DNA of 63,917 bases, filler included, from Perkinsus chesapeaki ATCC PRA-425 (Eukaryota > Protista > Perkinsozoa), in the NCBI GenBank assembly GCA_013115145.1. It is 5 parts of 5 records of this genome, joined end to end, with 100 filler letters (N's around TTAATTAATTAA, not from the genome) between each part and the next. Parts side by side here need not be neighbours in the genome. Positions count along the whole stretch, not along the records: positions 6,390 to 32,641 come from JAAPAO010000512.1; 4 more parts are not named here. One strand, 5' to 3'. Made by a program: the position numbers and the translations under genes. The notes beneath the pieces are model-generated. The model was given only the letters and a program-made list of their open reading frames with translations. It had not been told where the DNA came from and made no database searches. Below, piece after piece: positions 1 to 63,917 of the stretch. The first letter of the stretch is position 1, and each line of letters opens with the position of its first letter.

Positions 1-751
1 GTCTTTGCTTTGGAGACCTGTGTTCATCAGCAGTTACAGAGTCAAGCTCAGTAAAACACAAGATCATAACAGGTAATATCCGTAGTAGATCTTTAGACAA
101 CCAAATGCTTCCCCACAATGATTGTGGGGAAGGAGTACCCAGCGCCTCCGAGGGACACCAACGGGGCAGTTACCGGATATCCCTCTTCACCACCATTAAT
201 AACGATGCCTCTAGTAGACTACATGTAGCCGAAAGATCGAGAAATCGATTCAAAGGAAGTACAGCCGGCGCGCTGCAAACCACGGCAGAAGAAGTACAGA
301 ATGGACGGATGAGGGAGCTACGGACGGGATTCTGCATCGAGCCCTGCGCGGGATTTGAGTCGAACAATGTGACATGCAAATCTAGCATAAAACCCTCGAT
401 TGCTCGGCCACTCTCGACACCAAGAGTCTCCTGGCATCTGTTTGCCATGCGAGAGGTGCCGGCATGTGCTTTAACTTAGCCTTCTTGCTGAACCGGTCAA
501 TGTTAGAAGTCGTGTATATGCGTACGTTGTACATGCGTGCGAAGGATGTGTTCGCGTATTTCAAGTCCCTAAATCACAGTATGGGCATTAAACCATATCG
601 GAAGTTGCACATAACAAGTGCAACCTACTAGGTTGAACCTAGCTACATCTCTGCCGTTGGACTATAAACTTGCAAGCCGTCAAGGCGCTCAACCTCTTGC
701 TGTATTGCACTCAGCCTGAGTGACTCAGGTCGTTTATTACCACTATTTCCC

Positions 752-2488
752 ATGCCCCCCACCGTACCATCCAGAACATCGTTGGCCCGTGGCAGCTTCG
801 TGAAAAAGCTTCCCGTTGTCGGAGCCATCTCTGGCCTCTGCAAAGACTTCGGGTGGAAGTTGATTTTCATGCTTCATTTCACCAACCATTGGGCGAAAGG
901 CTTCAGCTACATTATGATAGCTTCGACCATTCGATTCTACTTTCGTGCCATGAATGTGCCTGGTCCTGACATCGACCGCTATTATTCTGTAGCATTCATG
1001 CCTTGGGCCATGAAGCCTTGGTTAGGTGTGATCTCTGATTCGGTCCCTATTTTCGGCTATCATAAGTTGCCCTATATGATGCTCATCAGCCTTCTTGGCC
1101 TTATAGGGACAATCGTGGCCGTCTCATTGAAACTGGTTGAGAGTAATGCCCCCATTGCTACCGTGGGTCTATTCTGTGCAAATCTTCAAATTATGGGTTA
1201 TGACCTCTTCGCCGAAGCCGTCTATTCACGTCGTCTGGCGGGCGTTCCAGCCTCCGGCCCAAGTCTTGTCAGTTACGTTTGGGCCGGTAATCAGCTTCTT
1301 GGTCTATTCGCTACACTGCTGGTTGGTTTCATCGTTGAACATGCTGATGGTGTTTGGGGCCTCGGTGGTGCGCAGTGGGCAATTCTTACTACTATCTTCA
1401 CATCATCAACTGTTATTATCCCCGCATGGATGAACTTTTTCGAGGAACCCAAGGTGACCAAAGAAGAGGCAAGAGCGCACCGCAAGCATTTATGGGGAAG
1501 CCAGAAAGAAGTTGCGATTCTGTCTGTCGTTGTTGGTCTTGCAGCTGTCGGATACTCTGTCATCACCCTAGTTGCCAGATCCAATACTGTAGCCTTCGTG
1601 ACAGCTCTTGTGAGTGTCGCTCTACTCACTGGATTCGCTTTCTCTGTGATGCGACCTGTGATTGGTAAACTAATGTTGTTCAATGCAATATCACAAGTCA
1701 CTATCATATCAGTTGGTGGACCGTCGATCTATTTTTTCACTAATGACGAGCAACAGTATCCCGCCGGGCCTCACTTTTCTGACATTTTCTATGGTTCAGT
1801 TCTCGGCACGGTAGGGCAACTCTGCTCCGTTCTTGCTATTTTCGCCTTTGGCAAGTTTATGAAGAAGTGGAAGTACCGAACAGTATACCTTTTCATGACT
1901 ATTGTCCTGGTTGTCATGCAGTCTGGTGATCCCATCATCTTTTCACGTCTAAACGTTCGTATTGGTATTCCAGACCATGTATTTGCAGTGGGAAGCACTG
2001 CTCTAGTAGCCGCAGTGTCCATGATACAGTTCATGCCTGGTTTCCTAATTCTCTCTCACTTATGTCCTAAAAATATGGAGGCTACGATGTTCGCTTTGCT
2101 GGCATCTTTGTCAAACTACAGCCAAAACGTCACCCCTCCAATCGCTGGTTACATAAGTCAATTGCTTGGCGTCACACCGAGAGGGCTGCCTGGTGTTGAA
2201 GAGTCGGAGACCTTTACTAATCTTTGGATCGTCTCATTGATATTGATGGGCCTTAGTATAACATCGATCTTCTTCTTATGGCTCATTCCTAATGCCAGAA
2301 TGAATGAGCGCATTCTGATTGATGGTGATGACACATCAGCTACGGCTGGATCTTTGGTGGAAAGGTGGTTCAAAGGAAAGAAGACTGGTGACACAAAGAG
2401 CGAGGTTAGTTATGAAGTGAGCTCTGAGAAACCATTGGATCCTCCAAGTGATAAGGAGGATAAGAACAATACGGAACCTATCCGCTAA
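752..2488 (+). CDS. BT1-family folate/biopterin transporter (MFS), intronless, 578 aa
   Basis: ~12 hydrophobic segments; BT1 motifs PWAMKPWLGVISDSVPIFGYHKLPY, DLFAEAVYS, LCPKNMEATMFALLASLSN. Confidence 0.92.
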   Translation: MPPTVPSRTSLARGSFVKKLPVVGAISGLCKDFGWKLIFMLHFTNHWAKGFSYIMIASTIRFYFRAMNVPGPDIDRYYSVAFMPWAMKPWLGVISDSVPIFGYHKLPYMMLISLLGLIGTIVAVSLKLVESNAPIATVGLFCANLQIMGYDLFAEAVYSRRLAGVPASGPSLVSYVWAGNQLLGLFATLLVGFIVEHADGVWGLGGAQWAILTTIFTSSTVIIPAWMNFFEEPKVTKEEARAHRKHLWGSQKEVAILSVVVGLAAVGYSVITLVARSNTVAFVTALVSVALLTGFAFSVMRPVIGKLMLFNAISQVTIISVGGPSIYFFTNDEQQYPAGPHFSDIFYGSVLGTVGQLCSVLAIFAFGKFMKKWKYRTVYLFMTIVLVVMQSGDPIIFSRLNVRIGIPDHVFAVGSTALVAAVSMIQFMPGFLILSHLCPKNMEATMFALLASLSNYSQNVTPPIAGYISQLLGVTPRGLPGVEESETFTNLWIVSLILMGLSITSIFFLWLIPNARMNERILIDGDDTSATAGSLVERWFKGKKTGDTKSEVSYEVSSEKPLDPPSDKEDKNNTEPIR

Positions 2489-4260
2489 TTGGGATATGGT
2501 TCTAGGAAAGAAATCTATCCTTCCTCATTGTACTTCTGTTAAAGGAGCACATATGTACATGAATTATTTGGTTGACATTTTTTGAGATGGTCTCTTTTTC
2601 CCTTTTGATATCTTCATTTTTATCATCATCATGATCATCTTGAAAGATATTGATGGCTTACTATGAAATCTGTCACGGGCAGGAAGTGTGCGGCTATAAT
2701 ATTGGCCATCCATGCTGCTACTACTGTCCCGGCAGCAGCCTCTGTCCTAGCACCACCAGGCTCTCCAATGTTGTTTGTAGATGTGTCGCTAGCTCTGGAT
2801 GTTCGACACTGCATTCGTTGGAATGTTGAAGGGCATCTCCATACTTTCATGTGCATATATTGCGTCCAATGGACGCCGTCTCTCTTGTCATAGACGTTCT
2901 GTATCATTTATGTCCGTCATACACAGCAGTTGATCTGCTGAATGCGGGGATCTAGTTGGCATCGCGGCCGGCTTTGCCGCCGAGTTGTCGTAACACTAGC
3001 AAAACGCTACGCTTTATGTTAGAAGTTCTGCCAGGCAGTTAAATATAACTTTCTTGAAATGTTATTTTTGTCTGTGTTAATTATTGTCGCCCCTCTTGGT
3101 AACACTCCCCTCCGACTACCATACCAATAAGTAAACACAAGAGGCATAAGGCAAGAACGCCTTATGCCATTGCTGCTAATATGCAGCAAGGGACACTACT
3201 CATTTTCACAATAAGTCTATCAGTAAGCGTAATAAGCAAGACCGGAAGGCAAGACAGCTGAAAGTTGGGCGCATTGTATGTTTCATCGCGAAGAGGCTTG
3301 GGGAGTAGTTTTAGAATAGACCTAGCTGAGGAGTCTGATTGCTCGTGCTCAATGTGCCAGAACTTCTGGCCCAGAAGTGTTCTCTGAAGGGCGTGCCAGA
3401 ATACATTTCACTGGCTCAAAAGTTTACACAAACTAATGTAATATTTATTATCTCTCAACTCACCTCCGGGGAGTGGTACGACTGTGTATATGACCATCTC
3501 CGCACTCCGATGTGCGGGTTGAAAGATTCCCACGTGTTTCTAATATCTGTCCTGTGCACCCCAGTGGATGTCGGGCTCTTTGTACTCCCAACCTCTGTCT
3601 TGGGGACTTCACAATATTCAAGTCAACTGTTGGCTGTCCACAACTTGAAAATGCTCAAGTTGCGTCTGAGACTCTGCCGGAAAAGATTGGAGGTTGGATG
3701 CTGAATAGTCCGAGGCGTCACAACCGCGTATGTCGCGGATCAGTGAGTGGCGATGCCAGAAAGTAAAATCCCACCGAACACGGGAGTATGGGGGAGCGCA
3801 CTGCGAAAGTTGCGTCAGAAGAGGTTTCGGTTATCCATGTCAGAGCGGTAAATGATCAATTCCATGTCTTCCAGGAACTTCCAGACGGGAAGCCGGTGGT
3901 GTCCCAGATCAGCGTCCGGCGGGCACAGCTGATGTGCTCTCTCGTGTGAAACGGACCCAGGGCCGGGCGCTGGTCGCGTAAGTCTGGTGCATCAAGTCAC
4001 TTTTCACCACGCTTTGCTGTTGGTCTTATGAAAATCGCGTAGCGGCTAACAACCATTAATGATTGAATTATGCTGAGTGGTGAACTCGCTCGTTGATTCC
4101 TTTTTAGCATATAAAGAACCCTTCATAAAAAAGGCTCCCTCATCTTGATGATATAAGTGACACTTATTGAGTGTATGACCATCACCAATGGTGTATATTC
4201 GAGGCTCTAATTTCGGGCGATGGTTATTGCTAAATTCTTCATGCGAAATGTGGTTAACAT

Positions 4261-4794
4261 CTACACCTTTTCAACGCCTATTTCGACAATAGTAACTTCT
4301 ATTTCGACAGGCGAGCGAGATTTATGTTAAGATTCTCGTCTAGTAATTTCAATTTCACCGGGGAAGTGGTTTAGTAATTTCAATTTCATCAGGTAGGTGC
4401 TTCAGTAACTTCAATATACCCTGGGAGGTGGTTTAGGAACTTCAATTTCGCTACACTTGTCTAGGAAATACAATTTCGCAACTTTAGTGAAAACAATTTC
4501 GCATATAGGAACTTCAATTTCGACGCATACTCCCAAACTCGACAAGGATGACTCCTGAAACAGGAAATACTTCTGGCGAAATTGTATTTCCTAGACAAGT
4601 GTAGCGAAATTGAAGTTCCTGAAGCACCTCCGAGGGTATATTGAAGTTACTAAAGCACCTACCTGATGAAATTGAAATTACTAAACCACTTCCCCGGTGA
4701 AATTGAAATTACTAAACGAGAATCTTAACATAAATCTCGCTCGCCTGTCGAAATAGAAGTTACTATTGTCGAAATAGGCGTTGAAAAGGTGTAG
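4261..4794. mobile_element. Foldback/MITE-like element: 219-bp near-perfect inverted arms (4261-4479, 4576-4794) around a 96-bp spacer
   Basis: Left arm begins CTACACCTTTTCAACGCC and right arm ends GGCGTTGAAAAGGTGTAG; only a few mismatches; arms built of ~30-bp subunits with an AG(T/G)AA(C/T)TTCAAT(T/A)T core. No TSD seen. Confidence 0.75.
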
Positions 4795-6289
4795 CTGAGT
4801 CGCAAACCCCAGGTTTAAAATCCGGCCACCGCGGGGCGTGACAAATAAGCGGACGATCATTCTCCTCACTTACTTTTCTATCGATGAGTTCCCGGTTTCA
4901 CTGTATCCTAGATAGCCACCTTAAAGGCATGATTAATGAGGCACAGGGCTCTCCAACTGTGGCTGAATGCACCACGAGTTAATATCAGAGCTACCGCTCA
5001 TCACACTTCATGGCCGCACCGAGTTTCTGGAGTCCAACTTTATACTATCATATATCGTGAACTTCGTTGTGTTCCTTAATATGCATCGTGTAGTACCATA
5101 AGCTGTGTTCCTTGCCAGGTAGTCCCTGCCGGGAATGTCGGCGTTTCGCCCCATTGCTCCCTTTTAAGGACGGAAAACGGTGCATTGTTAATTGAATGCC
5201 ACACACTGGGTGGCATGTGCGTGGCACCAAATGTGACCCACACTAAACCGATAACCGTGCACTGGTTGCGGCAGAGAGCGTATGCTATCGCAAAGTGGCC
5301 GCTTAGATTATACAATCTGAGACCCAGCATCTGGGTATCGGAAGCGGGTACACTGTAGCCGACTAGTAAACGCAAAGCTCGACTTCGAAATTAGGATGAA
5401 GCCTAGTGCTGTGAACACGGTGCTCACCCATCGGACGTAAGTCTCGCAGGCATGCTTTCCCGTTTCAGCGAAGGGAAGCATCATCACTTAGCCAATGGGT
5501 ACTGCTACTATCCATAGTAGTTCGAAAGGCTCGAATACAAAAAGACGACAATCTCGTCACGGCATAAGAACAGGGCTTACTTCGTGACTCGATGAGCGAG
5601 GCCTCTAACGAACGACGCTACCAAGTTGAGCATCATTTCAATACCCTCGAAAAGAGACTCGATGCTGAGCTGTTCGGTGTAAACTTTATAGATGTCGCGC
5701 CAGTCCAGATGCACCCAATGGGATCCTCCTTGCACCTGGTAAAGAACAACTTCACTACCAGACCCCTCTAGGCATCCAAGTCTTCAAAGACCTGTCACTC
5801 TGCCGGTGCTGACCCCCTCGCCCTCTGAAGAACAGCCCGATCTGGTACCTCAACGTGAAAAGCTTTTCTGCTTGTTGAGGGTTGCCGAAAGGGTTGATGT
5901 CAGACCACGGCACAATGCTATGAGCCGGTGCCGTGAAATATGAGCAGGGGCCTGTCGGAAGTTTGGCTGTCTTCCTTCACCTTGTCGCACGCGCCAAGGC
6001 CTTCGTTACCACCGGGACCGATGGTCAGCACTCCATTGGCACTGACGCATTTCTGAACGTCACCCTAACGCCATTGGAGAATCCGTAGCTGTATACGGGA
6101 GATCTCCATGAACTTGTCGGAGAGCTTGGACTGCAGACCTTATGTATCAATTATCATCGTACTTTGAGAACCGTCTGTTCCCTTCGCGTCGCGGAGAATA
6201 ACGTCATGCCGATAAGTGTTAGCAGACTTACGGAAATCGCTGTTGTCAAGTAAATAACGACTGCTCTCACCGAAAGCATGAAGGGCAAG

Positions 6290-6389
6290 NNNNNNNNNNN
6301 NNNNNNNNNNNNNNNNNNNNNNNNNNNNNNNNNTTAATTAATTAANNNNNNNNNNNNNNNNNNNNNNNNNNNNNNNNNNNNNNNNNNNN
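6290..6389. other. Assembly gap with TTAATTAATTAA linker
   Basis: 44 N + TTAATTAATTAA (stops in all six frames) + 44 N; artificial contig join. Confidence 0.97.
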
Positions 6390-8795
6390 TGCTTTGCAAC
6401 ACATCCCCCGAGGGCAAATCGACGGGTAGGGAAGAGACAGGCGCTTGTCAGAGTAAACTCAAGGTCCGATTTCATGACTCAAATTGATCCTCACATTCAG
6501 CACCACTAACCTACTTGGCGGACTGCTCATGTGCGGCTCCAAGGTGCCTTTCTAGTATGGCGCACAGATCAACCCGAGTAGGCTGGTTCTCGGCTAGATC
6601 AGCCAAAGCTGCTGCGGCATCACGACGAAGAGATGGTATATTATCCTGAGCAACCACCCATTCTCCTACGACTTATAATTCTCCTTACCTGCATCAGGTT
6701 CTCAAGTACAGCAGCAAAGCGCTCAACTGCCATACTGAGAGCTCCTTCAGCAGCCTTGCCGTGCTTAGTCGTATCAAAGCAGGTGCCAGTAGATCCCTTC
6801 TTGGCTTGAGCTGACGCTGTGGCGTACAGCTCGCCGATGGCTTGTGCTGCAGTATCTCTCACAGGCCATGATTCGTCCTAGAATCCAACAGGCATATGAC
6901 AACAGGCCGCCACCGATACGCGTGAGTAGTTCCCCCCGTCTCCGCTACTACCTGTGTCGCCTCGGTAAGAAGGCCAACCAGCCTTCCCATTGTCTTCTCG
7001 CAATCTGCAGCCTTGTCAGTCTAAGCGCTCAACTCCTGCTGCCTTGAGATGTCACTAAATGCTATTACCTCTACCACAGATGGTAGAATCCTCGAGCCTA
7101 TTTCCCTCACACAATGACAGCTAGCTTCCCTCACTGCATGATTAGGTGCGTTCATGGCCTATATAAGATATGTAACCCCATCCCTTCAAGAGTATTACCT
7201 CCTCCAGAACGTCCAGTACAAGTGGCATATTCTCCACCAGGAGCCACGAGCCTCCCTGTGGGCCTACCAACAGACGCCATGTGCCCTGGGCATGTACACG
7301 GACACCCTCAGCGACATAGTGCCTGAGAGAGACAAGTAGAGCAGCCATGGTAAGGTACTGTTAGTGCTACCTGTTAAGATAGATGGCAATTGCCATATTG
7401 GCAAAGCTAGGTAATGTTGTTAGCCTTTGACGTAGTGTAAGGTCAGTAAAGGTATCCACCTTATTAACAACTGCCCTAGCTGCTATACAAGAGGCATATC
7501 TAGAATGCCAGACACCAGAACACCGTCCAATGTGATCCCTCCCTCTGAAAGTCTCTTAGTAGTATTACCTCACTTGGCTCCAATTATCCTTCAATCCTCT
7601 GGTGATCCAGCTAACCATGTCCCTAAACTCAGCCCAGCCATCCGCCTCCAGGCCTAATGCACAAATGCCAATGGCCTTCGACGACCACGACTACCTTCCC
7701 GACCTGCCACAGTCACAAGGTCCGCCAAAGCTAAGAAGGAGTACTCCCTTACAAAGCGGTTAAGATGGGCGCTAGACAGTCTCAGTGTATCTATCGGACC
7801 AAGGCGTGTCCTCGGGTTCCCCTAATCTTACTACCTAGTAGTTCCTTATCCAACGATCCCCTCTCCCCACGGAACTGTTTTCCACAGCCCAATACTATTT
7901 TTTGAACCGCTCTCATAGAGGTCTCCAGCGAGGACCAGCCTTCAGTATCGTGCTGGCCCAACGCAGCTGGACGATGCCCATCTGTCAGAAAGCATCCCCA
8001 CATGCCCAAGGAGCTCGTTCTAACCTCTATGGGCAGCATTGTTATCATCAGCGGCAACAATCCGGACACGATGCTCCTCGATGTCGCCCAATAGGAAGCT
8101 CTTCATCTTCAGCCACACTGCTCTGCCCTGCCGTTGGCTCTGGGCCTCGAGCAGGTCTCCTACTGCCAAGCGAACTCGGTACCTTAGAAAAGTGGGGGAT
8201 AGCAAACCAATAGGAATAATAATAAACCCCTGAACGTGGTTAAACCATAACATGCATTACTCTGTATTCTTCAGACCAGCAAGTACAGCCTCAGTCACTC
8301 GGCTCGGAAGTTCTCCATCTCCCAATAGATAAAACTCTCCACATTGTGCCTCCGCCTTCGCCATCACTAACAGCGCACACTGCGCAGACTCCCACACACT
8401 GCCTGGTGCGGGGCTGATGACCAAGTCCAATAACGTATTATCAAGTGCCTTTAAAGCTGGCTCCTGAGCCACCACTTATCATCGCTGCCTTCCCAAAGTA
8501 CGCCGCCACTACCTCCGCTGTGTTCCCTGTATCGATCTCTTTCCTAGTGGAAGCGACTATCCCAGCCAACTGGTTGGTAGCCCTTTCCCGCGTTAGCCTG
8601 GCCTGACTGCTCAACTGCCCAATCAGATCCGACACCGATGGGCCCTCAGAGTTACCAACAATAGATGCCGACTGAGCAAAGAAGCTGCATCTTTCACCCC
8701 TTTGAAATGAGTGATGGAGCGGTTTAACTCGTACTTACTTGCTGATCGCCAACACTAGCTCTCACAGGCTCGTCATTAGCAGCAGAAAGGATCAT
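6390..8795 (-). CDS. Multi-exon HEAT/ARM-repeat conserved protein; 3' end probably cut by the gap
   Basis: Exon fragments HDTEGWSSLETSMRAVQKI, SAHLNRFVREYSFLAL, GLKDNWSQVR/YASCIAAR, YVAEGVRVHAQGTW, QDNIPSLRRDAAAAL; probable ATG at 8795. Confidence 0.7.
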
Positions 8796-9504
8796 ACCGA
8801 TAAGAGGACAAGTAAAGGTTACTTTACAAGAGCAGCCTCAACCTAGTCACATTTTGCACTAATATGCTTCTTTTCCAAATCAAGATTATTTTGCACTATA
8901 AACGCAAGTACACAGTCATCCGCAAAGCATGTAGTGGAGATGGAGCCACAACACCAGGGCCGCACCTTTCATCACTGCAGAGGCGGCGGCTTCGATGGTA
9001 CGATGCTTCCAGGAACGCCTTTCTACATCACCATTCAACTTGTCAAATAGGCAGCAATCAAACAGACCGGAAACGCGCATAGTCGCAGTAAAGACGTATA
9101 AAAACGACATCTCCGGGAATCGAACTTGGATAGTTTCCACGTCCATCTGCTACACATTGTCCACATTATTGAACTTGTTCTTCCTCGTCCCTCTAGGGAT
9201 GCCTGGCTTGAGTTATACAATTGGTCTCTCGTACTTTACGGCACCATAACACAACACCACGAGCCGATAGTTATCAAACCTAGTAATTCTGAGGAGCGTG
9301 CATGTCGGAATAATTCTAAGATATAAATGCATTATCGAAAAGTATTTTCGAAGTAGCATATAGCAAGCCACAAACTATTATTGTACGAATACAATCGTCA
9401 TCAAGCAGCAGCTTAGCCTTGAAACACCTAATCGATCCAACACCTGCAATGACTATAAACCCTCGGTATCTCAATGACACGCACTTTATAGAGGTTGTCA
9501 ACTA

Positions 9505-12500
9505 CTAACCGCTGCATGCGATGCAGGTATCTTCTTCTTCCTCCTGTACCTAAACGTAATACGCTTAACGCCCACATAGACCCAGCCACATCCACGTGAT
9601 TGACAGCAAACCCGAAACGCTATATTAGCGAATCAAGCAAGAATGCCGTAAGGAACGTGAAAACTAAGGTGAGAAAAATATGGGCGTCCCGCCGCCCGGA
9701 GCCGGCCGCCGTGTTACGTATTGGGGCTTCAGTGGGGACGACCTCGGCTTCAGCGGCGATTCGGCCGTGACCTTTTTGGCATCGAGGGTAAACTGGATGG
9801 CATCAGCAGCAGCTTTAGTACGTAAATAATATCTAATACAAAAATAACAAAGAACAATCTTCTTGCTACGCACTGTCCAGTTTTCAAGCCTAACTTCCAA
9901 CCATAAAAGTGCATAGAGGACAACTTGGCATTGGTGCAGTTTGTCATATGTATATTAAGTGATTGTGATTGGTCAATGTACCTGATTATTACACTACAAA
10001 GGATGTCATATTAAATAACCCACGGTCCTCGCCCAGCAGCCATGTCGAGAATCTTCTTTTGCTTGATCTCCCACACGGTCTTATATAGGTTCTAAATAGT
10101 CCGTATCCGAATGCGTCTGCCCACCGTGCTGCTGCTGCTGCCCACTCACCTGCACTTCATCTGGTATCTCCTCAATACCCTGTACCGATCCTTTCTGTCT
10201 GATAATCTTATCCTTAATCTCATCATTCCACAAATCAAGCTCCATAAGATCATGAACAAGATGCCTGTTAACCTGCACAAACTCGCCCGCCAATACCTGA
10301 GCAATCACAAGAGATATCTCAAACCCAACACGCCGACTCTGACCCACCCGACGGACGTAGATGTTTTGAGTGTACGGCTCGAAGGCCTCGTTATTCCCTA
10401 AAATCTGTGCTGTACCTTCAAGGATTCCCCAGTCTCCCCATCGACTGCTCTCGAATGTAAGCCTTACTGGCGGTTGGCATCGGAGCTACCAACAACGAGT
10501 TGCGCATACCGTGCTCCTTAATCTGTGCCTTCAGAGTCTCCCAATCCCAGCGGCCCGAATCAGGGGTGACATCTGACACGTTACCGAGTCCACAAACGAT
10601 GCCACTAGGCGACCACCTACCCCACATATCAAATTGCAGAATTCCCTCACTTGCCGGGCTGCCATTAAAGGTTTGATAAGGCCTGCCAAACCACCATAAC
10701 ACCACCACCACTCCACGACGACGACAAGTGTAGCAATAATCTCTACCCATGTTCCATAGCCAACTCCATACTGGCTTCGCAAGCTGCGTGATATATCGTC
10801 TCGAATATATCGTTATTCAATTTCAATGCCTCGGCCGACTCGTACGAATGACGCATGAGCAGGAAGGCATCAGCAAGCCCCTAAACGACACGACAAGCTG
10901 TCTCTACCTACCAAACCAACATGGATAGCCTCAACACCTGAACACCAATGCCGATCGGTCTATGGCGCATATTGCTATTCCTGGCTTCCACCACAGGATA
11001 ATAGTTACGGTCGATAACCTTTAAGGAGACAATCAACACTCAATATATTCAGCAATAACCAATACCTTGTTGAGGTTTCTGGTCACAACCTTGGTCACTT
11101 CATGGAGCCGTTTGAAATCATAAGTACCTAACGCCACAATGGGCACCTTACCCAAAAGACCTCTCCACATCTTACGTGTTTCCTTATCGACAAACATATT
11201 AAGAGCAACGGAGGCAAGATTACACACCGCCACTTCATCTGGGCTGGTATACCTACCAAGACACCATCAAATTACCTCATTACCTTCATTATTCAGCACT
11301 CACTCTACGATCTCACAGCACAAATTAGAGCATCGGATCGTTCCGAGGTTCTTCTGATTGCTCTTTCGATTAGCAGCGTCCTTATACCTACACTCCACCT
11401 ATACTTCAGCAGCCCACTGTCTATATAATGCCTACAGCATATAAGGTATGCCAGTCTCTTGCTGAGACTCTAGGATTTTGAACCAGAGAGATTGAGCCTT
11501 CACCGTCTTCCTTCCAACGCCTTCCTTTTCGTACTTTTCGTACAGAGCCTCGAACTCCTCACCGTACCTAATCGCCAACATAGAGCATTCAGGCCACACA
11601 ACAGCGAAGTAGCGGCGTACGTGTCTTGGAGCCCAGGCGCCTCATTAGGGCAGAAGAGTGTCCACTCACCATTAGCCATAACTCTCTTCATAAAAAGATC
11701 AGGAATCTGAAAAGCCAATATTGACACTGCGACAGATGTGCCCGGGCATGCATACCCAAAGACCGTAGAAGAGATCGCGAGCACGCTGCTCCTCTTTTCC
11801 GTGATTCTTCTTCAAGTCGAGGAACTCAAACACATCAGAGTGCCACGGTTCAAGGTACATGGCGAAAGATCCCTTTCGCTTTCCACCACCTGAATCGCCA
11901 GTCCAGAGTACACTACTAATAATAACTCCTACCTTGATCAACGTATCTCGCAGTGTCGTTAAAGACTCTGAGCATCGGCACAATCCCATTTGAGAAGCCA
12001 TTGGTGCCTCTAATATAACTCTCAGTTGCCCTAATACCACTAATGGCAACACCGATTCCTCCAGCAGTCTTCGATATCATAGCACCTCAACACACATTTC
12101 CTACCACATTTCCGTCAACTCACAAACCTTACATTGCTTCAACGTGTCATAAATCCCTTCTATAGAGTCGCCCTTCATAGTAAGCAAGAAGCAGCTCGAC
12201 ATCTGGGGATGAGGGGTGCCAGCGTTGAATAAAGTAGGAGTGGCGTGAGTGAACATTCTAGTAGACATCAAATTGTACCTTCACAAAGCATCCCTAAATA
12301 GCACCCATAACAGTCACCCCTACGTTTCGATGGCAGCATCGACATCTTCACCATGAATACCCACAGACACTCTCATGAGCATGTGCTGTGGTCTTTCCAG
12401 ACAAGCCTTGTTCGAAGGCCTCTTTAGAAGGTAAGATCTCTCCAATGTCTTAAAGCCGAAGTAATCATAATCGAAGTCCCTCTCGTAATCGATAGCCTGC

Positions 12501-13075
12501 CAACAACACCTCCCATCACAACTTCGCATTTCGACCAACTCACATTATCCAGTTTTTCAGCATTGGCTGTGACGATGTTATAGACCTCCTCGCTGACCAG
12601 TGGGGCATGGCGGCCACGAGTATCAGTTATATGATACAACTCCGATACCTGCCAACATCTCTCCGGCTAACCTTACCGCAACCTCTACCGTCTTAGCGAA
12701 GCTCTCCTCAGTGTTCTTATGAAGATTACTAACAGCGATTCTAGCGGCCAGAGTAGAGAAGTCGGGGTGAACTTGCGACATATAGGCGCAGGTCTCCGCT
12801 GCCAAGGAATCCAGCTCCTAAAAACACCCTATTCGTCCCCATTCAACCCTAGTCTACTCACCGTAGTCGTGACGCCAGGATAGATACCCTCAGCAACCTT
12901 CTGCGTGATCTGTGTCACATCAACATAGTCCTCATTGAGGCCCTTGGTCAACGGACGTATCCTCTAGAAAGCCACGCTCCTCTCAACAACCCGTACTGTA
13001 GTCTTCAACACTCACCTTGGTTATCTTATCGAACTGCACTTCAGCCCTGTGGCCATCACGCTTGATGACATACAT
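9505..13075 (-). CDS. RRM1: Ribonucleoside-diphosphate reductase large subunit (class Ia), many short introns
   Basis: ATP-cone start MYVIKRDG; [81 protein letters not shown]; last exon [12 protein letters not shown] carries the C-terminal CxxC pair. Confidence 0.96.
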
Positions 13076-13210
13076 AACCATCTTGCCAGGTAGTGGTGGT
13101 GACAAAGGAAACCAACGTAGCTGCCAAAACCCATTCCATCCACAATCGAACGCTCTTATCAACACTCAACGCAATGTTGTCATACAGCCGTGGACGAGCA
13201 AGCTCAAACG

Positions 13211-14596
13211 TCACGCATCCCGAGCTCGCTTATTAGATCGTGAATTATGTTGATCGGCCTTCTTCTTCTTGCAGTATCTATCAAATACAACAACATGCCT
13301 TCCCCTTAGACAGTTCTGTACTTCTCCTCTAATTCCTCTATAAAATTCCCTTGCCTCTTCTGCTGGTTCTTCAGTATCCCCAACGCCAGCTGGTCGAGGG
13401 AGGGCTCTGCATTGGACCTGTCTCAAAACACTGCAACGCCAAACCCGTCACAGGCTCACTTGACTTTGCACTCCTTCGCCTCTCGCTTCAACTTGGCCGA
13501 TAGACGCTTGGCATTTTGACGAAGCTTCGGCAACGATGACTTGAACGCTGGCAAGAGATCCTGAAATGGGCAATGAGAATTCAACACAGCAAGATGAAGA
13601 AATGAATAGTACATGTCGTGTAAATGAAGACCACCATTAAGTAGTACTATGAAGGCGAAAATTCAAAGGTTAACCCTAAACGGGGAGAATGCCCGTATTG
13701 AATGGTCCCACTAGAAGGATTGGTGCCTCTCCGGCCCTGGCACTAGTCGGTTGACCGACACTACCTTAACCCGAAGAGATAACACTTGGCAACGATTGCT
13801 CACCTTGTTATCTGAACTCAGCCACTGCTCGATAAATTCAGCGAACCTATCGACATCTTGTGGTCTAGAAAGAATGATCCATTCCAACATATCAGCCACA
13901 TCTCCACTAAGTATACAAACCCTAGCAGCACTAATCTACACCCAACCAAAGCCTACTCGCGTTGCTCCACATACCGCTTAATATCCTCCTTTTCTTCATC
14001 AGAATCCCGATACTGTGCAGCAAAGGCGTCGATATCCTCAGCAGTGAGTACTGGATACAACCTGAAGCCCATGAACCACAAACCACACCAGCGCCCTACT
14101 TGCGGTAGTAAGAGTATGCCTGTCTAAACTCATCGCTCTCGTCCTCGAACACAGCCAGGTCTCCTCCGCTTTCATCATACCTACCGTTTCGATGCTCACC
14201 TATCCGGACGCCAAAAAGCCGTACCGTTTCCGTTGCTCTTCATCACTGAGGATGCTATATGCTCTTTGAAGCTTAACAAAGCTGTTGTGGGCTTCGGCAT
14301 CATCTGGGTTCTTATCAGGATGAACCTAGCTACACTGTGACACCTTCACCAGCCTCAACATCAACCTGACCTGCCTAGCACGCAACAGATACCCCTTCCT
14401 TATCTCACTCGTGCTCGCATCACGCTCAACACCTAATAACCGATACCTGAAGAGCAACAAAAGTGGGAAGGACAACTATATTGAGGAAGCAAATGAGCGT
14501 TGCAGCAGAACTCCCCACGCACTTTGGAACTCACAATAGAAAAGAATCTCCCTCTTCTTCTACCACCTGACCACCACTCACTCCATTAGACGACAT
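13211..14596 (-). CDS. DNAJC9: DnaJ/Hsp40 co-chaperone, DNAJC9-like, multi-exon
   Basis: J-domain YRLLGVERDAS...HPDKNPDD...LSDEEQRKRY; later AEDIDAFAAQYRDSDEEKEDI, MLEWIILSRPQDVDRF, NFIEELEEKY. Confidence 0.85.
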
Positions 14597-14842
14597 AACA
14601 ACTACATACCACCCAGTGAATTAACTCATATCACTAAACTAAATCCCGGCCAATATCGAGGCCTAGTATAAGCGAAAAAATACAGGCATAGTGTCAGGAT
14701 ATACACACCACGAGGAGGAGGAGGAGCAAGTAGATACTGAAACCGAATACAGTGGTCTAGGTGCACTGCCCTTACCACCACACAATCGCTGGAGGCATTC
14801 ATTGGCGGACACCTTTACAAAAGAAATCTATAGGGGGACCAT

Positions 14843-15217
14843 CTACTTCTTGTGCGTGTGGAAGTGGTCGCTGTAGTACCTAAAGTACAAAAAAGTAGGT
14901 AAGTGCAAAAGGGTTTCCTAGATGGCTGACATGTTATTGATTTTGCTTTGTCTATCAAGGATCTCGAAGTTTTTCTCCTGCTCCTTGAGGAACTCAGCTT
15001 CCTGTGCTGCACGTGCCGCCTCGTCTAGGGCCGCGAAACGGTCGAAATCCGAGTTGGTCTGAAAGGCGGTATCTTGCACTACAAAACGAGAAACACTTAC
15101 AATGCGCTCGAAGTACTGCTTGAAATTAGGGTCACTAAATCTAGAAGCTGCCCCTATGCATCTTGTGAACATCATCTTCACAGCAGGCGACAAGGCATCC
15201 AACTTCGTGGGCAGCAT
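14843..15217 (-). CDS. LYRM4: LYR-family protein, ISD11/LYRM4-like (mitochondrial Fe-S assembly)
   Basis: ASRFSDPNFKQYFERI and NFEILDRQSKINNMY match the ISD11 pattern (F..YNF..Y / L..L.RQ..I..MY). Confidence 0.65.
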
Positions 15218-15438
15218 TTCACTTAGTAGGTACAATAAAATAACTGAACTTATCCACCAGCATTACCAACTTCAATAAGTCTAGGGAACCCCCAATACTG
15301 CCAGACTAGACTCCTAAGCTTTATAAACCCAGTCTAACCTGCCAAAAGCGGTTATGCATTTTTGGATGTAAATAGCGCGCGCCCTGTTAATCGATTTCAT
15401 TTTCCAAGTGACTAGCAAGTCCCACTGTCTGAAGCAGC

Positions 15439-16564
15439 ATGTCGGTGAAATACGCTTTGTTTGATTTGGACGGCACTTTAACCGTTCCACGAGGGGCAGC
15501 TACATCTGAGATGTTAGAGCTCATACAAAAGCTCAGGACCGTTGCTAAAGGTAACCATGGGACAGGAAAAGATACTTGAAACGAGAAAGATACCAATAAG
15601 GTTGATAGCGTTACCAATGGCGTATTACAACAACTAGCTGTGTTAGTATTAATAAAGAATGATAAGCCACATGTCTCATGTCAGTCGGTGTTGTATCCGG
15701 GTCTGACCTCCCTAAACTCAACGAGCAGTTCACCGCTGACTGTCGAGATTGTGTTGACTATACCTTTCCCGAAAATGGCATTGTTGCCTATCAAGGAAGA
15801 GAACTGGTAATAACCACCGCAGCAACTGCCCGCCTATTTCAGCGCCTTTTCAGATTGGCTCCAATAGTTTTGCCAAGTTCCTTGGGGAAGACAAACTGCA
15901 GGAGATGATCAACTTCGTTTTAAGATATTTTTCGGAGATAACTCTCCCTGTTAAACGCGGCACTTTCGTCGAGTAAGCTCTCCTCATTGCGCCGAACAAT
16001 GCCTCTTCCCAGGTACCGTATGGGCATGCTCAACTTCTCGCCAATAGGAAGACAATGCTCCCAGGAAGAACGAATCCAGTTTAATGAGTACCCCGTAAAC
16101 TGCATTCGCAACCGAATAAATATCTTCCACAGATTCGACAAAGAGCATCATATACGTGAAAAGTTCGTCGAGGAAATGACCAAAAGGTTCAGCAAGTAAC
16201 CACCTCCTAGGGCAGCATCGTCATCATCATTGCCTTCAGATATGGTGTCCAATTTGCGATTGGCGGGCAGATCTCCGTTGATTGCTTCCCCAAGGGCTGG
16301 GACAAAACCTTCGTTTTACGATATCTTCCGGGGGATGCTGAAGTAGGGCAGATGCTTCAGTGCCTTCGGAGGATTGCACTTATTCCTAGATTCATTTTTT
16401 TGGAGACAAGACCACGCCGGGTGGGAATGACTATGAGATTTATGAGCATCCACGTAGTCGTCCGTCACTGCGCCACAAAATTGTCTGGCACAGGTACCAT
16501 AGGCCACTCTGTGAAGGACCCGGTAGATGCCATGAAGCAGATAAAGGAAACTTTTGGCATCTAA
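15439..16564 (+). CDS. PMM: Phosphomannomutase (HAD family), multi-exon
   Basis: [72 protein letters not shown]. Confidence 0.95.
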
Positions 16565-16700
16565 ACTGCTCCCTAGTATCAATCACCATCCTTAGCCTTG
16601 AGTTAACAATAACAATATTCGGTATTAACTGAAAGCTTATCGGTATAAGGGGACAAACTACAGGTACTGAGTAACAGTAATAAGAGTAATGACGTTGAGC

Positions 16701-18930
16701 TCATGCTGCTGCCTCCTCTGTGATGTCTTCATTACGCTTTCTTTTGGGAGACCAATTCGAGAACGGACGACAACAGCAAGAAGGATCGCTGCATTCCTGT
16801 GTGGTCTTCAGACAACGTACGCCAATTTCCTTAAACACTTTACGGGGGCCTTCAGGGAAATCAACCATGCTAAAACCGAGCTCACCAACTTCACCAAGAT
16901 ACACGCTTGGTCCAACCTTGCCTGAGGTACCATCCCTTTCAAACAAGTCCAAGGGAAAATCGGTATTACCATCATCCCTATCGTATCCGACAAGGAAATC
17001 GAAACGGTTGGCCGGACTGCCGTAAACGCTTTCGGTGTCCATCCACTTGTAAAACTCGTCTATTATATGGAAGCATGTTTTCTCCACATCCTGGAGTCGG
17101 CCAACGCCACCACGGAACCATTTCTTGGCTGCATCGGCCACCTTGGTTTCATGCTCAAAGTCAATGAACAAGCCAGCTGAGTTCACCGCACGGAACCTTC
17201 ACAAGAGTAGCTTCCATCATCATCAGCGGCGGCGGCACTGATGACCGTACCTTGTGTAGAGGATCCTTTCCACCTTGTCATTAACAACGAACATTCGAAG
17301 CTCCAAATCGACCGGTACACGCTGCTGGACGAAAACAGAGTCCACCTTGCAGCCCTTCTGCTCGAACAAGTCCAACATTTGATAGGAAAGCTCGCCGATG
17401 TTATCACACGTTCTGAAGAGGACGAGGCTCCGGCTGTAGCAGACTCAGGCATCGGATACCCTACCTCACGTCAGCAGCCTCCCAAGAGTATCCAAGCTTG
17501 GCGATTGCACCTCGGGGAAGAGGGTTGGCCTTCTGGGAACCACCACTAGTGAGGCTGCACAATGCCGATAGCCTCTCCCAAGTTAACTGAGTAAGTCGCA
17601 TAGCAAAACGCTGAGGTTTCCAACCTACCCTGGCAGCGCTGTCGGGTGAAGCTACAACGTGACCACGAGAAACGCGCGTCGTCGGCGGCATGTGGAGCTC
17701 GGGTATGGTACAAAGATGGGCGTAGAAAGTCTTGGAAATGATAGTGTCCAATCTAATAAGGTGATTCACGGCAGCTCGGCGCCAGCGTCTCTTACAGATG
17801 GCTGGGATGGGGGAACATAGTGGGAACTCCCATGGCCTCGACTCCGACCATCAGCTCGAAGAAGGCATCTTTGTCTATGTAACCACCAGCATCGGTGATA
17901 TTATCCTCGAAGGCCGTTGGCCATAAGAAATACCTGCAATATGGATTTGGCAATGAAAAGGCTGACATAGCATTTACATAGAAGCCTTGTGGCGGCCGGT
18001 CAGCATCTGCCTTATAGCCAAAGGACTTATCTTCCTCAGATCATCAGCATTAGTAACGAAGGCACTGAGCACCTGGGCAACATTTCGTCATAACAATCTC
18101 CCCAGTAGTATCGTCGTCCACTGCCACTAGTTAATCTACTATCTTGAATCTTTTCTGGGACCAATAAAAGCTTAGGTCGATGATCAATACTCTCCTACGT
18201 CAGACTTTATAGCACTTTACGGGCTCCAAAGGGTAGATAATTCTTCACAGAACGACAAAGTGACTCACTTCATAATCGTTCTTGGCGACCTTCCTTATGC
18301 CCTTTTGCATCATATGGCATATATAAGTATCAGATACGTTGGAGCCAGCCTCACCCCAACTCTGCCAGTCGTAGTCGTTAACTGTACCAAAGTTCGGGTT
18401 ACCCCATCGAACCTGAGTGAATGCGACGCCAATCTACGAACGAGCAACAGTTCCATAGTGACTTCGCACCACAAAGAGGGACAGGCTGGGCTTCGGGGGC
18501 TCGGTGAGACGGACATCAGCCGGATAATAGGCCTGCTCGATGTTCCTGGTGTCAGTGGTATTAAGCACGTCTTGCTCTCTATCAAACCAAATACGGTGCT
18601 CGTATCGTACCTAAGCAATAGGAACCCTACAAATGATATAGGTAGCTATATAAGTACCTTGACATAAGTATCATGCTTCGCAGGATTGAACTCTGACTCC
18701 TTGAAATCCTTAATAACCACAGCCGGCTGCCACCGATCGCTCCACCCTATCTGTGGCCTATTGTAGCCTTGGACATGCGTGTCAACGGCAAACCAGGCTG
18801 GGTCATGGGGGCTCTTTTGCATCTGGTAGAAGACCCAGACCTTAGTGCCAGCCTTGAGGTCACCGATGCTGCTGTTGGACTTGGCAGCGTGATGGTGATT
18901 ATGCTTCCCAGCTAATGCGCCAGAACTCAT
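16701..18930 (-). CDS. Multi-exon hypothetical protein; possible ATP-grasp-like C-terminal region
   Basis: Long 161-aa last ORF plus exons MSSGALAGKHNHHH..., VPTMFPHPSHL, AIAKLGYSWEAADVR; fold assignment is inference only. Confidence 0.55.
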
Positions 18931-19211
18931 TATATGAATACAACTGCTAACAGGAATGCCTCACTCCCTCAACCGCAGCAGCTCCAACCATCCGTAAACC
19001 TCACAGCTGATCAAGAGAGACCTTTACGCGGTCACCAACAGAAACGCAATCGAAGGCTTGGAAAAATAACAAGAACTATTCAAGATGTAAAGCAATGGTC
19101 ATCCCAGCCAGTGCGTCAAAAACATGCTCATTCCGCCCCCGAGATGGCTCCAGTCTGCTGCCTCATCTCAATGGCATGAAGTCGGAGCTCTCTTTGGTCA
19201 CCTAAACGAGC

Positions 19212-20044
19212 CTACACTACTGGTCTAGGTGAGCAAGCAGTACCACTAGCGGTGGCGAGGTCTCCATTAGTAGCAATAGGCGGTCGACTGTCGGGTATGC
19301 CACCGTGAGGGAGGTAACTCATAAGACGGCCAAGAACACCATCATTGCCAGTACCACCGCTCACAGTACGGCCGTGACCTGGCACCCGCGTAGGGCTACC
19401 AGCTAGCATACTAGCTTACCAGAAAACAACTGCTGACTTGGAGGCTGCGCTGGCAGAAGAGGTTGCCCTGAGGACCCTGCTCCAGCGCTGGTGGCGGCAT
19501 CACCCTCATCATCATCAGGTATACAACATGCACACCATGAACCCCACCATGCGAGCCTATTTATCCATGACGGCAGAGGCCGCCCAAGAACCTTAGAAAT
19601 AGGAACTGCGAGAAATTACAGTGCAGAACCTACTGCCCGGCAAAGCGCATCCGAAAAATGATTGCAGTTCCTCTTGACTATATTGTACGTGTCGCCTCGG
19701 AACTCATCACGTAGCCTATCGAGGGCGGAATCGATCTGCCTCATCGTCAGAGATGTTCGCCTGACCAAATTATACACATTAACACCCAATCAGCAGATAC
19801 CCCATATCGATAGCTATTTTAAATCGAGCCTCTGGGGCCTCTCCAGGCTGACAGTCGTATACACCTATAAAATAGCAACCAATAATCCCTCGCCGGCGTC
19901 GCTTCTACCTTCGCCTTTTGCGAAGGAGTATTCTCTGCCCATTATCTCAACCCCAGTGTGGTGTGCCCCACAGCAGGGAAAGAATACATTAGATTCAGCC
20001 AGGTCATACACATTCACCGTTACTTGCAAAAGAGGCCTTCTCAT
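19212..20044 (-). CDS. DESI2: PPPDE/DeSI-family deSUMOylating/deubiquitinating isopeptidase, multi-exon
   Basis: VTVNVYDL...GAHHTGVEIMGREYSFA (catalytic His) and YNIVKRNCNHFSDALC (NCN catalytic Cys). Confidence 0.88.
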
Positions 20045-20073
20045 GTATCAACTACTTGCATGAAGCTAAGATA

Positions 20074-23624
<3,551 letters not shown>

Positions 23625-23857
23625 GCCGGAGAAGAAGGACTAGGAAAGCCGATCAAAATGTGATAAACGTGGCGTGCGCGTTCCTCGCCACAATTCTGCT
23701 AAATTTTACATATTCGAAAAATGTAGCGCTCGCCCGAACTGCGCAACTCGATTGTCAAGTTGGAAATTTGAAGCCTTCCTTGACATGCAACCTCTCTGGT
23801 ACCTTGGATAGTCCCCAGACACTCGACACTTGAAGTAAAAGCGCACACGACGTCATA

Positions 23858-26800
23858 TTAGAGCAGCATAATGTTGCCATTGATGGACAGCATCCCTTCA
23901 GAGGAAATCTCGAGGTCATATTGTGCAGCGACAATCGGGCTGTCTTCACAGCAGTGCCTCATATCCACAAATAAACAGCTCTTTGGCTGATTGTGAACCT
24001 GGAGGGAGCAGCTCTTAGTCAAAATACGATTCTAGGGACGCCCACCAGGCGTTGGAGCATCTCTTCAACTCCCCTCAGTCCTATCGCATCATTATCTGCG
24101 ATATAGACGGTCCTCAGTGCGTCAGATTCCACCAGACGATCAACTAATTGAACGAAACCTGAATAAGAAGGATTACTAAATCTAAATGGTTGGGCCTGGC
24201 GGCTCCCACCGTAGTTGAACTGCAGGCTGGCTCTCGACATGCCAAGTATCGTCAGCTCTCTCAAATGGCATAGAGCGTCTGCGAATTCTACCAGACCTGA
24301 GCGGGCTTGTCAGGCGCATGTCTTTCGGACTAAGCTGCGTACTATCTTCCAAGACATTGGAGCCGATGAAGAGTTCCTCAAGTAGCAAGCACCTCCGTAA
24401 AGACTTGAACAACGCTTTACATCCGGTTGGTGTGAGAAAGTTATCCTCGAGGTTCAGTATGTGAAGATTCTTCAAATTATTCTGAGAGGAAGACTGCCCC
24501 GATATATGAGTGCTGTGGGGGTTCGAACCCACGCGGACCATGTCCAGTGGATCTTAAGTCCACCCCCTTAACCACTCGGGCAAACACTCACGTTAATAAC
24601 TAGTATTGTTTCATGTAGCATGTACTACACTCTTACATTGCCAATAGCATCAGCTAGTGAGGCTACTCCAACGTCTGAAAGACCAGCCTTCCAGAGGTTC
24701 AGTTCAATTATCGGGCATGTGCCGAGTCTTGAAGAAGAACACAACGCGATTATCGGCGTGTCCCCGATGTCCTGGCATGAGATACAGACATCATTGAACA
24801 TCAGCATCTGCCCTCACATTCCCACTCCATCGCAATCGAATACATTCTGATTGCCTATGGTGGAGGTTGGTCGACTCTTGTACTGCCGATTGTATCCACT
24901 GAGGGTTCGTACCTGTAACAGGCAACTTGTTACATAACATGGATCAGTTAAGGGTTGCCTTCTCGAGGTGGCACTTTATTCAAACTGATTGAATCATCAC
25001 TGCCGTTCAGATTGGGTATATAGCCTTCCTCATCTGGACTGTCGGGGTATGTCTCATCAGTCCACGTTTCCAATCCATCCCATCGCAACCGAGACACTAA
25101 TAGAATGCGACAAAGATACGCTCTTCAACGAGGTGTTCAACTTACCGTTGTCATAATGGGGCAGCATTTTTACGCTATTAGGGATATTGTACAGCATATC
25201 AACCACATCATGCTGGAAGTTGTCAGACCGAACTAAATCGTCTAACAGTCTTCCTAGTTCCCCTCCCCTCAAACGCTTTGCTCTTATACGAATGGTGCAT
25301 TGGCAAGCCTGTGCTGACCTAAAACAAGAGATCATCAATGAAAGCGGAATGTCCATATTCCTCTCACTTTCGCCGATCATTTCCCATGTCTTCTAAACCT
25401 TCTATCCAAACCTTCGCCGACATCACTTCCTCCTCCGGTAACTTAGCGAGTACTAAACGTCTAAGCCCTCCCACCTGAATAGAATGCTTCGCAGTGTCTT
25501 CAGCCTTCAGCCACGGACTACCACATTCAGGCCTAATGTGCTGTCAGTGGCCATCCCGTTGAAGTCAATGCCGTATAATACGAACCGGCACAAAGCCGAC
25601 GGAAGAGGAACTCTCGGTCGCATCAGCTGCATTTCCTTTGTCCAGCGATTAATATAGTATATATTTCCCCATACGGGGTCTTTGGCCTCTACCCAATCAG
25701 TTACTTTGTTGCCTTCGCATCGTTCAGATAGCCATGACCCTAACATTGAATAAGATGTGAGGCCAGTGACGATTTTTCTGCTGCCGACCTTACTCCAGTC
25801 AACGCTGGTAGCTGTGGTCGAGGTAGACCAGGTTGAACCGGTGCTACGGGTTGACGTGCTATCGGACGAAACCGAGGAAGCCGTGAAGGCGCTCCTAGGT
25901 ATGCGCTCGGGAGGCCCATCGTATGGTCTTCTAGTCTGCTTGCCTCGTAAAGGACTAGACGGCTCATCTGTACTCTTTACAACTGCACTCCCGGGTGACT
26001 GGACAAACTATGGACATTATATACTTCAAACGTAACTACTAGTTCCCTCGGCTCCTCGTGTCTGAGAAATAGGGGACGGCCTTGCGGTGTAAGAAGCATG
26101 GTCCATCCGGTCAACTCCTCTCCCACCGACGGTGCCTTCTAAAGGTGAACCATAGTACTTCTAGCAGGAGTGCGAGTTGAATGACCTTAGAGGGTTTAGT
26201 GCCAGGCAGAGATCTTGCTTGCCTTTGTGCAACAACTATTCGAACCCTCGTCCCGTCTATGTGTGTTACCCGTACTATGTCACCGTGGTTCAGCTTGCCA
26301 ACAACTGGGCTTAACAAACTGGACTCCTGACAATGAGTCTTCCAGGTTTCTACATTTGCTCCATGTACTGACCTTCCGCACCAACACCGAATCATGACAC
26401 TCATATGGTGGAATGTCGAGGGTTTTCTCTATGTCCCGGTTCCAGCCTATACTCCCAACAGGTGTTGTCACACGAAATAACGAGCGATTCTCATCTGACA
26501 GACTTGAAGCGTAAATCATTCAGCGACTTGGCGAGTTTACTTTCTGTGTTCGACGACCGTTCAAGGATATGTGGCAAGGGATCGAGGAAAGGATCTCCTG
26601 GTGCAAGAAGAATCCATCCGTGCTGGCAAGGCTCGTATCTGATCTTTAGCCCTTTATTTTCATTGAAAGGAAAAGGCAAACCTCAGAGGATCTACGACGG
26701 TTTCGAGAACGGTCTCGGTGATAACTACAGGGTGCATCACCTTGCGAAGCTGGGCATCTTCGAGTCTGCAAGGCTTCACATCATCTGGTGGGATGAGGAC

Positions 26801-28700
26801 CTGTAGTGGGTTCTGCTAATACTTTTTACGATGAGATAGTTCTACTCTAACCCAGAGCCCACTGGCCATATGTACGAACGCTTCGGCCACAACAAGCTCA
26901 TTCGGCTCAATACTCCTCAAGCGAGCACTATCAGGCTCTGGATTCGAGAATAGAGTACCCTTTAGACCCGTTGGTGAGCAGAAAGCGCACAGTTTCCATA
27001 TGTTGTGGTGGAGCAGTTCATGTAGGCTGAATTGTGCCTGAAAGTCAACTCTTCGTTCGATCTGGTAGGTCCCCCCCCAGTAGGCTGACCTGATTAACCC
27101 ACTGGTTACGAAAGTACACTCGATGCCATAGAGCATCGACACATTGCCTCCAGTCCGCGCCTACTGTCTGTGACCTCAGTAGGCGGAGTAGATCAATGTA
27201 CGATACGGGCTCTCGCAAGGACTTATCTAGTCAGAATGCGATGGGTAAGATGGATTAACACATCCCGTTACGCTGCGGAGACTTTCGACTTTGGCCATCT
27301 GGAGGAGTGCCATCCAAGATCATCAACCTTGTAGGTACTTCTGCAGGATCACCGGCTTGTGCTGCGATGGCCTAAGTGCAAAAGTGGTTTGAGCATTCCT
27401 CGGGTTGATCTCACCAGAAGGCCTTTCTCTCGTGCGATATCGTGCTCATCAACCAGCTTCACGACCCGTCGAACATTGAACACTGACCATTTGTCAACAA
27501 GTTGGAGCCATGCCTCATGTGATGCTAGTCTAGCATTGGCTCCAACGATTGCTGAGAGACCATACTCTTGCCCTGGATACACATACCCCTCAACTGATGA
27601 CGCGAGATTGACGTCGCTATGAACTGTCTAAATGACCGAGGAACAATCTACCGAACCCAGTGATGATTCTTACCAATCTGCTCTTGGGTTTTATAAGACA
27701 TCCTTCGTCGCATATCAAACGAGTGTACTCTTCATACAATGGAGGTTGACCCAAAGGCTGAATCTGAATTCGCCTATTCTCTATACCTTTTCTACGACAG
27801 ACAGCCCGAATTACCAGTAGTCGGCCATCCAGCGTCTGCGTGGCTATCCAGCCAAGTCTGGTGACACCCTCGTTGTCTATGTAGAGGATTCGAACTACCC
27901 TATTTGCAGCTGATGGCTCACAAACCACCAAGAGATCTCCTGTCCGCAGCTGTATCCTGTTACCACACTTTACACTACTCCAGGATGGACTGTTCCTACC
28001 CTACTTCTGATCCACTAAGTTGACTATCGCTGCAGATTTCTATGCACCAGTAAGGGTCCTTTCGACACTCTACTGCGTCTTGCGGTGTCACGTAATGAAT
28101 GGACCATGACCGCGCCACTAAAAGATCATGAAGCCCTCCGCCTTGAAGAAGGGATGTTAAATCCCACAAAGCCTGCAGAGCACCGATGTAAGAAGATTGA
28201 GCAGGATGATGATCTTAGCGGTTAAGCCCACCTCGAGTGTCTTAGGCATATAGAAGTAGTGGCGATCTTCAGGATTTTGCCCTGGCACTCGGGAGACATC
28301 CGTGACCTTCCGCCAGCCGCATAAACGTTGGTCGGCAAAGTCGGCCTCCTCCACGAAGATTGTATAATATCTTCCAGCATGCTTTTAGGAGAACAGAATT
28401 AGTAGTCTTTTGGCTTACTCATCAGGAGACCTTGGTAGAGGGATGCTACTCGATGCAGTATCCCTACTGTTCCCTCCCGCTGTTGGTGGAGGTATTTCTA
28501 TTTCGAGCTCTGGTCTCAAGCGCCGCATACTTGGATCCAGCGGGATAACTTGTTGCCTTCCTTGAGATTCGGTAAGGGAGCAGGACATTGACGGAAACCG
28601 CGAACTGATGATTCACTGATGATAAATTGAGGACCCTCGGCGGCGGTTGACGTGTAATCTTATCTACACGAGTATATTGAGTTATCGCCACTGACTCTTG
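23858..28700 (-). CDS. Multi-exon protein with several SH3-like segments, a WW-like domain and C-terminal RNI-type LRRs; 5' end uncertain
   Basis: VGKLNHGDIVRVTHIDGTRVRI, RLGWIATQT, DWVEAKDPVWGNIYYINRWTKEMQLMRP, LNLWKAGLSDVGVASLADAI, LNLEDNFLTPTGCKALFKSL. Confidence 0.7.
24507..24589 (-). tRNA. tRNA-Leu-TAA: tRNA-Leu(UAA), class II, inside intron 24482-24636 of the LRR gene
   Basis: GAGTGTT TG CCC GAGTGGTTAA GGG G GTGGA CTTAAGA TCCAC TGGACATGGTCCG C GTGGG TTCGAAC C-CCCAC AGCACTC A: acceptor, D, anticodon and variable arms pair; A73; one extra C in the T arm. Confidence 0.85.
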
Positions 28701-28729
28701 GATCTCGCTGGACCCCGCTACAAGGCATC

Positions 28730-28960
28730 CTCGTCAATTACGTAATTATTTAGCTGGGTGAGGGCGGTGATCCAAGGCTGGGCAGTATTCATCGTTGGCC
28801 GCCCACGGGACACTAGAGTCTTTTTCAGCTGGTTTTTCATTTGACGCTGATACGTTCAATATGGTATTTCACTCTGGTACTTCCCGCAGAGGGACACCAT
28901 GCTCTTGGAACTGAGGCTTCCATCTTCGACAGGCTTGACGCAGAGGGAAGCCCATCGATA
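28730..28960. repeat. Degenerate dispersed repeat, copy 1 (related copy ~30980-31250)
   Basis: Shared blocks TCAATTAYGYAMTTATTTAGCYGGGTGAGGGYGGT and GCAGAGGGAAGCCYATCGAT in the same order. Confidence 0.55.
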
Positions 28961-29616
28961 GCCGCATTGGATCTAGCCGCAAATATCTTGCCGCATTGGA
29001 TCAGAAGTCACTTACACTATATTAGCAACGAACTAGCTTCACCGGTAATTAACGACAACCAAAAGCGGCCCTCAAGAAACAGGTTACCTATTGTAGCTGG
29101 GGTATTGCCTGTGACTCTAAAACTCGCCCTGGCGAGTGATACATGATAACGAGGTTGCCCGACTCGAAGATGGGCATCCGCGGGCCAGAAAGGGCCAAAG
29201 CACTGAGTACTTTGGGAGACCCAGAGTTAAGACCCTGGGGACCTGGCTCTCTATAGGGCTACATACCAGAGGCCTAAGGCCTAGGCATGCAAATACAGAT
29301 AAGAAAATACAGACATGCGTGCTGGACTAGGTTGGGCCACCAGAGTAGAGCCGCTCCCAGGCATAACTTACTGGCAATAATTGTCCATGCAGGGAGGCTG
29401 GATGAGAAGTCTACCGAGTCATCATCATACTACCAGGTACCATGGTTCGGAGACCTCAGTTAAGCTCAAGACCCTGGGATACTCAGCACTAATTTAGCAC
29501 GTTCATATAATTGTACTAGAAAATAGACATTCGCATCAGGACGTCAAAAGTCCAGCTAGCGCGATGGCATACTGATCATGTTCAGTGAAAGCCGGCAAAG
29601 TTACTGCAGTTCTCCC

Positions 29617-30033
29617 CTAAGGCACTCGTTTGAGCTTGAGAGGAGGCACCCCCTTTGACCCACTGAAAACATAGTAATCAGCTTCAGCCCAGTCATCAGT
29701 GAAAATCACTATTGTCATTGCTATCACATAAGGTTCATCGAGGCGCTGCAAGAAGGGGGGCATCACCTTATCATAATCATTCTGATCCCATTTCAAGTCA
29801 TATCGACCCTTATGATATTTGTTCTTCGTCGCCTTGACATTAAAAGTATGCTTGTCCTTGGAGTCTTCCAGATATACGACCATAGTTTGAGGTTTACTCT
29901 CATCATAAGTAATTTCTACAGTAAGAGCCGAAGCCTTTGTAGTATAGACACCTTTGAACGTGTGTTTCTGGGCGTAGCCAGGGATAACGAGCACAAAGAT
30001 AACCAATAAGTGCAGCTGAAGTAGTTTTGCCAT
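29617..30033 (-). CDS. Small secreted protein, 138 aa, intronless
   Basis: Signal peptide MAKLLQLHLLVIFVLVIPGYA then a beta-rich-looking mature region; no family recognised. Confidence 0.75.
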   Translation of the reverse strand: MAKLLQLHLLVIFVLVIPGYAQKHTFKGVYTTKASALTVEITYDESKPQTMVVYLEDSKDKHTFNVKATKNKYHKGRYDLKWDQNDYDKVMPPFLQRLDEPYVIAMTIVIFTDDWAEADYYVFSGSKGVPPLKLKRVP

Positions 30034-30979
30034 AATATTGAGGTATAAGCCTACGATGATGGACAATCCTAGTAAGAGAAAATCCTGGGAATCCCAGGCT
30101 GGGATCGGAGTAGTACTTAGACGCGGAATAAATTAATTGACGACGGTCGGTGCTAGCTACCGAAGCGTTAAGAGTTTCGTTCCTGAAATGCTCCGCAAAT
30201 CAAACAGAGCGATAGATGTACGCAAAGCTTAATTTATAGCAATTACCATAATAGCTATAGCCAGCATAACATCGTGCGGCTCCACCTGAAGGGCTCAGGC
30301 CTTGAGATCCTATTTTCAAACTTACGACAACCAGGAGTACTTTTCCTGTTGTAGTTTCAGTGAAACTTTAACAGCCAAACTGTCTTACAGAAAGATTTCC
30401 CGTCTATCAAATGGTTTCCATGTTTTTCCGTACGCGTACCCCGCGTCTAAGCTGGCAGAGTTTGGCTCAAGAGTCATGAGTTTATCAGCATATCTTGCCC
30501 GTAGCGGGCTTTCATACGGATGACCGAGAGTCGTTATGACCACCCGTGCCCTGATTAAGTCTAGGCCACGTTTTTCTATTCGCTGCCTATCACATGGTAG
30601 TCACTTGGCATATACGTGTTTTGCGACGCTGCCTTCTCACCAACCTAAAAGTGGTTGGTCTATCACTTACATTGTGACAAAGACTTTATGATGAAGTATC
30701 CGTTTTAGTTATGCATAGACTGGTTAAATCCAAGCATCTCCTGCGTATCTAAGTTTATCCGGCAACTCGGAAGGCACCAACTGGTTTCCCGAGCAGGTTC
30801 GTCAAGCCAAGCGTTTGGCGCCGGTTGTTGGTATTAGCTCTGCGGCGGCTGCTGCTGACGTGGTGTACACCTAGGAGAGAATGAGCATCTAATCAAGACT
30901 GTCGAACGTCTACTAGTAATAGCCTATTACTAAGTCGAGCTTCACACTACGAATAATAGTATAAGGATAGTCATTTATT

Positions 30980-31250
30980 ACAGCTATCAATTATGCACTT
31001 ATTTAGCCGGGTGAGGGTGGTATCAAAGGCGGAGCTCCATTAATTGTTGAACGCCGACAGGCTACTAAAGCCATTGCCATCTAATTTTGCACAGCAAAAA
31101 AGTATCCCCAGCTTTCTTTATTTTGGACCCGGATTCCCGGTTATACCGCTGATGCACTCATTATAGATGTGTTCATATTCCCCGCAGCAACCTGAACTGA
31201 AGCTCACATATTTGACTGCCGGGATGCAGAGGGAAGCCTATCGATTGTAT
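30980..31250. repeat. Degenerate dispersed repeat, copy 2
   Basis: Collinear similarity to 28730-28960; abuts the truncated LRR duplicate. Confidence 0.55.
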
Positions 31251-31255
31251 ATGAG

Positions 31256-32641
31256 CCTGAATAAGAAGGATTACTAAATCTAAATGGCTGGGCCTGGCGG
31301 CTCCCACCGTAGTTGAACTGCAGGCTGGCTCTCGACATGCCAAGTATCGTCAGCTCTCTCACATGGCATAGAGCGTCTGCGAATTCTATCAGACCTGAGC
31401 GGGCTTGTCAGGCGCATGTCTTTCGGACTAAGCTGCGCACTATCTTCCAAGACATTGGAGCCGATGAAGAGTTCCTCAAGTAGCAAGCACCTCCGTAAAG
31501 ACTTGAACAACGCTTTACATCCGGTTGGTGTGAGAAAGTTATCCTCGAGGTTCAGTATGTGAAGATTCTTCAAATTATTCTGAGAGGAAGACTGCCCCGG
31601 TATACGAGTGCTGTGGGGGTTCGAACCCACGCGAACCATGTCCAGTGGATCTTAAGTCCACCCCCTTAACCACTCGGGCAAACACTCACGTTAATAACTA
31701 GTATTGTTTCATGTAGCATGTACTACACTCTTACATTGCCAATAGCTTTAGCTAGTGAGGCTACTCCAACTTCTGAAAGACCAGCCTTCCAGAGGTTCAG
31801 TTCAATTATCGGGCATGTGCCGAGTCTTGACAAAGAACACAACGCGATTATCGGCGTGTCCCCGATGTCCTGGCATGAGATACAGACATCATTGAACATC
31901 AACATCTGCCCTCACATTCCCACTCCATCGCAATCGAATACATTCTGATTGCCTATGGTGGAGGTTGGTCGACTCTTGTACTGCCGATTGTATCCACTGA
32001 GGGTTCGTACCTGTAACAGGCAACTTTTTACATAACATGGATCAGTTAAGGGTTGCCTTCTCGAGGTGGCACTTTATTCAAACTGATTGAATCATCACTG
32101 GCGTTCAGATTGGGTATATAGCCTTCCTCATCTGGACTGTCGGGGTATGTCTCATCAGTCCACGTTTCCAATCCATCCCATCGCAATCGAGACACTAATA
32201 GAATGCGACAAAGATACGCTCTTCAACGAGGTGTTCAACTTACCGTTGTCATAATGGGGCAGCATTTTCACGCTATTAGGGATATTGTACAGCATATCAA
32301 CCACATAATGCTGGAAGTTGTCAGACCGAACTAAATAGTCTAACAGTCTTCCTAGTTCCCCTCCCCTTAAACGCTTTGCTCTTATACGAATGGTGCATTG
32401 GCAAGCCTGTGCTGACCTAAAACATGAGATCATCAATAAAAGCGGAATGTCCATATTCCTCTCACTTTCGCCGATCATTTCCCATGTCTTCTAAACCTTC
32501 TATCCAAACCTTCGCCGACATCACTTCCTCCTCCGGTAACTTAGCGAGCACTAAACGTCTAAGCCCTCCCACCTGAATAGAATGCTTCGCAGTGTCTTCA
32601 GCCTTCAGCCACGGACTACCACATTCAGGCCTAATGTGCTG
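31256..32641 (-). pseudogene. Near-identical duplicate of LRR-gene segment 24158-25543; lacks the last exons, 5' part runs into the gap
   Basis: Constant offset 7098 at both ends, scattered substitutions only; identity stops at the AG|G of a splice acceptor. Confidence 0.75.
31605..31687 (-). tRNA. tRNA-Leu-TAA: Second copy of intronic tRNA-Leu(UAA), with G73 and a G.U in the variable arm
   Basis: Same cloverleaf as 24507-24589; differences: variable arm GTTC vs GTCC, discriminator G vs A. Confidence 0.75.
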
Positions 32642-32741
32642 NNNNNNNNNNNNNNNNNNNNNNNNNNNNNNNNNNNNNNNNNNNNTTAATTAATTAANNN
32701 NNNNNNNNNNNNNNNNNNNNNNNNNNNNNNNNNNNNNNNNN
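32642..32741. other. Assembly gap with TTAATTAATTAA linker
   Basis: N-run with all-frame-stop linker. Confidence 0.97.
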
Positions 32742-32815
32742 GTGGTTTAGTATCGGCCACTTCAATATACCCTGGGAGGTGGTAGTGGTGGTTTAGTATC
32801 GGCCACTTCAATATC
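32742..32815. repeat. Fragment related to the foldback subrepeat family at a contig start
   Basis: ACTTCAATATACCCTGGGAGGTGGT also occurs in the left foldback arm (~4408-4432); GTGGTTTAGTATCGGCCACTTCAATAT occurs twice in tandem. Confidence 0.65.
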
Positions 32816-34089
32816 ACAACTACAGAGCCCACGCTAGCTCAGTGAGTATCAACGCCGCTAGGGTTCCCAAGGCGGAACCAACTCGTGATAATGAAAGGAG
32901 CCCGAGAGGGATTCAGATAGTACAAACATGCCATGGTTACCATGGTGAGAGAATCCTAACATCCTCACTGATGAGGGGCAAACGCCATTGAATCAGAACC
33001 TGGAAATCATAGGCTCCGTTGATACCTAATAGGTCAAAACATAGGTAATACCTATGTTATTCACCGCTTGCTCCATTGTCCGTGGGCATAAACTTCATAA
33101 CATAAGGCATCGATTGCGACCCTATCACAGTGAAAGTAGGCTGAGCAGGTTTCCTGCCGCAGGAGAAGGCCTCTATCGACCCGCCTTCCGTCCTTTGCTC
33201 CTCATCATAAGTTCCTAGACTCTACGTATAACGAACACGTGCAATAAGTAATGAGCAACAAAAACGATGAGACACTCGTCGTTTTTGTCTTATACCGTGC
33301 TTTTCATCTCAAATGTCATCATGGGAGTCATTCTCCTAGTTGAAGATAACCTTCCGCGGCACTGCCGCGGCGGCAGTGTCGCAGCGACACTGTCGCTGGA
33401 TATAGCGATACGAGGACGAAGGCGCAACCCTGCATCAAATAATTCTATCACTTCTATCAGCTCGATCGATCTGGCTCCACCGTGGAGCCTCCACGAAGAC
33501 ATGTCTCGCCATAGCTATACTTTCCGAAGTTATGCGGAGAGCCTTCTTCTATTCGCGGAGTATTCTAATGCTCGAAAGGCTGCGTTTTTCGGTTGAGAGT
33601 TCTGCTTCGACAGCAGCTCCATGGCCTGAGCAACGCTTGCTCCACCGGAACAAACGGAATGCGTGTCAACTTCTACAACCTCTTTTATTGATCTGACGTC
33701 ACGCCACCAAACGTTATGATTAAGGACTAGCACATGAAGGGAAGGAATTCTTTATAGTTCACACCGAGTGTCCAAGACGGGGGATTACTGCTCTTCTTTT
33801 CTCCATCGAAGACATGCGACACTTCGCGAGTGGAGCTATGCGCCATGTTTCCAACTACCAAGCTAAGAATATTTTCCCCTACATCGACTGAGAATGCTGA
33901 CGTGGTCCTAATTGCAGAGTAGTCGCAGAGCTGGTACATTGGCGATCCCACCAACCATCACCATGCACTCTTGCGTTCTATTCATTGCGGCTTTCAACCT
34001 CTATCGCCGTGCGCTCCAATGTATCCGCAAAATATTTGCAGGAGTGGTCATTCAGTGATTATAGAATCTTGGTATCATCCAGCATCACC

Positions 34090-34679
34090 ATGTTCTCCAT
34101 CGTCCAAAAAGTCTTGTTCATCATTGCTTCCAGCTCTCAAGTATCTGGACGTATGAATGGAGGACTACCCGAACTACCCGTCGTTGAACTCATGGAATAT
34201 TCAAATAAAGACATGCGGGTCATTTCACACGTAACGTATGCTCGTTTGTTCGTTAGGAACGTCTATTTTGAGCGAGCTTCGAGTAGTGAAGGTAGGCTGA
34301 GGTCAGCTTCGGCCCTCAATACCGATCTTGTAGGTGGTACATACCAAAGACCAAATGGGCGTTGCGAGTACGTCGATCGTGCTATAGTCGGATGTTCATG
34401 CAATCCGGGGGCCTCCCTCGTCCTTGTGATGCCACTTGACTCGGGGATTTTGTTCTCTGTATGCGGAGAGAAATGCTCCAACACGAGCACTTGCCCCAGC
34501 CCTCCACAAGGCACTCCAGGATGTATCATGCAGATCTGCGCACTACAGTGTTCCTCCGATGAGGTAAGTAACTCCACCAAGTGGTTCACAACTTGTGTAC
34601 GTACTTGCTTTAGGATTGTTTTGATGATGGGATATGTGTCAAAGCTCTCCCAGAAAATCTCTGCATGTACCCTGCCTAG
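34090..34679 (+). CDS. Cysteine-rich small secreted protein, probably 3 exons
   Basis: MFSIVQKVLFIIASSSQ signal-like exon; core GRCEY...GCSCNPG...CGEKCSNTSTCPSPPQGTPGCIMQICALQCSSDE; last exon DCFDDGICVKALPENLCMYPA*. Confidence 0.7.
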
Positions 34680-35499
34680 TAGTACGTCGTTATCTGTGAC
34701 TCGTCATAAAAAAGCTTCTTGACTTCCTTTCAAGCTTCATTATTATTTGGGTTACGTGCTTCCTATTATCATTATGAGTCTTCCGTCATTGTAGCAAGTT
34801 TGTAGTTCTACTAACCATAGTAGTATTGCCTCATTACTCTTGTGAGGCTGCACATAGTTCACACTAGGTTCCCATTACGGCAACCCCAACCTAGTCGAAA
34901 TAGCCTTCAAGCCTGATCGGTTAGTAAGTTACCGATAGCATTATGGTATTATCAGTAATTGTTATAGAGGCACAACGAGCAGTACCCAGAGCCGATAAGG
35001 CTCGGCGTGCGCTCGTCAGTGCATATACAGATTAGTCAATCGATTGTTGTATGTTAAATGCTCTTGCGCAGGAGCTTCTTTACAATCAGGATTCCTGATT
35101 CAGGATAGTCCCATCGTGGTGTTCGTCAATCTCAAAGGTTGAATCTACGGCGTACATACCACATTCAAGGTTTGGCTCAGAAAGTCGGTACAGTACGAGC
35201 CTATCGTTACTTGCAGTAAACTCACGTCCGTTACCATTACACAGAGATAGCCTCGAGCCTTGCCACGCATTGCGTCGCGAGTAGAAGAAGCCAGACGGTA
35301 AACTTCTGGGCAAATCGTGCCCTCTGACGAGGTTAATCTCTAGACTTCGATAGCCACAACACGGCATGTGCGACACTGGATAGCTTGGACTCCAAGCCTT
35401 AGAGGGCGTCCTGCGCCGGAGACTTTAGCCTAGCTTTAGCTATAACACAGAATCATCTTTGTCGGGGCGCGCGCCAACATTATGCGCTCCACGACAACA

Positions 35500-35860
35500 G
35501 CCTGGGAGGAGGCCCAGGCAGCCACGGAACCAGCAGTCGAGCTGGCTGGGAGCTCGAGAAGAAATCAGGCAGAAAAATTTTTTCTCGAGGTCGCTCTTTT
35601 AAAGAGCGACCGAGCTACAGGCCGTGGGGGGGGGCGCTCAAGGTCCGAGGTGCGAAACGAAGCGCACAGAAAGTAAGGAACCCTCGCAGCCTGCGAGTCG
35701 CAGGGGGCCAAGAAAAGCTGTCGCGAGGCGACCTTGGAGTAAGGGCCCGCCCGAATACTCCCCGATTTTGACACACTGCATGTATCGTACTATAAACTAC
35801 TTTAGGCCCTTTTCAGGGGTCTAGACAGCGTAGATACCATTCTGCTGAGGACCTCAGCAG
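35500..35860. other. GC-rich hairpin/palindrome cluster
   Basis: Stems at 35500-35519, 35589-35611, 35650-35667, 35683-35697, 35708-35737, 35736-35761, 35842-35860. Confidence 0.6.
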
Positions 35861-38594
35861 GAACCTGGTTAGGTACTAAGGTTACTACTGCAGGTTAGGA
35901 ACCTGCGAAAACCTATCTCGCTAGGGTACTATACAGATTGCCTTTTATTGTCTTAACGTAGTTGTTGATCACACCCACGTGGCGTAACATATCGAGAGAA
36001 GCCGTCTGGCACAGTCAATTATTAATTGACTGCTTCTTTAATGGACAATTATGGCAAAAACAGTGATGAGTAAGAACTTCGCGTGGTCTTACTTGACGCG
36101 GTGTATTGGGTTACCGAATATGGGTTCATACTCGACATTCACCGGAATAGCGGTCAATAGCTTCATGAAGTTGTATTAAAGTAGAACAAACGGAAGAAAG
36201 CGGATCGGTTAATCACTGACTGCAATTCATTCGTCTACCTAGCAAATTAATCGCAGTCTTTGAACCTAAACAGCATTAATAAGACCGTTCTTTGGTGATT
36301 CAGTTGTCATCGACAGAGCTTCAGGCCATTCCCACTACCGTGACCGCCCAAAAGCGCCTGTCGGTGTCTGAACCTCCAATATAGTTGCAGCAGATGTTGG
36401 GAGGATCTGTTCGGCAAACCTTTGCCGTGTGCGGTTGAAGGTGTCGAGTTGCCTTAACCGAATAACCACACTCTGGCTTAGTGACATTTCATTTCCCACT
36501 TCAACCAGCACATACTGAAATTCCTTATGCACTCTGTTGTTAGTCTGCTCTGGGAGGATGTGGGTGTGGGGCTGACAAGGTAGACCGGCAGCCAGTGGGT
36601 TGAGGTCTGCCTTGGCCTAACCTCAAATGACCAGCACCTGCTAATCCTGAAGTGCTGGCCACCTGAGGTTTCCTCCCGAGCGGACACGAAGAAAAAAAAT
36701 GGGGCAGCCATGGGGAAAAGAGGGGTGGTCGATAGGGGTAAAATAACTAAACGGCACCAGCGGAATGACTTCCAATGTTTCATACAGCTGGGTGCTGCAG
36801 CTATGCATAGCGAAGATGATCGCGCGCGCCCAAACATGACACAAAGGGGACAGGTCCTCCCACCCGCGCAAACAACAGTACTAGTCTTCGACTAGCTCTT
36901 AGTTATCCAGAAGGCCCTACTCATCGTGGCCTTAGAGTCACTCTAATAGAGTGTGCCGGAGTTGAGCTTATCGTCAGGGAATTCTCAGTGGAAGATATGT
37001 AAGATATAATAGTTATGTAGTATAAGATATAATAGTTAGTGGCAAATAACAATTCATGCTAGATATTTCCCGCTAGAACAAGCTTCGAATGATAGAGGTA
37101 CGTTCAATCATGCTCATTATTATTTCCCTCGGATTTCTGATAGATGACTGTAGGTGGTCCCCATCAGAGACCAAATGGGCAATGTAAAATAGCAAGCGGA
37201 AGAATAGAAGGATGCTCATGCAACAAGGATAAGGTGTTAATATTCGTTATAGTAAGGTCAGTCTAGCTGGACACCATATAGTGGTTATACCACTGCTACA
37301 GACTGTAGCCTACACTGTAGGCCCTACAGTGATAGTTGTCTCTACTTCTGGGCTTAGAACCCCTTCCATGGCCTCTATACTGTATGTGGCGATCGATGCA
37401 GCTCTTCAAAGTCATGCCCTGATCCACCAAAACGGCCCCACCTGCATGGGACTGCGAAGTGTGTCATCGGTACCTGCGCCCTTACATATTCACATGATAG
37501 GGTAATCCAATTAAGTCTGGAATTATTTTCCTACGTAAATTTCCTGTAGAACTGTATGTACGGTGGGAAGTGCATGTATACAACTGACGGAATGATTTGC
37601 ATGTTCAAGTGAAGTGCATCTTGCAGTCTGCAAGCGTGTCTGAGGTTAAAGCGGTAGCTTTCATCATATGGGCGATGCTTTATGGGAGTCAGACGCTTGG
37701 ACGTTTATACTCATCCGGTTCATTTATCTCCTTTATTAGTGAGCCATTGTAGAGGATACTTAGTATCTGTTATCCGCTCCCATATCAACGCTTAAGCTTG
37801 CACTGCGTTGCGCTCCACGTCAATCTGTGCTACCCATTCTGTGCGAAGTTCGCGCTCCGAATGCATGCGAAGAGCCCCTCCTATCCGAACACTCTCCCCG
37901 TGGAGCCCTCTGTGTACTGCTCTTACTGTCGCTCATCATATCAACTGTAATCACTGTAGACCGAAGGATGATACCTCATATCCTCTGCTCGATTGTGATG
38001 CAAGAACTGCTCTGTTTTTGAATTAGTTGTCCCGGTGACATTGTCCTGGTGTAATTGTCACTCATTCGACCTGGCATTTCACAGTTTATATTTAAGGAGG
38101 CAACGGGAGAGCCAGTTGGCTCCCATGCATGAGCATACACTGATTCATTGGCTAGGCGGCCTAGCCTAGGCCTGTCCCATTCCCAGGAAAATACGTAAGA
38201 CACGCTAGTTGTGATATACAGGGTGATGCGAACAAAAGGGCCCATACCTCATTTCTCGGTGCGTGAGAGTTACAAGTGAAGTAAGGTACCAACTTGAAGC
38301 TCTCTCTGCGAGCTCTTTCTGGTGCTGGGTCAGCCACTACGATATTCGAGTTGAGCTCTGAGTAATGGCTTAACAAAAAATCCTTAACATAGAGAAATAC
38401 TATCTCTTAGAGCGATAGTATTGCTAATATGGTCTCGGCTTTATTTAACTGCGCTGGGGTTTCACTAACTTGATCTGGAAATGGTGTAGTAGTTCCAGTA
38501 TTAGTTCCTAACCGAGCAAGTGCTGGTTACTAATAGTTACTCAACTCAATAAGTATTGTAACGAAAGATCCTACGAGTGTCATCAGACGACAAC

Positions 38595-38740
38595 ATTCAC
38601 AGAGCATACAGAAACTGTGATCCACTGAGACTACAAACTGCCATCTACGAAGACTACAAAAACTGTGATTCACAGAGACTACAAGGGCTGTGAATCATAG
38701 CGAGTACAGAAACGGTGATGGGCAATGGCTACAAAATTGT
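38595..38740. repeat. Degenerate minisatellite, ~6 units of ~23-25 bp
   Basis: Consensus approx. ACAGAGACTACAAAAACTGTGATTC. Confidence 0.55.
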
Positions 38741-38856
38741 AGTGTTTCCTTCACTGTGATTTACTCTGGGCAAGATAAACAACAAAGCCCAACGAAAAAA
38801 GTGAGGTTGAGAGAGTTGACAAGTAGGAGGAGCACCAAGTGAGTTTACCTAGGGGG

Positions 38857-39276
38857 TTACGCAATATCAAAGGGCCAGATCGTGGAAGGATAGTGGCACC
38901 GTTTGAACCATCTATCGCCAGCAGTCCCTCCAACTGTAAGACCGTCGGCATCTTCATGAAAGATGAACTTAGTCCACCATTTAGGATCCCAGTAAGGGGA
39001 GCCGACGTTACCGAGTACAACACCCACTGATAGGTAATGAGTTTGGTTGTTGTATTTGTAAGCAGTCAACCAATATCCACGCTCCTCATAGAAACTATCA
39101 ATAATTTTGATATCGATAGTTTCGTATTCATCGTCGAAGAACATAAACTCGTAATAGTGTTGAAATCTAACGTTACTACAATATGTGCGACCAGAGAAAG
39201 GATGACGGGCACGAGATGCCGCAGAGCCCAGTGCCGCGGTATTTAGAAGGATCACGAGGATCGTTGAGATGGTCAT
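38857..39276 (-). CDS. Small secreted protein, 139 aa, intronless, aromatic-rich
   Basis: Signal peptide MTISTILVILLNTAALG; mature start HPFSGRTYC; second Cys near the C terminus. Confidence 0.75.
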   Translation of the reverse strand: MTISTILVILLNTAALGSAASRARHPFSGRTYCSNVRFQHYYEFMFFDDEYETIDIKIIDSFYEERGYWLTAYKYNNQTHYLSVGVVLGNVGSPYWDPKWWTKFIFHEDADGLTVGGTAGDRWFKRCHYPSTIWPFDIA

Positions 39277-40255
39277 CAATGCTAACTGGAGCTGCTCGAG
39301 AATCCACTGCGAGCTAATTTCGGTGAAAGAAAGCGCTACAGTTGGAAGCGGATGTAGCGGACCAACATCAACGAATGAGCCCAGTTAAAAGATGGTTTAG
39401 ATGATGGTTTTGGTGACGCAGTAGCTGATTCGCGTGCTGATAATAATGCAACTTTGGAAGGGATTGTAAAGTTACCCGAAGTCTCCTAGGGTAGCACAGT
39501 GGTGCTAGAGAGCCACGCGTGGTGGAAGAATCCCTCTTGGCGGACATCAAGGAGGTTCTTAATGCTGGGGAATTTCCCCGGGAGAAATAAGTAGGTAGGT
39601 CGTGAATGCGTACGACTTATCGGTGTACGAAGTTGAAGTGTATGTCTCTTTATGTGTACGAACATACGGGATATGACTTCCTCAGCGGAACTCCCACTAG
39701 GCAATCGTTTGCTTCAAGTTCAGACTGCTTGTACAGTTTCATTGATTAATAATACTCTAGGTCGGAATGAAACGGCTGGCACGCATACACATTGTTGCAC
39801 ACGCGTACCCTTATCGCCTTGCAGTCATAATAACTTGCTATGTTACTAACAAACCTCTCCAGACAGGGGTCCTTACGGCACTGTCAGTAGCAGTCGTTAT
39901 ACACCCTCACTGACGATGTTAATCTTCCTCAAAAATTCATAGCAGTCAGGCTACATTTCGTGGTTGCACTGAATCGGCTTTATCATCCAGATTCAACAGC
40001 TTTATCGACGCACCCTTTCTCTAGTTTCCACCAGCTTAGAGAGCACTCGATACTAATGGCTTAGTAAACACCAAGCAGTGCTCAGTTACTCTTGCATTTG
40101 ACAGACATACAACCACGACGTCTCACCTGAGTTGTTGCCAACAAGCTGTTGGACTGAGAACCAAGCCAAAAATTTCTGTTGCCGTGGGAACCTCACCACG
40201 GGCGTGCGCTAATTAATTTGTATGATCATGAAACAGTAAGATTCCTATATGTAAC

Positions 40256-40355
40256 NNNNNNNNNNNNNNNNNNNNNNNNNNNNNNNNNNNNNNNNNNNNT
40301 TAATTAATTAANNNNNNNNNNNNNNNNNNNNNNNNNNNNNNNNNNNNNNNNNNNN
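40256..40355. other. Assembly gap with TTAATTAATTAA linker
   Basis: N-run with linker; adjacent 40356-40460 is G-rich, likely low-quality read end. Confidence 0.97.
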
Positions 40356-40744
40356 CAGGGCTATAGGGGGGTATCCAATATGTGGGGGGGTGGTCGTAGT
40401 GGAGGGGTACCTTTGGAATTTGGGGGGGGAAACCACCCCTGTGGGGGGGTCTAAAAACGTCTTTGCTTGCTTGTGTCGTTGTGTTCTAGCTATTATGCGT
40501 CACCGCACTGCGTAGGTTTTGCCGACGCCTTTATTGTGCACCCTGACACTTGTACGCACGCGTTCATATTTTTTCCAGGGAGGAGGGACGTCTATTTACT
40601 GTATTCGAACTTCCCATTGGTAAGTATACCAGTTATATGGAATTGCTCCCGACTTGTTATGAGACTGTCTCAACTCCTATCGTTTTCATAGGTATGTAGC
40701 TTACTATGCATTCTAGTTTTTTGGGGCCATTCTAATAGTTGAAA

Positions 40745-41912
40745 ATGCCCTCCATCTGGATCGGTGTTTCAACAGCTGTGGTGGTAGCAGCATTGATGTT
40801 CTCAACATCACGTTATAATCCTATACCGTATCCTGACAGACTTGCTGTTATAAAAGAAGAGGATACTCGTATTGATAATCATTTGTATGATGATGTCAGT
40901 TGGTGGGATGAAAATGAGGTGGTTCACGTACTGAAGAAGACCAATATTATTCGGTGCCCGTATTTTCACCGTCAATTTGCTAATGCTGGTTTAAGCCCAA
41001 GTAATGGTAGATATTTAGATGTTGGTTGTGGTGGTGGATTATTAACTGAAGATATGGCATCACTTTATGGATATAATATTACTGGTATAGATATTAGTGA
41101 GGCATCTTTACAGCAAGCACGTCAACATGGTCAACATTTACCTAATCTACATTATCAAGTTGGATCGGCTTATGAAATACCATTCGAGGATAGTTCATTC
41201 GATGGTGTTATCATCTCTGAAGTATTGGATCATCTGATGGACCTTAGAAAGGCTATTAGTGAGATTCATCGTGTGCTCAAGCCTGGTGGTGTTGTGGTTT
41301 TTGACACCATATCTAGGAACTTTAAAAGCTATTTGTTCATGTGGCTAATTGCCCAAGAGCTTCTCCAGGTAAGAACAGAGAATATCTCTGAGCTCGTAGT
41401 CGGACGCAATCGCACTTCAGGTTATGTATAACGATACTCACGACTGGAGGCTGTTCATCACTCCTCATGAAATGGAGCAGTTGCTCCGCGACACCGGCTT
41501 CACAGTTGGTAAGCGGAAACGTATTTGGTGGCATTGTTCGCTTCTCAATATCTACCACGTCCATCTTGTTTATAAGTAGACGCTTTGTTAGTCTCTGCCT
41601 CAGCGGGTTTGTCACAACTTTGTGGGCCATTTTTGTCGTGTTGATTCCGTTATGTCAGGCAACCCGAAAGAAGAGTGGATTGGCATGGACTTCGAGGATA
41701 TTCCATATCGAGTACCGTGGGAGCATCCTTTTCCTGGCCATTCGTTTCCCTTTCGATTATTCTGCTAGCTGCGTATTTGCCCTCATTCTTTTCAGTTAAC
41801 CCGCTATGTTTTGGGGGGCATGAAAGACAAGCAAGTAGTTTTCGAAGGGAACCCAGTCGAATTGCCGGGCGATTTGAGTATGATTTATGGTGGAGTCGCT
41901 CGGAAGCTCTAA
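40745..41912 (+). CDS. UbiG/COQ3-like SAM O-methyltransferase, type A copy 1, N-terminal hydrophobic anchor, multi-exon
   Basis: YLDVGCGGGLLTEDMA, ITGIDIS, FDGVIISEVLDHL, HRVLKPGG, FDTISR, THDWRLFITP. Confidence 0.85.
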
Positions 41913-42099
41913 ACGCTTGAATGGTTACTGCTTTACTCGCCTGCTGTCCTGGTTCTCGGGTCTGTTCCTTTGTAGTGTCACACATATAATCTAATCGTTT
42001 TTTCAAACAATATTTGCGTTGTGTACACGAAAGTTTTTGGGTGACCTTTGACATGTAAACCAAGGTGTGGCTCATGGAGCTTTGGGTATTACTTTACTG

Positions 42100-43000
42100 T
42101 TTGTAGAGTTCGCACGTGTCACTTTCCTTGCCGTTGTACCAGTGTTGGCTACCGTGTGGTTCACGCATTCTCGGTATTATCTGACTCCTTACCCCGATAG
42201 ACTTCACTCTATCTCCAAGGATGAAACTCTAATCGATAACAGCTTGTATAACGATGCACATTGGCGCGAGAATGGAACTATCTGGAGGGCTTTAGAGATG
42301 ATGAATAGTGTACGTGCACCGTATTTCCACCGTCAATTTGCTAATGCTGGTTTAAGCCCAAGTAATGGTAGATATTTAGATGTTGGTTGTGGTGGTGGAT
42401 TATTAACTGAAGATATGTCATCACTTTATGGATATAATATTACTGGTATAGATATTAGTGAGGCATCTTTACAACAAGCACGTCAACATGGTCAACATTT
42501 ACCTAATCTACATTATCAAGTTGGATCGGCTTATGAAATACCATTCGAGGATAATTCATTCGATGAGGTTGTCAATGATAACTTATCATCTCAGTCGTCT
42601 CCGAGCATTCGTTGGACTTGATCAGTGCAGCTCGCGAGCTCCTCCGTTTACTCAATCCCGGTGGCGTTCTTGCTCTAGATACTGCAGCAAGGAGCTTCCT
42701 CACGTACGCCCATTCCTAGCTGACGATGCAGTACATATTGTGAATAAGTTTGATCTAACTGCTTAGCTATTTTCTCCGGAATCCGGAGTCTGCCGGGAGC
42801 GTAACGCGTCTATGATGTTCGAGCTTGGCGTTTTAGGCATTGCCTCAAAAAAAACCCACGACTGGCGTTCTTCCATCGATTTGTCGGAGCTGGTTACTCT
42901 CCCACGTGAGACAGGCTTCTCCGTAAGTGAGTTCAGTCCTCGTTTGAGTACACACTCAAGACGCCCTCGATTTAGGTAGAGGATTCTCCAGAGTTCAATT
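42100..43000 (+). pseudogene. UbiG/COQ3-like type B copy 1: intact 5' half, eroded 3' half
   Basis: 5' half near-identical to 45311 copy but lacks its ATG; after FEDNSFD there is a frameshift, a stop and decayed motifs (LLNPGGVLALDTAARSFLTY, THDWRSSI). Confidence 0.7.
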
Positions 43001-43955
43001 GGGTCGGCCTACCGGGCACTAGCATGTGGTTGGCCATAGGTCTCGTGATCCTCCAATGAACTAAGTGGCTTGACTGCAGTGCGGAGCTTTAGCAAAGTAT
43101 ACGTTGAGCTGCCGCATGATCTCAATTAATCCTACGGTGGTGACGCCGCTAAGCCTCTGCGATAACATCATTCGGAAGACTATCAATCTAAACAATCGGT
43201 TTTCACCTAGAGCCGTGTATCAGCCTCTGCTTACATGTTACTCTCATCGGTTGAATCAGTCTTGAAATCGTCTCACTTTCATACAGTAGAGCCATTTGGC
43301 TAATCTTCGAATCGAACCGTCTAGTTCTCGTAATGTTTCCTTGTGTTCTTACTATGCTGCACCGCCTCACTACATATAGGGTGCTGCAAAAAACGGGCGC
43401 CTCCACTGGAACTTCGTGGGAAGATTTCTTCATAATGGCGTGGGAGATCAGAATTCAGGATCTCTGTTGCACTCAAAAAAGTCTGTCCTTGCGCAAGCGA
43501 ATGATGGAATACTGTTGCATATCGCTCAGGCGGCTCATTTGATAACACCGACCCGGATCCGGTAGCGCACCCATCTGTATAGCCATTTTGACCACAGGTC
43601 GGATATCAGCGATTCGTGTGGCACCAGAAAGACCACGGCAAGAGCTTTTGAACGATACCCAGTTCGTCCATGAACTCACACGCGCTGCGAAATTCTAGGG
43701 GAGGGGCCTTTTTTCCAGCAGCCTGTAGGAATCGTTGAGGCACTTCTTGTGGACAGTTGTGCAGTCGAAGACTTCACAGTTCGAGTTGAGATATTTTTAT
43801 AGGGCTTCCAGTACGACTGCTGTGGAATAGCTCCACAGGAATTCTTTGTTAGTTGCTACCACCAGGGTAGCTGGGATTCTGCCTTTCCTGTGGCTTCACT
43901 TGGTATATTGCCTTATGTATATTCTAGCTTCCTGTATTCGTCCTTCCATTGCAGC

Positions 43956-45110
43956 ATGCCCTCCATCTGGATCGGTGTTTCAACAGCTGTGGTGGTAGCA
44001 GCATTGATGTTCTCAACATCACGTTATAATCCTATACCGTATCCTGACAGACTTGCTGTTATAAAAGAAGAGGATACTCGTATTGATAATCATTTGTATG
44101 ACCATGTCAGTTGGTGGGATGAAAATGAGGTGGTCCACGTACTGAAGAGGATGAATAGTGTGCGTGCACCTTATTTCCACCGTCAATTCGCTAATGCTGG
44201 TTTAAGCCCAAGTAATGGTAGATATTTAGATGTTGGTTGTGGTGGTGGATTATTAACTGAAGATATGGCATCACTTTATGGATATAATATTACTGGTATA
44301 GATATTAGTGAGGCATCTTTACAGCAAGCACGTCAACATGGTCAACATTTACCTAATCTACATTATCAAGTTGGGTCGGCTTATGAAATACCGTTTGATA
44401 ATAACTCATTCGATGGGGTTATCATTTCGGATGTTCTTGAGCATTTGACAGACCTTAGAAAGGCTATTAGTGAGATTCGTCGGGTGCTCAAGCCCGGCGG
44501 TGTTGTTGCTTTCGACACCATATCTAGAAACTTCATGAGCTATTTGTTTATGTGGCTCATCGCTCAAGAGGTTCTCCAGGTAGCAGTCCGTAGCATCTCT
44601 GTGCTCGTACCCAATTGTCATGGGCCTCCAGGTTATGTACACCGATACGCACGACTGGAGACTGTTCATCACTCCTCATGAAATGGAGCAAGTGCTTCGC
44701 GAGACAGGTTTCACAGTTGGTAAGCGGAAAGTTAGTGAGCTACCTTCTCCGTTATTTTCGATACATAGTCTTTGCTGGTGTGCGCTCTCATTGTGGGGCT
44801 TATTGGTCTCTGTTTTGTTGCCCTTAAGATTCGCATTTGTGTGGGACTATTATGCCTATCTTAGGAAACCCGAAAGAGGAGTGGATTGGCATGGATTTCG
44901 AGGACAAGCCATACCGTGTACCGTGGGGTGCCATGCGATGTGTTCTGCATTCGATACGTGTGTTCGCCGCTTATTCTCGTCGATTCCTTTCAGTTATTCC
45001 GTCATATTTTTGGGGGCATGAAGGATAAGCAATTGCTCTTCGAAGGAAACCCAGTCGAATTACCGGGCGACTTGAGTACGATATACTGTGGAGCCGCTAG
45101 GAAGCCCTAA
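43956..45110 (+). CDS. UbiG/COQ3-like methyltransferase, type A copy 2
   Basis: Paralog of 40745 copy with the same exon structure; ends ...GAARKP*. Confidence 0.85.
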
Positions 45111-45310
45111 ACAAAAAATAGTTCTTGCCAGCGTCGAATCGTAGTGTTTCTCTCTTTTTCGTCTGCTCTCATTTTCGGTTTAGCAGTTGCTGTGGTCTCA
45201 ATAGGTTTTCAGATCTTTCTGGCAGTTGCGTATATCTAAGTTTCGGTGAGCCTTAGATGTGCTGGAGAAGTGTGGTTGGTGAAGCTCTGAGTGTCAGTTT
45301 ATCGAGTGTT

Positions 45311-46371
45311 ATGGTCGCGCGTGTCACTTTCCTTGCCGTTGTACCAGTGTTGGCTACCGTGTGGTTCACGCATTCTCGGTATTATCTGACTCCTTACCCC
45401 GATAGACTTCACGCTATCTCCAAGGATGAAACTCTAATCGATAATAGCTTGTATAACGATGCACATTGGCGCGAGAATGGAACTATCTGGAGGGCTTTAG
45501 AGATGATGAATAGTGTACGTACACCGTATTTCCACCGTCAATTTGCTAATGCTGGTTTAAGCCCAAGTAATGGTAGATATTTAGATGTTGGTTGTGGTGG
45601 TGGATTATTAACTGAAGATATGGCATCACTTTATGGATATAATATTACTGGTATAGATATTAGTGAGGCATCCGTACAACAAGCACGTCAACATGGTCAA
45701 CATTTACCTAATCTACATCATCAAGTTGGATCGGCTTATGAAATACCATTCGAGGATAGTTCATTCGATGGTGTTATCATCTCGGATGTTCTCGAGCATC
45801 TCCTTGATTTAAGGTTGGCATTGAGTGAGATTCATCGTGTGCTCAAGCCAGGCGGGGTGCTGGTTTTCGACACTATATCTCGTACAGCCTGGAGCTACGC
45901 GACTGTCTGGCTAATAACGCAGGAAATACTAAAAGTGAGTTGCCCGAGCTTCGAGGCTCGAAGTTCGAGCCTCCAAGCCTGTGGATTCATCAACACATCA
46001 TCATCAGATTATGCCGACAGACGCGCACGATTGGAGGCTGTTCATCACGCCTAGTGAGCTCAAAACTGGCCTGAGTGATGCAGGCTTTGTCTATGGTAAG
46101 ACAGCCTTGGTCCTTCTAGGATTTGGAGTTATCCTTCCTTCAGATACTGACGAGAGGTCTAGCTGGAGTGGGTTAGTGTTGGCGAATCCCATCAAAGGGG
46201 TGAGTCAAGCTCCCAGGCATCTTTAGTGTTTTCATATTATCCATTCAGGTTTTCGCGCTTCTCGCCAGTGGGTTCCAAGATCCACTTGCGCTGTTCTCAT
46301 ACGGGTTCGTCGAAGACCCTCACGATCTCAGCGCTCAATACTGCGGTGTTGCAATGAAGCCGTCAAATTAA
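45311..46371 (+). CDS. UbiG/COQ3-like methyltransferase, type B copy 2
   Basis: MVARVTFLAVVPVLATVWF anchor; SAM motifs; AHDWRLFITPSEL; last exon ...AQYCGVAMKPSN*. Confidence 0.82.
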
Positions 46372-46551
46372 CAGAGGACCTTAATGTTCACGTTTCAGAT
46401 GATTTCAGTATGAAGCGTATGGCTGGTGTTGATAGTAACTTCACGAACCTGAAATTCATACGCACGGTACGCGGAGAGGTCAAGTGAAGTCTTCCAATTC
46501 CGTGACATCTTAAGCCAACACGCGCAAATTCGGAAACGTTAAACTGAAACG

Positions 46552-49500
46552 TCATGAGAGTTGCATTGTAATAACGGAGTCAATTTGGTAAGGGCCTGCT
46601 GGTACTTCCGACGAAACTACAGCATTCGTTATGCCGGAAGATCTCAACGCTTCGCACAAAGACGAGTGCATCTCACTGGAGCTTGCGTACTGGCCGTTAC
46701 GGACACTGTTCACCTCATTGAAGAGACGCAAGGCTGATCGCAGGAGCTCTAGGTTCTGCTCCAGAGGACCGACGGTGGAGTTATGTGTCGCGAGATGATA
46801 TGTTAGAATCTGAGAATGGTAAGCCTTTCGATGAAGCTATAATGCCCTTAAATCGGCTCTGGACTACCTGTCGTGCCTGAGCTCTGACAGCAGTAGGGCT
46901 ACGGCTTTCAGATGCCAGACGAACCGCCTCCACGTAAACGCGGGAGCTCCTAATGGAGGGTTCATCAGATGGCAGTGTTGCACAACCGGGCTGAGGCTTA
47001 CTCTAGATCCAGTAGAGCAAGTCCGTGCAACACAGTGGTGAGCTCCCAAGGTGTCCTGAATCGACACTGGTGAAGACTGCGGCTGAAGGCAGGGGCTGCC
47101 AACCCGAGACGAGCCAGGGCATAGAGCGCTCGCGAAACGTCACCAGGAGATGCCTGTCGTAACCGTTCCTGATCGATACTCTTCATGGAAAGAATCATTA
47201 TCCTTGACTCACGTGACCATGTCCAGGAGCATTGAGACTTTTGAGGAGCACCGAGAGAGAATCAGGCGGAATACGGTTGAAGCGCAAATTAGCCAAACTG
47301 TGTAGTGCTAGGGCCGCATCTGTCAAGGATAAAGTAGACAAGTCTCAGCCAGTATTCTTACACCGTGGCGAGGGCATACGGTTGGGTTCGTCCTGCAAAC
47401 GTCCCAAAAGTGCGTTTATGTGATTTATCACACCACATGTCTCCAAGTGCTAATGAAGCAACCTCCGCAAAATGGGAGAGAGGATTGATCCTTACCATGG
47501 CGCGATCAATTGAGCTATCGAGGGATGAGACTGCTTGCAGGATAGGCCACATGAGGTATCTGGAGGCAGGATGACTGGCAACTTAACCGAATCATGGGGA
47601 TAGCCGGGGTTACTGGATAATCCCAGAACAAGCGCATCCGAAGTAAGAACTTCCACTGTAACTTATCTCTAGCGGAGCAATACATAATAATACACAAGAA
47701 TAAAGTATTTCTCGAGTGAAGATGACAGTGATTTACAATGTACAATCTCGGACACCTACATCGCTTTTGTGGGGTTGGCCTCCAGCGACACTGCGCTACC
47801 CGCCAACGCCAAGAGCAGTCTTTTAAGTGCAACCTTGAGGTCTGCAGGTATATGGAGGACTTTGGATAGGACACCCCTGTCAAATGTTTCTTGATCGCTG
47901 TGCTCCAAGAGAAGGGAACAGCAACTGCTCACGAGGGAGGACCACGGAGGCAATGCGCTGTTGTCTTTGATGCCCTCATGCACTGAGCTAGCCTCCACCA
48001 CACTGGTGATACGCGACACGGCAGCGACTTGAGTTGCGCTTGATAACATATGGCCACCGAAGCATCCAAGAGACACGAGACATCGGAGGATAGAAGAAGA
48101 CTCCTCGAGCGTCCATGGAGGAACCCTAGCACTCTTTGCCGGATCTACAATCTCACGAAGGCGGGGGATGAGCGCCTGGAAAGGAAAGTGTACAATATTT
48201 GTACCCCAGACTTACCCCAGACTGAAGAGATGCATCACATAGAGCGTTGATTTCACCCTTCTCTGGAGCGGCAGTTTCGCAATTTGATGTCACCGTTTTC
48301 GCAGAGAACGCCATCAGCGTCTCGACTATCTCCGGGTCTACCGGAGAAAGTGTTTCAGCCAAGGTAGCCAAGTCGGCTGTTGAGAGCATGCAGGATTTTG
48401 CTGACGACAAGAGGTCTTCTTTGACGTAAGAGACGATTAGATCCAGTAGTCCAGTGGAGCCTGTCAGCTGGCTGTGCTTGACAGCGGCCGAAGCAATGAT
48501 ACTGAGATCACGGCTTGAGAAGTACCCCAAAGGATTACAGCCTTCCTGTGGTGTGGCCAAGCTCTCAGGCAGGCGTGCTTCCATTAGCTGACTCTCAGCC
48601 ATCCCGCTGTACGCCGATGCGGCTAAGGCCAACACGTGTGGGTTGGGAATACGACCCGAAATAGCCTTGCAAATGGCGGTCTCCAAAAGCCTCATGACCT
48701 CAGCCTCGTCGCCGGTGCCAGCGTCGAGCCTTGAAAACTCATACGCGTAATTCACAAGCACCCGAACTTGTTCTGTGGCGGCACCAGCGGATACGCCTGC
48801 AGCTAGACTGGAGGCTTTAGCCCGGAGAGCGGCGCGAAGCTCTCCAGTTATCCCGGTGGGACCATTTGAAGTCTCTTCCAGTCCTTGAAGTTGAAACCGA
48901 CGACGTCTCTGGCATTCTACCGTAGTGTAAGCACTCAGGACGTAACCTGCCGACCGTACGTCCAGCGTGGCCATCTCCGGTAAGACTATGGACGTCAGAA
49001 GATTCTGGTACAGCTTATCGTCGTCGACCCCAACTCGCGAGAAGGCCACTAGGAAGGCTATCGCATCCTTCACCGAGCATTTAGTTCCGAGTTGCGTGAG
49101 CTCCCCAGTCAAAATGCACCTTAGTGATTCGAAGAATGGTCGGACATCGGTAGCCGGCAAGTGACTAGCGCTCTTGCTGTAGGCGGAGGCGACGATGCTT
49201 AAATCTCGAAGAGGCATAGCCGAGCTGATCGATTGCCTCAGCTCCGTGAGAAGTCGCAGACCATGGGGAAGTGTGTTGGACAACAGTTGGATGGAGATGA
49301 GATCAGCATTCGAGAAAGCTTGTAGAAGGTCAGCTAGGTCGCGACCTACCACACGAGCATTTCGACTGTAACTATGGGTGCCTACATGAAAGGGAGTCCT
49401 GATCGAGCTTCTCTACAACACTTCCAAACATCGCCGCTGATGTGTATCCCAGCCTGGAGAGGTACAACAGAAGACTGCATATGTCTTTAGTGGAAAGGTG

Positions 49501-50295
49501 ACCGTCGGTAAGGGAATCCTCAATGAGTGAGGCGACCCTCGCCAAGAGATCTTCAGATACCATAGTGGTCTTGGGGTGCTGCTGCTTTATTCGGGATAGC
49601 GCAGATAGAACGATGCAGAGAGAACTCCCGAGATCGTTGGAGCATGTCTCTGATGACTCTAGCTGGGTAATTAGGCCCGGCAACCAGTGGTTGGCGAGTA
49701 CCTTCACAAGATACGACGTGGCTGGTGCTGGATGCTCCGAAATCAAAGTTCTACTTCACTCAAAAGCTTGGGTGGTACGGCAGCTTTCAGTGTAGCCGCT
49801 CCTGCTAGCAGCTTCCCGATTTCCCGATTGCCCAGGCGATCAGCAACCACTCCGCGGAACCGCTGGGATGAGGGATCATCTACGAGGAGATCCTAAAGAA
49901 GGAGAAAACGGCGATGATGGGTTGGTATTAATCTCGAGAAGTTTTGCTTTGCGAACACGAGCACGGACAAAGTGCACTAACTAGCATTTCCAATTCTTCG
50001 CGCGCTTTAACCTTCAAGGGAAAGGCAGTGCTTTATCGTCATCTCACGTTGAAAGGGACACATAACCACATAGGAGACAGCCAAGTAGAGACCAGGGGGA
50101 GATAGCTTAGACGCATAGATGGTACCTACCTCGAGCTGCCTCATTATCCCTATTGCGGCGTGCTTCCTGGAGTTGCCGCCGGTGTGGCCGTGTCCGTCTG
50201 TCCGCGACCCAGAGGTGGCGAGGTGATGAACACGATTGCAGAGCTACACACATGAAAGAACGATTAACACTCAGATCAACAGTAGCATCCCTCAT
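46552..50295 (-). CDS. Large multi-exon helical-repeat protein (HPR/OPR/FAST-like, likely organellar RNA binding)
   Basis: Repeats DLADLLQAFSNAD, DLSIVASAYSK, DAIAFLVAFSRVG, DVSRALYALARLG, ELTTVLHGLALL; FAST-like end SSEMHSSLCEALRSSG...EVPAGPYQID; GTAAGT..TTCCAG intron joins the 48153 and 47756 ORFs. Confidence 0.65.
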
Positions 50296-50827
50296 CTCAC
50301 ATAGGCAGCGTCACTGATCGCCTTGCTGGAAGATACCCTTGGATTCTTGGTGCTGCTTGCAAAGGACCGAAGAGGGCATTTCCGTACGATCATTGTGATA
50401 TTGAAACCTGCGGGATGAGCGAGGCTCCGTGGTGTTGTAGCAAGCAGTCTTTATTCAAGCCGCCAGGAACTGCTAGCTTTTACTACTCTATTGCGGCAGC
50501 GGATAGGGGCTGCATAGGCAACGTAAAATACAACAGCAGCATACTTATTTGTTCACCTACGGTCTATGGAGCAATAGCACTACTAGAGGAAGGATGCACA
50601 TTTGATAGAGCACGATCAGAATACTTGTTGAAAGTACGGAGGACTTCATGCTAATAATAAACCGACAGCCGCCGTGGTAGAGCGATATTCGCACTGTGAA
50701 AGATTCTCTTCCATACTGATAAAGAGTAAGAAAAAAGCAAAGATGTGTGCAAAACAGACGGCACTAGCAAACGAGTTCAGATACTAGGGGAAGATTGTCT
50801 CTAAGATTTTCAGATTAAAATGATAAG

Positions 50828-52393
50828 TCAAGCCATAAGGGTGATACAGGATCCATCTTCAAGGCCGCACTCCATCAGTGTCTTGTCATCTTCGAGCTTT
50901 TTGAGGTGAAACATCAGCGTCTGGCTCTCAGTAAGATATCCTTCCGCTTGGCGAATCTTCTCTTTCAGATTTCTGATGGTGTCAGTCAAGTTACATGTGA
51001 AATTCATAACTTTATTTTTCAGTGTCTTCACTGTTATCTTCATCGTTACGTTGAGTATAAGGCAGCTTTTAGAGGCTGCTTGAATGCTCTGGGGAAGCAC
51101 AGAAGAGTCTTCTAAGATTTTGCCGTCGAGATAGATTTCCTGGTTGGAGATGTGATAGCCGTATTTCCCGTGGATCTTAGCTTTCAGTTGGCCCACTGTT
51201 TCGTAGTTATCTACAGGGAACGTCCAAGTAGTAGTCATCGCCACATTGAGGAAGCCTTCGAGCTGTATCGTAGAGCCATTAGTAAGACCATCACAGAAGC
51301 AGTTAACAATAACACGATCATCGTGGAGCAACTTCCCTTTAAAAAAGAGCCGCTGGTGCACGGCGGGATGGCCAGAACAGTCCCTAATAAGGGCTTTCAG
51401 ATCCCTCACAGTCTGAAAGGGCTGAATCCTAACCTCAAATTTCTCACCAGTCGACGACTCCACGAAGAGCTTCAAATCGACCCTATGTCGCACAACAACC
51501 GTAGCTACTTGCTCGGGTACATAGTCAGAAACAGATCCCAGTGTGAGAGGTTTCCCATCGAACTTCAGGTGCATCTGCGAAGTTGGCACACCGATTGCAG
51601 ATTCGAGAAGAGACAGGACCCGGTAGCATGCATAGGAGGAAAGAACCGGGATGACCACTTGTCGTCCATTGAGGGCCTCGGCAGTAACATAGGCCTTACC
51701 AACTGCGTGCAGCTGTAGCTTCAGTATTAGAGATTTCTCTATACCAATACTGGACATAGTGCAGTCATCCTCCAACAGCTTGTCACCAAGATGCAGCTTC
51801 TGTAGGCTGACAGCAATCCCCTGCGAGTCCCTCAAACGCTCTTTGATTTCTTTCACAGTACAGGAACCGTTAACATCTAGAGTACAAAGAGGCACATCAG
51901 TAGCAGACAGCTGATGGATCTCCATGACAGCAGTGGTGTGAACCCGTACAAGAACATGGCGAGTTGAAAGCTTGCTGATGTACTCTGCCAGCGCCTGATC
52001 GTCCTCTATGAGCTCGCCAGGAATAAGCAGCTCGAGATGCTCCGGAGTGACATTGCGTTTTTCATATATCTTTCGTTTGACGCTCTCCACAGTGTCAGAT
52101 GCATCAAGATCTATCATACCACCTCGACCCTCAGATGCCTTAACACCAACTCGAATGCTGCTCTTGAATCGGAGGAACATATGCAGTACTCTCTCATTCT
52201 TAGGATTCACATCGGCCAAGGTACGGCCATCCTGCAAGGGTTTACCGTTGAGAAAGAGAGACTGGTTCTCTATAGGGATGTGAAGTAGCCTGCCAATGCC
52301 GGATTTCACGTCTTTCACCGTATGCTTGATCATCAAGTCTAACGTTATATCATCGCCAGGAGAGTGTCGAGGCAAACGAATGTAGGTTGTCAT
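50828..52393 (-). CDS. Poly-ubiquitin-like protein type A, ~7 divergent UBL domains, intronless, 521 aa
   Basis: ~75-aa repeats with TVxxLKxxI, IPxxxQxLxxxGKxLxD motifs; no LRGG. Confidence 0.85.
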   Translation of the reverse strand: MTTYIRLPRHSPGDDITLDLMIKHTVKDVKSGIGRLLHIPIENQSLFLNGKPLQDGRTLADVNPKNERVLHMFLRFKSSIRVGVKASEGRGGMIDLDASDTVESVKRKIYEKRNVTPEHLELLIPGELIEDDQALAEYISKLSTRHVLVRVHTTAVMEIHQLSATDVPLCTLDVNGSCTVKEIKERLRDSQGIAVSLQKLHLGDKLLEDDCTMSSIGIEKSLILKLQLHAVGKAYVTAEALNGRQVVIPVLSSYACYRVLSLLESAIGVPTSQMHLKFDGKPLTLGSVSDYVPEQVATVVVRHRVDLKLFVESSTGEKFEVRIQPFQTVRDLKALIRDCSGHPAVHQRLFFKGKLLHDDRVIVNCFCDGLTNGSTIQLEGFLNVAMTTTWTFPVDNYETVGQLKAKIHGKYGYHISNQEIYLDGKILEDSSVLPQSIQAASKSCLILNVTMKITVKTLKNKVMNFTCNLTDTIRNLKEKIRQAEGYLTESQTLMFHLKKLEDDKTLMECGLEDGSCITLMA

Positions 52394-54738
52394 TGGTAAT
52401 AGTACAAACCGCTCGTTGATCAAATGAGGAAAAATCAAACAAAGGATCCGTACAAGAGTGTAAGCTTGCTATCAGCACATTGCAATTCACAGCATCAGTA
52501 ATGGAGCACCTTATACTCAGATATAGGAAGAGCAGTGCGAGACAGGCAACTCTGGCCCAGTTCAGTCTCCGTGCTAACATCTTGGCGTAAAGGACGTAAT
52601 AGATAAGCATGTGAGCTAGGAAAACACCTCGATGTAATTGAAAAATGCAAATGATACCAATGAAGAGTCAGGGCACGCGAGTTTTTCGTAAAATTATCAC
52701 AGTCGCGCCTTCTGGTTCGACTAACCCTACCCATCGCGTTCCCAGTTCAGTCTTCGATCATCAACGAAATACTGTCTATCAAGTATGAGAATTGAATAAC
52801 TGAGCTTCATCCAATTGGGTCCCAGGCGACAATCGGCCCCCACAGGATAGTCGGTCATGCAGTTGCTTCGTGGCTCTCCCTTAATTTTCTTGGACGGCGC
52901 TTGCAACAGAGCTCCTGGTTCGGAGGCCCTTCTCTTCCTGGCATTCCTAATAGCATATCCAATAGAACCGACGCGAGCCATTCATAGTCTCATTGTGATG
53001 AGGTATGCGTAAGGAGCCCTCCGCTTGCACTGTCTGTAGAGCGGATTCCATGGATGCTTTGAGCTTGCATTTCCCGTTCGATCAAGCTGCCTGGGTTCTT
53101 CCCACCCCCACCAGGAGTTACAGATATGACTACTCTCTGCCAAGGGTAACAGCAATACAATAGCCAACAACCGAAGTCACATTCGAAGTACACATCCGAA
53201 GTCCAACAAGAGACCGCAGTTGTGAGCCCTCACCAAAGTGTCCTTTTCCCCAATCCACCCGAATTTTATATTCCTCAGCTCGTTCAGTGGCAGCAGAGCG
53301 TGAGTTCCCAAATTATCGTCTCTCCGGCCACTCGGCTGGAAGCTACCCGTCCAAGCCTGAGAGCAGGCAAGCAGTCGACGCCATCTGAGGCAGAGTTGGA
53401 AGGACAATCGGCGAGCCCACCCGTGTTTGCTCAATATTAGAGTTCTGCACTGCGATGCGAATCTTTAAGATTTCCATTCTTGCTGAGCCGTCTCCTAAAA
53501 TCCGAATTCCGAACAAACAATGATCAGGCTGGGATCCAGCACTCGCAACACGAGGATGAAACGAGAGGAGTGTCGTCAGCCTTTAGGCACATCCTGTAGT
53601 CAAACTGACCTGCTGAGTCCTTTTCGCCAAGCACATGCAAGTATGCAGCGAGACTCTCCTCACCATCCGCATGCTCAGGATGACCTCCAGGATATAATGC
53701 CAACTGAAAAAGCTTGTTATTGTTCGGAGCTTCCTTTGGCAACTTGCTGCAGATATGAAATGTGCTATATCTCACTAAATTAAAGCTGGGCAGCTGCTAT
53801 TACTTGGACACGGTACTTGTCCATCCACACAGGCTTCAGCTTCACCTCTTTACCTTTTTCGAAGTTGAGTACGTCAGGATCTCAAATGTTTTCTTTCCAC
53901 TAAGACTAGGCAGAAGCTTCATTTGCGAGTCACTGAGGTCTATCTCTGCACGGATAACCTTAACCGCAGAGCACTCTATTCTATGGACCCAGCTTAATGC
54001 GAAGATCTGGCCTCGCTCACCATTCCTCCACTGTCATTGAAAAAGCCTCTATGTTTTCCATATAGGCTTTTTGGTTCCAACTTGTCCGGAAATGCTCCCT
54101 CCCACTGCCCCATGGAATCCTCTCGTGAGTCGCTACTGTAGTAGCAGCATGTGCTTTCTTTGGACTACAGACAGAGAGATGAAATAAAGAGAGACTGAGG
54201 CGAAGCGGGGGGGCGGCAAAAAAGTAGAAATGTCAGCCGTGAATCTTACGATATTTTTTGTCTCGTCACGCTGGTTAACAATGGTCAACTTATAGGATGC
54301 CCCATAGAAGATAATATGGGAGGGTTCTACTCATAATAGTCGATTGTAGTAGCTAAACAACTGTTAATGTTGCGGAGAGATACAAAATTTCGCCAGCTAT
54401 TAAGCCTAGCTATACCGGTCAGAGAGAAACACAGGATTCCTATGTAACTGTACAGGCTAACTCATAATTTAGTAGAATGGGCGCCATCCTCCCCACTGCC
54501 ACGCCAGATAAAACATGAGGAACACGGGAAGGGAACGGAAGATGGCTATCAGTTATGTAAAAATCCTGCAAGGATATCTGGCAACGTAGGCGTAAACGAG
54601 GACAAGGATAGAAGGGTTGATGCAGGTGGGGTTGAGCGTAGCAACTCTACGTTAGGAACCAAAGACTGAGACAATAAAAAGAAACCGGCGAACTTCTAAA
54701 ATTAGCGTTGAAGTAGTTTGTTCAGTATTGAGAGAGCA

Positions 54739-56151
54739 TTATAAATCGGCTTCCGACACGTGTTCTGAAAGTTCATTTAGATCAATAACAGATCCATTAG
54801 TAATCCCGTAATCTTCAATTGGGCATTCATCAATAAGTTCTTCACCTCTGAATTCCAGAGCAAGCCCGTCCAGCGGAATCTTCAAATCGCGCTGTATTCT
54901 CATTCTAAGTTCCTCCACCAGATAATGTTCGTGGCATAACACTCTATGCTTCTTTTCACTTTTGTCCTCTTTGATATAAACAAGCAGCGGCTTTCCTTTG
55001 GGGTACTCCTTCAGGTTCAACGGGGCTCCTTGACGAACTTCCCTCAGTGTATCATCACAAATTCGCAAGTTGCCTGAGATCTCAAGTCCATTATGGAACA
55101 GTTGTGATCTTATGGAATAGCCCAAACTCCAGAGCGATCGTTTGAGTTCTTCAATGTCGCTGCACGGTTTGATAGGGATCGAGTGGTGTTTGCCCGATGA
55201 ATTCTTCACCTCCACAAATAGGGCCCGATCTAGCTGGAGATAAACGGGGAGGGAGTATTCAGCTGCATGCTTGTAGATGCGGCCACTCGAGAGTTCTTCG
55301 CCTCTGAACATAATCTTCTGCCGATCGACAGGAAAACCAGTGCTCTTCTTTACAGCCTCTTTCACCTTGTCAACGGTATCAGATGGCGCAATGAAAACTG
55401 AGTCTGTCCAGCCATTTAGGTCGATTGCCTCTGCTTCAAGCCCTTCTACAGTCTGCAGTGTAAGAACCAAAAACCCCTCTTCTTTGATACCACAGTCCTT
55501 CATAGTTGCGCGATCATCAAGTTCTTCTCGAGTATTGCTGAATAACTTTTCCTGACCAATAGGAATATCTAACTCATCTCGGAGTCTTTGTTTAACCTCA
55601 CCAATAGTAGTTGACAGAGTAACACCTAGTTCGATCCCACTAGCGACAAAACCACAGCAAGAGATTTCCACGATGCTGACCAACTTGACCATCACATGAT
55701 GAGTGAGTTGCCTACTCACGTACTCGGCAACAGCTCGATAGTCTTGTCTGATGCTACCAGCAACAGCTAGGACTTGCTTATCCGCAGGGATACGAGCCGC
55801 TTTCTCAATCTTAGCTTTGATAGTGGATATGGTGTCAGAGGCGTTCACTGGTATGGTAATTGCATCACCGGTAAGCTTCATGACGGGGATTTCGACGTCA
55901 CCACAATTCCGGAGTACAAATTGAGGATTGAACTTGTTGGCCTCAGCAACACGAGGCAGGAGCTTCTTCACAGTTTGTCGATCATCCTCAATGAGACATT
56001 TGTCGAGGAATAGCATTTGCTCAGCCGGCGGTATACCAGTAGCCTTCGACAGTTTAGTTTTGATATCTTTGATGGTGTCCAAAATTTCTGCCTCGACCAC
56101 CTCAGCTGGCCTGGTCCGCTCAGCATCCGCCAAGAAGAGGTGAGTTGGCAT
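54739..56151 (-). CDS. Poly-ubiquitin-like protein type B, ~6 UBL domains, intronless, 470 aa
   Basis: DTIKDIKTKLSKATGIPPAEQMLF, DTISTIKAKIEKAARIPADKQVL, etc.; no LRGG. Confidence 0.85.
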   Translation of the reverse strand: MPTHLFLADAERTRPAEVVEAEILDTIKDIKTKLSKATGIPPAEQMLFLDKCLIEDDRQTVKKLLPRVAEANKFNPQFVLRNCGDVEIPVMKLTGDAITIPVNASDTISTIKAKIEKAARIPADKQVLAVAGSIRQDYRAVAEYVSRQLTHHVMVKLVSIVEISCCGFVASGIELGVTLSTTIGEVKQRLRDELDIPIGQEKLFSNTREELDDRATMKDCGIKEEGFLVLTLQTVEGLEAEAIDLNGWTDSVFIAPSDTVDKVKEAVKKSTGFPVDRQKIMFRGEELSSGRIYKHAAEYSLPVYLQLDRALFVEVKNSSGKHHSIPIKPCSDIEELKRSLWSLGYSIRSQLFHNGLEISGNLRICDDTLREVRQGAPLNLKEYPKGKPLLVYIKEDKSEKKHRVLCHEHYLVEELRMRIQRDLKIPLDGLALEFRGEELIDECPIEDYGITNGSVIDLNELSEHVSEADL

Positions 56152-56621
56152 TCAGGAATCCTGAAGAAGGATGGAAACTTGATACATAAATATAAGGAAC
56201 ACATAGTGTACCACGGAAGTGACCCATTGAGCCTATTAAGGACACCCATAATGTCATTTGTGAAGTATGTAAGAAGGCACACACGTTGGAATATCGGGCA
56301 AAAGGCACGTAGGGAGTCCCAGTTGCACATCTCTTGAGGGAATCTCATTCGGGAGAGAATACGCACTACGTAACGCAATAGTGAGTATGGATACTTACTA
56401 GGATTCACATATGGTAGGAAATAGCACTATAAGAGAAAAAACGCATATTTGCTAGAGTACGATTATTATACCTATTTAGACCATCCACGCTAATGTTAAA
56501 TGGGCAGGTAAGGCAGACTAGATGGAGACATGAAACTACATTGTAGAGAGTTTACATTTACTCTAAGTAAAAGATAAGAGTTGATTGTTTAGTAATACTT
56601 CGTAATGGAACTTGAAATATT

Positions 56622-58247
56622 CTAACGCCGTCGACTCGACCACGATGGCCTATGACGTCGAGGCTTCGAGCTGCTCACTTCAGCTGTGAGCGTAACAGAG
56701 GATTTATCGTCAATACCACACTCCATCAACGACTTGTTGTCTTCAAGCTCTTCTAGACGATAAACCAGGTTGGCAACTTTGCTCCGCTCGCCTTCTTCTT
56801 GGTGAATCTTTTTCTTTATGCTCTTTATGGTGTCAGTTAGGTGGCATGTGAAAGTCATCTCTTTGCCAGTTGATGATATCACGGTGACATTAGTCTTTAC
56901 TTTCAAAGTAAGACACCTTTTACCAGCTTCCGGTACTCCCTGTGGCAATAAAGTACTGTCCTCCAATAGTTTACCATCGAGATAGAGCTCCTGGTTGGAG
57001 ATGTGATAGCCGCACTTGCTGTAGATCTTAGCTTTCAGTTGACCAACAGTTTCCTGGCTGTCGATGGGAAATGTCCAAGTAGTAGTCATAGCCACATTGA
57101 TGAAGCCTTCGAGATGTATCGTAGAGCCGTTAGTAAGACCATCAGAGGAGTATTCAAGAATAACACTATCATCGTTGAGCAACTGTCCATTAAAGGATAG
57201 CCTCTGGTGCACGGCGGGGCGACCAGAGCAATCGGCAATGATTGCCTTTAGCTCCTTCACAGTCTGGGAAGGATGAACGTTGACCTCAAATTTCTCACCG
57301 GTAGACGACTCCACAAAGACCTTCAAACCAACTTTATGTCGCACGATAACCAAAGCAGTGTCCTCGGCAACATAATCAGACACGAGTCCTTTACTATGAA
57401 CGACTGTATCCCCACACTTAAGCAGCATATTCGATCTTGGAACACCACTTTCGGATTCGAGCATAGTCTTCACACGGTCACACGAATAGGACGAGATAAC
57501 TGGGAAGACAACTTCGCGTCCATCAAGACCTTCGGCAGTAACATAGACCTTTCCGATGGCGTGCAGTTCTAGCTTCAGAAGTAAAGCGTTCTCAATACCG
57601 ATACTGGACATTGTGCAGTCATCATCCAGCAGATTGCCATGGAGATATATCTTCTGTAGGCCTGGAGCAACGCCATGCAAGTCCCTCAAACGCTCTTTGA
57701 TCTCCTTTATTGTACAGAAACTGCTTGCCTCTAAAGTGCACAAGGGGACATGAGGTTCACACAGGTCGTGGACCTCCATCGAGGCGTTGGCCAGAAGTTG
57801 TACGATAACATGACGAGTTGAGAGCCTGTTGATGTACTCTGCCAGCGCGTGGTCGTCCTCTATAAGCTCACCAGGAATAAGCAGCTCAACGTCCTCTGGA
57901 GGAACGCCGCGCTTCTCAGACACTTTCCGCTTCACGCTCTCCACAGTGTCAGTTGGCTCAAGGTCGATCATACCACCTGGGCCTTCGGACGATTTCACAC
58001 AGACTTTGATTTTGTCCTTAAACCGTAGGAACAGATGTAACTTTACTCTCTTCTTGGGGTTGATGTCACCTAGATTTTGGTCGTCTCGTAAAGGTTTACC
58101 GTTAAGAAAGAGAGACTGGTTCTCCTTGGGTATGTGTAATAGCCGCTCAATGCTGAACTTGACATCATCGACAACGTGACAGACATGCAAGTTCAAGACT
58201 ACATCATCACCAGCGATGCTTCGAGGCAAACGAATGTAGGTAGACAT
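56622..58247 (-). CDS. Poly-ubiquitin-like protein type A', ~7 UBL domains plus basic tail, 541 aa
   Basis: Collinear paralog of 50828-52393; C-terminal KPRRHRPSWSSRRR. Confidence 0.85.
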   Translation of the reverse strand: MSTYIRLPRSIAGDDVVLNLHVCHVVDDVKFSIERLLHIPKENQSLFLNGKPLRDDQNLGDINPKKRVKLHLFLRFKDKIKVCVKSSEGPGGMIDLEPTDTVESVKRKVSEKRGVPPEDVELLIPGELIEDDHALAEYINRLSTRHVIVQLLANASMEVHDLCEPHVPLCTLEASSFCTIKEIKERLRDLHGVAPGLQKIYLHGNLLDDDCTMSSIGIENALLLKLELHAIGKVYVTAEGLDGREVVFPVISSYSCDRVKTMLESESGVPRSNMLLKCGDTVVHSKGLVSDYVAEDTALVIVRHKVGLKVFVESSTGEKFEVNVHPSQTVKELKAIIADCSGRPAVHQRLSFNGQLLNDDSVILEYSSDGLTNGSTIHLEGFINVAMTTTWTFPIDSQETVGQLKAKIYSKCGYHISNQELYLDGKLLEDSTLLPQGVPEAGKRCLTLKVKTNVTVISSTGKEMTFTCHLTDTIKSIKKKIHQEEGERSKVANLVYRLEELEDNKSLMECGIDDKSSVTLTAEVSSSKPRRHRPSWSSRRR

Positions 58248-58583
58248 AGACGAGAGTCGATGCAGGTAACTGATGACCAGTAGGGTGGATCTGATACAAA
58301 ACCGCAAGCTGGTTCTAAAGTTCTTGAAAAAGGGAGTCACTCGGCAAATGTTGAGGCTGCTCGCTTATATCGATGTGTCACAGCGATCTAGAGAGCTGAG
58401 TAATGTAGTTGCGATATTATCTCCCAATTGATACTAACTCCAACATAACACCTTCAAGCTGAAACTAGACAATTACTTATTCATATTCGTGAACTTGATA
58501 ATAATCAGAAGTACGCAAAACTGCGAGACAATAAAATGTATAGCTGTGCTCATTGATAGTCAGAGTCCCGCTACCATATCAAC

Positions 58584-59969
58584 TTAAGAGCCTACAAGCC
58601 TCAGAACAAGATGGATCGTTTCTCTGTTGATGAGCCCGTAACTGGTAAGAAGTCTCCCATCTTCGAGCTGCTGACCAGCGAAGATTAGCCTCTGCGCATC
58701 TGGAGGCGTCTCTGTGACGTGATAAATTCTATTCTTGAGATCTTCAACTGTATCGTGATGATACCAGCTTAGGCGTTTATTGTATCCCAAGAGCTGCTTG
58801 ATGTACACGACATATCGAGGGCCGTTGACGGATACATTCAGATTCAGGCGAGCCCCTTGTCGTACCAGACGCATTCTCGCATCACACAGACGTTCATTAT
58901 TGTTGACCTCCTGACCGTCGAAGAGGAGCTGAGGATCTACAGGATAGCCCTTTCTCCATAATGTTCGCTTAAGATCTTTAATAAGGCACCATGGCTTAGC
59001 GGGAATGGTAAGCTCATTACCTGATGAATCTGTTATGTTCACCATCACTGGTCGATTGATACCGAGATAGACAGAGGCCAACTGCTCCGGTACAACGTCG
59101 CATAATCGTCCACTGACGATCTCTTCATCACCGCACATTAACTTTTGGTGGTGAGCAGGAAAGCAGGTCTCCACCTCGACAGCCTCCTTCACGAGATCAA
59201 CTGTATGAGAGGGCGTGATGAAGATATTCGCCCTCCCTCCATCCAACTTATCTGCTTCTGCGTACAGCTTACCCCTAGCCTTCAGTTCGAGGACCAAGAA
59301 CCCTTCATTTTCAATACCGCAGTCTTCCACTGTAGCATGATCAGAGACGAGCTCTCCGACTTTGTCATTCATTTTTTGCTGAGCCAGCGGAACTCCCCAC
59401 TTGTCTCTGACTATGCGTTTAACTTGCCCAATAGTAGTTGACGGAGTAACATCAAATGCGATATCGCGGTCACCGTATGTCAGAGGCCTCTGATGGATGG
59501 TTACGGTAGCGAACTGGTGGACGATGACGTGACGAGTCAACTGCCTTTTGAGGTAGTCGGCAATGGCTTGACCGTCTTGTCTGATGCTACCAGCAACAGC
59601 TATAACTTGTTCTCCAGGACGAATGCCTGTAACACCTTCAATCTTATCCTTAATAGTCACTACCGTATCAGAACCACAAATAGAGATATGCACAGCCTCA
59701 CCGTTGAGCCTTTTAACAGGGACGCTGACTTCGCCACACTCTCGGTAAGCAAGCCGAAGATCTTGCTCATCACCGTGGTTGATACCCGACAGGACTTGAT
59801 CGTCGCGGAGAGGACCGCCATCTAGAGAAAGCAGTTCTGGGACATGTAAGATGCCAGTAGCTTTCTGGACTTTATCCCTGATGTCGTTAATGGTAGCCGA
59901 TACTTCAGCATCGATAGTTACAGCGGGTATATCCCTCTCAGCATCGCCAAGAAGGAGGTGGGTTGGCAT
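58584..59969 (-). CDS. Poly-ubiquitin-like protein type B', ~6 UBL domains, 461 aa
   Basis: Collinear paralog of 54739-56151; last domain [40 protein letters not shown] is close to ubiquitin but ends VGS. Confidence 0.87.
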
Positions 59970-60363
59970 GCGGCGTTGAAGCACCAAAAGCCTGCATCCG
60001 GATGACCCGAGCGTGACCGCGATACTGGAATGGCTTAGGCATAAACTTGTGAATATACAATCCTCTTGCCGGAAAGTTCCCCGTGGATTAGTGATTCAAT
60101 ATGACAGGCCGGCTGGTTCATTGCCAGCACGTACCATCACGCCACTGCGCACGCCCAAACAATCTATTAATCACCAAATCAGCGCAACAGATACGGCACG
60201 CAACCTCAAAGAGTCTCAATGTTTAACGAAAACTAGATCACACCGTCGAAATAACATCCCTTACATCGATGTGCTTCTTCTTGTGCTCGAGTGGTTATGC
60301 AAGTAACAAATACGCTCCCCTCAAATTCCCATGCGCAGAGCGAACATCACAAAAGTATAAATA

Positions 60364-61197
60364 TTAACTGCTTCTCCTCTGCCGACGTTCCAAACCAACT
60401 GATGGCACCAAAGAGTAGGTATCTTTGCAACCGCTATTCAAAGGGACTTCAAGTACTTTCCTATCGGCGCTTATTGTTATACCAGTCAAGAAAGTGTTGC
60501 TGTAGTAACCTTCAGAATCTGTCACAATAACAAGGCAATAATCCGACAGGGTTATAGTTGTCGTCCCTTCCTGATGAGCAGTATATCCACACTTGTAGCT
60601 TCCACTGGGAAGTTTGCCACTCACTGACGTGATATAAACCAAACCGTGATATTCCATAGTAAAGTCAAACTTCTGGATGCGCGCTTCACTAGTAGGTCCT
60701 TCATTCAACACATAAGCAGCTTGCAAGGGGTACGTCAACCTGAGGGGGGGATTCATCATAGAGGGGTTGCACGAATCACATATGTATTGATCTTCCTGTC
60801 CGCCCGAGAGAGGCATATAGAAGGTTTGATAATCAGATGAGACGGTTATACCAGTGAGTAAACTGGTAGCATAGTACCCAGCAGAGTCGGTTACAATCAC
60901 ACGACAATCTTCAGCAAGATTAACTGTAACACGTGGGGCACCAGATTTCCGAAATACAGAGTATCTACACTGATATGAGCCCATCGCGCCAGCAGCAGAC
61001 ACCATGGTGATTTGACCAGCGTTGACGAAGTCTAATCTCTCTATGGGTGCAGCTCGATGAGTTGGAGATGGAACGATGGTATATGACTTAGCAAATGGGA
61101 AGGCAAGGCCGGCTGAATCGTTCTTGTGGATGAAGACCAATCCATGGCACAGTACCAGGGGTAGCAACAGAGATACCACACTTGAGGGTAACAACAT
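60364..61197 (-). CDS. Secreted protein with two internally duplicated ~120-aa domains, intronless, 277 aa
   Basis: Signal peptide MLLPSSVVSLLLPLVLCHG; repeats GSYQCRY...DCRVIVTDSAGYYATSLLTGITVSSD / GSYKCGY...YCLVIVTDSEGYYSNTFLTGITISAD. Confidence 0.8.
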   Translation of the reverse strand: MLLPSSVVSLLLPLVLCHGLVFIHKNDSAGLAFPFAKSYTIVPSPTHRAAPIERLDFVNAGQITMVSAAGAMGSYQCRYSVFRKSGAPRVTVNLAEDCRVIVTDSAGYYATSLLTGITVSSDYQTFYMPLSGGQEDQYICDSCNPSMMNPPLRLTYPLQAAYVLNEGPTSEARIQKFDFTMEYHGLVYITSVSGKLPSGSYKCGYTAHQEGTTTITLSDYCLVIVTDSEGYYSNTFLTGITISADRKVLEVPLNSGCKDTYSLVPSVGLERRQRRSS

Positions 61198-61703
61198 TAT
61201 AGGAAGATTAAGGTCCAAATCCTAAGCTTATTGAGGGCGCCGAAAACCCTAACGTATGCGTGCAACTGTGTGGATCACATAGCGTATAGCAAACTGTGCA
61301 AAGGACATTGAAAAGAAAGCCGTTATCAGTTCCCTACATTTACTTAGCTACAAATTTACTCAGCTATAATGACATCATAGCACAGCTAGTGTATATAGAA
61401 GGATCTATCCCATGACAGGAAGTACACAAACACTTACATATTATCCACTACTTCACAATCATTGCGGCCCGGCGCCTGCTGTCTTCGCCTCCGTTTCTGT
61501 TTGCTGACGCTTCAGAATCGCTGGTCTCACTTGAGAAGACTGCGAAGGTCCTGGAGAGCCGTCCGTCGTACTTAGATTTATCGTTATCTCATTGTTGTGA
61601 TACGGTCTCCGTAAACCCTGTACTTTTTGAGTCAAGCCATCCAGTCCGCAGGCGCGCTGCCAAGCACCATGATCGTACTGCGCTCAGCTAAGGCTTGGCT
61701 GTT

Positions 61704-62016
61704 GGGGAAGAGCACGCTCAGAATGATTGGAGTTCATCTCAGGCTGCTCACCTCCCAACGTAACCAGGAAGTTCAAGGATGAGCCAGAACCACTCTAGCG
61801 TGTATGGGTGGCACGACTATGGCTTGTGCCAACATACGCGGGGTTGGTCGGCGAGCGCGAACAACGAGAGCGCACACGCCAACAAAAGTGTACGCGAGCA
61901 CAATGAGATGGGGAGGGCAAACGGCCCTCGTTACTAACCTCGTTGCTGAACTTTTCAACTACCAGCCCACCCGAGATGTTTTGGAGGGGGGGAAGAGCAC
62001 GCTCAGAATGGTTGGA
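61704..62016. repeat. 28-bp direct repeat pair flanking 257 bp
   Basis: GGGGAAGAGCACGCTCAGAATG(A/G)TTGGA at 61704-61731 and 61989-62016. Confidence 0.7.
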
Positions 62017-62359
62017 TCCCAGAATGAGCAATTCGTGCTGAACATGAAATGACCTCACAAATTTGTCACCCGTGTGGTCATTGTGATACTTCACCTAGGA
62101 CTGTGTTATGGAGAGTTCCTTCCCAAGGATGACGAGTACCCACAAGATAAGAACCGTTAGCCAATGAAGATCAGATGCGTGCTAAAGGAACTTCAACGAT
62201 GAACTCTCCACTGAGGTACTTCAGTTAGTGATGGAGTCTTCCAGGATATCCAGCTATCTACACCTTTTCAATCTCAAATTCGTCAGACAAAAGGGAAAGT
62301 TGAATGAACAAAACCAGCTTTTCGTCAAACAAAAGTTTCAAATCACTGAACGAAAGTCA

Positions 62360-62459
62360 NNNNNNNNNNNNNNNNNNNNNNNNNNNNNNNNNNNNNNNNN
62401 NNNTTAATTAATTAANNNNNNNNNNNNNNNNNNNNNNNNNNNNNNNNNNNNNNNNNNNN
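62360..62459. other. Assembly gap with TTAATTAATTAA linker
   Basis: N-run with linker. Confidence 0.97.
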
Positions 62460-62460
62460 T

Positions 62461-62556
62461 TCCAAGAAAGGCCTCAAAGATTCCACTGGGAAGGTTGTCC
62501 TTCCATTCGGACGAATCGACGCAGACAAAGCTGTGGCCAAACTGATACCAAGATAG
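62461..62556 (+). CDS. C-terminal fragment of a probable subtilisin-like serine protease (5' part in gap)
   Basis: SKKGLKDSTGKVVLPFGRIDADKAVAKLIPR* resembles the S8 terminal (Y/F)GxxDAxxAV motif. Confidence 0.5.
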   Translation, partial: SKKGLKDSTGKVVLPFGRIDADKAVAKLIPR

Positions 62557-63917
62557 GCCACCTCATTATGGTCGCCCTGTCCGTCTTTTACCGACGCAAT
62601 ATTTTTAGTAACTGTAAAATAATCAATAGGATCAATCAGGGATCAAATAATCAACCCCTTTTAGTCGTATATTTATCTTGTTCGCGTCGAAGTTCCCTGA
62701 AGTGAAGCTTTCAATCCATCAAGACCATCCGTCAAGAGTAATAAGTCTTCGTCTCTATGCCGTTTTATGCTTCAACGTGCAGGAGCGCATGTGTGTTTTG
62801 CTCGGGCCGAGCTAAGGCCGTTATTCATCACTGATGATTCATCAGCATATGTATCAGGGTCGTAGGTAGGCCCCCGTAACGAGGTTAAACTTCAAACGTT
62901 AAAGTGCTTAGATTTGTTGAACTCCATCACATATTGAGCTCCTTTTCTTATTGAGACCTTTGATGGTTTAGAGTTCAGTCCAGGGCGGCAGTCTTCCCGG
63001 GAATCTTTCAGTTGGGAAACGGGACGGACTATTTCCGAACTTTGTTTCCTCCAAAAGTTGAGCTGGAAGAGGTTTCGGTTTGGGTATCCATGTCAAAGCA
63101 GCAAGTGACCCAGGGCCATCTAGGGGGCCGTTTTTGCCCCAAATGCCTATATCGGGCACAAATGATGTGCCTGGAATTATTGGAAAGCCACTCTATTGAA
63201 TGATGTCATGACATTGTCATCGTCAAGTAGGTCGCTTTGTGAGAGCCTTAAAGTCTCGGCCTTTAGGTCAGTGATGCCTTTACAACGCCCAATCCCGCTC
63301 TCTCGTGTGAAGCAGCCACAGGGCCGAGTGCTAACTGTGTAATTCACAGTGACTTGCACAGTACAACACACACTCTCCGAGAGTGACTCTCGTGGAAGTG
63401 ACTTCCACGGCGTGGAAGTCTGGGAAACTGAGCGTGGAATCCACGCTCAGTTTCTTGTGTAGCACAAGACATTATGTGTAGCGTAAAATAGCGACTACAA
63501 TTCGAGGAGTGCTACTGTTTTCTTTGGAGGCCACGCATTGCTTGGAGGTGCAAACCCACGGATGCGCTCGCCCGGGAATTGCTAGCTTGCGTTATTGAGG
63601 AACGCTGATGATCAGGCTAGGAACAGGTATTGCTAAAGAGCTGCCCTGCTATACGATCTGTGCAGGCAGACTTGTGGACTCGTTCCCACTATAAGGAACA
63701 CTGGAAACCCAGACGATGAGTTACCGGCCCCTGTCCATACTGGTCCGATCGACCCAGTCCAAAATGAGGAGTTCCCTAATGCCAAGCGCGCTAAGCTGTG
63801 TTCCTCGATCCGATCGAGGAGGGTTCGTGTACTTTGATGCCTACAATGGAGATGCACCTGAAAATCACGAAAACCTGGTAACCGCCTAGTGATTACCGCG
63901 GAAATCGCGAAAAGGTA

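Follow-up and report, generated by a model that had tools for sequence, protein, structure and literature searches.

In C. elegans 44% of the 609 tRNA genes lie in introns, 56% of these in sense (PMC4999229), whilst in Arabidopsis about nine introns carry nested tRNA genes and are spliced normally (PMC6152437). The tRNA-in-intron arrangement that we describe here is therefore already known and reveals no new mechanism: as in both of those species, a nuclear tRNA with internal Pol III boxes lies in what appears to be a spliceosomal intron, on the host strand, and related species share the same tRNA-host pairing. Our locus differs from the nested tRNA genes of C. elegans and Arabidopsis in the very small size of the intron, 54% of which is tRNA, in an 8-nt T loop and in the absence of oligo-T over ~480 nt. 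Two further classes of element invite comparison. GUT15 of Arabidopsis (PMC6152437) and mirtron- or snoRNA-like intronic RNAs share with the locus a tRNA-shaped element lying in sense within a Pol II transcript's intron, but Pol III transcription of the GUT15 element is not possible, whereas the A and B boxes here are canonical and the P. olseni counterpart has terminators of its own. tRNA pseudogenes and SINEs share with it a non-canonical cloverleaf, redundancy and a lack of excess conservation between its two copies; unlike tRNA-derived SINEs and retrocopies, however, the element has no encoded CCA, A-rich tail, tRNA-unrelated body or target-site duplication. Our literature search returned no description of such tRNA nesting in perkinsid-like protists.

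The window (the whole stretch of DNA that was analysed, 63,917 nucleotides in joined pieces) contains the host gene, which we modelled from minus-strand reading frames (Table 1). Homology and Pfam searches were run exon by exon, and the spliced translation was used solely for the frame check and for substitution counts. Removal of all seven modelled introns leaves 304 stop-free codons in both gene copies. The tRNA falls in the sixth of these introns, with the donor GGCAAT/GTAAGA (first intron base 24636) and the acceptor CCTCTCAG/AATAAT (last intron base 24482), and within the interval 46 nt precede the 83-nt tRNA and 25 nt follow it, with the AG acceptor context after these. The reading frame shifts by 2 across the interval and meets an in-frame stop three codons past the donor; removal of the interval preserves the frame, and the tRNA is wholly between donor and acceptor. 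RNI-like LRR units run on across the junction (...LADAIGN/NNLKNLHILNLEDN...), and in the P. olseni homologues, which come from independent gene calls, the exon starts in a register identical to that of the acceptor in the window. Pfam gave sub-threshold matches only for the single exons (LRR_6, E=0.0069; WW, E=0.0045), and a word search with a mechanical open-reading frame (24185-24541) gave no match. Of the sequencing runs searched, only DNA runs contained the locus, and two small runs taken to be RNA gave no alignment to the stretch. From frame, LRR continuity and homology we infer that the 155-nt interval is a spliceosomal intron. The preliminary description had drawn the same bounds, in frame, and had put the extra length of the intron down to the tRNA; the first claim is upheld by the evidence above, including the P. 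olseni acceptor register, and the second by the remaining six host introns, which measure 46-50 nt, although an alternative model makes one 76 nt long.

Table 1. Features of the tRNA-bearing host gene and of its duplicate, in window coordinates.
Feature	Position	Strand	Description	Basis
Duplicated segment, copy 1	24158..25543		pairs with 31256-32641; 98.3% identity, 23 differences	
Duplicated segment, copy 2	31256..32641		cut by the piece edge; below 31256 the host frame diverges, with an early end	
Host gene (modelled)	24019..26007	-	weak WW-like N-terminal exon and RNI-like LRRs; eight exons	
Host intron 1 (modelled)	25524-25475	-	50 nt	
Host intron 2 (modelled)	25367-25319	-	49 nt	
Host intron 3 (modelled)	25145-25097	-	49 nt	
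Host intron 4 (modelled)	24974-24899 or, more likely, 24958-24913	-	76 nt, GT-AG; or 46 nt, GC-AG	
Host intron 5 (modelled)	24817-24772	-	46 nt	
Exon 6	24637..24771	-	45 codons, DIGDTP...ADAIGN; RNI-like LRR unit	
Intron 6 of the LRR gene (inferred)	24482..24636	-	155 nt, GTAAGA...CTCTCAG	frame; acceptor register against P. olseni
tRNA-Leu(UAA), copy 1	24507..24589	-	class II cloverleaf; 83 nt, counting discriminator A (24507)	ARAGORN, Rfam
Anticodon TAA of tRNA copy 1	24556-24554	-		
Five-C run	24517..24521	-	tRNA positions 69-73; four C in canonical copies; gives 8-nt T loop UUCGAACC	
Exon 7	24343..24481	-	NNLKNLHILNLEDN...; LRR unit	Pfam LRR_6 E=0.0069 (below cut-off); P. olseni homology
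Host intron 7 (modelled)	24342-24297	-	46 nt	
First TTTT 3' of tRNA copy 1	24021..24024	-	+483; in the final codons of the host CDS	
Host stop codon TGA	24021-24019	-		
tRNA-bearing intron, copy 2 (inferred)	31580..31734	-	offset 7098	
tRNA-Leu(UAA), copy 2	31605..31687	-	same extra C; discriminator G, not A (31605)	ARAGORN, Rfam

Both tRNA copies were recovered by two programs. ARAGORN called tRNA-Leu(taa) at 24506-24590(-) and 31604-31688(-), and Rfam RF00005 matched copy 1 at 24507-24589(-) with 52.1 bits (E=1.1e-08) and copy 2 at 31605-31687(-) with 50.7 bits, which agrees with the earlier claim of an 83-nt class II tRNA-Leu(UAA) in sense, ending 25 nt before the acceptor. The tRNA is present, and lies within the intron interval. 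The Rfam match and the ARAGORN drawing give each copy a 7-bp acceptor stem, a D arm, a UAA anticodon arm and a long variable arm, and in the drawing every pair of the acceptor stem is formed in both. The core of copy 1, 35 nt of the D and anticodon arms, is identical in >120 environmental tRNA-Leu(UAA) genes on metagenome contigs, and the internal A and B boxes (TGCCCGAGTGG and GGTTCGAACCC) are intact and the same as those of canonical relatives. Copy 1 is a perfect cloverleaf save for one inserted C, positioned 3' of the B box; it keeps A73, and 3' of this discriminator the sequence reads TATATCGG.... Thermodynamic folding of the intron and of the tRNA, a method that is uninformative for tRNA, did not recover the cloverleaf and gave no significant stability, the fold of the intron being no more stable than that of shuffled sequence (z = -1.3).

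The inserted C alters the T arm of both copies, for which ARAGORN draws an 8-nt T loop (ttcgaacc), the canonical arm having 5 bp and a 7-nt loop. Contigs from two independent DNA studies (X1, X4) were aligned to 22000-26200. At position 24517 one base is missing in 12 (X1) and 9 (X4) contigs, which come from other genomic copies, so these other copies mostly have four C and not five. One contig, X4 record 9, from an independent DNA run and study, covers 24158-24547 gap-free with all five C included; the fifth C is therefore real at this locus, and an assembly error is ruled out as its origin. The extra C that had been reported in the T arm of both copies is thus seen in both ARAGORN drawings and, for copy 1, confirmed by independent DNA. 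Among environmental relatives the five-C run occurs in 0/92 distinct genes and a perfect 5/7/5 T arm in 86/92, so that the insertion is locus-specific, absent from most other genomic copies as well as from all 92 environmental relatives. It costs ~5 bits in score (52.1 and 50.7 here vs. 57.4-58.1 in canonical relatives).

Comparison of the two copies gives no sign that the tRNA has been held more constant than its surroundings: it differs at 2 of 83 positions, against 23 of 1386 in the whole duplicated segment, a rate that is no lower. Exons (15/915) and introns (8/471) differ at similar frequency, and the exon changes comprise five synonymous and ten non-synonymous substitutions. In copy 2 a G-C pair of the variable stem has become G-U (31634), and the discriminator, position 73, which is A in copy 1 and in 91/92 environmental relatives, is G. 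Leucine identity rests mainly on A73, and the A73G change alone makes human tRNA-Leu accept serine in vitro; contacts between the D loop and the T loop also matter for leucylation (PMC9976931).

As first described, no oligo-T tract follows the tRNA within the intron. The 155-nt intron contains no TTTT, and the first T4 downstream lies at +483 in copy 1 and +504 in copy 2. A T4 occurs within 20 nt downstream in only 31/86 environmental relatives, so the lack of one nearby is weak evidence of inactivity, whilst a first T4 more than 480 nt away was seen in only 2/74.

Protein relatives of the host gene were found in P. olseni only, and these suggest that the window derives from a Perkinsus-like genome. 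With the last exon as query, an exhaustive HMMER search gave one real relative, P0002, a partial hypothetical protein of that species; the top match (P0001, 1402 aa) was spurious, an accumulation of weak matches to a repeat of 70 residues, and P0003 was a repetitive protein with a weak match. Amongst the partial P. olseni proteins, P0005 corresponds to exons 1-5, and P0002 and its cluster-mate P0004 to exons 7-8. The P0005 contig (L123) carries homologues of exons 1-5 with matching intron positions, which supports the reading of intron 4 in the window as a 46-nt GC-AG intron.

The P. olseni contigs with an intronic tRNA are JABANM010027842.1 and JABANM010020284.1 (proteins KAF4710663.1 and KAF4723092.1). 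The contigs of P0002 (L121) and P0004 (L122) start within the same tRNA on the same strand, at its positions 15 and 43, and continue through 104 and 90 nt of intron, respectively, to CAG and the homologue of exon 7, whose register is unchanged. Both contigs break off within the multicopy tRNA, and the comparison covers the 3' part of the tRNA, the intron tail and exon 7. Exon 7 shares 56% protein identity, in register, with residues 3-45 of P0004. Between the window and L121 the shared part of the tRNA is identical at 65/68 positions, whilst exon 7 shares 64% at the DNA level; two of the three tRNA substitutions form a compensatory T-stem pair (GUGGG/CCCAC to GCGGG/CCCGC). Between L121 and L122 the tRNA is identical at 40/40 positions, the intron tail shares 79% and the exon 96.5%. 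That the tRNA is better preserved than the exon between the window and P. olseni may reflect selection on the intronic copy or gene conversion within a large family, and the relation of the P. olseni genes to the gene in the window may be one of paralogy, not orthology.

The comparison of the intron between related species that had been suggested at the outset thus yielded this tRNA again, upstream of the homologous LRR exon and with its strand unchanged, and the aligned sequences indicate that the arrangement is conserved between the window and P. olseni. The tRNA itself differs. In P. olseni it has four C, a 7-nt T loop, discriminator A and a tail of 90-104 nt with TTTT inside the intron (at +18 in L121; at +7 and +19 in L122), whereas in the window there are five C and the tail, of 25 nt, contains no T run. 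Canonical and with its own TTTT runs inside the intron, the P. olseni tRNA would be an autonomous Pol III gene, which suggests that the arrangement is old and that the ancestral tRNA was self-sufficient.

The tRNA in the window is one of many. In the DNA runs, depth rises roughly 80-200-fold (a rough figure from summed contig depths) over the tRNA body only, to which the loose contig ends are confined as well, and such a spike indicates that the genome has many related tRNA genes; the related sequence amounts to tens to hundreds of copy-equivalents. This fits the tRNA multiplicity of P. marinus, for which hundreds of copies of some tRNA genes have been reported (PMC3706591). Loose contig ends reveal other copies that share the acceptor strand and discriminator A; the trailer of one, a canonical copy, reads ATTTAAGG... 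and has no T4, and that of another reads TCAATAGTTTTG. The repeated part is the tRNA body alone, and the flanks are unique in the genome. A crude screen for environmental relatives lying in short introns found 3/58, vs. 2-6 of 39-51 at shifted control positions, no excess.

The window copies have three derived defects, the extra C, the short tail free of T runs and, in copy 2, G73. The reading that we favour, with a probability of roughly 0.6, is that these copies are impaired or decaying. The tRNA would be a member of a large, dispersed nuclear tRNA gene family, nested in sense in an intron of a fast-evolving WW/LRR gene, and its ancestral state would have been an ordinary, self-sufficient Pol III tRNA gene in a conserved intron, a unit with internal A and B boxes that was independent of the host mRNA. 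The T loop would have gained its C ahead of the host gene's duplication, with an intron tail that now measures 25 nt, and A73 would have been lost in copy 2 after the duplication. Both copies probably still bind the Pol III machinery, since the promoter boxes are intact, and the host intron is presumably spliced around them, but little or no usable tRNA-Leu would most likely come from either; they would be redundant with the many canonical copies elsewhere, and decaying. Lethality of an 8-nt T loop is not proven. The preliminary description had offered two versions of this idea, a decaying tRNA or a tRNA-derived insert. The odd T loop and the G73 of copy 2 speak for the former; the latter has the absence of an encoded CCA, an A tail and repeated flanks against it, and with no tRNA-unrelated body or target-site duplication either, we reject a retrocopy or SINE origin.

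It is possible, although we consider it doubtful, that the intronic copy still functions: Pol III would transcribe it from its own boxes and either run on into the host exons or stop at weak or non-canonical sites, RNase Z would trim the long trailer, and the 8-nt T loop would be tolerated. In copy 1 the cloverleaf, both promoter boxes and A73 are intact, and the tRNA is much better conserved against P. olseni than the flanking exon. Some two thirds of the environmental relatives lack a T4 in the first 20 nt, and the canonical copy of the same genome noted above has none in its trailer; in yeast, Pol III commonly reads through, and precursors with 3' extensions can be rescued by RNase Z (PMC4937561). 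The T loop is harder to reconcile with function, being found in none of the 92 relatives and missing from most genomic copies, when contacts of the D loop with the T loop matter for leucylation (PMC9976931). Copy 2, if expressed, would be mischarged through its G73, and between the two copies the tRNA has diverged at least as much as the sequence around it.

We think it unlikely that, with the terminator tail lost, the tRNA has come to be made from the host Pol II transcript or to act on it, whether through release by RNase P/Z or through a fold that enables splicing of an intron three times the normal length. In the first form, which we judge slightly less probable still, RNase P and RNase Z would excise the tRNA from pre-mRNA or lariat, in the way of GUT15 or of snoRNAs encoded in introns. 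Its sense orientation and the ~480 nt free of a terminator in both copies agree with this, and there is precedent in the Pol II-derived intronic tRNA-like RNA of Arabidopsis (PMC6152437), the possibility having also been raised for C. elegans (PMC4999229). The promoter boxes, however, are intact, unlike the case of GUT15, which Pol III cannot transcribe, the extra C and G73 point to relaxed constraint, and canonical copies are plentiful elsewhere. The same intronic tRNA in P. olseni has its own TTTT runs, so host dependence would not be ancestral, and the snoRNA-like release proposed in the preliminary description becomes both unneeded and less likely.

The second form, a role in cis in splicing, seems to us very improbable. 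Here the tRNA fold would loop out 83 nt, giving an effective intron of 72 nt, near the norm of 46-50 nt, or would recruit factors in the manner of nimtRNAs. Intronic tRNA-like elements can change splicing efficiency (PMC7722341, PMC6152437). Intron sizes in the host gene are very uniform and the acceptor stem is wholly paired in both copies, as such a role would have it. Against it, canonical nested tRNAs had no effect on splicing in Arabidopsis (PMC6152437), thermodynamic folding of the intron does not favour the cloverleaf (z = -1.3 against shuffled sequence), and the P. olseni intron, with its tail of 90-104 nt, is longer still, so that no tight limit on intron length is evident. Finally, the idea that there is no intron at all, only a tRNA gene or assembly artefact in a dead LRR pseudogene with a fortuitous GT and AG, can draw on the equal frequency of substitutions in exons and introns, most of the exonic ones non-synonymous, on the truncation of copy 2 and on the sub-threshold Pfam matches of single exons, but we dismiss it as highly improbable, as the 304 stop-free codons appear in both copies only when all seven introns are removed, the P. 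olseni gene calls agree in the positions of introns and the registers of exons, and two independent DNA studies confirm the sequence.

What is documented is a tRNA gene in an intron of very small size, in a perkinsid-like genome; the arrangement is also present in P. olseni with an intact tRNA. For annotation the locus carries a warning, as tRNA finders will call both copies as normal Leu(UAA), although one has G73, which switches the charging of human tRNA-Leu to serine. If host dependence were true after all, the locus would capture in nature a nested tRNA gene on its way from Pol III autonomy to dependence on its host. P. olseni and the window form a before-and-after pair, a canonical tRNA with a terminator on one side and an 8-nt T loop with none on the other, and this pair could serve to study the decay of nested Pol III genes or their route to host dependence.

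The LRR gene (24019..26007, minus strand) lies for the most part in a segmental duplication, the segments at 24158-25543 and 31256-32641 sharing 98.3% nucleotide identity; in the second copy the final LRR is missing and the protein stops prematurely, following ...SNPSYSG. Over ~24158-26050 the depth in the DNA runs was 2-4 times that of single-copy sequence, suggesting that about three copies of the LRR-gene segment are present genome-wide.

One intron of the LRR gene is probably of the GC-AG type, 46 nt in length, as the residues flanking it (VPPRE/GTNPQ) align with VPRL/GTNSE of the partial P. olseni protein P0005, and this model is therefore favoured over our first, a 76-nt GT-AG intron at the same site. 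The P. olseni homologue on contig L121, which carries the same intronic tRNA, contains an additional intron of ~174 nt (450-623), whereas the gene in the window reads through as coding in this region (...GGSRQAQPFRFSNPSYSG...); the two lineages differ here in whether an intron is present. In the neighbouring kinase gene, the N-terminus is His-rich, with the ATG at 23624, and the introns are ~50 nt.

Other features of the window
Feature	Position	Strand	Remarks
GC-AG intron of the LRR gene, 46 nt (probable)	24913-24958	minus	G/GCAACC...TTACAG/GT
SNF1/AMPK-like protein kinase gene	~22000-23624	minus	separate gene, ~400 nt downstream of the LRR gene
Ribonucleotide reductase large subunit-type pieces	~10000-12100	minus	reading-frame pieces typical of that subunit
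Small-protein ORF	29617-30066	minus	start signal-peptide-like (MAKLLQLHLLVIFVLVIPGYA...)

Related Leu(UAA) genes also occur in metagenome contigs, of which L068, L019, L010 and L027 are dense tRNA clusters with up to 15 tRNAs in 1.9 kb; in L027, a U2 snRNA and a U3-like snoRNA adjoin the tRNAs.

When contig depths were added up across the body of the tRNA itself (24507-24589), the sum reached roughly 80-200 times single copy in X1 and X4, DNA runs from two independent studies, and the variants recovered there fall into several families, which have the D and anticodon arms in common and differ in the acceptor, variable arm or T arm. This fits the tRNA multiplicity of P. marinus, for which hundreds of tRNA gene copies have been reported (PMC3706591).
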